Source: Blepharisma stoltei ATCC 30299 (lineage: Eukaryota; Protista; Ciliophora). Taken from it: DNA of 64,000 bases. The stretch lies in NCBI GenBank assembly GCA_965603825.1, contig CBFDEM010000017.1, positions 434,001 to 498,000 of the forward strand, written 5' to 3'. This document shows positions 1-64,000 of this stretch, piece after piece. Within the stretch, counting starts at the first letter, position 1, and every line of letters begins with the position of its first letter. A model generated the notes under the pieces. That model was not told where the DNA came from, made no database searches, and worked only from the letters and a program-made list of their open reading frames with translations. Position numbers and translations under genes: made by a program.

Positions 1-330
1 GCATATTTATTATGCGGGTTCGTTTACCACTTGCATCATCTAAGTTAAGCAAGACTCTATACTGTAATTATTAAGCATTTAAATTTGCTCTTAAATAATA
101 GAAGTAAATAGTTATTTTAATAATTATTGGATATTAATTCAAGATTTTCATAGCTCTAAGTTGAGATAAACAAAAATATATAACCGTAAATCGGAAAATG
201 TCTGAGCCACACAATTGACAATAATTTTTGTTAAAATGAGTTAAAATTCTTTATCGAATTTAGTTCTTATCAATATTTCTTATCAAAAAATATTTATTAT
301 GAATTTTATATTGAATTCTAATAAAATTTC

Positions 331-3300
331 ATGAAAAAAAATCTAAAAAATTTAGACGAATTTGAGGATGAAGATTTCTTAGAAAAATCCCTCTTCGCAA
401 GCAAAATCAAAGAAAATATATTCAGAATATTAGGCGATCTTTTTAAGACCGAGTACAGCACAAAAGTAAGGCTTAAAGAGCAAGTCACTTATGAAATTCT
501 GACAAACCTAATTTTAGCTATGCAGCTCACATCTTTAACCTGGTACCCAAGCATAAATATTGAAGGGTGGGAATCATGTGTAAGCTTTTGGCAAAGTGTC
601 GGAGTTGCAAGTTATGATCAAGTTTGTGCTAGCTTTGGGGTTATGAATTTCTGCTTCTACGGCACAATATCTCTTGTTGGTGTGTGCCTTCTTTCGTTCT
701 TTATATTTTGGCTTTTCATATATTTTGAAAAACAAATTCCCAAGATTGTAACAATTTTTCCGAGGAAAATCGCCATTTTCCTCTCAACACTAGGATTAAT
801 TCCTAGCTGGAATTTGTCGCTCATGATAATGAAATATTCACTTATCAATGCAAACTCTGTAGATGAATATGATGGAAATACATCAGCTAGTAGCTTGAAT
901 TATGGAATCCTAGGATTTATCTTGTCTTTATTTACTCTGATTGCTTTACTTCCTTTCCTTTTGTTTTCAGAAGCATTTAGATGCGACATAAAGCACACCA
1001 ACGGTAAGAAAAACATAAAAGCACGGTCTTCTGTCCAATTAGACCTTGAGATTCGTAGCTTTTATATATTCATGAGTATTTCATATGTAACGTTTGGGTC
1101 GAATAACATATTGATTCATCAGGTAATTTTGCTTATTTTTTCAGCACTCTTATTTATCAAGTGCCTTTTTTATCTTCAATATTATAACATCATACAAAAC
1201 TTTATTCAGGCCAGCGTTTTGGCTTCTATTACGAGCACTTTGGTTATTTTCATTTTTGGTCAAATAATGAACAACGCGTTAATTATTGTAGTGTTCAATT
1301 TATTTATGCAACCAATGATGATTTTATTTGCTATTTATATTGTCAAAAGAAATTACAGCAAATTAAAAGAAAACCAAAACGTGCCTAAAAACCAATTTGA
1401 GTTTGAAAGAAAAATGAGGCATTTACTAATGGACAAAACTATTGAAGACAAAATTTCAGTGCTTAATTTATTCAATAACTGTGCAAAAGATATCAATTTT
1501 AATAAAGATAAGCTTTTTATTATTTGGGAGTTCAATTTTTGTATTGCTGTCATTAAAGATGAAAGGCTTGCGAGGATGAAATTATCGCAAGTTCGTCATT
1601 TTGAAAGCTCTTTTGAAGGAGATATACAAGAGTGAAGGATTTTTTACTGGCTGGTTTCGAAAAAGTTTACAGCTTTTCCTGACACTCTTTACCTGGAGTA
1701 TTTAAGCGATTTTACCTTGGTGCGAAAACAAGATGAAAAATTATGCGATTTATTGGTTGATTTGCAGTCAGAATTTTCGCTGAGAGTGCCTAGGATGAAA
1801 AAACTTGAAATGCTAGTAAGCAGGGCTTGCTGCTTAATAAAAAGGACTGATGAAGGCTATAAACAACTAGTGAGAAAGTTTAAGCAAATAGATGCCATGG
1901 AGAACTACACAAGTTTTCTATACAATATTATGAATAATCAGGAAGAAGGAGACAAACTGAACAGAAAGAAAAATGGACTAGAAATGAATATCAGGAAAAA
2001 TAATGGACATGACCTTGAAAACTATGGACGGGACATATGCATAATGCTAATCACCTGTGAAGATGAAAATTTCGGAAAAGTGGTCTATATAAATGAAAAA
2101 GCAAGAAATTTTTTAGAAATTTCTCTTAGCAATGCATTGGAATGCCACAACTGAGACTTCATACCTAAGCCTTACTGTGCGTGGCATGAGAAAAGAATGA
2201 AGACTTTCTTTACAGAATTTAATACTTCTTTCACTTGGTGCGATTGGCTCTTTTTACAGACTAATAAAGGCTATTTAAAAGAATGCAATTTAATTATAAA
2301 AGCTACAGCTATGCATAACGCCCAATATTTTTTGGTTTCCTTTGAGTCTCTAGACACAAATAGGCAGCTTGCACTAATGACAAGAGATGGGACCGTTACT
2401 GCTCATAGTTTGCTTTTCTCACAATCAATCGGCTATAAGGACACAGAAGTCAAGAACTATCATATTTCCCATCTTATACCAGACTTTGATATAAATACGA
2501 GACCAATAAATAAGCCGAAACTCGTAAGTCAAAACGGGCTACAATTTGCTATAGTTTATATGGAAAAACTTGTGGTGACGACCACGATTTATTTTTTATT
2601 TGTTGTTCAGGACGAATTAGAAATAGAGAAGCTATTAAAAGGGAAAAGCCTTCAGGAAACTATTTTTATGGATGAAATTAAAGAAGATCTGATAGGAATT
2701 TCAAGCCATGGGGAAAAATATGAAGCTCAAGAGCTGCAAGGCAAAGTAGAAACAGATTTTTTAATTCCAAATAAGGCTAATTCGCCAAAAAACAGTACAA
2801 ATCAAGGTGGAAATGATAATTCTACAATTCCAAACTCAAGCAGCAATACATCGCGGATGATAAAAATAAGTAATTAAAATTCAGAGCATTGCCAAGATTT
2901 ACTTTTGAGGTCCAAGAAGCATATTAGATTTTTGCAGTTGGTTTTGATGCTAGCTGTAAGTTATAGTTAGATAATTTCGACAATAGGATTTTTGGGAGCC
3001 ATTTTACAGTATATGAAGCATGATATTTCTACTCTTACTTCAACAGTTATTTTTAGGGATTTAGGCAATATGATATATGACATTGGACTTTCTGCTAATT
3101 TTGCAGAAAGGCTCGATCAAAATTACAAAAATAATGACCCAGTGGAGTCAGCAATAGAAAATTTAGACAAAACTTCTTTGTCTTTAATTGACACTCGTAA
3201 TAAAATTTTTGATGATTTTGAAAGATGAAGCTATTGTGAAGCTTATAAAGCTGTCACTAAGCCAATAATTCCCTTATGAAACTTTGATGAAAAAAAGCCA

Positions 3301-4500
3301 AAAGTAGTTTACGATAACATTTACAATATGCTGAACAAGTTTATATTCAATGTAAAAATTATATAGAGCCAAAATATGATTCAAAATATATATACAAAAG
3401 AAGATTACGAAAATCATGCAAAATTTATCATTGCAAACGGGCTTGGAATTGGATATAAAAGCCTCATTAATAATCTCCATGAATTCGAAAGCTGTGAGGC
3501 TGATGCTATAGAAAAAATAAGCTGAAAAATAAATTTTTTATTATTACTTGGGGTCGCAATTTCTTCTATCTTGTTTGGAATAATTGTATGGCTCTTTGCT
3601 ATTGTTTCGAGAAATTATGATAAATTTTGGAATTTTCTTCTGAACAATGCTCAATTTGCATTGCTTTCCTTAAAAACTGCAGCTATTGAAAGGCTTATAG
3701 CTCTTTATGACAATAATATCGCCTACGAAGAGACTGATCATGGTCATTATAAAACAAATAGAAAAATCAATTCGAAACTTCAGATAAAATATACCTTAAG
3801 ATTGACAATATTTTTTTCCATCACGCTTACTTACTTATTATTAGTCCAATTGTATCTCTACCCAAAATGTGAAAATTCCTTAAAAATCCGCCCTAAAATG
3901 CTTAACAATTTTGAAGCAAGAAGGTCACTATTATCCAGATTCTCAATTTTTGCCAGAGAGCTATATTACCCATATTTGATTCACAATTTTGACGACTCCT
4001 TCGATTTCAGCAATATCAAATCACTAATGGACAGAACAGCTAAATTAATTGAAGAAAAAAGCATTGAGCTGCTAAGAAATGACTTTCAAAACTTGATGTC
4101 TCAAGAGTTAATTAACTCTATTTTCGAGCAAAGCAATCAAACTGTCTCTTTCCTTAATTTCGGTTCGTATTCAGGGATTGACATTACAAAATTTGATCTA
4201 CTAGATGCAGCTTTTAATTCTAGTAAGAACTCAGAGGGCATGCAGATATTGCTCAGCTTGACTAAAGAAGTGGAAAACGAAATTTGGGATGAATTGCAGA
4301 TGGCTGAGAATGATTCCAAGAATATCATAAACTCAGAGATAGACATCATTGTATATACCACTATTGCTTATTCATTGATTCTATCTGGGGTATTTTGCTT
4401 TTATTATTTTCCATATATGAATCAAGAAATTAAGAAACTTAGCCTCTATTCTATACTACCAAGTATTTTGCAAATGGAGGCTGGAGACCCATTCGCCTAA
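331..4500 (+). CDS. TmcB/TmcC-like PAS-domain multi-pass membrane protein, copy A (~1374 aa, TGA=Trp)
   Basis: Track ORFs 331, 1717, 2197, 2992 and 3571 are all in one frame, separated by TGA or 15-nt introns: 2870-2884 gtaattaaaattcag, 2956-2970 gtaagttatagttag, 3352-3366 gtaaaaattatatag. N-terminal hydrophobic helices, WEFNFC..ARxKL..SFEGDIQEW motif, PAS-like GKVVYINEKA..FIPKPY..H, C-terminal TM segments. Family name is from motif recognition. Confidence 0.85.
2870..2884 (+). other. 15-nt spliceosomal intron (extra, clade-specific site)
   Basis: gtaattaaaattcag: GT..AG with A at position 10. Removing it eliminates the in-frame TAA at 2875-2877. Confidence 0.75.
2956..2970 (+). other. 15-nt spliceosomal intron (conserved site 1, representative)
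   Basis: gtaagttatagttag contains an in-frame TAG. A 15-16 nt GT-AG element occupies this position in all 12 copies. Confidence 0.9.
3352..3366 (+). other. 15-nt spliceosomal intron (conserved site 2, representative)
   Basis: gtaaaaattatatag. The equivalent element is present in all 12 copies. Confidence 0.9.
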
Positions 4501-4561
4501 TATTTATAAATATTTATAGCTTATTGCCCTTAATATTATTTTAACTTATAATCAATTTTCA

Positions 4562-7500
4562 TTAATCAAGGTCTTTAGGCAGAATTGTAGGCAAAATCGC
4601 AAATCTTTGGAGCTGCTTTATTTGAAGGTTCAAATATGGGAAGTAGTAAAAGAAAAAAAGTGCGCACAATCCCAAAGCATAAATAATCGTAATATCTACA
4701 ATTGTATCTAGCTGCCTGTTAATAATATTGATTGAGTCTCTATCAGCCAAAATAAACTCGTCTCTAATTTCATTATTAACGGCTTTCATTTTATCAATAA
4801 ACCTTAGAAAATATGCATTAGTCTCTCCACGTACATATCCTATATCTACAATATCACCAATCATAGATTGCAAAGCTGCCGTAGACCCATAATCCAGAAT
4901 TTTATAAGCTAAGTTATTTTTCTCGTACATTTTTTCTTTAAGTTCGTCTGAGAGGAGTTCTTGGTATTTTTTGGTCTGCAAATCTTTTGTTAGTGCTTTT
5001 ATGTGATTAATAATAAGATTTTCCTCAGCGAATGACTGCCGGTAGTTGTAGAATTCTGGGATAACGTAATATGTATAATTTACTACACGATCCCTCGAGA
5101 AAAGTGATAGTCTTAGATATAAAGCTCTTCTGATGATGAAATTATTTAGCAAAGAAGGACGGGTAATCATCATTTGATCTAAAGTAGGGTATAAATAATT
5201 GAAAATTAGCAAATAATATGAGGCAGCAACTACGAAGAAAAGCATTATCCTTCAAATGTATTGTAAATAAAGCGTCCCTTTTACTTTTCTAGTATGATAA
5301 ACATTTCTTTGAGACTCTGGATTTGTGTCAGCTTTACAATCAGCTCCATGGGTGGTTGCTAGCCTATCCATAGCCAAGCATTTTAATCTAAACATGGCCC
5401 ATTGGCCACTATTTAAAATATAATTTCAAAATTCATCAAGTTTTTTTGATACAAGCATAATGCAACTAATAATAACTAGAATCAAAATTCCAAGAGTGCA
5501 GAACCCACTTACAAGAAGTACATTAATGTTTGTCCCTGTGGCTTTTACTCTCTCAATCTCGCAGCTTGCTAACCCATTCATTATAGTATTAGCATCATGG
5601 AAAATTTCTCCTAGTCCATTTATATACAAAAATTTTGCATAAGGAAGCTGATCGAACCCTTCATCTACAGCTGAGATGAGCTTTTTTGCCTAAATAGCTA
5701 TTACATTATAAATATAAGTTGCTATAGTATCATAGAGATTTTCTTTGCTATTTTGAGGCGTTTTTTGATTTAAGCTTCAAATCAGCATTGAAGGCTCACT
5801 AACCACTTTGGAATACGAGCAGTAGCTCCACTGATCAAAATCTTTGAAAATAGAGCCCTTGATTTTTTCTCAATCATCTATCAGGACCTTCATTTTTTCG
5901 ACTTCTGCATTTATTTCTTCTTTGAATCCACGGTATAGCATTAGTGCATTAATGGTAAGTGAAAGGTCAGCAGAGAGCTCAAAATCGTATACAAGCTGTC
6001 CAAAAGTCTGAAATGAGCCTAATGTGCTTGTATAAGACACATCAATTTCCATATATACTAAAATTGCTGCGACTGTAATTATGACAGAAGTCATCTAAAT
6101 ATTCCTTACAACGGCAAATAAGACAAGATGCAATATCCTGATTTTTCTTTTAGAGTCCATAAGCAGCTTTTTTGCTTGATGATGTGTTTGCGCTGTTCCT
6201 CCTTTTGAGCGGCTTTCTGAGTCTGAGACTTTATCAATAAATGTTCTTCGTTCTAAAGCTTGGTCTGGCATCTGACTATCTCGAGAATGGGTAAATATTG
6301 TGGTATCTGGGTTTTCAAAAGATTTTGTTGGCACTAAATAGTCAATTGAATTGAATTTTACTTCAAAAGCTTCCCTTGAAATCTGTTCTTTTTCAGTATC
6401 ATCTGAGCTGAAAAATCCAGCTTCCCTTGAAAAAATCTGTGATTTGCCTGATTTCCAGTTCTGAATTTCACTTATATCGTCAATAATAGCAATTATATGG
6501 ACCACTTTTGTTTTTATTTCTTTTGCTATATGGATGATAATTAATTCACGATTTTTGAATGAAATTCGGAGTGGCTCATATTCTCTTACAGTACAAATAT
6601 CTGCAATTGGTATTAAATCTGAAACCAATGCTCCTTTAATATTTTCCCCTTCTAATCCAAAATAACTGGAGAACCTCTCCGTATGAGCCAAAATTGCATT
6701 TTCTTCTGAAATCAAGGCAATTTGCCTTTTTTTGGCACTTTCCTTAAACGATAGTAAAAAATAGGCGCAGTTATGAAATGCGGTTAATTTTATCAAAAAA
6801 TCGCATTCAAGAAGATAGCCATTATTCTGCAAAAAAAACAAAGAATCGTGGAATGGCACTTCTATTGAGTTGCAATTAAAAACAAAATCTTTCATTAGCT
6901 TCTCATGACGTGAGCTGTAAGGTTGAGGAATAAAATTCAATATTGATGATCCTATGATGTTTCCCATTGATGACATTAAGAGCTGAGAAGCCTTATCATT
7001 GATATACACAATAGTCCCAAAAGATTCATTAGAACATGAAGCGAGGATTGTAGGAAGGTCTTTGCCATAATTTTCAAGGCTTCCTTCATCATTTCGTTGG
7101 CTGAAGAAATTTAAACTGTTTTTTTTCCTAACAATAAAATCAGCTTCATCGTGGTCATTCATTATAGAGTCAAGAAAAGTCGCATAGTATTCAAAAGCTT
7201 CCATATTTTTATATTTCTCAATCAAATCCTTGTACCCATTACTCAATGACTGTATGTGTCTTGCGATTCTATTAGAAAAATGAGTCAATTTATTAACTCT
7301 TGGATTTCTTGATGTGAATTCTGCGTGCAATTCATTTAAAATCATACATAATTCCTCATCATGCTTTTTAATTTTACTGAATTCTTTGAGGTATTCTAAA
7401 TGGTCTAGATCAATAAAAGATGATTTGTGCTTCCTGAAGAGTCAATCAAAAAGTCTTCATTCTTGTATATCTCCTTCAAATGAAGATTTGGATTCCCCAA

Positions 7501-8773
7501 TTTTTGTGAGTTTTATCCTTGCCAATCTTTCATCTCTAATAATAAAGCAGCAAAAATTAAATTCTCATATCACAAACAGCTTGTCTTTATGAAACCCAGG
7601 CATTGATCAAAATGTTTTAAAAAGCTCTATAACCTGCTCTTTATTTTCAAGGCCATCATCTACAAATAAATTGCGGTATTTTTGCTCGAAATCAAATTGT
7701 GTTAGGATTGGTTTTTTTATATCTGGCATTTTTTCATAATTTCTCCGGGTAATTCGAACTGTCAGATAAATAACAAAAGGTAAGAAAAATAAATGAAGCC
7801 AAACAATTATTAATGCGTTATCAATTAGTTCTCCAAATATAAGGATCAGTAATGTGCATGAAACAGATGACAGTTTGCAAGCATGGATACAGTTTTCAAT
7901 AACATTGAAATACTGCAAAAATTGCATGCTACGTATACATAAATAAAAACAAAAAAGGAAAAAAATGATTTGGTATATCCATGCATTATTGTTTCCAATA
8001 TAGACATATAGAATGGATATTATCATATAAAACCAACGCCTAATTAGGTCGTATTCAGCACTAGACCTTGCCTTCAAGTTTTTTTTGAAGTGTGAATGCC
8101 TCATATCACAAGAAAATGCCTCACAAAATAAATTTATAAAAATCAGTGCTAATAAGCTGCAAATTCCGGCAATAATCCCTAAAATTCCATAATCATATGT
8201 CTCAGGAGAAAAATTCCCTGAGTATTCTTCAATAACGGATTTCTCTTCAAGAGAATATTTAATAACCATAGTTAAAATTATTGTACTCGGAATAATGCAT
8301 ACAGATGTAAGGAGCAACGCAATTTTCCTAGGCAAAAGTGCAAGAATCATTGGAATATCTTTTTCTAAATACATAAAAATTCCAAAAGTAATAAAAAATC
8401 ATAAGCATGCTCCTATCAGAGAAATTGTCCCATAAAAACAAAAATCTGTCAGTTCAAAAGTTGTACAAATTTCATCATAATTAATATATGAAAAAGACTT
8501 CCAAAACCCTTGATAAGAATTTCAATCAGATGGCGTTAAACTTGGATGTCAGGACAATGTTGAGAGTTGAAGGATTAGTATTACATTTATGACTATTTCA
8601 TAAAGAATTTGGTTTTTAAACTTTGTATCAAGGCTGTATTTTTTTTTAAAAATGTGCCCAAAGAAGCCATAAAGGTATTCTTTTGTAGGATTAGAAAATA
8701 TTGAATGCGATGTAAAGTCGTGGAAATCTGTGCTTTCTTTTTGATCATTATTGAGATCAACAGATATTGTCAT
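4562..8773 (-). CDS. TmcB-like PAS membrane protein, copy B (~1393 aa)
   Basis: ATG at 8773 (MTISVDLNND). ORFs 8549, 7607, 6095, 5870, 5426 and 4562 share one frame. Introns 6095-6109 (gtaaggaatatttag) and 5690-5704 (gtaatagctatttag). PAS motif GTIVYINDKASQLL..GSSILNFIPQPYSSRHEKLM. Confidence 0.85.
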
Positions 8774-9082
8774 AATTATAGTTTTTTTATTAGCTGTCAA
8801 TTATTCGAAATAAATATTTCTTAAATTGATATATAAAATATAATCTTTTAAGGGCAAATACTAGTGTATGTTTTGATAAACTCTTTTCATTTTCTTTTTC
8901 CGTTTTTAGGTAATAGATTTGCGAGTAGTTTTAGAATTTACAAATAATTTTGTGAATTTAATAGCTCTCACCTTCATGAAGTGGAAAATTTTTGCTAAGA
9001 GTGAGTAAAATAATTTATATAAAAATTCTTTGAGATTTATAAACGCGGAAAGGAAAGCTTAAACTAAGTGAAACACAAAAAA

Positions 9083-12000
9083 TTATTGATCATATTTTAT
9101 AAATATACATAAAGCTAAACAGTAAATTATCGTTGTATTTACAATATTTTCCAATTGTCCGTCGATAATATTATATGAATCTCTATCTGCAAGTACAAAT
9201 TCATTCTTAATTTCATTTGCTAGGACTATAATTTTATCAACAAAATCTAAATAAAACTGTATAGTGCCAGTTTTGAAAAATCCTACATCTTCAATATCAC
9301 CAATCATAGCCTGCATAGCTGAATCAGATCCATAATCCATAAATTTATAGCTCAATTTATTTTGCTCATAAATTTTTTGTTTTAAGTCTTTTGAGAGGAG
9401 TTTTGAGTATTTTCTAGATCGTAATTTTACTGTTAGAGTATCTATATATTCAATTATAGTTGCTTCCTCTGGCAGGCTCTGAGCATAATCGTAAAATTCA
9501 GGCACGAAATGATAGATAAAATCAACAACCCGGTCCCTTGAAAAGAGAGATAATCTCATAAGCAAAGCTCTTCTGATAATAAAATTGTTGAGCAAAGAAG
9601 GACGAGTAGTCATCATTTGATCTAGTATAGGGTAGAAATAGTTGAAAATCAATAAATAATAAGACGCAGCAACAGCAAAGAAAAGCATTATTCTTCAAAT
9701 GTATTGCAAGTAAAGTGTACCTTTCACTTTTCTTGTGTGAGAAGTGTTTCTTTGAGATTCTGGACTAGTTTCTAACTTGCATTCGAGCCCATGTGTTGTT
9801 GCCAGCCTGTCCATTGCACAGCATTTTAGCTGAAGCATAGCCCATTGCACACTGTTTAAAGTGAAATTTCAAAATTCATCTACTTTTTTTGCTACAAGCA
9901 TAATATAGCCAATAATAATCAAGACCAAAACTCCAAGAGTGCAGAACCCAGATATCAAAAGAATGTTAATATTAACTCCAGTGCTTTTTACCCTCTCAAT
10001 TTCACAGTCCACCAATCCATCCATTATCCTATCAGCATCGTGAAAAATTCCACCTAACCCATTTACATATAAAAATTTACCATGATGTCAGTAGCCTTCG
10101 TCTGCATTTATAGCTGAGATAAAGTTTTTTGCCTATATATATCGTACATTGTAAATGTAGTTTGCTACAGTATCATAGAGATTTTCTTTCTTGTTTTGTG
10201 GTGTTTTTTGCTCGAAGTATCATAGTAATATTGAAGGTTCTCTGACAACTTTTGAGTGAGGACAATAACTTCATTGTTCGAAATCTTTGAAAAGAGACCC
10301 TTTAATTTGTTCTAAATCATCAATAAGGTCTTTTAATTTGCTGAGCTCTGAATCTAGTTGTTCTTTTGATCCACCATATATATATACTGCAGTAATGGTG
10401 AGTGCAAGATCAGCAGAGAGCTCAAAATCGTATACCAGTCTGCCAAAATTTTGAAAGGAGCCTAAAGTACTTGTATAAGATACGTCGCTTCCCATATAAA
10501 TTAATATGGCAACGTCAGTTATTATGACAGAAAACATCTAAATATTCATTACCACCAAAAACAATACAAGCTGCAGCACCCTTATTTTTCTTTTCGAGTC
10601 CATAAGTAGCTTTTTTGCTTTGTGATGAGTATTCCCTGATCCACCTCTCGATCTGCTTTCGGAGTCTGATTTTTTTTCCATTAAATTTTTCACCTCAAAT
10701 ATATGGTCTGCCTGCTGACTATCATGAGTATATGTAAAGATCGTGGTATCTGGATTTTCATAAGTTTTTGTTGGTGCTAAATAATCTGTAGAATTGAATG
10801 CTATTTCTTGATGTTCTTTTGCTGCTCATTCATTTTCATCTTCATCTGAATAAACTGGTTCAATTGGTCCTGCCAAAACTTGAGGTCTGTCTTCTTTCCC
10901 CTTTTGAAATTCATTTATATTGTCAATTATTACAATCATATGAATATTTTTTGTTTTTATAGTTTTCGTTATGTAAGTCATAGCTATTTCACGATCATTT
11001 AGCTTGAATGTAAATGGCTCAGCTTCTTTCATCTTGAATAAGTCAGATATAGGAATTATATCGGATAAAATATTACCTTTGATATTTTTCCCTTCTCAGC
11101 CAAAATATTTTAAAAATCCTTCTGTATATGATAAAATTATCCCTTCTTCTGAAATCAAGGCAAGCTGTCTTTGTATAGAGCACTCTCTAAATGATATTAA
11201 AAAATAAGCGCAGTTATGAAATGCAGTTAGTTTTATCATAAAATTGCATTCAAGAAGATAACCAGTGTTTTGTAAGAAAAATAATGTATCGTGGGATAAA
11301 ATTTCTGTTGAATTGCAATTAAATATAAAATCTTTCATTAATTTTTCATGACGTAAGCTATACGGTTGAGGAATAAAATTTAATATAGATAAGCCTATGA
11401 TGTTCCCCATAGATGACATCAGAAGCTGAGAAGCCTTATCATTGATATATACAATAGTACCAAAATTTTCGCTAGAGCATGAAGCGAGAATTGTAGGAAG
11501 GTCTTTGCCATAATTTTCAAGATTTCTTTCATAATTTTGTTGACTGAAAAAATTTATAGTGCTTTTTTTCCTGATAATAAAATCAGCTTCCTCATGGTTA
11601 TTTACTATCGCATCAAGAAAGGTCGCATAATATTCAAATACTTCCGAGTTTTTATATTTCTCTATCAAGCTATTATATCCATCACTCAAGAAGTATATAT
11701 TTTCAGCTGTACGGTCCACTAAATGGGATAACTTATCCAGTCTAGGATTTTTTGATGAGAATTCAGCTTGCAGTTCTGTTAAAATCAAGCAAAGCTCTTC
11801 ATCATTTTTTTTAATTTTACTAAAATCTTTTAAGTACTTTAAGTGATCTATATCATTAAATGATGATTTGTGCTCTCTGAAAAGCCAATTAAAAAGTCTT
11901 CATTCTTGTATATCTCCTTCAAATGATGATTTAGTATCTGCGATTTTCGTAAGTTTTATTCTTGCTAATCTTTCATCTTTCATAATAAAATAGCAATAGT

Positions 12001-13210
12001 TAAATTCTCATATTACAAACAATTTATCTTTATGAAACCCTGGCAGCTGTCATAATGCTTTAAATATTTCAATAACCTGATTTTTGTTTTCATATTTACT
12101 ATTAGTCAAAATACTCCTATATTTCTGCTCAAAATCAAATTGTGTTAGTATTGGTTTCTCTATATCTGGCATTTTTTCATATTTTCTCTGAATAATCTTA
12201 TATGTTAGACAAATAGCAAAAGGCAGAACAAATAAATGAAGCAAAACAATAATTAGTGCATTATCAACTAGCTCTCCAAACAATAGGATTACTAAAGTGC
12301 ATGAAACAGATGCCATTTTGCAAGCATGAATACAGTTCTCAATTATATTGAAATATTGCAAAAGCTGAATACTGCGCAGACATAAATAAAAGCAAAAAAA
12401 GAAAAAAATGATTTGGTATATCCAGGCATTTCAATTCCCAATGTATACGTATAGTATGCATATCATTATATTAAACCAGCGCTTTTTTAAGTCAAGTTTT
12501 GAGCAGGATCTTGCTTTTATATTTTTCTTGAAATTCGAGTGCCTCATATCACAAGAAAAAGCTTCACAAAATCAATTTATAAAAATCAGTACCAGCAAGC
12601 AGAAAATTCCTATAAGTATCCCTAAAACCCCAAAATTATAAATTTCAGAGGAAGCTGTCCTTGAATATTCTTCGATTATTTCTTTTTTCATCAAAGAATA
12701 TTTAATAACTACACTTAAAATCATCGTGCTGGGAATAACACATACAGATGTAAGCAGCGAGGCAATTTTTCTAGAAAAAAATACAAATATCCTTGGGACT
12801 TCTTTTTCTAAATACATAAAAATTCCAAAAACAATAAAAAAAATTAAATAAGTCCCTATTAAAGAAACTGTTCCATAAAAACAAAATTCTGTTAATTCAA
12901 AACTTTCACAAACTTCGTCATAGCTTATAAAAGAAAATGACTTCCAAAAACCTACATAAGAATTCCAGCCAGATGTTTCTAAGCTAGGATGCCAGGATAA
13001 TGTAGAGAGCTGAAGTATAAATATGATATTTATAATCAATTCATAAAATATTTGGATTCTGAGTCTTATATGGGTGTTGTACTTTGTTTCAAAAATATGC
13101 CCAAAAAAACCATAAAGGTATTCTTTTATTGGATTAGAAAAGATTGCTTGAGAAGTAAATTCGTTAAAGTTGGTACTTTCTTTTTGCTCATTGTCGAAAT
13201 CATTAGACAT
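9083..13210 (-). CDS. TmcB-like PAS membrane protein, copy C (~1365 aa, C-terminus truncated/replaced)
   Basis: ORFs 12572, 12050, 11096, 10826, 10271 and 9083 share one frame. Introns 10538-10552 (gtaatgaatatttag) and 10133-10147 (gtacgatatatatag). Ends LALCIFIKYDQ* rather than the conserved LCxxFFxYYFPY..QIKQL tail. Confidence 0.8.
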
Positions 13211-13797
13211 AGGAATAATTTTTATTAATTAAGAAATATATAAAAAATATTGAAAATGGATTTTTTTGCATTATTTATGCTAATATTTTTCTCGAAATGT
13301 CAAAGTTCATTATGAAAATGCTTAACAAACTATAATATTTCTATTATACTTATGTATTTCTAATACTAATAAGCTGAATTAAGAATATATATTTTAAAAT
13401 AATAATTTCAAGTTTAAAAATTGTAAGGGACTTAGCCAGAAATTATTAAATAGCTATTTAACACACTTTTAGTGGCAGTTAATTTAAGTACAGTCTAATC
13501 GTTTTTTTTATTTTTAGAATATTATGACTATTTCTAAATTTGATAATTCAAAAATATTTGATTATAAAATCTATAAAACTATATTCATTCTTTTAGATAC
13601 AATTCTAAAGATTTCATAATTAAGGTAAGCCTATATTAAATATATTATCGATTGCGTTATATTGTTTAAATTAATGATTTATTTAATTTATTTTCATATC
13701 AACTCTAATATTATTCTTTTGGATATGGAAATGAAAAATTTAGTATAATATTAAGCTGCTTCTATAAATTTCAGTCTTTTGAGTGTTATATACTAAT

Positions 13798-16700
13798 TTA
13801 ATCAAAATCTTTTGGTAAGATGGTAGGCAAAACTGCAAATCTTTGAAGCTGCTTTATTTGAAGATTTAAATAAGGAAAATAATACAAGAAAAAAAATGCA
13901 CATAAAGCCACTGAATAAATTATAGTTGTGCTTATAATAGTATCCAGCTGTGTATTGATAATATTGATCGAGTCTCTATCAGCCAATAAAAATTCATCCT
14001 TAATTTCATTTGCTAATGCTTTTACATTATCCATAAATTGTATAAAAAATCCCATGTTTCTACCTTGTGGATATCCAATATCTTCTATGTCTGACATCAT
14101 AGACAGCATTGCAGCTTCAGATCCATAATCCATATTCTTATAGGCTAATTTATTTTCCTCAAAAATTTTCTGCTTCAGTTCGTCTGAGAACAATTCTGTG
14201 TATTTTTTAGCATGAAGATGCTTTTTTAATATTCTTAGTTGGTCAATAATAAGCAGTTCTTCTGTGACTGGTTTGGAATAGCCATAAAATTCTGGGATCA
14301 TATAATATGTATAATCTACGACACGATCCCTTGAGAAGAGGGATAATCTCATTAATAAAGCTCTTCGGATGATGAAATTGTTGAGCAAAGAAGGACGAGT
14401 GATCATCATATGGTCTAGTATAGGGTATAAATAGTTGAAAATTAATAAATAATAAGACGCAGCAATAGCAAAGAAGAGCATTACTCTTCAAATATATTGA
14501 AGATAAAGAGTTCCTCTTACTTTTCTTGTACGATAAGTATTTCTTTGATTGTCTGTGCTTACTTCTGCTTTGCACTCTAGTCCATGTGTTGTTGCTAATC
14601 TGTCCATTGCACAGCATTTTAACTGAAACATAGCCCATTGAGTATTATTTAATGTAAAATTTCAAAATTCATCGAGTTTTTGTGACACGAGCATAATATA
14701 GCCAATAATAATCAAAACCAAAACTCCAAGAGTGCAGAATCCGCATATCAAAAGAATATCAATATTAACTCCAGTGCTTTTTACCCTCTCAATTTCACAG
14801 TTTACCAATCCATTCATTATCCTATCAGCATCGTGAAAAATTCCACCTAAGCCATTTACATACAGAAATTTGGCATAAGGTCAGTATCCTTCTCCAGTTT
14901 TTATAGTAGTAATAAGTTTTTGTATCTAAATCTATATTACGTTGTATATATAGTTTCCTACAGTATCATAAAGATTTTCTTCACTGCTTTGAGGGAATTT
15001 TTGTTCAAAATTTCATAATAATATTGAAGGCTCTCTAACAACTTTAGAGTATGGGCAATAACTTCATTGGCCAAAATCTTTGAAAAGAGATCCCTTAATT
15101 TGTTCAAGATTTTCAATAAGATTTTGCATACTTTTAAGTTCTGCATCTTGCTCTTCCTTTGTTCCACCTCATAAATACTCAGCTATTATGTTAATTGAAA
15201 TATCAGCAGAGAGCTCAAAATCATATACAAGCTGGCCCAAGTCCTTAAATGATCCTAATGTGCTTGTATAAGACACGCCGTTTTTCATATAAATTAAAAT
15301 AGCAACGACTGTTATTATAACAGAAGACATCTAAATATTTCTTACAACTACAAATAAAATAAGCTGAAGCACCCTTATTTTTCTTTTAGAGTCCATCAGT
15401 AATTGTTTTGCCATATTTTGAGTTCTCCCAGTTTCGCTTCTTGAACGGCTTTCAGAATCAGATTTTTTTTCCATCAAAATTTTTTCTTCAGCTGCATGAT
15501 CAGGCTGAGAATTAAAAGAATGAGTGATAATTGTAGTGTCTGGATTTTCAAGTGACTTCGTGCGAATTAAATAATCAATCGACTGAAATTGGACTTCTAT
15601 GTTATCCCTTTGTATATTTATTTTCATTTTGTCCTCTTCTGAATAAACTGATCCAAGTTCTCTTGTAAAAGCTGGAGATTTTGCCTCTTTCCATTTCTGG
15701 ATTTCGTTTACATCGTCAATTATAGCAATTATGTGTATTTTCTTCGTTTTTATTGGTTTACTAATCCGAGTAACGAATAATTCTCTGCCTTTCTGAGTAA
15801 TTTTTAATGGTTCAAATTCTTTAATCTCAAATACGTCATTGATAGGTATTATATCTGACAGTAATTTTCCTTTTAAATTCTCTTCTTCTAAGTTGAAGGA
15901 GTTTGAAAACTTTTCTGTATGAGATAAAATTATTCCTTCTTCAGAAATCAAGGCAAGCTGTCTTTTTAAAGAACTTTCTTGAAATGAGATCATAAAGTAA
16001 GCACAGTTATGAAAAGCAGTTAGTTTAATCAATAAATCGCATTCAAGGAGATAGCCAGTATTTTGCAAAAAAAATAATGTGTCATGAGAAGGTACTTCTA
16101 TTGAATTGCAATTAAAAATAAAATCTTTCATTAATTTTTCATGATGTGAGCTATATGGTTGAGGAATAAAATTTAATATTGATGAGCCTATGATGTTCCC
16201 CATAGATGACATCAGAAGCTGAGAAGCCTTATCATTTATATATACAATAGTCCCAAACGATTCATTATTGCATGAAGCGAGGATTATAGGGAGATCTTTA
16301 CCATAATTTTCAAGATTTCCTTCGTAATTACGTTGACTGAAAAAATTCATATTATTTTTTTTTCTGATAATAAAATCAGCTTCTTCATGCTTATTTGCTA
16401 TTGCGTCAAGAAAAGTTGCATAATACTCAAATGCTTCTATGTTCCTATATTTTTCTGTTATAGCTTTATATCCTTTATTAACAAAAAACATATTTTTTGC
16501 AACTCTATTAACAAAATGAGCCAATTTATTAATCCTAGGATTTCTAGATGAGAATTCTGCGTGCAGTTGAGTTAGAATTAAACATACCTTTTCATCACGC
16601 TTTTTAATTTTACTGAATTCTTTGAGGTATTCTAAATGGTCTAGATCAATAAAAGATGACTTGTGTTTCCTAAAGAGCCAATCAAAAAGCCTTCATTCTT

Positions 16701-18003
16701 GTATATCTCCTTCAAATGACGATTTTGATTCCCCAATTTTTGTGAGTTTTATTCTGGCCAATCTTTCATCTCTCATAATAAAGCAGCAAAAATTAAACTC
16801 TCATATCACAAACAGCTTATCTTTATTAAATCCAGGTAAACCCCAAAATGCTTTAAATAGCTCAATAACTTGCTCTTTGTTTTCCAGGTTTTCATCAACT
16901 AGTAAATTCCTATATTTCCTTTCAAAATCAAATTGAGTCAGAATTGAAGTTTCTGAGCTTGGCATTTTTTCGTAATTTTTCCAAATTACCCATATAGCGA
17001 AATAAATTATAAAAGGTAATAAAAATAAATGAAGCCAAACAATAATTAACGAATTGTCAGCTAGCTCCCCAAACATGAGGATTAATAATGTGCATGACAC
17101 TGATGCCATTTTGCAAACATGAATGCAATTTTCAATTGGATTAAAATATTGCAAAAATTGAATGCTACGCACACATAAAAATAAGCTAAAAAGAAAAAAA
17201 ATGATTTGGAATACCCAGGCATAATTATTTCCAATATATACATAAAGCATACATATTGTCATATAGAACCAACGTCTGGTTAAGTCATATTCAGCACAAG
17301 ACCTTGCTTTTAAATTTTTCTTGAAATTTGAGTGCCTCATATCACAAGAAAAAGCTTCACAAAATAAATTTATAAAAATCAGCGCTAAAAGGCAGCAAAT
17401 TCCTATAATAACTCCTAAAACTCCATAATTAAAGGTTTCTGACGAAAAATTTCCTGAATATTCCTCAATCACAGTTTTGTTTGAAAAAGAATATTTAATA
17501 ATCATAGCTAAAATCATCGTGGTCGGAATAATGCATATCGATGTTAGCAATAAAGCTATTTTTCTTGGCAAAGCTGCAAGTATCATTGGAACATCTTTTT
17601 CTATATACATAAAAATCCCAAAAACTGCGAAAGATCATAAGCAAGCCCCTATCAGCGAAATTGTCCCATAAAAGCAGAAATCTGCTATCTCAAAACTTGC
17701 GCAAGCTTCATCATAACTTATAAGAGAAAATGATTTTCAAAAACTTTTATAAGAATCTCAATCAGATGGGGTTAAACTTGGATGCCAGGATAAGGTAGAG
17801 AGCTGAAGGGTAAATATCACATTGATAATTATTTCGTAAAATAATTGGTTTCTGAGTCTTGTGTGAGTGCTGTATTTCGTTTTAAAAATGTGTCCAAAGA
17901 AACCATAAAGGTACTCTTTTATTGGATTAGAAAAGATTGCATGTGAAGTAAATTCATGAAAATCGGTGCTTTCCTTTTGTTCATTGTCTAAATCAGTATT
18001 CAT
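13798..18003 (-). CDS. TmcB-like PAS membrane protein, copy D (~1391 aa)
   Basis: ORFs 17758, 16801, 15331 and 13798 share one frame. Introns 15331-15345 (gtaagaaatatttag) and 14926-14940 (gtaatatagatttag). Close paralogue of B and C. Confidence 0.85.
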
Positions 18004-18392
18004 GGTAGTTTTAGCAATTTTTTTATTAATATTGCATGATTAAATTTAATTCATTATTTGATGCGTGCTTTATTTAATATTGTGATAATAGCTTAATCAC
18101 GGGACTAAGCTATTATAATTTTTTTTTAATAAAGTGGTCAATTCCGATCTTACAAATGCTAAAATAAAATAATAGTTAAGATATTGGATTTTTAATTTCT
18201 ATTAGAAAAATTGATTTTGCTTTCTAAATGTGCAGTGGCGTGATAAAATTGTTTCAGATCAATCTAAAATAAATGATTATTATGGGAAATATGCCATTTT
18301 AGTTAACTATACATTACAATTAATGCTGCACCTAATTTATTAATTATTCCAGTGCTAATCTTGAATGATTTGCTTAAGGTCAAGCATATTTG

Positions 18393-18960
18393 CTAGATTA
18401 TTAAACTATCTGTCAAAATTGACGAAAAAATTGAAAATCTTTCCATTGTTTTGGTTGATAATTTAAGTAAGCATTCAATACAAGATAAAAACGCACACAT
18501 AGCTACTGAATAAAGTACTGTAGCATTCACAATGATATCTAACTGCCTGATGATTATATCAATTGAATATCTATAGTCCAGACTGCAGCGTATCAGGTTC
18601 ATATGAAAATTTCTTAAAATCAATTCTTGAGTTCTTAAAAAATTAATCGGCTACACGCGAAGGCAATCTTATTAAGCCGAATAACCCTAAAATTTAAAAA
18701 GATGCACTTTTGATAGCCTAGCTCTCTTAAAAAAGGGCTCATGGCTTAAAAAGTCAACAGTTTCAGTTATTAAGAGGATGCCATATAAACATATATGAGT
18801 TGAGGACTCAATAAATCAACGTCTCAATATCGCCCACATTTCCAACAATAGAGATTTTAGACCCTTCTCTTAAAGCAGTCATTTGTGAATCAATGACTTC
18901 ATATACCCTTTTTTTGCTCGCTGAGTGATTTGATATGAGATTGCTTACTTTTATCGACGC
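18393..18960 (-). pseudogene. Decayed 3' fragment of a TmcB-like paralogue (E/K type)
   Basis: Minus strand gives SIDIIIRQLDIIVNATVLYSVAMCA..ERFSIFSSIL. 18810-18910 resembles RVYETIDSQ..LKQGS..DIETLIYW of copy E. Interrupted by indels and unrelated sequence; boundaries approximate. Confidence 0.7.
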
Positions 18961-19837
18961 TGACTATTCCTTATTTAGAGAATTAATCTTTTGATAAATA
19001 TTTTATCAATAATATTTTTAAATATAAAAATTTGAGAGAATAAAGGATTTCTTAAAAATGAGATAGCAAAATCTATTATAATAAGTTAAGATCCGTTCGG
19101 GCTCAAAAATATTTGGCTTAAATTTCTGATGCCTAAGGGCATGACAAAACTCCTGAAAATTAAGCAAAATTATTAAATAATGAAGCGCATTTCAGCCCAC
19201 TCGTGAATATAGGTAAATACTCTGAAAATTATAATAAGCATATCCAGCATTATAATTTGATTCAAGATTAGCTTTTTGTGTATATTATTTATATTAGAAC
19301 AATTATTATTTTCCATTTATAGCAAAATATACATTTGAATGAGCAATTGTCAAAGTAGTTTGAATATATTGGTAAAAGATGCGAAGCTCTTTCTAACTTA
19401 CCAAATAATTTTATAATAGTTCTCAAGCCCCAAATATTGATAACTAAACTTTTGTTTTTAATAATAATTGTATCGATAATATATATAGTGGGTTTCAAAA
19501 GATGGGTAAATACATTAATTTATAAGAAATATATTTTTTATAATTTATTAAAACATATTGTTCTCTCACTTAATTATAAAAACAGGACTTCCTTTATTTT
19601 TTTTAATAAAATTCCTTTAATACTGATGAGAAAAATTTATCTATACCTAGAGCTTTTTTCCTCTGAATGCATCCTATACTTTCCCTTCAGCTCTTGAATT
19701 TATTTAGCCACATTTTAATGACCTATCAACTTCCTGAGCCTAAAATAAGTCTAGAGTTGTTGGAAAGTAGAGATGAAATTTGAGAAAAGCAAGCTTAAAT
19801 TATAAAGCTGCCATAAATAATAATTAAAAATTTGATA

Positions 19838-22800
19838 ATGTCATCAGATTTTGAAGTAGGGGATAAAGAAAGCAATGATTTCCGTAGTTTTATTGCTGAA
19901 TCTTTTTTTTCAAACAAATTGAAAGAGTATGTCTATGGCTTTTTTGGGCATCTGTTTAAGGAAAAATACAGCCACAATACTAAATTTAGGATGCAGGTAT
20001 TTTATGAAATTTTGATAAATTTTATTATAGTTTTACAGCTTTCTCCACTTGCCTGATATCCAGAAATGAAAGCAACAGGGTGGGATTCTTATGTTTGATT
20101 TTGGCAAGACATATCCTATATAAGTTACGACGGTATTTGTGCATACTACTCTATTATGAATTTTTGCTTTTACGGCACCGTCATACAGATTGGTGCTTGT
20201 TTTGGATCATTTGCAATTTTTTGGCTTTATATTTACTTTGATAAAAAAATTCCAAAATTTATATCAATTTTGCCTAAAAAAATTGCAATGCTTATGACAT
20301 CAATTTGCATTATCCCAAGCACTATGATATTAATTCTAGTGATAAAATATTCGTTAATTAATCGAGCTACAATAGAAGAATACAATAATTCGCTTTCTTC
20401 TGATACTTATAATTTTGGCACTTATGGAGTAATTTTCGGAATAATTTGTTTATCAGCATTAATTTTTGTAAATATTTTTTGTGAAGCTTTTACCTGTGAT
20501 ATGAAGCATTCTCACTCAAAAACTAATATAAAAGCTAGGGCATGTGCAGATTTTGACTTACAGAGAAGATGGTTTTATGTAATTTCATGTGTTTTAAATG
20601 TATTTTTAGGGACTGATAATGCAGTTTTATTCCAATGCATAAGCTTTTTATATTCATTTTATTTATATATTCACTGTATATGAGATGTGCAATATTTTAA
20701 TCCTATAGAAAACGCAATTCAAGCTTCCAAAATGGGGTCAATTTCAGCACTTTACTTTACTTTTTTGTTTGGGCAGCTGCTAAATGATGCACTAGTAATA
20801 ATAATTTTTACTTTATTTTTGCAGCCAATGGTCATTTTTATGACTATTTGGATAGTCTATAAAGGCCACAAAAACCTAGAAAAATCGATCCACAGCCCAA
20901 AAGACCAATTCCAGTTCGAGCGAAAATTCCGACATTTATTGACTGATGAAAACCTTTCAGACAAAGAAGAAGTTATAAATGTCTTCAAAAAATACTGAAA
21001 ACAAACTTTATTTCATAAGGACAAACTTTTCGTGATCTGGGAGTTTAATTTTTGCTTTTTTATTATGAAAGACGAAAAACTTGCCAGAATAAAAATTTCG
21101 AAAATTGCGAGTGCGAAATCTACATTTGAAGGAGACGCCCAAGAGTGGAGACTGTTTGATTGACTAATAAGAAAGCAGCACTCAGTATTTCCTGATACAA
21201 GCTATTTGGAGTTTTTAAAAGAATTCAGCAGAGTAAAAAGCCAAGATGAAGAGCTCTGCTTTATACTGACTGAACTGCATGCAGAATTTTCTTCTAGAAC
21301 CCCAAGAATCCAAAAACTTGTGAATTTAGTGAACAGGTCTGCAAATCATATAAGTTTTGTGGATACTGGGTATAAATCTCTAATAGAAAAGCACAAAAAT
21401 ATAGAAGCCTTAGAAATGTATGCTGGCTTCCTTGAAAATATCATTAATAATCACGATGAAGCTAATATGGCAATGAAGAAGAAAAATGGAATTAATTTTT
21501 ATAACCATAACAGCGGCAATAATAGTCTGGAGAACTATGGGAAAGAACTCGCAACAATTCTTGTGTCTTGCGCTGATGATTCTTTTGGGACTATTGTCTA
21601 TCTCAATGAAAAAGCCTCACAGCTGCTGAAGGCTCCTATAGGGAGTATTCATGGCTCATCTATTTTGAACTACATTCCTCAGCCTTATGACGCTTTGCAT
21701 GAAAATCTGATACGAAATTTTATATTTGAATGCAACTCTACAGAAATTATCCCTCACAGGCAGCTTTTTTTTCAAAATCATGCTGGGTTTTTGGTAGAGA
21801 CTCATTTTCTAATAAAATTAACTGCCTTTCATAACTGCGCTTATTTTTTGATTTCTTTTCAGCCAAGAGACATTTCGAGAGAACTAGCTATATTAAGTGA
21901 AGGGGGTATAGTTATTGCTCATACAGAAGCATTTCCTTATTATATAGGTATTGAAGAAAAAAGTGTAAAAAATAAAAAATTAGTAGACATAGTCCCTGTT
22001 TTAGATACAGACCATATGAAAGAGCTTGAACCTTGGTTGCTTCCTTTTAATAACACTGAGCTTATGATCGTCCTGATGAGAAAACAAATAAAAACCAAAA
22101 CAATTCGTTTATTAGCAGTAATTCATGATGATGCAGGGATAAAAAATTGAAAAGAAGGGAACCCTCATGGTCAAATCGATTTTTTGTCCTCATTAAACCT
22201 TGTAGATCAATATGATAATGATACTGATGAATCCCCAGTGATTACTAAGCCAGTTTTAACAGTCAAATTTCAACAGATAAATTATTCATTATCAACAAAG
22301 ACTTTTGATGCAATAGAAAACGAAACAAGCACTCACTTTGATAATTTAGGAGACAAAGAAAAAGCTGACCAAGAAAAACTCTCTGACAACAACTCACAAT
22401 CTGCTTCAACTAAAACCATAAATCCTACAGTCGCGAATTATTCAAAAAAACTATTTTTGGAGTCTAAGAAGAAAATAAGAGCTCTACAAATTATTTTATT
22501 TGTGGTGGTAAGAAATAAGCAGATGTTTTCTGTGATAATAACAGTGGCAGCTATTTTAGGCTATATGAAATCTGATGTCTTGTACACTACTAGGCTGAAA
22601 GGGCTTATTCGATTTAGCCAGGTTTTATATGATATAAGCTCATTTGCTGAGGTTGCTAGATCCATAAGCCAAGATGCTCTTAATAATGATATAAATAGTG
22701 AAGACATAAACAGCTTGCAAAAACTTATAGAAAATATCACAGCAATTCAGGATGAGTATTTTAATGATTTTAAAAACTGGAAGCATTATCCAAATGCAAA

Positions 22801-22901
22801 AAAGCCAATTTGCCTATTATTCCTCTGTGGTATTTTGATGGAGAATCTCCAAAGATGGAGCATAGAAATTTTTATAACTTGATTTCTGATTTTATTCTAA
22901 G
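19838..22901 (+). CDS. TmcB-like copy E, 5' part (split by inversion; 1-nt frameshift near 22800)
   Basis: ATG 19838 (MSSDFEVGDKES). ORFs 19832, 20156, 20687, 21206 and 22184 are in one frame. Intron 22508-22522 gtaagaaataagcag. Homology continues in a shifted frame (LPIIPLWYFD..NFYNLISDFIL) and stops at CTAAG 22897-22901, one base before the conserved intron-2 site. Confidence 0.8.
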
Positions 22902-23322
22902 AGAAGCCAGGAAGACAAAGTGGAAAGCATTGAAGACGAAGGAAAGTCCCAGAAGGAAGTCACTAATGAAAGTCTGGAGGGTCCAGGTGAAGGAATTCAA
23001 ACGTGAGGTGGAGCGCCAGAAGAAACTCAGATGGCAGGAAAGGAAGGCTGAGCAAGCAGCAATGGACATGAAGAGCTGCTGGAGCTCCATGCAAAAACTC
23101 AAGCGTTCAATGAGAGCGAAGCCGCCAAGATTCTCGAGACTTGAAACAGAAGCCTTGGTTAGCTGGTGGGAAGCACAGTACTCCTCCGATGATTCGGGTC
23201 CCCTCCCTTCACTTAGAGAATGAAATCCACCCGAACGAGCTGAAGTAGAGACAGCCATCAAAAGCTTAGGGAATGGCAAAGCAATAGGAAATGACGGAGT
23301 GCCGGCTGAGCTGATCAAGTAT
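22900..23322 (+). mobile_element. Non-LTR (APE-type LINE) retrotransposon fragment: linker and start of RT domain
   Basis: Abrupt rise in GC. Translates REARKTKW..SWWEAQYS..REW(TGA)NPPERAEVETAIKSLGNGKAIGNDGVPAELIKY. EV..AIK.L..GKA.G.DG.PAEL.K is the characteristic motif preceding the RT core in APE-type non-LTR ORF2. Confidence 0.85.
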
Positions 23323-23841
23323 TTGATAAAATTATAATATCCTGTTACAGCATCATTCTTAAAGGATAGCAATTTAAAGGCCTCTTTTTATATCGCATTA
23401 CTGTCAAATGTACAATTTTTTTAAGTCTATGATGTAGCCAAATTTCCTTGTGTGCAATTTTCTTATAGGGAGCATCTGGCTGGAAATAAAGCTGAGAAAC
23501 AGGGTAACGGAACTTTGATGTATATATCAGGCATGTGCTTTCTCTTACCTCATGGAGCTAATCCCTATGGGTTTTACCGCAATTTTTCGAAATGCATAGT
23601 ATCGAAAAACCTGGAGAGCAGAACTATCTAGACTACTCAAGGTCCTATTAGGCTGGATGAGCCTAAGAGATGCTGTCAGTTGTTTTCAAGGGAATCAGTT
23701 CTAAGGACTCTGGTGTTAGAAAATCTCGCCCATTGTGAAAAACTCTCTTGTGACAGAGGAAGGGTGCCAATAAAATCCCTCTAAGATGATGTTAGCATTT
23801 AGGGTGCAAATCCCCAACGTGTTGATGGCAAACGTCGATTA

Positions 23842-23856
23842 CTAATCTAATCTAAT
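23842..23856 (+). repeat. (CTAAT)3 short tandem repeat, possible non-LTR element 3' tail
   Basis: ctaatctaatctaat ends a GC-elevated block (~23460-23840) downstream of, and on the same strand as, the RT fragment. The role as a tail is inferred. Confidence 0.3.
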
Positions 23857-24764
23857 AATAAATTTGGTTTTATAATTAAATTAAAGAGTAAGGCATGATT
23901 AAGAAAATTTTCCAAAGAGAAATGAAAGTAAAGTGCTGAAATTGACGCCATTTTCAAAGCTTGAATTGCGTTTTTAATATGGTTGAAATATTTAATATAT
24001 CAAATACAATAAATATAAAGGTAAATGCTTAAATAAAACTGATATATTGGAACAAATTCACGTTATCACTCCCTAAAAGCACATTTAAAATGCGTATACT
24101 GTATAAAATTATGTTCTCTGTAAATCAAAATTGCGTATCAGGTATTTTCTGCCAAAGTTTTTCTTCTGATTGTTTAGCCGAATGTTCTTCTTTTGAGACA
24201 CTTACTAGCAAAATAAAAATTTCGACAAAAAAGTCGACAAAAATTTAAAGCCCTGACTATCAACTTGATTGGCGAGTAAAAATCTTTATGCTAAAATTAT
24301 ATATAAAAACAATTTAAAAAATCAAGAATAGTAATTATTTGAAACTAAAAATAATAATGCTATGAGTTTATGCTGTAAAAGATAAAATGCAATATCTTAT
24401 CTTAAACTTTTACTATAGTCGTGCCAATAGTTCTCTCTTTTATATAAAACTCTTTAAAAAGCCACCAAACTCCTCCTAAATTCTACATCACAAATTCCAC
24501 CAGAGCTCTATATGCATCTGCATCACATTGAGAAATGTTGTTTTCAAATTCATCACCTACTTGCTCATACAAGACTGCTATCAAAAGTCAACAATTTCTC
24601 TGCAGATTCATTAGGTTTCCAATTTCAATTGCCCCCGAAATTAAACAAAAACCCAATGCACAATTTCTATTCAAATTTCAAGGTAGCTGAGCTTTTCCTA
24701 TTTCATTTTCTTCATAGTCATGTATTTCATACCGCTAAGGATCATTTTTAACGCCCTCCAATTC

Positions 24765-25183
24765 AAATGTGGATCCTTAATACAAAATATTCTCATGATA
24801 ATCCTTGCATTGGCTCGAAAAACTATTAGATGCTAAAGATTATTAAAAATAAAATATAAAAAACTAGAGATCTTATGAGCCAAAACATGAATTGCATATA
24901 TTAAAAAAACTGATAAAGGGTAAACTAATAGGAATATTTTAATGCTTTTCTTGCTAGCAGATGAGTAAGTATTACTATTAATCAAATCTGCGCAAGACCT
25001 GGCTTTTATATTTCGTTTTGAGCGAGAGTGCTTCATATCGCAACTAAAAAATTCACAAAAATATTTACAAAAATCAATGCTTGTAAACAAATTATCTTCC
25101 ATAAATTATAAGTTTCAGAATAAAGTGAATCACCATATTATTCTATTGTGGCTCTTTTAAATACGGAATATTTTATCACTAGG
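24765..25183 (-). pseudogene. Decayed, internally deleted N-terminal fragment of a TmcB-like paralogue
   Basis: Minus strand LVIKYSVFKRATIE*YGDSLYSETYN and FCEFFSCDMKHSRSKRNIKARSCAD match copy E (LVIKYSLINRATIEEY..; CDMKHSHSKTNIKARACAD). Contains a TAA stop, frameshifts and deletions. Left boundary approximate. Confidence 0.75.
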
Positions 25184-26963
25184 GCCAGTCCTGTAAAGCT
25201 GCTTCTTCTTGTCTGAGATTCTTAAACGCTCTACCTCGGTTGCAGAAATGCAAAGGATTTTTAGGTTCACGATTTATCATCTCATCATAGCATTGTATTG
25301 CTTCTTGATATCTTTCTAAAACGCAAAGAGTTCTGGCTTTATCATTATAATACTCGATCTTATATGGATTGCTTTTGATTGCTTCGTTATAGCTTTCTAC
25401 TGTTTCTAGATATCTTCCTAATTCATTTAAAGCTTGCCCTTTCTTATAGTAAAAATCAGCTTTTCCTGGGTTCAGTTTTATTGCTTCGTCATAGCATTCG
25501 AGTGCTTCTAGATATCTTCCTAAACCATAAAAAGCTTTACCTTTATTAAAATAAAATTTAACGTTGTTTGACTCGAGTTTGATTGCTTTGTCATAACATT
25601 TGATTGCCTCTAGGTGTCATTTTAAATTATTAAAAAATTTGGCTTTAGTACTGTATAAGAAAAAGTCGTTTGGATTGCATTTGATTTCTTCGTCCAATAG
25701 TTGTATTCCTTCTAGATTTTCTCCTAAAGTGCATAGATCAGTATCTTTTAAATTGCATTTATCTAGATAATAAGGATCAAGCTTAAAATTCGGGTCATTG
25801 CGTTTTTTTGCTTCAATCTTTTCACCTACTCTTCTAAGTGAGAAACAATCATGATAGTAAGCAGCCTCAATGATGATTTTTTGATCCAAATTTAAATAAA
25901 AATATTCTTCAACCGAATTCAAAACAGTTGAGATCCATATTCCTCCTTTATTATATGAGTAATAAATTTGATAAGGATCGTATTTGGTTTTAAATTTTCC
26001 TATCTGTCTCCAATTCAAGTAGCTTCCAATTTCGCTTTCATAGATTGATCCAGGGTATTCAATCAAGTATAGTCTCTCTGCATTTATCAGGATCTTTCCT
26101 TTATACCCAAACTCATAAGGAATAACTGAGAAAGAGTCAATATCAATTGAGTATTGCCAAATATTTCTATTTTCATACCCAGAAATCAAAATACTCTCAT
26201 TGAATATTACACTACTGCACCCATAAATCGGTTGTGACATTGGAGTTAATTGAATTCATTGATTTTGATCCAAATCGAATTTGCTAGATAGAGTTAAACA
26301 ATCAGACCAGCCTTTTCCTCCAAAACAATAAATGCTGTTATTGAGATAGATGCATGATGAGGCCACGCAAGGAGTTCCAGATGGCAGCTCTTCGACTCCA
26401 CCATTCCCATCAATTAACACTGTAATTCCAGAAATTAAAAAATTGCCAAAGCCGAATATCTTGCCATTTGGAAGCTGAGTTATGCAAGTGCCTCTGTCTA
26501 GTTTTGCTGAAGTCTGCAAGGTCTTGACTTCTTGGGTTTCAGTTTCAGTGTTAAAAATTTTCAAAGCAGCTCCGTCATCTTGATCTATAATGCTATAAAG
26601 AGATGTCTTTTGCTGATAAGCATTAAGATAATCTTGGTAAGCTTGCATTAGAGGTGGATCATTAAGACTAGAATTGGTCTGAATTGCTGAGCAAGCTGTC
26701 CTGAAATCTTTTTCTAATTCTGGATTGTTTGGTCTACTCAAAATCTCAGCTGTGTTTTTTCTTAAGGTGTCTATAGCATGTAAAGCGGTTTCTGTTTCTT
26801 TGGGCTTGCTGACGAGATCATTAGGAACACTGCTTATTTGAGAGCTTATATCATTTTCTGGGGGGTTTTCTATTGGCTTGCTTTCTTTTTCAGGCTCTTT
26901 TAAATTCTCACTGTTCTCTTTTGTTATCAGAGAAATCGAATCCTTATCGTTTGCTGACTCCAT
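25179..26963 (-). CDS. Kelch-like beta-propeller plus TPR-repeat protein (~594 aa, TGA=Trp), probably 3'-truncated
   Basis: ORFs 26256-26963 and 25617-26240 join through TGA and continue through the TGA at 25617 to TAG 25179-25181 (1785 nt, in frame). Kelch-like IYLNNSIYCFGG and SVIFNESILISG. TPRs EAIKCYDKAIKLESNNVKFYFNKGKAFYGLGRYLEALECYDEAIKLNP and following repeats. Confidence 0.8.
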
Positions 26964-27200
26964 TTAATGGCCAGATTTAATTAGATGAAATAGTAATAGC
27001 ACTGTAATTTCGTAAATCTTTTATAAATTAATGTTTTTAGATTTATCGCCCACTTATTTCCTATGTTTTACAAATTTACAACATAATGATCATATTTATT
27101 GTGCTATTTCTATCATGTATTCAAATAAAATAAAAAATCCCAATAGCTTCACAATTGACTATTTCTTATAATAATCCCTAACTACATTAATCTAATTATA

Positions 27201-28356
27201 CTAATAAAGCCTTCCATGATCCAAATCAGCTGGCAAAATTGATGGTAATACCGAAAACCTTTTCAACTGCCCTATTTGGTAATTTAAGTAAGGCAAATAA
27301 TACAAGAAAAAAAGTGCACATACAGCTATTGAATAAATCACTGTAGTATTCACAATGGTGTCTAACTGCCTGTTGATCACATCAATTGAGTCTTTATCAG
27401 CCAGTTTGAATTCTTCTGCGATTTCGTTTAGCAGTAAATCAACTTGATAATCAAATTTCTTAATATCAATAATAGAGGGGACTCAATAAATCAATGTCTC
27501 AATGTCAAACATCAAGTCAGCAGTTGAAGCTTCAGACCCTTGTTTTAAGGTCGCCAATTGTGAGTCAATGGTCTCATATACTCTTTCTCGCAGATCGCTT
27601 GACATCAAAATTGCGTATTTCTCATGCCGTATTTCTTTGTTTTGTAATTTTAATAGTCCTATCATTGCGTCTTGGGCAGCTACTGAATTTTTAAAGGGGT
27701 AAAGTTCTGGGATTTTTTGATAATTGTAGTTATAGTAAATTTCTTTTGAAATTAAAGAAAGACGGACTACCAATAAGCGCCTTGAAATAAAATTGCTTAG
27801 AAGATGTGGGCGATATAACATTGAGGATTCACATATAGGATACAAATAGCAGTATATAAGCAAGTAATAAGAAGCAGCAATTATAAAAAAGAGCATAATT
27901 CTTCATATATACTGCAAATAAATTGTCATCTTTACTTTCCTATTTACACTGCCTACCCTTTGAAGCTCCATATTAGAGTCAATTGAACTATCTACTCCAT
28001 GGACACTAGCTAGTCTTTCTATTGAAAGGTATTTCAGCTTAAGCATAGACCGTTGAGCATTATTCAGAATATAATTCCAAAACTCATCATGCTTCTTTGA
28101 GACAATTAAAATATACCCAAAAATCACTAAAACTAACGCTCCTAAGGTACAAAACCCAAAAATCAGCAATATATTGATTATAGTTCCAGTATTTTTTACC
28201 CTTTCAATCTCATTTTCAATAAGCCCGTTTAAGCTTATATTAGGACAATGGAATCCATTTCCCAAACCATTTATATATAAAAATTTTACATAAGGCAAAA
28301 AGTCTTGGTTTTCCTGAACTGCAGTCAATATTTTTTGGCCCTACATAGATTTTACG
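27201..28356 (-). CDS. TmcB-like copy E, 3' part (intron 2 plus last exon, inverted)
   Basis: Intron 28341-28355 (gtaaaatctatgtag) is followed by 380 codons with no TAA/TAG until 27201-27203: GQKILTAVQENQ..YYLPYLNYQIGQLKRFSVLPSILPADLDHGRLY*. Most similar to copy K, as is the 5' part of E. Confidence 0.8.
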
Positions 28357-28650
28357 CTTAGCATTCTGAGCGTTTCCGAGGTAAGTGAGTTCTCTGGCCT
28401 AGGGCTTATATAGCCCAAAGTATCGGCCGCTGCAAACAAGAGAGTCTCGCACACCTTTGAATAGAGAGTATCAGTTGGGAGTCCTCCACTTGGTATATTT
28501 GAGAGCCTGTCCGCTACTGCTGACTGGTAGGCTCTTAAGTAGTACTTATTATTTAGTCTGTCGAGCCTAATCCTCCGCTTCTGATGAAATTCCTTCAACT
28601 CAACAAACAATCGGAGGGAGAGGGAGATGGGAGAATGGTCTGAAGGGATC
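28357..28650 (-). mobile_element. Non-LTR retrotransposon fragment: end of APE endonuclease plus linker
   Basis: GC-rich. IPSDHSPISLSL matches the terminal SDH motif of APE/EEP endonucleases, followed by a linker ..LYSKVCETLLFAAADTLG..TSETLRML. Confidence 0.8.
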
Positions 28651-29687
28651 AAAAAAATAATCAGTTAAGAAAAGAGTAGTTGTCAGTTTATGAATTTCTA
28701 CAGCGCTGAGTTGACAATAATTGGATTTTGATATAAAGACCTGGATTTCTTATAGTTTGTGAAGCGAGATTCTAGCAGCTACAACAAATAACTACTTCTT
28801 ATTGCTTGTGTAAGCTTTAATTATAGAATTGCTATAAATGCTAAGAAGATAGCTAAAACTACTCTTAAGCACCATCTGAGTCCTCTTTTGATTCTTATAT
28901 AATATTTCGTCAAACGTTGACGCTTGCCACCATTGCTTTGCTTGTATTTCTTTGAAAATCGCAATTATATAATAAGGTGCAATAATTAACTATTGATGAG
29001 GGAGTTTTGTTTCTCAGGAAGGCTTTTACCGTCCCTGCCTGATCGGTTATACAGACTTCTCCCGGTTGTGTTTTGCTTATCGGGACTAAAGGGCATCAGC
29101 AAGAGTTAACTCAAATCTAGGGAGCTAATAATAGTTTAGGTGGGTTTACAAGAAAGGCAGACTAGTTGCCTATCTACTTATGGCCTTATAGCACTAGTTT
29201 AACTTAATCTTTAAATTAAATGTGATGATAAAGTTCCCAGAAAGTTAGGAGATTATTTCAATCCATCTGGCAATAATAAATTTACTTATATATTTTACTT
29301 AATTTTAGAATTATTACCATTTCTTGATTTCTGAAGACTTTTTGTGATTCTAAGAAAAATAATTCATTAATAAAAAGGAATTCCCGAATAGAATATTTAT
29401 TCTGTTTTCCCATTTATTAACTCAAATAAACCTTATAAAAGAGCGATGAGTGCTTTTTTTCTCAATTTCTGTGCACTATTTAATTATTAAGATAGTAAGA
29501 CATGGCATATTTAACGCATAAAATTTCAAAGATATGCAAAAATAAATCTTCTCCCACTATTTATTGAAATTCATAAAATTCCTATTTTATAAAATAGCCA
29601 TAGATGTCTAAGTATTAAGCTAGAATAAGACAAAACCATTAAAAATTAAGATTATCTCAAAAACCAATATGCTGAATATATATAATC

Positions 29688-32600
29688 ATGATTTCTAATA
29701 GCAAAGACGAAAGAAATTATTTCTGAAATTTTTCTCATTTTGAAAAACCTTCCTTTATGAGACGAATGCAAAATCTAATTTTCTCATTCTTTGGCGAAAT
29801 CTACGAAGTTAAGTATAGCGGTAAAACTAAATGAACTACGCAGCTTATTTATGAAATTTTTATCAATGTTGTCATTTCTTTGCAGATGAGCTCTTTGGCT
29901 TGATATCCAAATTTATCAATAGATGAATGAGAATCATATCATAATTTCTGAGTACTGATCGGCGTTGCAAATTACAGCGAAATCTGTGGATGGTTTAATA
30001 CGATGGATTTATGTTTCTACGGGACCATATCGACTATAGGCGCATGTCTTGCATCTTTTATAGCTTTCGGAGTTTTTTTTTACTTCGAGAAAAAGCCGCC
30101 AAGTTTGCTCATTATTGTCCCAAGAAAAATAGCTGGAGTAATTTCCACAGTTTGTTTTATTCCAACAACTATTATTTTACTGATGATTCTAAAGTACTCA
30201 ACTGGAAAGTTTGAATCAGTAGATGAATTCACTGGCTCAGTCACCAAAAACTTGAATTTTGGACCAATTGGGATGGTATTTTCAATACTGTGTTTATTGG
30301 TTTTAATTCCTATGGCCATATTCACAGAAGTGTTCAGTTGTGATATCAGACATTCTAAATTTAGAAAAAATATAAAAGCTAGATCTTCTGCAGCCTTGGA
30401 CTTGCAAAGAAAGCTATTTTATGCTTCTCTTTGTGTATCTTATATCACATTAGGTGTGAAAAATGCTATCATTCATCAAATTTTCTGATTTTGTTGCTCA
30501 TTTTTTGTTTTTATAAAAATATTATGGCTGCTGCATTTCTTTAATTATATAGAAAACGCAATTCATGCTTATAAATTTGGGTCAACCAGCCTAATATTTT
30601 TAATTTTTATATTTGGGAGCTCAATAAATAATTCTTTGATCACATTGACATTTACTTTGATTTTGCAACCAATAGCAATTTTATTGATTTTTCATTATAC
30701 AAAAATACAATATCAGAAGCTTAAAAATAACAGTAAAATCCCCAGAAATCAATATGATTTCGAAAGAAAATTCCGTCATTTATTAACTGATCAAAATTCT
30801 GAAGACAAAGCAAATATTTTGAAATTATTTAATCAATATTCAAAATTGACATATTTTAAAAAAGATAAACTCTTTGTGGAATGGGAATTTAATTACTGCC
30901 TGCATACTTTAAAAGATGAACGGCTTGCCCGTGTGATTTTAGCAAAAGCAGGATATTGTGAATCCTCATTTGAAAGCAGCGTTTATGAGTGAAGAATCTT
31001 GGAAAAATTAAAAAATAAAGCAAATGAGCCAATTCCAGAATTTATTTATTTGGAATATTTAAATGAATTTGGAAAAACCAAATATTTCGATAAAAAACTA
31101 TGCTACTTGATAATCCAACTGCAAACAGAGTTTTCTTCAAAGTCGCCAAGATTTAAGGTCCTTGTCGACCTGACGAATAGAGCATCAAAGTGCATGGAAA
31201 AGGTCAAGAGCAAGTATAGCAGTATTATCGAAAAATACGCAAATATTGGAGGGTTTGAATTATATGCAAGCTTTTTAGAAAATATTGAGCACAATTATGA
31301 AGAATCTGACAAAATCAACAAAAGGAAAAGCGGCATTGAAATTTTTAACCAAAAAAATCAAAGCTTAGACAGATATGGCAGGCATCTTGGAATAATTCTT
31401 GCATCAAGCTCTAAAAATTCACTTGGCTTAATAGTTTACATCAATGAAAAAGCAGCTGAAGTCTTAAAAGTCTCATTATCTGATGTTATTGGTACTTCAG
31501 TTTTCAATTTTCTCCCTGAGCCTTATAATCAATATCATTCTAAAACTACAAAAAATTTCCTAAGCAGTTCAAAAAGTGTCGAAGTCCCATACCATCAAAA
31601 TTTATTTCTTGAAACCCACAGAGGGTTTCTGGTGGAATGCAATATGCTGATAAAGCTTACAGCTTATAACAGCGATGTTTATTATATTATATCATTTATT
31701 CCAAAAATCACAAGTAAACAGATTGCATTAATTTCAGAATCAGGAGCTATATTAAGCCACTCAGAAGCTTTTCCACGTTATTTAGGGCTAAATGAGAAAT
31801 GCTTAAAACATTTTCATATAGAGCAAGTTGTGCCATGCCTTGAAATAAATAAAATGAAAATTTATGAGCCAGTATTAATGAGACTAAATATCATCGATAT
31901 TGCCCTGGTGCGGATTGACAAACAAATAAATTCAAAAACTTTAATTATATTATATTTACTTCACGAGCAAGGTGATATAAAAAGATGAAAAGAAGGCAAA
32001 GATGAAGACCAAATTTCCCATTATCGTGAACGAGAAAGAACTATTGAAGAAAATTCGCATCCTAAAGAGCTCTTAGATCATAGAAGAGACACTAAATACC
32101 AGCAGCTCAAGGAATGCTCAATTTCTTTCAGATTGAGCGAAATTGAAAATTTACCTGAATTATCAGAAAATGAAAATAAATCAGTCGCTGATAATATATC
32201 TGTTGGAAATGATAATCATAGCCACTCATCGATAAAATCAAGTATTTTTTATTTAGGACATGCACAACACTTAATAGTAAAGACCTCAAAAAAAATAAAA
32301 GTGCTTCAATGAGTACTATTAGCTATAGTAAAAAAAAATTAGACTTTAACTATAATATCCACTATGATTGCGGTTATTTCCAATATGATAAGCAACGTAA
32401 ACTTGACCTCATCTATGAGCATTTTCTATAAAATTGGAGATATTTTGTATAATTTTGGAATTTCTGCTGATTTAGCTAGATTAACTGATAGGGAAAAATC
32501 ATTATCGTATAATTATACAACCCATCTAAGTCAGCTATTAGAAGCTATGGAAGCTTTAAAGGAAAGCCAAAGTGGGATAATTTCAGATCTTGAGCAATGA

Positions 32601-33858
32601 AAATTTTGCGAAAACTCAAAAATTGCGAATTCTCCATTGATCCCTATATGAGAGTTTGACCAAAAATTTCCAAAAACTACACATAAAAATATCTACGACA
32701 CTATATCTGATTTTATATTTAATGTAAATTTCAATTTAGATCCAAAGCATGTCGAGTGCAATTAATGAAAACCAAAGCTACAAGAATTATACACAATTTA
32801 TCGTCATGAATGGTATAGGGAGAACATATAATTACTTAAATCAAACCATATTTGGTTTTGAAAACTGTGAAGCAGATCAAGTCCATTCCACAGGACTAAG
32901 CGTGCGCGCCCTCCTTATCAGCGGCTTTATTACTGTTATTATTTTAGTTTTAATTATTCTTTGGTTCATTGGGCTTGTCGCAAAGCAAGAAAACGAGTTT
33001 TGGAACTTTGTGTTAAATAATATTCAAATCCCTATAACAAAGTGAAAAAGTGAAGCAATTGATAGGCTTATTCTTGTCCATGATGAGGAAATTATGGCTG
33101 ATGAAAGCAATAATTCGAAGCATATCCACAAAAAGATAAAGACAGGGACAGAAATAAGACACTCTTGAAAAATTGCGGCGTTTTTCGCTATTTCAGCTTC
33201 TTATTATATTTTGGTTTATTTGTATTTATACCCAACTTGTGAAAAATATATGATAAATCGCCCAAAGTTGCTCAATAATTTCAATATGAAGCGATCCTTA
33301 GTATCTAGAGTCTCAATTTTTTCTAGAGATATATTAAGTTCATATTTTATAGCAAGTTTTCCAAATTCTTGTGACCTTATAAACTCAATTGAAATGGCAA
33401 ATATTTCAGCTCATATTCTAAGACAGAAAAACAGCGAAATAAGAGAAAGCAAATTTATGGAAATGCTGTCTGATGAATTAAAGCAAAAAATATTTGAAGA
33501 GACAAATTTTAAGGATCCGGAGCTTGCATATGGGTCTGAAATAGCAATTGAGACGACAATATATGATAGTATTAGCTTGGGATATGTAAAAAACGTTCAA
33601 CCTACAGTCATGCAACCCTATTTAGCAATGCTTAGAGATATAAATAATGAGATAGGAATTGAGCTAGAAATGGCTGACCGGGATTCAAACAATATAATAA
33701 ATCACCAGCTGGGTCTAATCATTTTAGTTACTATAATTTACTGCCTAACTTTGTGTGGATTACTGCTGTTTTATTACTTGCCTTATTTCCATAATGAATC
33801 TAAAGAGCTTCAGAGACTTTCAGTGCTATCATCAGTACTTGCACTTGCAAATGAATAG
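29688..33858 (+). CDS. TmcB-like PAS membrane protein, copy F (~1375-1380 aa)
   Basis: ATG 29688 (MISNSKDERNYFW). Introns 32328-32342 (15 nt) and 32724-32739 (16 nt, accounts for the frame change to ORF 32749). Candidate intron 32242-32256. Confidence 0.82.
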
Positions 33859-34176
33859 TAAAGAATTATTTTATAAATAATTTTAAATATAAATAAGCAA
33901 ATTAATAATTATTGCCACTTATTAGCCAGAAAATTAAGAAGTCAAATCATTTTTAAATTTAAGAATTATAAAAAGGGTGCTAATTTATTATAATAGTCTT
34001 ACCTTTTTATTTTTGTATAAAATTTGATTTTTCTATCCTTCTCAATTTTCAAGATTTCCCAGTTATTTTTACTTAAAACTATTGCTTTAAAGTCGATCTT
34101 TAATAATGTTTATAAGAAGCTTGCCAAGATGATCTTTAAGTAGTTCTGATCGCTATTAATAATATATATTAAAAAA

Positions 34177-37100
34177 ATGCTATTCAATCACAATGAAATA
34201 GAAAAAAATTGCTCAGAAAACCATCACAAATTAGATTTCTGACTGATAAAAATAAGAAATCATATATTTTCTGCTTTCAATGAAATTTTTGGAGAAAAAC
34301 ACAATAAAAAACTGAAATTCAAGCAACAAGCGATTTATGAAGTTTTGGTAAATTTAATTATGATTCTGCAGCTCATGTCTATTGTATGATATCCACATTT
34401 AGATATTCCAGATTGAGATTCGTATTCAAAATTTTGGGATATTATAAGAATAACTAGCTATGATAATATTTGCGCTTGATATGGATTAATGAATTTTTGC
34501 TATTATGGCACCATATTAATAATAGGAATTTTATCAATTTCTTTTAGTGTCTGTGCAATTTTATTTTATTTCAAGAAAAAATTGCCTAATATTATTGGGA
34601 TTTTTCTAAAGAAGCTTGCAGATATTATTTCTACAGTTTGTTTAATTCCTTCGCTTATAATGTTACTCGCAATTTTGAAATATTCAGTCATAAATCCAAA
34701 CTCAATTGATGAATGGGAAAACACTAGCCCAGAAGATCTCAATTTTGGGCTATTTGGGGTAATTTTTTCATCATTTTGCTTAGTAAGCTTGGTTATTATA
34801 ATTTTCTTTTATGAAATTTTTACAAGTGATATTAGACACTCAAGTTATCTTAAAAATATCAGAGCAAGATCTTCTGGGACTTTGGATTTATATAAGCAGC
34901 TATTTTATGTAGCCATGTGCGCTTCTTATGTGTGGTTTGGGAAAAAATATATAATATATCATCAAGCGATCTGCTTTTCATGCTCACTTTTATTATCTAT
35001 CAAAATGGTCAGATTTTTGCAATATTTTAATTTTTTTGAAAATGCTATCCAAGTTTGCAAAATGGGCGTATTATCTTTAACTTTATTGATATTTATTTTT
35101 GGAGAGTTATTTAGCAATCCTCTTATGATCTTTATATTCTCATTGATCCTTCAGCCAGTTTTTCTTTTTTACGTTATAAAAATCACTTTAAAAAACTATA
35201 AAAACCTTGGTAAAAAAATCCTTGTAAATAAGTTTGATTTTGAAAGAAAATTCCGTTATTTACTCACTAATCCAAATCTAGAAGATAAATGTCAAATATT
35301 GAATTTATTTAGCAAATACTCTAAAATAGCCTATTTTAGAAAAAGCAAGCTATTTGTGCTATGAGAATTCAATTTCTGCATATCTATCATAAATGACGAA
35401 AGGCTATCTCGAATAAAATTAATAAAAATTGCTTCATGTGAAAATAGTTTTGAAGGGGATATCCTAGAATGAAGAGCTTATAATTGGCTCAAGACAAAAA
35501 AATGTGAAGAGTACCCTGAAATAGTTTATTTAGAATACTTACAAAAGCTTGCTAAAATAAAGAGAAGAGATGAGAATTTATGTTATTTAATTATAAAGTT
35601 GCAGTCTGAATTTGTGTCTAAAGCTCCAAGAATGCAATCTCTTATAAGCTTATGTATTAAAGCTTCAAAAAAGTTAAATAATATTGAGCTAGGCTATAAA
35701 AATGCAATAGAAAAGCATAAAAGTTATGAAATATTTGAACTTTATAATGGATTTTTAGATAATATTTTATCAAATCATAAAGAAGCAAATATAATCGAGA
35801 AAAAGAAAAATGGAATAGATTTTTCTATGATTCGGCATAAAAATTCTGATAAATATGAAGATAGTGATGGAATAATGCTAGTTTCTGGGATAGAGAGCAC
35901 GTTCGGAACGATTATTTACAGCAACAAAAAAGCTTCAGAAATATTAAAATCATCAATTATCGACCTTTGTGGAAACTCGATTTTTAATCTTTTCCCTTAT
36001 ATTTATGGAAATCGTCATAGAAAGCTTATGAGAAATTTCATTTTTAATTCAGAAGGTGTTGAAGTGCCTTGCCATAACCATTTATTTTTTCAAAATCAGC
36101 ATGGATTTCTTATAGAGTGCAGTTTGACGATAAAGCTAACTGCATTTAATAATGATGCCTATTTTCTTATAAAGTTTCAACAAATCTCTACATTAAGGCA
36201 AATTGCATTGATTTCTGAAGATGGAATAGTTTTAAGCCACTCAGAATTTTTTCCTAATTATGTAGGCTACAATTCAAAAACCATTAAAAATACTCATATT
36301 TGGAATATTATTAATTTTGACATGCAAAACCTGAAAGATAATGAGCCATTAATAATGAAATTAAATGGTGGAATAATTGCTTTATTATTTATTCGAAAAA
36401 TTATAAAATCTCAAGTACTTAGAATTTTAATAGCAATTAACGATGAATTAGAGATTGAAAAATTAAGAGAAGGGCAGAATAAAAATTTATTAGAAAACTC
36501 AGAAAAAGATGAAACCATATCTTTAGTTTGAATTAAAGGCACTGTAAATAGCCAAGAAAGTAAAGACGAATCTTTAAGATTTCATAACACAGTTAAAAAT
36601 ATGCAAGAATCATTATTTTCAGAGCATGAAGATCAACATTTATTATATAGTAAATCTCTTACTGATATGAAAATTTATAAACAATCTTCAGCTAAGTCAA
36701 GTAATTTTTATACAGCATTTTTAAAAAAATTAATTATAGATTCAAAGAAAAAAATCAGGATTGTCCAATGAGTATTATTTCTTGTGGTAATATAAATTCA
36801 GACGCTAACTGTGATAATAATCATGATCGCCATTATGGCAAATATTGTGAATGATGTAAATTTGACATCTTCTATGGTAATTTTCCATAACTTGGGGAAT
36901 CTTTTATATAATATTGGCTTATCAGCTGATTCTGCTAGAACAATTGATAAGTCAATTGGCTATGTGCTAGATTATTCTTCACAAAAAGAGTCATTTTTAA
37001 AAGTAATGTCAGAAATTCAATTTTTTCAAAACAATATTTTATCCGACTTTAAAGGCTGGGAATTCTGCCCAGCATCTGAAATTACCACAACTCCTTTAAT

Positions 37101-38319
37101 CCCAGTATGGTCATTTAAAGAAAAATCCCCAAGAATTGAATTTGAAAATATTTATGACACCATCGACAATTTTCTATTCCATGTAATATTAAATTAGATT
37201 TCAAGCATGATAAAGCAATTAAATAAAACTCGGTCTTATAAGCCACATACTGATTTTCTTGTGCTAAATGGCTTAGGCCTAACATATAATTTCTTTAACC
37301 AAACGATTTTAGATCTAGAAAACTGCGTAGTAGATCAGGTAAAATCTATAGGAATTATGATCTATACTTTATTGCTGTGCGGGTTTTATGCTCTTGCAGT
37401 ATTAGTAATTGCTATTCTTTTGAGTATTTGGCAAGCAGTCAAAAAAATTGATGAGTTTTGGAATTTTTTTATAAATAATTCGCAAATAGCAATAAGGAAA
37501 TGGAAATGCGAGGCAGTTGATAGACTAGTATTAGTGCATCATAATGAATATTATGAAGAAAATTGAAGCGAAAATGTGGTTAATTTAAACAGAAAGGTAA
37601 GGACTAGAATTGAAGTTAAATTTGTTTGAAGAATCCTTATATTTATTATCATATCTGTTTCATATTATTTTATTTTATATTTTTATCTATACCCAGAATG
37701 TCAAAATTATATGATTAATAGACCAAAATTACTGAATAATTTTAATATAAGAAGATCACTGGTTTCAAGGGTTGGGATTTTTTCAAGGGATGTTTATTCC
37801 CCTTATTTTATAGATAAATTTGTATTATCATACGGTTTTGCTAACTCTTCTTATCTGATGAATCTTAATGCAAACATACTTAGAGAAAAAAATAAAGAGC
37901 TACGAGAAGAAAAATTCATCAAAATGATGTCCAAAGAGCTTCAGCAAAGAATATTCGAAAAAAGTAACTTGACGACTTCATTACTAAATTTCGGAACTGA
38001 GGCAGCTGTTGATGTATCTATTTATGACACTATTAATATTTCTTACCAAGATTATGTCCCTCCAATTGAAGTTTTGCGTTATGTATCTGTTTTACAAGAA
38101 ATCCAAAATGACATTGACATTGAATTTGGGTTAGCAGACCATGATACTAATGAAATCATAAATTCACAATTGAAAATTATAATAGTGACAACGGTAGTTT
38201 ACTCTTTTATCCTCTGTGGGCTATTTTTCATGTATTATCTACCACTTCTTAGTTATCAGATAAAAGAGCTCAATTGAATTGCTTCGCTTGTTGAGATATT
38301 GGTTATTGGAACTGATTAA
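34177..38319 (+). CDS. TmcB-like PAS membrane protein, copy G (~1365-1370 aa)
   Basis: ATG 34177 (MLFNHNEIE). ORFs 34489, 35599, 36811, 37207 and 37711 are in one frame. Introns 36787-36801 and 37183-37197; candidate 36701-36715. Reads through TGA 38275-38277 to TAA 38317-38319. Confidence 0.82.
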
Positions 38320-38494
38320 AAAATAGTTTAATTGTGAGAATTAATTAGAAAAATAATTGTAATTAAACTGATTTATTATTTCCATTTTGTATTTCTTTTA
38401 ACAAACAATTTATGCAACTCTAGTAATAATACCTTCAATTCATAAGATAATCCACATGGTTGCATATTAAAAATCCATAATTAACCTTTATAAA

Positions 38495-41400
38495 ATGCTT
38501 TTCGATAGTGCAGACTCTGAGATAGAGTATCCGCATAATCAAGAATATTTGTCGAAACATTTTAAAATAGACAAAAATCATTTTTTTGAAGTCTTTGGGA
38601 AGATTTTTGAAGCTGAGTATAAACTCGGTTTAAAACGACAAATAAGGGTTGAAATATTTATTAATATAGTGATAACTTTGCAAACTACATCAATTATTTG
38701 ATACCCAGATTTAGGAATTTCAGACTGGAGATCATATATGGAATTCTGAAAAATGATAGGGATTATTAACTACGATAAGGCAGGCGCATTATTTGGATTG
38801 CTAGACTTCTGTTATTATGGAATAGTTTCCATTAATGGAGTTTTTTGTGTGCTTTTGAGTATATTTTTGATTTTATACTATCTTGAAAAAAAGCCACCAA
38901 ATGTTGTGGTATTATTTTTAAGAAAAATAGCGAAAATAATTTCAACTGTTAGCTTTATCCCAATAGTATTGATTTTTCTTACTGTATTGAAATATTCGAT
39001 TTTCAGTTTCAGTTTAGTTGAAGAATTAGACAACACAGATGCAAGTCAGATTGATTTTGGAATAATTGGGGTTATTTTCTCAGTATTCTTTTTACTATTG
39101 ACAATTCTGATTGCATTTTTATATGAAATATTTTCATGTGACATTTGCCATATGAACTTCAATAAAAATATAAAAGCGAAATCCAGCACTAGCTTAGATC
39201 TACAAAGGCAATCATTCTTCATATTTATGTGTGCTTCTTATGTTTGCTTTGATAGTAAGTATGCTATTTATCATCAACTTATTTGCTTTCTCTTATCATT
39301 TTTATTAGAAATTAAAACAATATGATCTTTACAATACTTTAACTGTATTGAAAATACAATCCAAGCCTGCAAAATGGGATCAATATCTTTGACGCTTCTG
39401 ATATTTATTTTTGGAGAATTATTAGACAATTCTCTCTTGATTTTGGTTTTCACTCTAATTTTTCAACCAATCCTACTTTTTTATCTAATATTTTATACTT
39501 TAAAAAGTTATAAAAATACTAAAGATTATGATAATAGTTCAAGAAATCAATTTGATTTTGAAAGAAAATATCGCCTATTGCTAATTAATCCAAATCCAGA
39601 CAATAAATATCAAATTTTGAAATTATTTGACAAACAGTGAAAAATGATCCATTTTAAGAAAAACAAACTATTTGTGATATGGGAGTTTAATTTTTGTATT
39701 TATATATTAAATGATGAAAGACTAGCCAGAGTGAAGCTCACTAAGTTAGCTTTGTGTGAAAATAGCTTTGAAGGAAATTTCCAAGAGTGAAAAGTGCTTA
39801 ATTGGCTGAAAAATAGTGAGGGTAGGGAGTTTCCTGAGATAAAGTATTTAGAGTTCTTACAAAAGTTTGGGAAATTAAAAGAACGTGATGAAGAACTATG
39901 CTATTTAATTATAAAATTGCAAACTGAGTTTGCATCTAGAGCACCAAGGATTCGCTGATTGGAAAAATTGTCAACGAAAACAGCAAAAATAATGCAAAAA
40001 GTTAATGAGGGATATAAAATAGACACAGAAAAATATAAAAACACTGAGACTGTTAGCCTATACGCAAGTTTTTTAAAAAATATACTAAAGAATTATAATG
40101 ATTCAATTTTATTAGAAAAAAAGAGAAGTCAGATTGATTATACGCTTCGAAAAGACTACTATTTGGAGAAATATGGAAGTCAAATCGGAATATTACTTAT
40201 ATCATGCGAACAGAATTCTTTTGGAAATATTATTTATCTTAATGATATGGCTTCAGAGATATTGAAATTGTCTATGAATGAAATTTGTGGAAACTCAATA
40301 TTTAGTTTTATCCCTAGTTCTTACAGAATCAGCCATGAAAAACTTATGAAAAAGTTTGTTAACGATTCAAAAAGCGTACAAATTCCATGTCATAACTATT
40401 TATTTTTCGAAAGTCAATATGGCTTTCTTATAGAATGCGATGCGCTGATAAAATTAACTGCATTTTATAATAATTGCTTTTATTTAATATCATTCAATCA
40501 AAAGCAAGCACCCAGGCAATTTGCATTAATTTCGGAAGAAGGGATAATAATAGGCCATTCAGAACTTTTTTCAAATTGTTTAGGATGTAATTTCCAATGT
40601 ATTAAAAACAAAAATATTTCTGAAATTTTCCCTTTTATTGGCATGAATAAATTAACAGAAAATCTGCCATGAGTAGAAACAATAAAAGGTAAAGATATTG
40701 GTTTAATATATATTAAGAAAATTATAAGGGAGGAAATACTTAATGTTTTATATGTGATTGATAATGAATCAGAAATTAAAAAAATCGAAAATTTTAATGA
40801 TTCATGCAATGTGAAAATTTCCTTCACATTTGAACAAAATGAGGATTGCCCTCAGATTAATGAAATTCCTCACGAAAATAAATCAGAAGCTAAAAAGCTG
40901 CAAATATTATTCGAAAACGTTGAAGAAACTTCACATATCGAATGCGATACTGATTTTACACAACAGAATCAGATATTTTCAGATAATAAAATCTGCAATC
41001 CTTCATCTCTTACACGAAGTAGTATTTATTTAGAACAGTTAAAAAATTTGATTTTTAAATCAAAGCAAAAAATAGCCACGCTTAAGTGTGTCCTATTTAT
41101 TGTGGTAAAAAATATTTAGACCCTAGCTGCCATAATCACTATGTTTTCAATTATGGGATATATTATAAACGATGTATATTTAACATCCTCTATGATAATT
41201 TTTCGAAATTTAGGAAACCTACTTTATAATATAGGCTTGTCAGCTGATATTGCAAGAACCATAGTTAAGTCAATTGGTTACCAAATTGATTATTCTTCGC
41301 AAAATGCTCCATTTTTAAATGCTATGTACGAACTGCAAACTATTCAAAATAATATTTTATCAGATTTTAAGAAATGAGAGTTTTGTGCTGCCTCAAATAT

Positions 41401-42634
41401 TGTAACTGATTCTTTGATTCCATTATGGACTTTCGATGAAAATTTGCCAAAAATAATCAATAAAAACATGTATAACGCAATAGAAAGTTTTGTATTTCAC
41501 GTAAGCGGTATTTAGATAAAAAGCATGATTTATGCCCTAGAAAATAATCAAACTTATATCAATCATGCTAAATTTCTAATTATTAATGGAATAGGCCAGA
41601 CTTATGATTATTTTAATCATACTATCCTAGATTTAGAAAATTGTGCTGTGAATCGTATAGAGACAATAGGAGATATAATCTATACCTTGATTTTTTGAGG
41701 GTTTGCCGCGCTTGGGATCTTATTGTTAATCGTTTTTATATTTATTTATCTTACTGCAAAAAAAATTGATGAATTTTGGAATTTTTTTATAAAAAGCACA
41801 CAAATTCAATTAATGAGATTAAAAACTGAAGCCATAGAAAGGCTTGGATATGCTCATAATACTGAGGTAAATATCGAAGAAAGTATAAATTCAAGCTTGA
41901 ATAAAAAGAAGCACAGAGTACGGACGTTGATTGAGATAAATTTTACGTGGAGAATTCTTGTATTTTTTATTATATCTGCTTCGTATTATTTTGTGATATA
42001 TTTTTATTTATATCCAGACTGTCAAAGCTATATGAAAAATAGGCCGAGATTATTAAATAATTTTAATATAAGAAGGTCTTTAGTTTCAAGGGTATGCATG
42101 CTATCTAGAGATGTCTATACTCCTTGATTCAATAAAAATTTTTTATTATCCTATGGCTTTGCGAACTCAAATTTTCTTGTGGATCTCAATGCAAAAATCC
42201 TTAGAGAAAAAAATAAAGAACTTCGAGAAGAAAAACTCATGAAAATGATGTCTAAAGAGCTGAAGCAAAGGATTTTTGAAAGCACCAATACTACGACCCC
42301 AATATTAAAATTTGGCACTGATACAGCGGTGGAGATTTCTATTTATGATTCTACGAATATTGCGTATACATCTTATATTCCTGCAGAACTTATATTAAAA
42401 TATGTAGCTTATTTGCAAATAGTTCAAAATAATATTGGTATAGAATTTGAGTTAGCCGATAATGATTCTTATAATGCTATAAATTATCAGTTGAATATTA
42501 TTATAGCAACTACTGCAGTATACTCAATTATCTTCTGTGCACTATTTTTTATTTATTATTTGCCGTTTCTTCATTATCAAATAAAGCTGCTTAATTTGCT
42601 TTCATACCTGATTGAGGTTCTAGCAATAGATTAG
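38495..42634 (+). CDS. TmcB-like PAS membrane protein, copy H (~1365-1370 aa)
   Basis: Eight track ORFs in one frame. Introns 41105-41119 and 41501-41515; candidate 41019-41033. Confidence 0.82.
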
Positions 42635-43065
42635 CAATTCATTTAAATTTAATTATTTATTTTAAAATAAAAGCAAATTTAATTAAAATATGAAAAATTT
42701 ATTCCTTAATTTTATATTAAAGCAGTTATGGGATTATTTTTATATTGCAGATATATGGCAAAGCTAAATGTAATTTAATCAGTTATAATTTTATTGTTGA
42801 CTGTTAATACTTGTGCTTTATAATTTTAGATAAAAGAATTGAGTTAATTTTCATTTTTACTGATACACCAATAATCAAAGTTGATTAAGTGAAAGTTTTT
42901 TTATTCTATATACAATCTCCTTTATAACTATTTTTTGATATTTATTTAATTATATAACGATTCTTTGCCTTAGTATCCTGATATTTAGCAACTTCCATAG
43001 CAAAGTCATATGAATTTGCGTATATATATTAGTTAATAATTACTTTATAATTAAATCTGATAAAA

Positions 43066-46000
43066 ATGTTCTTCCATAGTGCTGGTTATGAAAAGGAGTA
43101 CCTAGAAAATCATGAACATTTATCTGAGTATTTTAAAACGAGTAAAAACTACTTTTTTGAATTTTTTGGGAAGATGTTTGATATAGAATACAGTGATAAG
43201 TTATCATATAAGCTACAATTGAAATACGAAATTGCAATTAATATAAGTATAACACTCCAAGCTGCCTCTATTATATGATACCCAAATCCAGAAATTTCTG
43301 ATTGAAGCTCTTACAAACAATTTTGAAATATGATAGGGATTATTAATTATGATTTAGCTTGTGCATTGCTTGGACTGTTAGAGTTTTGCTATTACGGAAC
43401 AGTTTTTGCTATAGGCACTTGCTTCAGCTATTTTGTTATATTTTTTGTTTTCTTTTATCTCGAGAAAAGTCCACCAAAGATTTTGGTTGCATTTTCTATT
43501 AAAATTGTTAAGATAATCTCTACTATTTGTTTCATTCCTTCCATTATGATTTTACTAACTGTTTTGAAATATTCAATTATCAGCTCGAATTCAGTAGATG
43601 AATTAGATAACACAGACACAAAAATCCTTGATTTTGGGACAATTGGAATAATTATTTCGATATTTTGCTTAATTGTATTAATCGCTATGGCCATTTTATA
43701 TGAATTTTTCACTTGCGATATAAATCATGCAAATTTTAAAAAAAATATAAAAGCAAGGTCTTTTGCAACTTTAGATTGTCAAAGGCAGATATTTTTTGTA
43801 TTTATGTGCATTTCTTATGTTTCTTTTGGGAAAAAATATTCAGTTTATCACCAGATTATTTGCTTTTTAAGTACATTTTTGTTGGGAATTAAGTCCATAA
43901 GATTTTTGCATTATTTTAATTACATAGAAAATGCAATCCAAGTCTGTAAAATGGGCTCGATATCTTTAACACTGCTGATATTTATTTTTGGAGAATTGCT
44001 AGATAATTCCCTCATAATTCTTGTTTTCACTTTAATTTTGCACCCAATTTTGCTTATTTTTCTTATAAAATTTACTCAAAAAAACTACAACAATTTAAGC
44101 AGCAATACAGAAACTCCTAATAACCAATTTGATTTTGAAAAAAAATTCCGCTCTTTATTGACAACTCCAAATATTGACGATAAATATCAGATTATAAAAT
44201 TATTCAGCAAGCACTGAAAAGTGATTCATTTCGATAAAAACAAGCTCTTTGTATTATGAGAGTTTTATTTTTGCATTTCTATAATAAACGACCAAAGATT
44301 AGCAAGGGTAAAGCTAACAAAACTAGCTTTATGTGAAACTAGCTTCGAAGGGGATATTCAAGAATGAAGAGTTTACAATTTTTTAAAAAATAAAGTATGC
44401 ACTGAATTTCCGGAAATTATGTATTTGGATTATATACAAGAAGTCCAAATGTTAAAAGAACATGATGAAGAGCTATGCAATTTAATCATCCAGTTACAGA
44501 CTGAATTTGCATCCAGAGCTCCATTGATGCGTTCTCTAATAAATTTATCAACCAAAACTTCAAAAATTTTAAAAAAAGTAAGTGAAGGATATAAATTCGC
44601 TGCAGAAAAATATAAAAACACTGAAACTTTGGAAATATATGCAAGCTATTTAGAAAATATTTTAAAAAATCGTAAAGAAGCAAATTTAATAAGAAAAAAG
44701 AAAAATGGGATTGAATATTCTTACCAAAGGGATATTGGCTTAGAAAAATATGGAAATCATGCAGGGATATTAATTATTTCCTGTCAGGAGGGTTCTTTTG
44801 GGCATATTATTTACCTTAATGAAAAAGCTTCAGAAATATTGAAAGTGTCTATGGCTGACATCCACGGAAGTTCAATTTTTAATTTTTATCCTCACTCGTA
44901 TGGAAAAAATCATGAAAAACTTATGAGAAAGTTCATTCACCATTCAAAAACTGTAGAAGTTCCTAATCATCACAATTTATTTTTTCAAAGCCAGTTTGGC
45001 TTTCTTTCAGAGTGCAAAATGGTAATAAAATTGACTGCTTTTCATAATTGCTGCTATTATTTAATTTCTTTTCAGCAAAAACGTACTCAGAGACAATTTG
45101 CTTTAATTTCTGATGAAGGGATTATACAAGGCCACTCAGAATATTTTTCTTTTTACTTAGGCTATAACTCCAAATATGTTAAAAATGTTCACATCTCTGC
45201 AATTTTCCCATTTATTGATGCAGATAACTTAAAAGTGAATCAGCCATGACTTGAAAAAATTCAAAATAAAGAAGTTTGTCTCATATATACAAAAAAAATA
45301 ATGAAGTCTAAAACTCTTAATGTTTTATTTGTTATTGATAATTGAATAGAGGCACAAAAATTAAAAGAAGGAGATGAGCCAAAAACATTTATATCTCTAA
45401 AAACAGGTGAAATTATTGAAGATAATTATCAAATAAATGAAACCTTTTTAGAAAATAAAGAAACAAGCAAGCCACTAATATCTTTTAAAAGTGTTGAAGC
45501 CTCAACGCCAAAATCTTATGAAATTGACGATAATTCTCCACAAAGTCGATTATCTTCAGATAACAAAATGACGAAATCATATTCGTCAACTATATTAAGT
45601 AAAATTTATCTAGAACAGTCGCAAGACTTAATAATACAGTCGAAGAAAAAAATAAAAGCACTTAAATGGGTATTATTTATTGTGGTAAAAAGTATATTAG
45701 ACTTTAACAGTTATACTTACAATGGTCTCAATTATGGCGAATATTGTAAGTGATGTAAATTTAACCTCTTCAATGATGATTTTTCGAAACCTAGGAAACC
45801 TGCTTTATAATATAGGATTAACAGCTGATTCTGCTAGAACAATAGACAAGTCAAAAATGTTTAATCTTGACTATTCTTCTCAAAAAGCTCCTTTTTTGAG
45901 TATATTGCAAGAAATCCAAACCATTCAAAACACCATTTTATCTGATTTTGAAAACTGAGAATTTTGTTCTGTCTCTGACATAATTTATGATCCCCTGATC

Positions 46001-47215
46001 CCTATATGGTCTTTTGATGGAAAATCACCCAAAATACAATATGAAAACATGTATAACACTTTAGAAATTTTCTTACTGCATGTAAATTATATATAGGCTA
46101 GAAGCATGATGGACGCGCTCAATAATAACAAAACATATAAAACATATGCTAAATTTCTAATCCTAAACGGATTAGGGCAAACTTATGATTATTTTAACCA
46201 TACTATATTAAGTTTAGAAGATTGTGCAGTCAATCAAATCGAATCTATTGGAGACGTAATAAATACCTTATTGATATGAGGATTTTTTACTCTTGGAATT
46301 TTATTAGCAATTATTTTTGTGTTTATTTATTTAGCAGCAAGAAAAATTGATGAATTTTGGAATTTTTTTATTAAAAACTTGCAAATACCTATGATGAAAT
46401 TAAAAAGCGAGGCCATGGAAAGGCTAATATATGCTCACAATACAGAAGCAAACCCTGAAGATAGTGCTAGCTCTAGTCGCATTAAGAAAAAACGAAAAGT
46501 CCGGACATGAATAGAAATCAATTTTACCTGAAAAATCCTATTATTTATCATTATTTCTGCATCTTATTATTTTTTGCTTTATTTTTATTTATACCCAGAT
46601 TGTCAAAGCTACATGACAAATCGGCCAAAATTATTGAACGTTTTTAATATAAGGCGATCCTTAGTCTCAAGACTCTCCATTTTTGCAAGAGATTTATATA
46701 GCCCTTATTTTTCTAAAACCTTTTTGTCATCATATGGGTTCCCAAATTCTTCTTATATGATGTATTTAAATGCTGAAATCCTCAAAGAAAAAAATAAAGA
46801 GCTTAGGAAAGGGAAATTCATGAAAATTATGTCAGGCCAGCTAAAACAAAGAATTTTTGAGAGCAGTAATCTGACAAGCCCAATATTAAAATTTGGTAGC
46901 GAGACTGCTGTTGAAATTTCTAGCTATGATACAATTAATGTTGCGTATTCTCCTTCTTTACCTCCTGCAGTAGTTCTTAATTATGTATCTGTTTTGAAAG
47001 TGGTTCAAAATTATATTGATATAGAATTCCAATTAGCTGATCATGATTCCCATATCATTATAGATTCTCAGTTAAATATTATTATAGCAGCAACTATTAT
47101 TTACTCAGTCATTTTCTGTGGACTTTTCTTTATTTATTATTTGCCATTTCTACAATATCAGATAAAGGTGCTTAATTGGCTTTCATTCTTGATTGAAGTA
47201 ATTGCAGCTGAATAG
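43066..47215 (+). CDS. TmcB-like PAS membrane protein, copy I (~1370 aa)
   Basis: Introns 45685-45700 (16 nt, explains the frame change to ORF 45722) and 46082-46096 (15 nt); candidate 45599-45613. Confidence 0.82.
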
Positions 47216-47836
47216 ACTATAAAATAAAATCAAAATTCCTATAGTACCGTATATGCATATAAATATAATTTATTATTATTGTGATGGTGCTGCCGAGAAT
47301 TAATAATTTTAGTCTAATAAATGGATTCTAAATTCAAATAAATTTTTAATTAATAGTTCTTAGATTTAAATATTAGTCATTTAATTTAGAAGAAAAAAAT
47401 TATATTCAAAGAGCAATAAATCTAAGAAAAAACTCATAAAAATCGCTATAAAATTCGGAATAAGTAATTTAAAACTAAATATCTAATAAATCTTAATAGT
47501 TTTAATAAATTTATTTAAAATTTATTTCGTGCTTGCCTAATAGAATTAGATTTATTTAAAATTATCATAGTTATAGAAGTAAATTCCAGTAAATAATAAT
47601 TTGAAAAAAGTAAATCCCTTCAATAAATTTAATTAAGAAATTGTGTTGAAGTATTTTTTTTTCTTAAATTTGAATTGAAACATTTAATTTATTGATATTT
47701 TAAATTTTAATAACCATTTGGTGTAGGACAATCAATAAGTTATAAAGCTCACTATATTTCATATCTGTATACGTTAATTAGTCCTAGCATTATTGACTTG
47801 CTTAAAACCATCTTTTAATTATTATTCTCATAATAA

Positions 47837-50800
47837 ATGTTCTTCCATAATGATGACATAGAAAAGGAATACTTACAAAGCCAAGACCACCTCTCCAAAT
47901 ATTTTTTTACGAGTAAAAATTACTTTTTTGGGTTCTTTGGGCAGATTTTTGAGGCAGAGTATAGCGATAAATTATCATTTAAACAGCAGCTGAAGTATGA
48001 AATCGTTGCAAACATAGTGACCACTCTTCAAGCAACTTCTATCATTTGATATCCAAATTTAGAAATTTCAGAATGAAGCTCTTATAAGGAATTCTGAAAA
48101 ATGATAGGAATTATTAATTATGATCATGCTTGCGCGTTATTTAAGATGCTGGAAATTTGCTACTATGGAACGATTTTTTTAATAGGAATTTGTTGCATTT
48201 CTTTTGGAATATTTTTGGCTTGCTTTTACCTTAGAAAAGACCCATCTAATGTTTTAGTGCTTTTTATAAGTAAAATTGTTAAGATGCTTTCAACATTATT
48301 TTTGATTCCTTCTATTATGATTTTCCTTATTGTTTTAAAATATTCAATTTTTAGTTCAAATTCAGTTGATGAATTAGACGATATTGGCACCAATGATGTC
48401 AATTTTGGTATAATTGGGATAATTATTTCAGCTTTTTGCTTACTTATATTAGTTTTTTTGATGGTTTTGTATGAAATTTTTTCGTGTGATATAAATCATT
48501 CAAATTATAATAAAAATATTAAGGCTAGGGCATGCGCAACTTTGGATTTGCAAAGGCAGCTATTTTTTATATTTATGTGTATATCTTATGTTTGTTTTGG
48601 AAAAAATTTAGCAATTTACCATCAAATTATTTGCTGTATTTACACATTTTTGTTGGGAATCAAAGCCACAAGATTTTATCCGTATTTTAATTATATTGAA
48701 AATGCTATCCAAGCCTGCAAAATGTGATCAATTACTTTAACATTACTGATTTTTATTTTTGGAAATCTATTAGACAACTCTCTCATAATTTTTGTTTTTT
48801 CCCTAATTTTACAGCCAATTTTACTTCTCTTTCTTATTAACTTTACATCAAAAAGATACAAAACTCATGGTAACGATTTAAATGACCCAGAAAATCAATT
48901 TGATTTTGAAAGAAAATATCGTACCTCGCTAACTAATCCAAATCCCGACGAAAAATATCAAATATTAAAGCTATTTAGCAAGCATCAAAAATTGATTTAT
49001 TTCAATAGAGATAAGCTATTTGTGATATGAGAATTTAATTTCTGCATTTCCGTTATCAATGATGAAAGACTTGCCCGAGTAAAGCTAACTAAACTAGCTT
49101 TTTGTAAAAATAGCCTTGAAGGAGATGTCCAAGAATGGAGAGTTTATAACTGGCTAAAGACTACAAAAGGCTTCGAATTTCCTGAGGTGTTATATTTAGA
49201 GTACTTGCAAGATATTGGGATATTAAAAGAGCGTGATGAGGAATTATGCAATATTATCATACAATTGCAAACTGAATTTGCATCTAGAGCTCCAAAAATG
49301 CGGTCCCTAGTAGAACTGTCAACAAAAACATCAAAAATCTTGTATAGAGTGAATGAAGGGTATAATATGGCTGCTGAAAAATATAAAAATTCAGAAACTT
49401 TTGATTTATATGCAAGCTATTTGGAAAGGATATTAAAGGACCATAGAGAAGCAAATAGAATAAAGAAAAAAGCCAGCAGGGTTGATTATTCATATAGAAA
49501 AGATAACTTACTAGAAAGATATGGAAACCATATCGGGATATTGCTGATTTCCTGTCAAGATAGCTGCTTTGGGAATATTATTTATATGAACGAAAAAGCC
49601 TCAGAAATATTAAAATTGCCTATGATAGAAGTCTATACTAGCACAATTTTTACCTTTCTTCCGCATCTATATGGTAACACTCATGAAAAACTTATGAAAA
49701 AATTTATCAATCATTCGGAAAGTGTAGAAGTCCCATTTCATAATCAATTGTTCTTCCAAAATCAATATGGGTTTCTTACAGAATGCAATATGCTTATAAG
49801 ACTAACTGCTTTTCATAATAATAGCTATTTTCTTATATCTTTTCAACAAAGGCATACTCAAAGGCAATTTGCATTGATTTCTGATGAAGACGTAATATTA
49901 GGCCATTCAGAATTTTTTTCTAACTGTTTAGGCTGCTCTTCAAAATACGTAAAAAATAGCTACTTTGCCGATTTATGTCCTTTTATAGACATTGATAAGC
50001 TTAAAGAAAATAAATCACAAAAAGCAAATATCAATAATAAAGAAATGTGCTTTATATATGCTAAAAAAACAATTAGAAATGAAAGACTTAATATTTTATG
50101 TATAATTGACAATGACTCAAAAATAAAAAAATTCGAAAAAGATAAGCAAGAAAATCGACATGAGAATCCTAAATCTTGAATAGCATATGAGAAAATTGAA
50201 GATGGATCTCTAGAAAGTGAACATAATAAAGAAACTAAAGAAAAAACGTCTAAATCTCAAATATCATTTAAAGATGTTGAAGATGCTTTACTTAATACCC
50301 ACGATAATTCTCCAAAACATCATATATCTTCAGACGATCAAGTTAGCAAATCTTCATCAGCTATTCTAAGTAAAATTTATTCAGAACAATCGCAAGATTT
50401 AATTTTGAAGTCTAAGAAGTGGATAACGATACTTAAGTGGGTGCTATTTATTGTGGTAAAAAATAAACAGACTCTAGCTGTCATAGTAACAATGGGCTCA
50501 ATCATGGCCAATATTGTGAATGATGTAAATTTAACCTCATCAATGATTATTTTTCGAAACCTAGGAGATCTTCTATATAATATTGGATTAACCGCTGATT
50601 CCGCAAGAACGATCGACAAAGCAAAAATGGCTAACTTTGATTATTCAGCTCAAATAGTAATATTTGCAAATGTAATGAAAGAAATCCAAACCATTCAGAA
50701 TGACATTTTATCTGATTTTGAGCATTGAAAGTTTTGCTCTGCTTATGATGTTACGACTCATCCTTTGATCCCAATGTGGTCTTTTGATGAAAAATCACCG

Positions 50801-51985
50801 TATGTAATATACGAAAATATGTATAACGCTATAGAAAGTTTTTTATTTCATGTAAATCATATTTAGATACGAAATATGAACGATGCATTGAAAAATAACA
50901 AAACATATAAAATGCATTCTAAATTTTTGATCCTTAATGGATTAGGCCAAACTTATGATTCTTTAAATCATACAATATTAGATTTAGAGGACTGTGCAAT
51001 TAGCCAAATAGAATCGATAGGAAATTTGATATATTTACTGATATTGTGGGGAATAATAATCCTTGCAATTTTGTTCGGGACTATTCTTTTATTTATTTAT
51101 CTTACAGCAAGAAAAATAGATGAATTTTGGAATTTTTTTATAAAAAAATTCCAAATCTCTATGATGAAATTAAAAAGTGAAGCCATGGAAAGGCTTATAT
51201 ATGCTCACAATACGGAGGCAAGTCCTGAAGAAAGTGTTAACACAGGTCGAATTAAAACAAAACGAAAAGTTAGGACTTGGATAGAAATTACTTTTACTTG
51301 GAAAATCCTTATATTTGTCGTTATTTCTGCGTCGTATTATTTTTTGATGTATTTTTATCTGTACCCAGACTGCCAAAGCTATATGATAAATAGGCCAAAA
51401 CTTCTGAATATATTTAATTTAAGGAGATCTTTAGTTTCCAGAGTAAGTATTTTTTCCAGAGATGTATATACTCCTTATTTCAAAAATAACTTTATATCAT
51501 TATATGGCTTTGCTAATTCTCACACTGTGACAGATGTGGACGTTAAAATCCTTAAAGAAAAAAATAAAGAACTTCGCGAGGAGAAATTCATGAAAATCAT
51601 GTCAAAGGAATTGAAAGAAAAAATTTTTGAGAGCAGCAATTTAACACATCCGCTGCTGAAGTATGGCTCTGAAACTGCTATTGAAATATCAATTGATGAT
51701 AATTATTATATTGCTGCCAACCCTACTCTGCCACCACTTGGTGTTTTTCAATATGTGGCAGTTCTTCAAATACTACAAAATAATATTGATATGGAATTTC
51801 AATTAGCTGATGGAGATTCCCATGATGCTATAGAACGTCAATTGAATGTTATTATAGCTACCACTGCGATTTATATAATAATTTTTTGTGGGCTTTATTT
51901 TATTTATTATTTGCCATTTCTCCATTATCAAATAAAGCAACTTAATTGGCTTTCGTATTTGATTGAGATATTGTCCACAGAATAA
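47837..51985 (+). CDS. TmcB-like PAS membrane protein, copy J (~1370 aa)
   Basis: ORFs 47837, 48101, 49187, 50405 and 50876 are in one frame. Introns 50456-50470 and 50852-50866; candidate 50370-50384. Confidence 0.82.
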
Positions 51986-52323
51986 ATTATAATATTAACA
52001 AATAATTTATAGAAGACTACTATTCATATTTTTATCATCAAATAATTTTATCAAGAAAATAATGAAATTAAAACTATCTTTAAGGTATTCTTTTAGTAAT
52101 TAAAAAATATAATATTTTTTGACTGTGGTTAGACTCCTATTATTGCTATTAAGAGTTATGATGCTTTTATATTATCTTAAATTTCTTAGTATATAAATAA
52201 ATTAAAATTAAACTAAACAAATAAAAGGATAGTTGAAGTTTGTAATGCATCATTTTGAGATATATTAATATTATTTAAGATAAGCCAAAATAAATATTTA
52301 ATTAATAATTATTTGCAATAAAT

Positions 52324-55300
52324 CTACTCCAACTCAACTGGCAAAATTGAAGGCAAAACCGAAAATCTTTTAAGCTGCTTGATTTGATAATTAAAGTATG
52401 GCAAATAATAGAAGAAAAATAGCACGCAAACAGCTATTGAATAAATAACTGTGACATTCACAATTGTATCTAACTGCTTATTAATTATATCAATTGAGTC
52501 TCTGTCAGCTAATAAAAATTCTTGCCTAATCTCATCTTGCAGTATATCAATTTGGTTTAAAAATTCATTAATATCAATAATTGATGTATAAATCCAATAA
52601 ATCAAGCTTTCAATATCACTTATGATATCAATTGATGAGACTTCGACGCCCTCTCTTAATGACTTTGTAGGCGAGTCTATATTTTCATACATTCTAGTTT
52701 GAAGCTCAGATGATATTATTGATAAATATTTCCCTTTGCGAATTTCTTTGTCCTCGAACTTTAGCCAGTCCACCATTTCATCTTGGGCAATATCATGATT
52801 TTCAAAAGCATAAAGTTCTGGGATTTCCTGGTAATTATATTTTTGGTATATTTCCCTTGACACTATAGAAAGTCGGACTATTAACTGCCGCCTATTAATA
52901 AAGTTATAGAGAAGCTTAGGGCGGTTTAACATTGAATTTTCACAAATCGGGTACAAATAGCAATAAATAAGCAAATAATAAGAAGCCGCAATTAAAAAAA
53001 ATAGCATAATTCTTCATATATACTGCAAATTGAGCTTTGTTTTCACTTTTCTAGTTAAATTAAAATGTTTTTGTGAATCTATAGCAGCTTCGCTGCTATT
53101 ATTTTGATCAATTCCATGTGCAGTCGCCAGTCTGTCCATAGCTTCACACTTTAATTTAAAAACAAACCATTGGGCATTATTTAAAATATAATTCCAAAAT
53201 TCATCATGTTTTCCTGAGACAAGGCAAATATAGCCTATAATAACTAAAACTAGCACCCCCAAGGTGCCAAAACCGAATATTAAAAGGATATTAATGATTG
53301 TGCCTGTGTTTTTTACCCTATCAATTTCGCAGTCAACTAGACCTGAGACACTAAGGTTTGCATAGTGAAAAGCGTTTCCCAAGCCATTCACAAATACAAA
53401 TTTTGCATTTGAAGAGAATTCTTGGCTTGCAACAATTGCGATTTTCATTTTTTGAGCCTGAATAGAATTTACATTCAAAATAAGTCCGGAAACAGCGTCA
53501 TACAAGTTTTCATAGCCGATTTCTGGCGTATTTCCATTAAAATGCCACATTGGAACTTCATTTTTGGTGATTATTTCTGTGCATTTGCAATAACTTCACT
53601 GGTCAAAATCTTTCAGCATTGAATTCTGCATTATTGTCAGATCTTCGACGATTTTTTCTAATTTTTCAGTATCCCCTAGAATTTCTATATCCGAGGCATT
53701 TCCTAGCACGCCCATATGCAGATTTTTTGCTGCATCTGCTATAGAATTAATATCATATAAAATTTGGTTAAACCTACTAAGCGTGCTTAATTTACTTGTA
53801 TATGATACATCGGTTTTCATATACCCTATAATAGCAAGAACAGTCACAATAACTGACGACATCTAAATAATTTTTTACGACAATAAATAAGACTATTTGG
53901 AGGACCCTGATTTTCTTTTTGCATTGCAATAGTAAACTTTTGGCATAGTTTGGGACTTTATATTTAGCAGTTCTTGTTGAAGAAGAAACGCGTGAGTTGT
54001 TATCGGAATTTGACACAATTTCATGATGGGTTTTCAAGAGGGATTGCTCGTCAGCATCTTGGTGAGTTGAGATGTCTGCGTCCACTTTGTCTAATGATTT
54101 TGCTGTTAATGTAAAATTTAATTCATTAAAATTGACTTTTAATAACTGTATTGATTTTCGCCGGTTTTCTGACGAATCTTTGTCATTTTTCTTTAATGGG
54201 AGAATTTGTGAAACTTGGTCTTGGCCTCTTCCTTCCTTTCAGTTTTTAATTTCTCTATAGTCATGAATCACCACAAGTGTATGGACTACTGTAGAGGTGA
54301 TTTTTTTCTTTATATGTACAAAAACTAGCTCAGAGCCATTAAACGGAATCCTCCATGGCTCAAATTCTTTCATGTTATTTATGTTCAAAATCGGGATTAA
54401 GTCTGACAGCCGCTTATTTTTTAAACATTTTTCATCAGAGCCTACATAATAAGAAAACGTCTCTGTGTGGGCAATGATAACGTTTTCTTCAGAAATTAAG
54501 GCAAGCTCTCTAACTGTAGGTTTTAACTTAAATGAAATCAAAAAGTAAGCAGAATTGTGAAACGCAGTCAGTTTTATAAGAAAATCGCATTCCACAAGAA
54601 ATCCTGCATGATTTTGGAAAAAAAGTTTTGAGTGAGAATGAAGCTCTATTGAATTGCATTCAAATGCAAACTCTCTCATAAGTTTTTCGTGAATACTATC
54701 ATAAGGCTGAGGAATGTAATTTAAAATTGTTGACCCCAGAATACTCCCGATAGGGGCTTTTAAGAGCTGGGCAGCTTTTTCATTTAAATAGACAATAGTC
54801 CCAAATGAATGTTCTGATAAGGAGACGAGGATAGTGGCGAGCTCTTTTCCATAGCTTTCAAGATTATTTATATCAGTATGCTGATTATAATAATTAATCC
54901 CGTTTTTCTTTCTTATGATAATGTTGGACTCTTCATGATTATTTATAATATTTTCTAAGAATGATGCATAAATTTCAAGGACTTCGACGCTTTTGTGCTT
55001 TTCCGCCAAATTTTTGTAGCCGTCACCTACATGTGCTATATGATTTGCTGACCTATTTACTAAATTGATCAATTTTTCTACCCTGGGTGTTCGAGATGAA
55101 AATTCAGCTTGAAGCTCTGCGAGAATAAAGCAAAGTTCTTCATCTTGGCTTCTGATTCTGCTGAATTCTTTTAAATAGTCTAAATAACTGGTTTCTGATG
55201 ATTCTATGTTATTTTGCTTGATAAATCAATTAAATAGTTTCCATTCTTGGACATCTCCTTCAAATGTGGATTGTGCATAGGCGATTTTTGATAATTTTAT

Positions 55301-56551
55301 TCTTGCCAGTCTTTCGTCATGCATAACAAAAAAGCAAAAATTAAATTCTCATATAACAAAAAGCTTATTTTTATAAAATGATCCAGGCTTCCAAAATCCT
55401 TTAAATAGGCAAATTACCTCATTTTTATTATCAAGGTCAGGGTCAGTCAGCAAATGTCGATATTTCCTCTCAAATTCAAACTGATTTTTTGGGAACTCGC
55501 AAGAATTTTTTAAGTTTCCGTATACTTTATATACAATTTTCACAGTTATAAACATGAGCGCAGGCTGCATAAAAATCATAAAAACGACTACTGTTAAGGC
55601 ATCGTCAAGTATTTGCCCAAATAAAAAAATTAAATAGGTTGATGCAATTGTGCCCATTTTGAAGCCTTGAATTGAATTTTCAATAGGATTATAATATTGT
55701 GCTGAAATGATGCAACGGTAATAAAGATAGGATGTGTAGCAAAACCCAATAATTTGGTAATAAATTGTATAGTTTCCACTAAATGTAAAGTATAATATGC
55801 ATGCCAATATATAGTATCATCTTCTATTTAAGTCATTTTCTGCACAAGATCTGGCTTTTATATTTGTTTTTGAATGAGAGTGCTTCATATCGCAGCAGAA
55901 ACATTCACTGAAATAATTTATAAAAATCAAAATTAGAAGACAAAGGACTGCAGCAACAATTCCAGCCGATCCGTAATTGCAGATTTTAGAGGAAACAGAG
56001 TCAGAGTATTCTTCAATAATAGTTTCATCGATGGAAGAATATTTTATTATAAGAAGAAGTATCAGTGTGCTTGGAATTATACATATCGATGTTAGTAGCA
56101 TTGCTATTTTTCTAGGTAAAATTGAAACAATTGCTGGAATGTCTTTACCTAAATAAATATAAAGCCCAAAAACACTAAAAGATGCTAAACAAGCTCCGAT
56201 TAGGGAAACTGTCCCAAAAAAGCAAAAATCCATAACCGCATAGTCAACGCAAAATTCATCATAGCTAGCAAATGCGATGCCTTGCCAAAACCCTACAAAT
56301 GAGTCTCAGCCAGATGGGTTCATGTTGGGGAACCATGTTAACGCTGTAAGCTGGAGCGTCAGTATCAAATTAACCAAAATTTCAAAAAATAGTTGGGCTT
56401 GCCACTTCGTTTTATGATTGTATTTTTCCTTGAAAATTTGTCCTAAAAAGCCATAAATATACTCTTTTCACTTATTAGTGAAAACTGAATGGGACAAAAA
56501 CTCGTGAAAATCGTTGTTTTCTTTTTCTCCAACCGCAAATTCTGTCAGCAT
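52324..56551 (-). CDS. TmcB-like PAS membrane protein, copy K (~1398 aa)
   Basis: ATG 56551 (MLTEFAVGEKENNDF). Introns 53863-53878 (16 nt, gtaaaaaattatttag) and 53458-53472 (gtaaattctattcag). Confidence 0.84.
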
Positions 56552-58329
56552 AAAATATAATTATTTTTTATGAATTTATTTTAGAATTGTGCCAGTAATA
56601 GCCGAAAAAGGTCGGATATTGAGTTTTCTAAAGCTTATAAAGAAATTATTTAAAAATTTTATATAAAATGCTAAAGATTACTAAATTTTTCCTTATGGTA
56701 TGAATGTTTCAAATATAATCAGATTTAATTTTTATTTTAAAAAATAGGTAATTTAGCATAAAATTCAGTGCATTAGAGTATTTCATCTTATATTTAATAA
56801 AAGATGTATATCGAGGGTATAAGGGAAAAATAATTTAAATAGTTCTGGAAGCTCATTTCTATTATAATAGTTTATTAGATGATTATTAATTTTAAATAGC
56901 ATAATAAAGACTTAGATTTTTTGAGTGCACAACAATTATTGGCTGCTTTGTATTTCAGCTGCAAGTAAGCCCTTGCTGGAATTTACTGCTAATAAAGATA
57001 TTTAAGAATTATTAATCCAAATAGTAAATTATATTTTCCCAAATACATTTAAAAACCTCTAGGATTTTCAATCCTGCAAGTAGAGCTTCAATTGATGCTG
57101 TCTTGGTGATATAAACTTAATTTTTTTTTTAGTTCTTATAACAAACATTAAACAGGCTAAATTACTAATAGAGTTAGGAGGTCTTAACTTAATGTTAAAT
57201 ATTTTTTATTAAGCTGTTTCATTGCAGATAATCATCATAGATCTTTATGATTTTGTTTTTAAATAAATCTTAAGATTTCTAGACAGATAATTATTAATTC
57301 TAATCACTCTTTTGGCAACTCAATAATCGCAAATAGCCCAATTCAGTTTTGACAAGTAAACTATTTCTGAAAAAAGAAAATTTAAGTAAAATTTTATTGC
57401 AATGTCAAAAGGATAAGGCTAATTTCATTAAATTCGTATAGCCAGAGGATAACAGCATTCAAGTCTTATTAATCAAACTATGCATATCGCTAATATCCTG
57501 TCTAAAAAGAAGCCCGCAGGGTCATAAATCTTATCTTTACACTAGAAAAGCATGCCTGATCTTTCTATTCAGATTAAGTATTCAAAAATAAGCAGAAAAA
57601 GGGAGTAGAGTCTATATTTCACAATCAAGAAAAATCAGGTTTTATTATTGCTGGGAATAAAAATATAAGACACTTACAAAAATATTTCCAAATGACCACA
57701 ATGGCACTTGGTAAATCTCTCTCATTTTATGAAAAATAGACTGCTTATATCATAAGGAAACTCTCATATATTATTAAACATTCTAACGTAAACGAAGTGC
57801 CCAATAATAAACCAAGAGTGCATAGTTTTAGATGCTGAGGAGCCTCATACTAATTTTAAAACTAAACAATTACCTATAGCAATAGCAATCTGCTTCAAGT
57901 ATTGATAGAGTCTATTTTAATCTTAAACTTAGGAAGAAGAAAATATTTTGAAGAAGGAATAATTGGTGGAATATTAACGTAACTAAGCATAATTTACATT
58001 ATAATGAGGTTTCTGATGCATTATTAGAAGAGTCTAATGCTATGCATGGTTTTTAGATCTAATAATTATGTATTTTGATATTAAAGCGCTTGGATTAACT
58101 AAATTTACATAATTTAACTATAAAAAACCGATTCCATAAATTTTAAACTTTTCTCTCAAAATTTACCAAATATTTTTTTAAAAACAGAATTTTATAATTT
58201 TCTAATAAAGATTTATCTGCTTTAAAAAAATTTTATTTTTTATAAAAAACCTTTATTTCTATAAAGATTTATGCATAAGAACGGATATATGGTAGATCTG
58301 GCTTAGATAAAAACAATAATAAAAATTTC

Positions 58330-61300
58330 ATGCTCTTTCATAATTATAGTGGCACGAATCAAGTAGGGGAAAGAATACTTTCTCAAGCCATGAAGAAAGC
58401 TAAAAGGTATATTTTTGCATTTTTTGGCGAATTGTTTGGCATGAAATACAGCAGAAAAATAAAGGTGAAACAGCAGCTACTTTATGAAATTTTTTCAAAC
58501 TTAATTATTGTGTTTCAGCTGACTACTTTGATTTGGTACCCAAATTTAGGAATAAATGACTGAAGTTCATATTCAGCTTTTTGAAAAATGATTGGCATCG
58601 TAAATTATAGCAATATTTGTGGATACTTCGAAATTATGGATATTTGTTTCTATGGAACAATTTCTTCAATTGGAGTATGTCTCAGCTCTTTCGCTTTATT
58701 TGGGGTTTATTTTTATCTCAAAAAAAAGCCACCAAGCTTAGTATTAAATTTCTCCAGAAAAATTGCAGGAATAATTATCACAGTTTGTTTGGTTCCTGCA
58801 AATATTATTTTGCTTATAGTTTTGAAGAACTCTATAATAATTTCTAATTCTGCTCATGAATTCTGGAACACAAGTGGGAACGATTTGAATTATGGCGCCC
58901 TTGGAGTATTTTTTTCGATATGTTGCTTAATTGTTTTAATTCCAATTTTTATATTATCAGAGGTTTTTACTTGTGATATAAGACACTCTAAATCTAAAAA
59001 CAATATAAAAGCAAGATCTTGTGCTTTTTTGGATTTAGAAAGAAAAGTTTTTAGTATTCTTATGTGCGTTTCTTATGTTTCTTTTGGAGAAAAAGACGCT
59101 ATTTATCATCAAATTATATGATTTGCATTAACAATATATTTATGGATAAAAATAATCTCATTTTTACCATATTTTAACCCTATTGAAAATGCTCTTCAAG
59201 CTTGCAAAGCAGGATCAATATCTTTGTCCCTTTTAAGCTTTATTCTTGGCTACGCCATGGATAATTCTCAAGCTATCTTAATTTTTGCTTTAATTTTGCA
59301 CCCTCCACTTCTTTTTTTTATTTTCTATTACACAAACCAGAGTTACAAAAACCTTAAAAAAACAATAAATGTTTTTTCTAGCCAGTATGAATTTGAAAGA
59401 AATTTTAGACATTTATTGACAGATCCAAATCTAGCCGATAAAACAAAAGTTTTAAATTTATTCAATAAATATTGAAAAATTGATGGCTTTAAAAAAGACA
59501 AACTTTTTGTGCTGTGAGAATTTAATTTTTGCTATTGCATAATGCAAGATGAAAGACTAGCCAGAATGATTCTAAGAAAAACAAAGCTCTGCAAATCTTC
59601 ATTTGAAAATGATATTCATGAGTGAAGAATCCATAATTGGCTAAAAAACAAGCGAAAAGAATTTTTCCCTGAAATTTCTTATTTGGAATATTTATTGGAG
59701 TTTGGAAAAGTTAAAGCGCAAGATAAAAAGTTATGCAACTTAATCATACAATTACAGCTAGAATTCTCTTCTAGAAGTCCTAGAATGAAAATTTTGGTCA
59801 ATTTGGCAAGTAAAACTTCTGTTTGCTTAGATAAAGTACGGGAAAAATATAAAAAAATTGCAAATAAATATAAAGCCTTTGAATTATATGAAGCATATGC
59901 GAGCTTTTTGCGAGATATTTCCTGTGATTTAGAAGAAGCTGATCTAATAAATAAAAAGAAAAATGGAGTTGATTATTCAAGCTTAAGAAATGAAAATCAG
60001 AATTTAGATCGATATGGGGGACATCTTGGGCTTATTCTTGTTTCTTGTGATATGAATATTTTTGGTTCTATTGTCTATATCAATGAAAAAGCTGCTGAAA
60101 TTTTGCGCACTCCTGTCTTAGATATTATTGGCTCATCAATTTTTAATTTTTTACCTTCTCCTTATAATAACTCACATAAAAACCTGACTGTAAATTTTTT
60201 AGAAAACTCTAATAGAACAGAAATTCAAAGTCATAGCGATTTATTTTTACAAACTCAAAATGGCTTTTTAATCGCATGCAACCTGATGATAAAATTTGCT
60301 TCTTTTCATAACGATATTTACTGCTTGATCTCTTTTTTGCCAAAAACAACAAAATATGAAATTGCACTAATCTCAAAAGAAGGGATAGTTTTAAGCCATT
60401 CAGAATATTTTTCACAATATTTAGGAATAAATACAAAATATATAAGAAATCTATATGTCTCTGAAGTAATACCCTTTCTGGAGATAGAAAAAATGAAAGC
60501 ATATGAGCCTTGGGTGGTAAAATTCTGTGATAAAGAAATTGCGCTGGTTTATCTTAATAAAGAAATTAATTCAAGCACGCTTCATTATTTGTATTTAATA
60601 CATGATCAATATGATATAGCCAGGTGAAAAGAAGGAAAAGACCCAGAGCAATTATCATGTTTAGAAAGCCTTAAAATCACGCCAGATCTGCAAAAAGCCT
60701 TAATGAGGCAACATTCAATTAAAAGCTGCACTGTTTCAACAATAATTATAGAAAAAGAAATTGAAAAGCCAGATAAAGAATCGGCGTTAAAATCTTATGA
60801 AGACGAAGAAAAAAATTTAATAGAAAATCAGTCAAATGCTGGAGACCATGCAAGTGCTTTAACGCTAAAGTCAAGTAAACACTATTCAGGACGAGCAAAA
60901 AAATTAATTTATAAGGCCAAGAAAAAAATCAGAGTTCTCCAATGGGTGTTATTTCTTGTGGTAAGGAAAATATAGATTTTGACAGTTATCGTTGTGATGA
61001 TTGCGATTATATTAAATGTGATGAATAATGTGGACCTTACGTCTTCTATGAAAATATTTTACAATCTTGGAGAAATTTTATATTATTTTGGGGTTTCTGC
61101 TGATACTGTGAGGAATCTGAACAAAGAAATAACGATACCAATTGATATTTCTCCACGCATCCAAGGGTTATCTTCAATAGTAAGTGAATTAGAAACTATA
61201 CAGCTTAATATTCGTTCTGATTTCAATTATTGGCGATTTTGCACAGCAGCTGAAGTTGCTGATAAACCTTTGATCCCATTATGATCTTTTGACGATGAAA

Positions 61301-62496
61301 ATCCTCAGATTATTTATGAAAATATTTACGACATGATTTCTTTATTTAATTACCATGTAATTTTTATTCAGCTAAAACTTGTCATTTCTTCAGCCAAAAA
61401 TAACCAAACCAATATGCAACATGCAAAATTTGTAATAGCTAACGGTATAGGCAAAACCTATGAATTTTTAAATCACACTATTTCAGGCTTAGAAAATTGT
61501 GAAGTTGATCATATAGACACCCTCCGCTATGAAATAAGCACCCTGCTTGTTTCTGGCTTTTCTATATTTACAGGCTTAGTTATAATAATCATTTGATTTA
61601 TTTTGCTTGCAGCCAAAAAAGAAGACGAGTTTTGAAATTTCATGCTGGAGCATGCACAAATTCCTTTAATGAAATTGAGAAGTGAAGCTATGGACAGGCT
61701 CATTCTTGTTCATAATGACGAAATAAATCCAGAAGAACAATCCAATATAAGGAAATTGCATAACAGAAAAAAAGTTAGAACAAAAATCGAGATAAAATAC
61801 GCCTGACGAATTTTGGTATTTTTTATGATTTCTGCGTCATATTATTATTTGGTTTATTTTTATTTATATCCAGAATGCGCAAATTATATGGCGAATAGGC
61901 CGAAATTACTTAATAATTTCAATATAAAGCGATCATTAGTATCAAGGCTTTCTATTTTTGCAAGAGATGTTTATAATCCTTCATTTATAAAATTATTCCC
62001 AAAATCCTATGATTTTCGGAATTCTAAAGAAATGTTTAATATTACTTCACAAATTCTTTTGGACAAAACCAAAGAAATAAGAGAAAACAAGTTTATGAGC
62101 ATGATTTCAGGGGGGCTTAAGCAAAGATTATTTGAGAGCTGTAGCATTATGGGGTCAGAGCTTTATTTTGGCTCAGAAACAGCTATAAAACTGACTATTT
62201 ATGATGGAATTTATATCACATACCAGACCAATATTTCCGGTAAAGCTATGATTGTATATTTAGGAATTCTTGGGGAAATAGAAAATGAGGTAGGAGAGGA
62301 ATTTCAAATTGCTGATGACGATTCTTATGAGATCATCAATAATCAATTGCATGTAATTATAATTGCTACTGTTGTTTATTCAGTTGCATTGTGCAGCTTG
62401 TTTTTGCTATATTATTTGCCGTTTTTTATTTATCAAGCGAGGTACTTAAACAGATTTAATATGTTGCCAACGATCCTAAAGTTAGGAAGCGAATAA
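58330..62496 (+). CDS. TmcB-like PAS membrane protein, copy L (~1375 aa)
   Basis: Eight track ORFs in one frame. Introns 60961-60975 and 61357-61371; candidate 60875-60889. Confidence 0.82.
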
Positions 62497-62799
62497 TCCA
62501 TTATTTCAAGGTAGAATTTGCTTAGTTAAAAACTAAAATTATAAGCCTTTATTTATTAAATTCAGTTTTTATTAAAATTATCACTAAAATATTTTTATTT
62601 ACTTAGTTTAAAGTTTAAAAATAATTGTTTTATTTTATCGTAATGGAAAAAAAATATGAAAATTATTCAATAATTTATAAATTTAAAGGACTATAACTAA
62701 TAAATATTTGCAAATTTTATATTAAGCTATCTATTAAATACTCCAATATCCTAATGATGTAAATTTCATTATAAAAACTTACACTTAAATTAAATGGGA

Positions 62800-63641
62800 T
62801 TGACCTATTGCAGTCCTCTGTGAACTTTTTTGCCCATGTGTCGGCTGTTTGAATCCTCTCTTTGATTTTACCTGTAATTTCCTTTCTATTTCATTGACTC
62901 TCTCAGCTGCCATTTCTCGTGAAAGACCTTAACTGCTAGGTCTATTCTGACTAATTGTTCATTTTGCTTTCCTCCCTCAAAATTTTCATCTCTCTTTCAA
63001 ATTCCTCTCTGCATAGTAACGTCTTGGCTCAGTTGCCTCCCGCCTATTCGAAAACTTTCTCCATTTCTGCATTATTTCCTGCTTCGGCTTCTGCCTAAAA
63101 TTCTTCTTCTTCCATTTCTGCTTATCCTCTGCTTCAATTTCAGCATCAAAATCTGCTTCATTTTCAGCTCAGATTTTGCTTCAAGTTCTGCTTTAATACT
63201 GCTTTCTTTCCTGATTTCTGCTCCCCTTTCTGCCTCTGATCCTGCTCCAGCTCTTGATTATTCCCCATTGTTGGTCTTTTTGGATCTCCTTCTGATTTAG
63301 TCTCTCATTCGAGGTAGCCAATTCAATTGGCATCATATTCACTCTCTCGAGAATCTGAACACTTTCCCCTTTATTCAGTGTCTCCCCTTCAGTTCTCAGT
63401 GTTGCTAGCACCCATTCTTCGTAGTCTAGCTCTAAAGAATCTTCCTCGAGCTCCCATTCGCTCTCATAATTTTCTCCGCTATCAAGAATCTCATCGACTT
63501 CATTTTAGGAGCTCATCATCATAAAATAGCAATGCATCATCAAAGTCAGCATAATCTAGTCGCTTCCTGACATGCACAATCTTTGGCTGTAAGCCAAGGC
63601 AGCTCCTTCTTGTTTCACACACCAGACCTATTCTCCTCCAT
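62800..63641 (-). pseudogene. Frameshifted remnant of an acidic/charged, coiled-coil-like protein gene
   Basis: The minus strand is purine-rich and GC-elevated. Plausible peptides appear in successive frames (MEENRSGVW.., VRKRLDYADFDDALLFYDDE, EVDEILDSGENYESEWELEEDSLELDYEEW.., AENEADFDAEIEAEDKQKW) with several frameshifts. No family recognised. Confidence 0.5.
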
Positions 63642-63685
63642 TTATACAAATTAAAAATAATTTCATTATAAACACCTATTATAAT

Positions 63686-64000
63686 TTAATCATATTTTTC
63701 TGGCAAAATCTTCGGCAGCACTGAAAAAAGATTGAGCTGTTTAATTTGATTTTTCATGTACGGCAAATAATAAAAGAAATATAGCACACCCAAGGCTACA
63801 GAATAAATAACTGTTGTATATATAATAACATTCAGCTGCTCCTGAATAGCATTCTTCGAGTCCCTATCAGCCAAGTCAAATTCTTCCCCAATTTCATCTT
63901 GGATAGTTTTCCCCATTTTTGAAAAGAAAATCCATTCATCATCTGTCACTTCACCTAAATTTTCAAAATTTTCAGTGTCGCCAATAACCATGTCAAAAGC
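63686..64000 (-). CDS. 3' end of a further TmcB-like paralogue, copy M (partial, runs off the window)
   Basis: EEFDLADRDSKNAIQEQLNVIIYTTVIYSVALGVLYFFYYLPYMKNQIKQL is the conserved family C-terminus. Confidence 0.85.
   Translation of the reverse strand, partial: AFDMVIGDTENFENLGEVTDDEWIFFSKMGKTIQDEIGEEFDLADRDSKNAIQEQLNVIIYTTVIYSVALGVLYFFYYLPYMKNQIKQLNLFSVLPKILPEKYD

Follow-up and report, generated by a model that had tools for sequence, protein, structure and literature searches.

A seamless 5.46-kb inversion with MITE-IESs at both junctions divides a TmcB/PAS-type gene and a LINE relic in Blepharisma stoltei

Gene E, the LINE relic and the inverted segment

The analysed window comprises 64,000 nucleotides of the somatic (MAC) genome of Blepharisma stoltei, and the genome-wide searches were conducted with the MAC assembly of 41.46 Mb in 64 contigs. 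A 5.46-kb segment of the window is bounded by CTAAG at 22897–22901 and by the reverse complement, CTTAG, at 28357–28361; both junctions were positioned by blastn of the MAC+IES record against the window and by the boundary sequences. When this segment was flipped in silico, a membrane protein gene, denoted E, and a LINE relic were both rebuilt, gapless at either junction. A preliminary description of this DNA had proposed a conservative reciprocal inversion at CTAAG, which was confirmed by the location of the junction 5-mers and the recovery of the two partners. The seamless 5.46-kb inversion is real. The breakpoints have only 5 bp in common in the MAC; for random breakpoints, a 5-bp inverted match is expected with a probability of about 0.002 at this base composition.

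The 5' half of gene E, which is of the TmcB/PAS type, occupies 19838–22901 on the plus strand and was identified by Pfam PF25474 (TPR_TmcB), a weak PAS match and the public gene table. Its annotated stop is the TAA at 22898–22900. The closest full-length relative of E is the paralogue K on the minus strand at 52.3–56.5 kb, with which 770 codons of the 5' half are collinear and free of stops. Relative to K, the reading frame shifts between 22726 and 22819, about 90 nt before the junction, and due to this change the 5' half is not wholly intact. The detached 3' half (27201–28361, minus strand) was delimited by translation and stop positions, by the collinearity with K and by the gene table. It had been described as a stop-free run of 380 codons; 386 open codons were found between 28361 and the TAG at 27203–27201, with the reservation that one in-frame stop is present, which falls within a 15-nt GT..AG stretch at 28355–28341. 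This stretch is a candidate intron; the introns of B. stoltei are 15–16 bp long, and TGA is read as Trp (PMC9942806).

As assembled, the similarity to K ends exactly at the CTAAG of the left junction, and the rebuilt E was aligned with K over 181 nt with no gaps, in agreement with the claimed restoration of the host gene on flipping. No functional gene E is made in the MAC, which carries two oppositely oriented pieces, publicly annotated as a 1015-aa protein for the 5' half and as a 281-aa protein for the 3' half, the latter covering only 27201–28046. The protein search with the ORF crossing the left junction matched a single protein, the one annotated at this very locus, through which the MAC+IES record was traced; the result is silent on an un-inverted allele elsewhere.

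The 5' part of the LINE relic (28362–28664, minus strand; GC 0.47) holds the end of the AP endonuclease with the 'SDH' motif and a linker, and was detected by tblastn. The 3' part (22902–23322, plus strand; GC 0.50), detected by tblastn with two long LINE ORFs, extends from the linker behind the AP endonuclease to the start of the reverse transcriptase. A 167-bp IES with the direct repeat TAT, present as an insert in the MAC+IES record, is located at 23320–23322 and holds about 57 further codons of the relic in the germline; in the coordinates of that MAC+IES stretch, the LINE match spans 9932 to 10525, across the insert at 10358–10527. The joining of minus 28664–28357 to plus 22902–23334 resulted in a stop-free frame of 247 codons (TGA read as Trp), and the continuous LINE frame claimed across CTAAG was thereby found.

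Genome searches at the DNA level with both LINE parts gave only the matches of the parts to themselves, and therefore the contiguity of the LINE was tested at the protein level, piecewise and by reference. The expectation that other genomic copies are contiguous across the junction held: the rebuilt frame was gapless between ..RML and REAR.. in comparison with five further LINE copies from this genome, and in three of these the two halves directly adjoin between the AP-endonuclease and reverse-transcriptase domains. The relic shared 36–39% amino acid identity over about 240 residues with long ORFs on contigs C21 and C60, where the matched part sits between the PF14529 and PF00078 matches. The Pfam search of the two LINE pieces gave zero matches because the pieces lie between the catalytic domains, and on contig 17 neither PF00078 nor PF14529 was matched. 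The LINE relic is a fragment and not an element, with no reverse-transcriptase or endonuclease domain of its own found.

The inverted segment also contains the 5' relic of an E-like paralogue at 23912–25182 on the minus strand (blastn, genome search), which is 76% identical to E positions 436–872 and is split by 852 bp of single-copy DNA at 24132–24983. A complete TPR/Kelch-like gene, annotated as 594 aa, is located at 25179–26963 on the minus strand (TPR families in the gene table, weak Kelch matches) and is passive cargo of the segment. Twin-priming of the LINE was considered and rejected, as 4.6 kb of the inverted segment, with this complete gene, is not LINE DNA.

BogoMITE IESs at the junctions and the order of the germline

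The window was compared with the public MAC+IES hybrid assembly GCA_914767885.1 (same contig, CAJZBQ010000017.1), and the two were matched at 100% in blocks. In the MAC+IES record, a 389-bp BogoMITE is inserted exactly at 22898–22900 with TAA on both sides, and a BogoMITE of 386–389 bp is inserted exactly at 28358–28360 with TTA on both sides. The published Bogo/BogoMITE inverted terminal repeat, 5'-CTCCCCCCCCCCCTCCGTGAGCGAACAAAA with a variable poly-C run, is present at both ends of each insert. In the MAC, each site has one TAA or TTA and no insert, i.e. the excision is precise. According to passages of Seah et al. 2023 (PMC9942856), BogoMITEs are about 389 bp long, with a C-rich inverted terminal repeat of about 30 bp and a TAA/TTA target-site duplication that doubles as the direct repeat of the IES, and intact Bogo transposase copies occur within IESs.

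The junction MITEs were 97% identical over 386 bp and could be aligned from end to end only with one of them reverse-complemented; their differences were almost confined to homopolymer lengths. This identity is not special and is neutral with regard to a single duplicative event, since an unrelated BogoMITE about 60 kb away was 97.9% identical to the left copy; the idea that the pair is unusually similar and arose from one duplicative event was rejected for the same reason. For BogoMITE-type IESs, of which 11 were compared in about 68 kb of the MAC+IES assembly, the duplication was preceded by C in all cases and followed by G in nine. The junction 5-mer is accordingly the C-TWA-G target site of a BogoMITE with the one copy of the TAA/TTA duplication which remains after precise excision. 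The preliminary description had taken it for a TA-containing 5-bp 'pointer' related to IES biology; the 5-mer and the connection with IESs stand, the role of a pointer does not. Of the 16 CTWAG sites between window positions 22000 and 29800, six were occupied, and the local density of IESs was approximately one per 680 bp of MAC sequence. The chance of both breakpoints landing exactly on MITE sites was estimated at roughly 1e-6 to 1e-7.

To call the IESs of the hybrid assembly, germline-enriched PacBio subreads were aligned to the MAC assembly and insertions with a coverage of at least 10 were accepted, as given in passages of PMC9942856. At each of the two junctions, the order of the MAC+IES assembly is collinear with that of the MAC. 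As the IESs were called from germline-enriched long reads collinear with the MAC, the calling method of the published hybrid assembly implies that the germline is inverted too and that E is broken in both nuclei. The same collinearity indicates that the locus is not unscrambled in development; programmed unscrambling requires a germline order that differs and is corrected in development, and the collinearity is indirect evidence against it. The inverted form in both nuclei had been named in the preliminary description as the mark of a fixed inversion, and with the germline order read from the IES calls, the inversion is of this kind.

Origin of the inversion

The locus is probably the product of an ordinary transposon-mediated germline inversion between two inverted MITE-IESs, for which ectopic recombination is the likeliest route, and which broke one member of the gene family. 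In the ancestral germline, two young BogoMITEs, 389-bp non-autonomous elements of the Pogo family, would have resided in C-TWA-G sites, one in gene E and the other, oppositely oriented, about 5.4 kb farther downstream in the old LINE relic. Owing to their precise removal as IESs at the TAA/TTA duplications, the two could have been tolerated. An exchange between the inverted copies in the germline, most likely by ectopic homologous recombination, would have flipped the intervening segment. The MITEs continue to be excised precisely, and the MAC consequently has a seamless reciprocal inversion with one CTAAG or CTTAG per junction. Gene E and the LINE relic are each left in two pieces. The neighbourhoods of the MITEs correspond to this: the left copy is flanked by the 5' part of E and the 3' part of the LINE, the right copy by the 3' part of E and the 5' part of the LINE.

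As each of the four duplications reads TAA/TTA, any exchange of duplications would leave no trace; recombination within the MITEs is for this reason indistinguishable from cuts at their ends followed by inverted rejoining. In such a germline route, the Bogo transposase or another nuclease would cut the inner MITE ends and the 5.4-kb fragment would be rejoined reversed, or one aberrant transposition would have made both the second copy and the inversion. This is a minor, rather unlikely alternative. Cuts at the boundary of terminal repeat and duplication with inverted rejoining should yield exactly the sequence observed, intact transposase copies are present within IESs (PMC9942856), and the two MITEs differ in little beyond homopolymer lengths. 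However, cutting and rejoining do not need the MITEs to be mutually inverted, while recombination does, and the copies are inverted. Cut-and-paste transposition of the Pogo family does not duplicate the element, and, with the equal similarity of the unrelated MITE (97.9%), near-identity is no sign of a single duplicative event.

The preliminary description had offered four readings, namely a scrambled germline locus, a mis-joined product of editing, a somatic switch and a microhomology-mediated inversion; none of them fits well, and the 5-mer is explained by the MITE target site. A developmental origin, in which an un-inverted germline with one MITE in E and another in the LINE relic is cut by the excisase at all four boundaries and the fragment enters the MAC reversed, by fixed mis-joining, programmed or as a switch with two orientations, is very unlikely. 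All four boundaries are TWA within C-TWA-G, so cut ends could pair either way, and candidate scrambled loci from single-cell data of Blepharisma americanum are cited in passages of PMC9797194. Nevertheless, the two junction IESs are simple insertions in the calls made against the inverted MAC, which requires that germline-enriched reads follow the inverted order; a broken and not a restored gene is present in the MAC; and the 5' half of E is frameshifted relative to K. The scrambled germline locus is contradicted by the collinearity of the MAC+IES assembly with a MAC that keeps the broken order, and neither a somatic switch nor an editing mis-join gains support from the present observations.

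That the 5.46-kb segment was simply misoriented in assembly is extremely improbable: nothing specific points to it beyond the general prior for inversions seen in a single assembly, the 5 bp common to the breakpoints offer no long MAC repeat to mislead an assembler, each LINE part occurs once in the MAC, spanning insertions at either junction came from an independent read set, the germline-enriched subreads, and the strain is virtually homozygous (PMC9942806). It is equally hard to credit that end joining or template switching at CTAAG made the inversion and the MITEs arrived later. The inverted 5-bp match between the junctions would suit such microhomology, yet two later independent MITE insertions exactly at the breakpoints would be needed, with a chance of roughly 1e-6 or less, and the MITE target site fully accounts for the 5-mer.

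Relation to transposon-mediated inversions and scrambled genes

The locus is best read as a new case of a known kind, an inversion mediated by transposable elements, here between MITE-IESs. Galileo elements at the inversion breakpoints of Drosophila buzzatii are an example of this kind. Similarly, in the inversions mediated by retrotransposon recombination between human and chimpanzee (PMC2603318), inverted homologous copies are found at both breakpoints. As in TE-mediated inversions generally, each copy is flanked by two different ancestral neighbourhoods, and the sequence beyond the elements is conserved without loss or gain. Unlike elsewhere, the elements here are erased from the somatic genome in each sexual generation, and the expressed genome is consequently left with a scarless junction which mimics a pointer-mediated rearrangement. 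The junction inserts share the terminal repeat, the TAA/TTA duplication, the length of about 389 bp and the absence from the MAC with the BogoMITE IESs ('MITIES') described in passages of Seah et al. 2023 (PMC9942856); here, in contrast, a MITE pair brackets a gene-breaking inversion, and the passages of that paper that were searched describe no MITEs at rearrangement breakpoints.

The idea that recombination between IESs creates scrambled germline loci reportedly goes back to Prescott and Greslin. In the IES-recombination models, as proposed for the present locus, exchange between two IESs reorders retained germline segments. Unlike in those models, a functional scrambled gene does not result here; a member of a redundant tandem family has become a pseudogene, since this lineage has no known capacity to repair a scrambled order. 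A model of scrambled loci by recombination involving IESs was presented by Chang et al. 2005, as cited in passages of PMC9797194. With the scrambled genes of spirotrichs, as described in passages of the same paper, the locus shares oppositely oriented gene parts in the germline and short repeats at the junctions of retained and eliminated DNA. It differs in that no unscrambling takes place, the inversion persisting in the MAC and the gene remaining broken, and in that the repeats are the ordinary direct repeats of two non-scrambled IESs and not pointers.

Every developing macronucleus excises both MITE-IESs, with cuts at four TWA boundaries only 5.4 kb apart, and in some MAC copies the fragment might therefore be put back the ancestral way round, which would restore an intact E. 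There is a slight chance of such accidental, low-frequency 'unscrambling' in a heterotrich; if true, it would be raw material for the evolution of programmed unscrambling.

What appeared as pointer-guided scrambling is reduced to a testable, mundane event. Scarless MAC inversions with a short palindromic "pointer" should be compared with IES maps before unscrambling or microhomology is inferred. Thousands of near-identical intragenic MITEs, tolerated by DNA splicing, still serve as substrates of ectopic exchange in the germline, and this "MITE infestation accommodated by genome editing" has its cost, here one broken paralogue in a tandem family with redundant members. With regard to how scrambled genes arose, the locus is a natural example of the first step in models based on IES recombination.

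Reconstruction of gene E and the LINE relic

The genome holding the window comprised 41.46 Mb in 64 contigs, the window being C17:434001-498000. It agrees with the somatic (MAC) genome of B. stoltei ATCC 30299, which has been described as 64 telomere-to-telomere contigs, virtually homozygous, with UGA read as Trp and introns of 15-16 bp (PMC9942806). Database searches were run with each part of the interrupted sequences separately, and the rebuilt (flipped) sequences were compared by direct alignment.

The left junction consists of CTAAG at 22897-22901 and the right one of CTTAG, its reverse complement, at 28357-28361; the sharing of this 5-mer in inverted form, reported in the preliminary description, was thus found at both ends. 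The 5' part of gene E, a TmcB/PAS-type membrane protein gene (Pfam PF25474), lies left of 22897 and continues on the minus strand from 28356 downwards. A GC-rich LINE relic (GC 0.47-0.50) is divided into one part right of 22901 and another on the minus strand above 28361.

As described earlier, flipping the segment restored both partners. Rebuilt E was gap-free over 181 nt against K, its closest full-length paralogue (52.3-56.5 kb, minus strand), while the similarity of the as-assembled left junction to K ended exactly at CTAAG. The two LINE parts matched the same other copies; on contigs C60, C21 and C25 the matches adjoined directly on one strand, as the check proposed earlier demanded, and lay between Exo_endo_phos_2 and RVT_1 matches. 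The rebuilt LINE frame (247 codons with TGA as Trp) had no gap at the junction against five copies, and the conserved motif 'L-L-R-E-A-R..W-K-A-L-K' spanned it.

BogoMITE copies at both junctions

When the ORF that spans the left junction was searched as protein, the sole match was P0001, the locus's own annotated protein, encoded on a second record of the same contig (GCA_914767885.1, CAJZBQ010000017.1, 755,546 bp). Compared with the window, this record consisted of 100% identical blocks with 20 inserts between them, whose direct repeats were short and mostly contained TA; it therefore behaves as a MAC+IES hybrid assembly, such as is described in passages of Seah et al. 2023 (PMC9942856).

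At the left junction the record contained a 389-bp insert between two TAA copies, exactly at 22898-22900, and at the right junction a 386-389-bp insert between two TTA copies, exactly at 28358-28360. Both inserts started and ended with the Bogo/BogoMITE inverted terminal repeat CTCCCCCCCCCCCTCCGTGAGCGAAC... and had the TAA/TTA target-site duplication and the size of the ~389-bp IES class, as published in the sections of that paper on these elements (PMC9942856). The two MITEs matched full-length only on opposite strands. Their mutual identity of 97%, with differences almost only in homopolymer lengths, is not diagnostic, since an unrelated BogoMITE copy was 97.9% identical to the left one.

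IES density is very high in the window region 17326-30975, with 20 IESs over 13.6 kb of MAC sequence; several are inside coding exons of TmcB-like genes, and a 709-bp IES at 17606 has a BogoMITE nested in it. A 167-bp IES with the direct repeat TAT at 23320-23322 (10358-10527 of the MAC+IES stretch L022) contains about 57 further LINE-relic codons, which belong to the start of the reverse transcriptase. Some of the retroelement coding sequence is therefore removed as an IES, which the Blepharisma IES paper also reports for other copies (PMC9942856).

Origin of the inversion

The MAC+IES sequence surveyed (L022-L025) amounts to about 68 kb and covers 528.7-551.1 kb and 600.8-646.5 kb of the record. 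Its BogoMITE-type IESs had C before the duplication in 11/11 cases and G after it in 9/11, and 6 of the 16 CTWAG sites in the window region 22000-29800 carried such an IES; C-TWA-G is thus the preferred palindromic BogoMITE target. Precise excision would leave one duplication copy between C and G, giving CTAAG, which reads CTTAG on the opposite strand. The likeness of the two junction 5-mers is thereby fully explained and needs no further explanation, either as the unscrambling pointer proposed earlier or as the repair microhomology of an ordinary inversion; both proposals were abandoned. Nearly all BogoMITE-type IESs of L022-L025 lie in C-TWA-G, and the duplication is TWA, 3 bp long. Elements of the PIF/Harbinger-Tourist type, not the TA-duplicating Tc1/mariner/pogo ones, typically show a TWA duplication within a CTWAG-like palindrome. 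The published Pogo classification of the BogoMITE family rests on the transposase.

According to the published methods, IES prediction used BleTIES MILRAA on PacBio subreads from a germline-enriched sample, aligned to the MAC assembly (minimum coverage 10), and the IESs were then inserted into that assembly computationally (PMC9942856). An insertion call at a junction means that reads align on both sides in MAC order; un-inverted germline molecules would produce split alignments on opposite strands, not insertion calls. From this indirect evidence we infer an inverted germline locus with one MITE per junction, from which the MAC inversion arises through ordinary excision of the IESs. An assembly artefact is very unlikely, because long repeats are absent from the breakpoints in the MAC sequence, the flanking sequence is single-copy in the genome and an independent read set, via the IES calls, spans both junctions. 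Programmed unscrambling at E, suggested earlier, was rejected since the MAC retains the broken order, and LINE twin-priming was rejected because the flipped segment includes non-LINE DNA, among it a complete TPR/Kelch-like gene.

The locus has the anatomy of a transposable-element-mediated inversion. Two inverted germline MITE copies would flip the segment by ectopic homologous recombination with each other. This is the simplest route, as it needs the inverted orientation that was observed, a pair of 389-bp copies about 97% identical offers a reasonable substrate, and MITE copies are locally dense (at least 8 in 20 kb). The same sequence would result if both MITEs were cut at their inner ends and the segment rejoined in reverse, or from one aberrant transposition; all target-site duplications being TAA/TTA, these routes are indistinguishable from recombination by sequence.

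The inversion, previously called recent, is probably so: both MITEs are full-length with low divergence and both E halves keep long open frames, but for one frameshift. Some 90 nt before the junction, between 22726 and 22819, the reading frame of the E 5' half departs from that of K, the probable site being an A6 run near 22797; the annotated 1015-aa ORF then leaves the family frame and ends at the junction TAA, the MITE target-site duplication. Either the broken gene has begun to decay, or the frameshift is a homopolymer error. The detached 3' half, earlier described as stop-free, has a 386-codon frame but one in-frame stop, within GTAAAATCTATGTAG (28355-28341, minus strand). This GT..AG stretch is plausible as the 15-nt intron proposed for E. 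Its counterpart in K, GTAAATTCTATTCAG (53440-53455, minus strand), is a stop-free, in-frame GT..AG 15-mer, which may be spliced or translated, so that intron and coding readings are both possible at this position.

An E-like paralogue has left two relics, nearer to E (74-77% identity) than is full-length K (~69%). One is a 5' region at 23912-25182, split by 852 bp of single-copy DNA; the other, at 18410-18911, is a 3' end. Both are on the minus strand and, in today's inverted order, collinear, which might be a trace of an earlier rearrangement. The tandem TmcB-like array (gene tables of L023, L024 and L025) is structurally unstable; it includes truncated members of 872, 655 and 887 aa versus about 1370-1400 aa, some then followed by one member of a second paralogous family of 489-492 aa (proteins P0002 and P0003).

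Relation to known rearrangements

All tested defining features of the published BogoMITE/MITIES family were present in the junction elements, which are its members, and the B. stoltei rearrangement works like classical transposable-element-mediated inversions, e.g. the retrotransposon recombination-mediated inversions of primates (PMC2603318). By name, BogoMITE was found in the full-text literature only in Seah et al. 2023 and its preprint, and the passages of that paper on scrambling and inversion contained no mention of MITE-associated rearrangements (PMC9942856). With the element family and the inversion type both known, the locus is, as far as those passages go, a new case of a known kind of rearrangement. 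Candidate scrambled loci have been proposed in Blepharisma from single-cell data (PMC9797194).

BogoMITEs vanish from the expressed genome, and the pointer-like scar that they leave can pass for scrambling. To our knowledge, no repair of segment order is known in the Blepharisma lineage. The locus is an example of the first step envisaged by IES-recombination models of scrambling.
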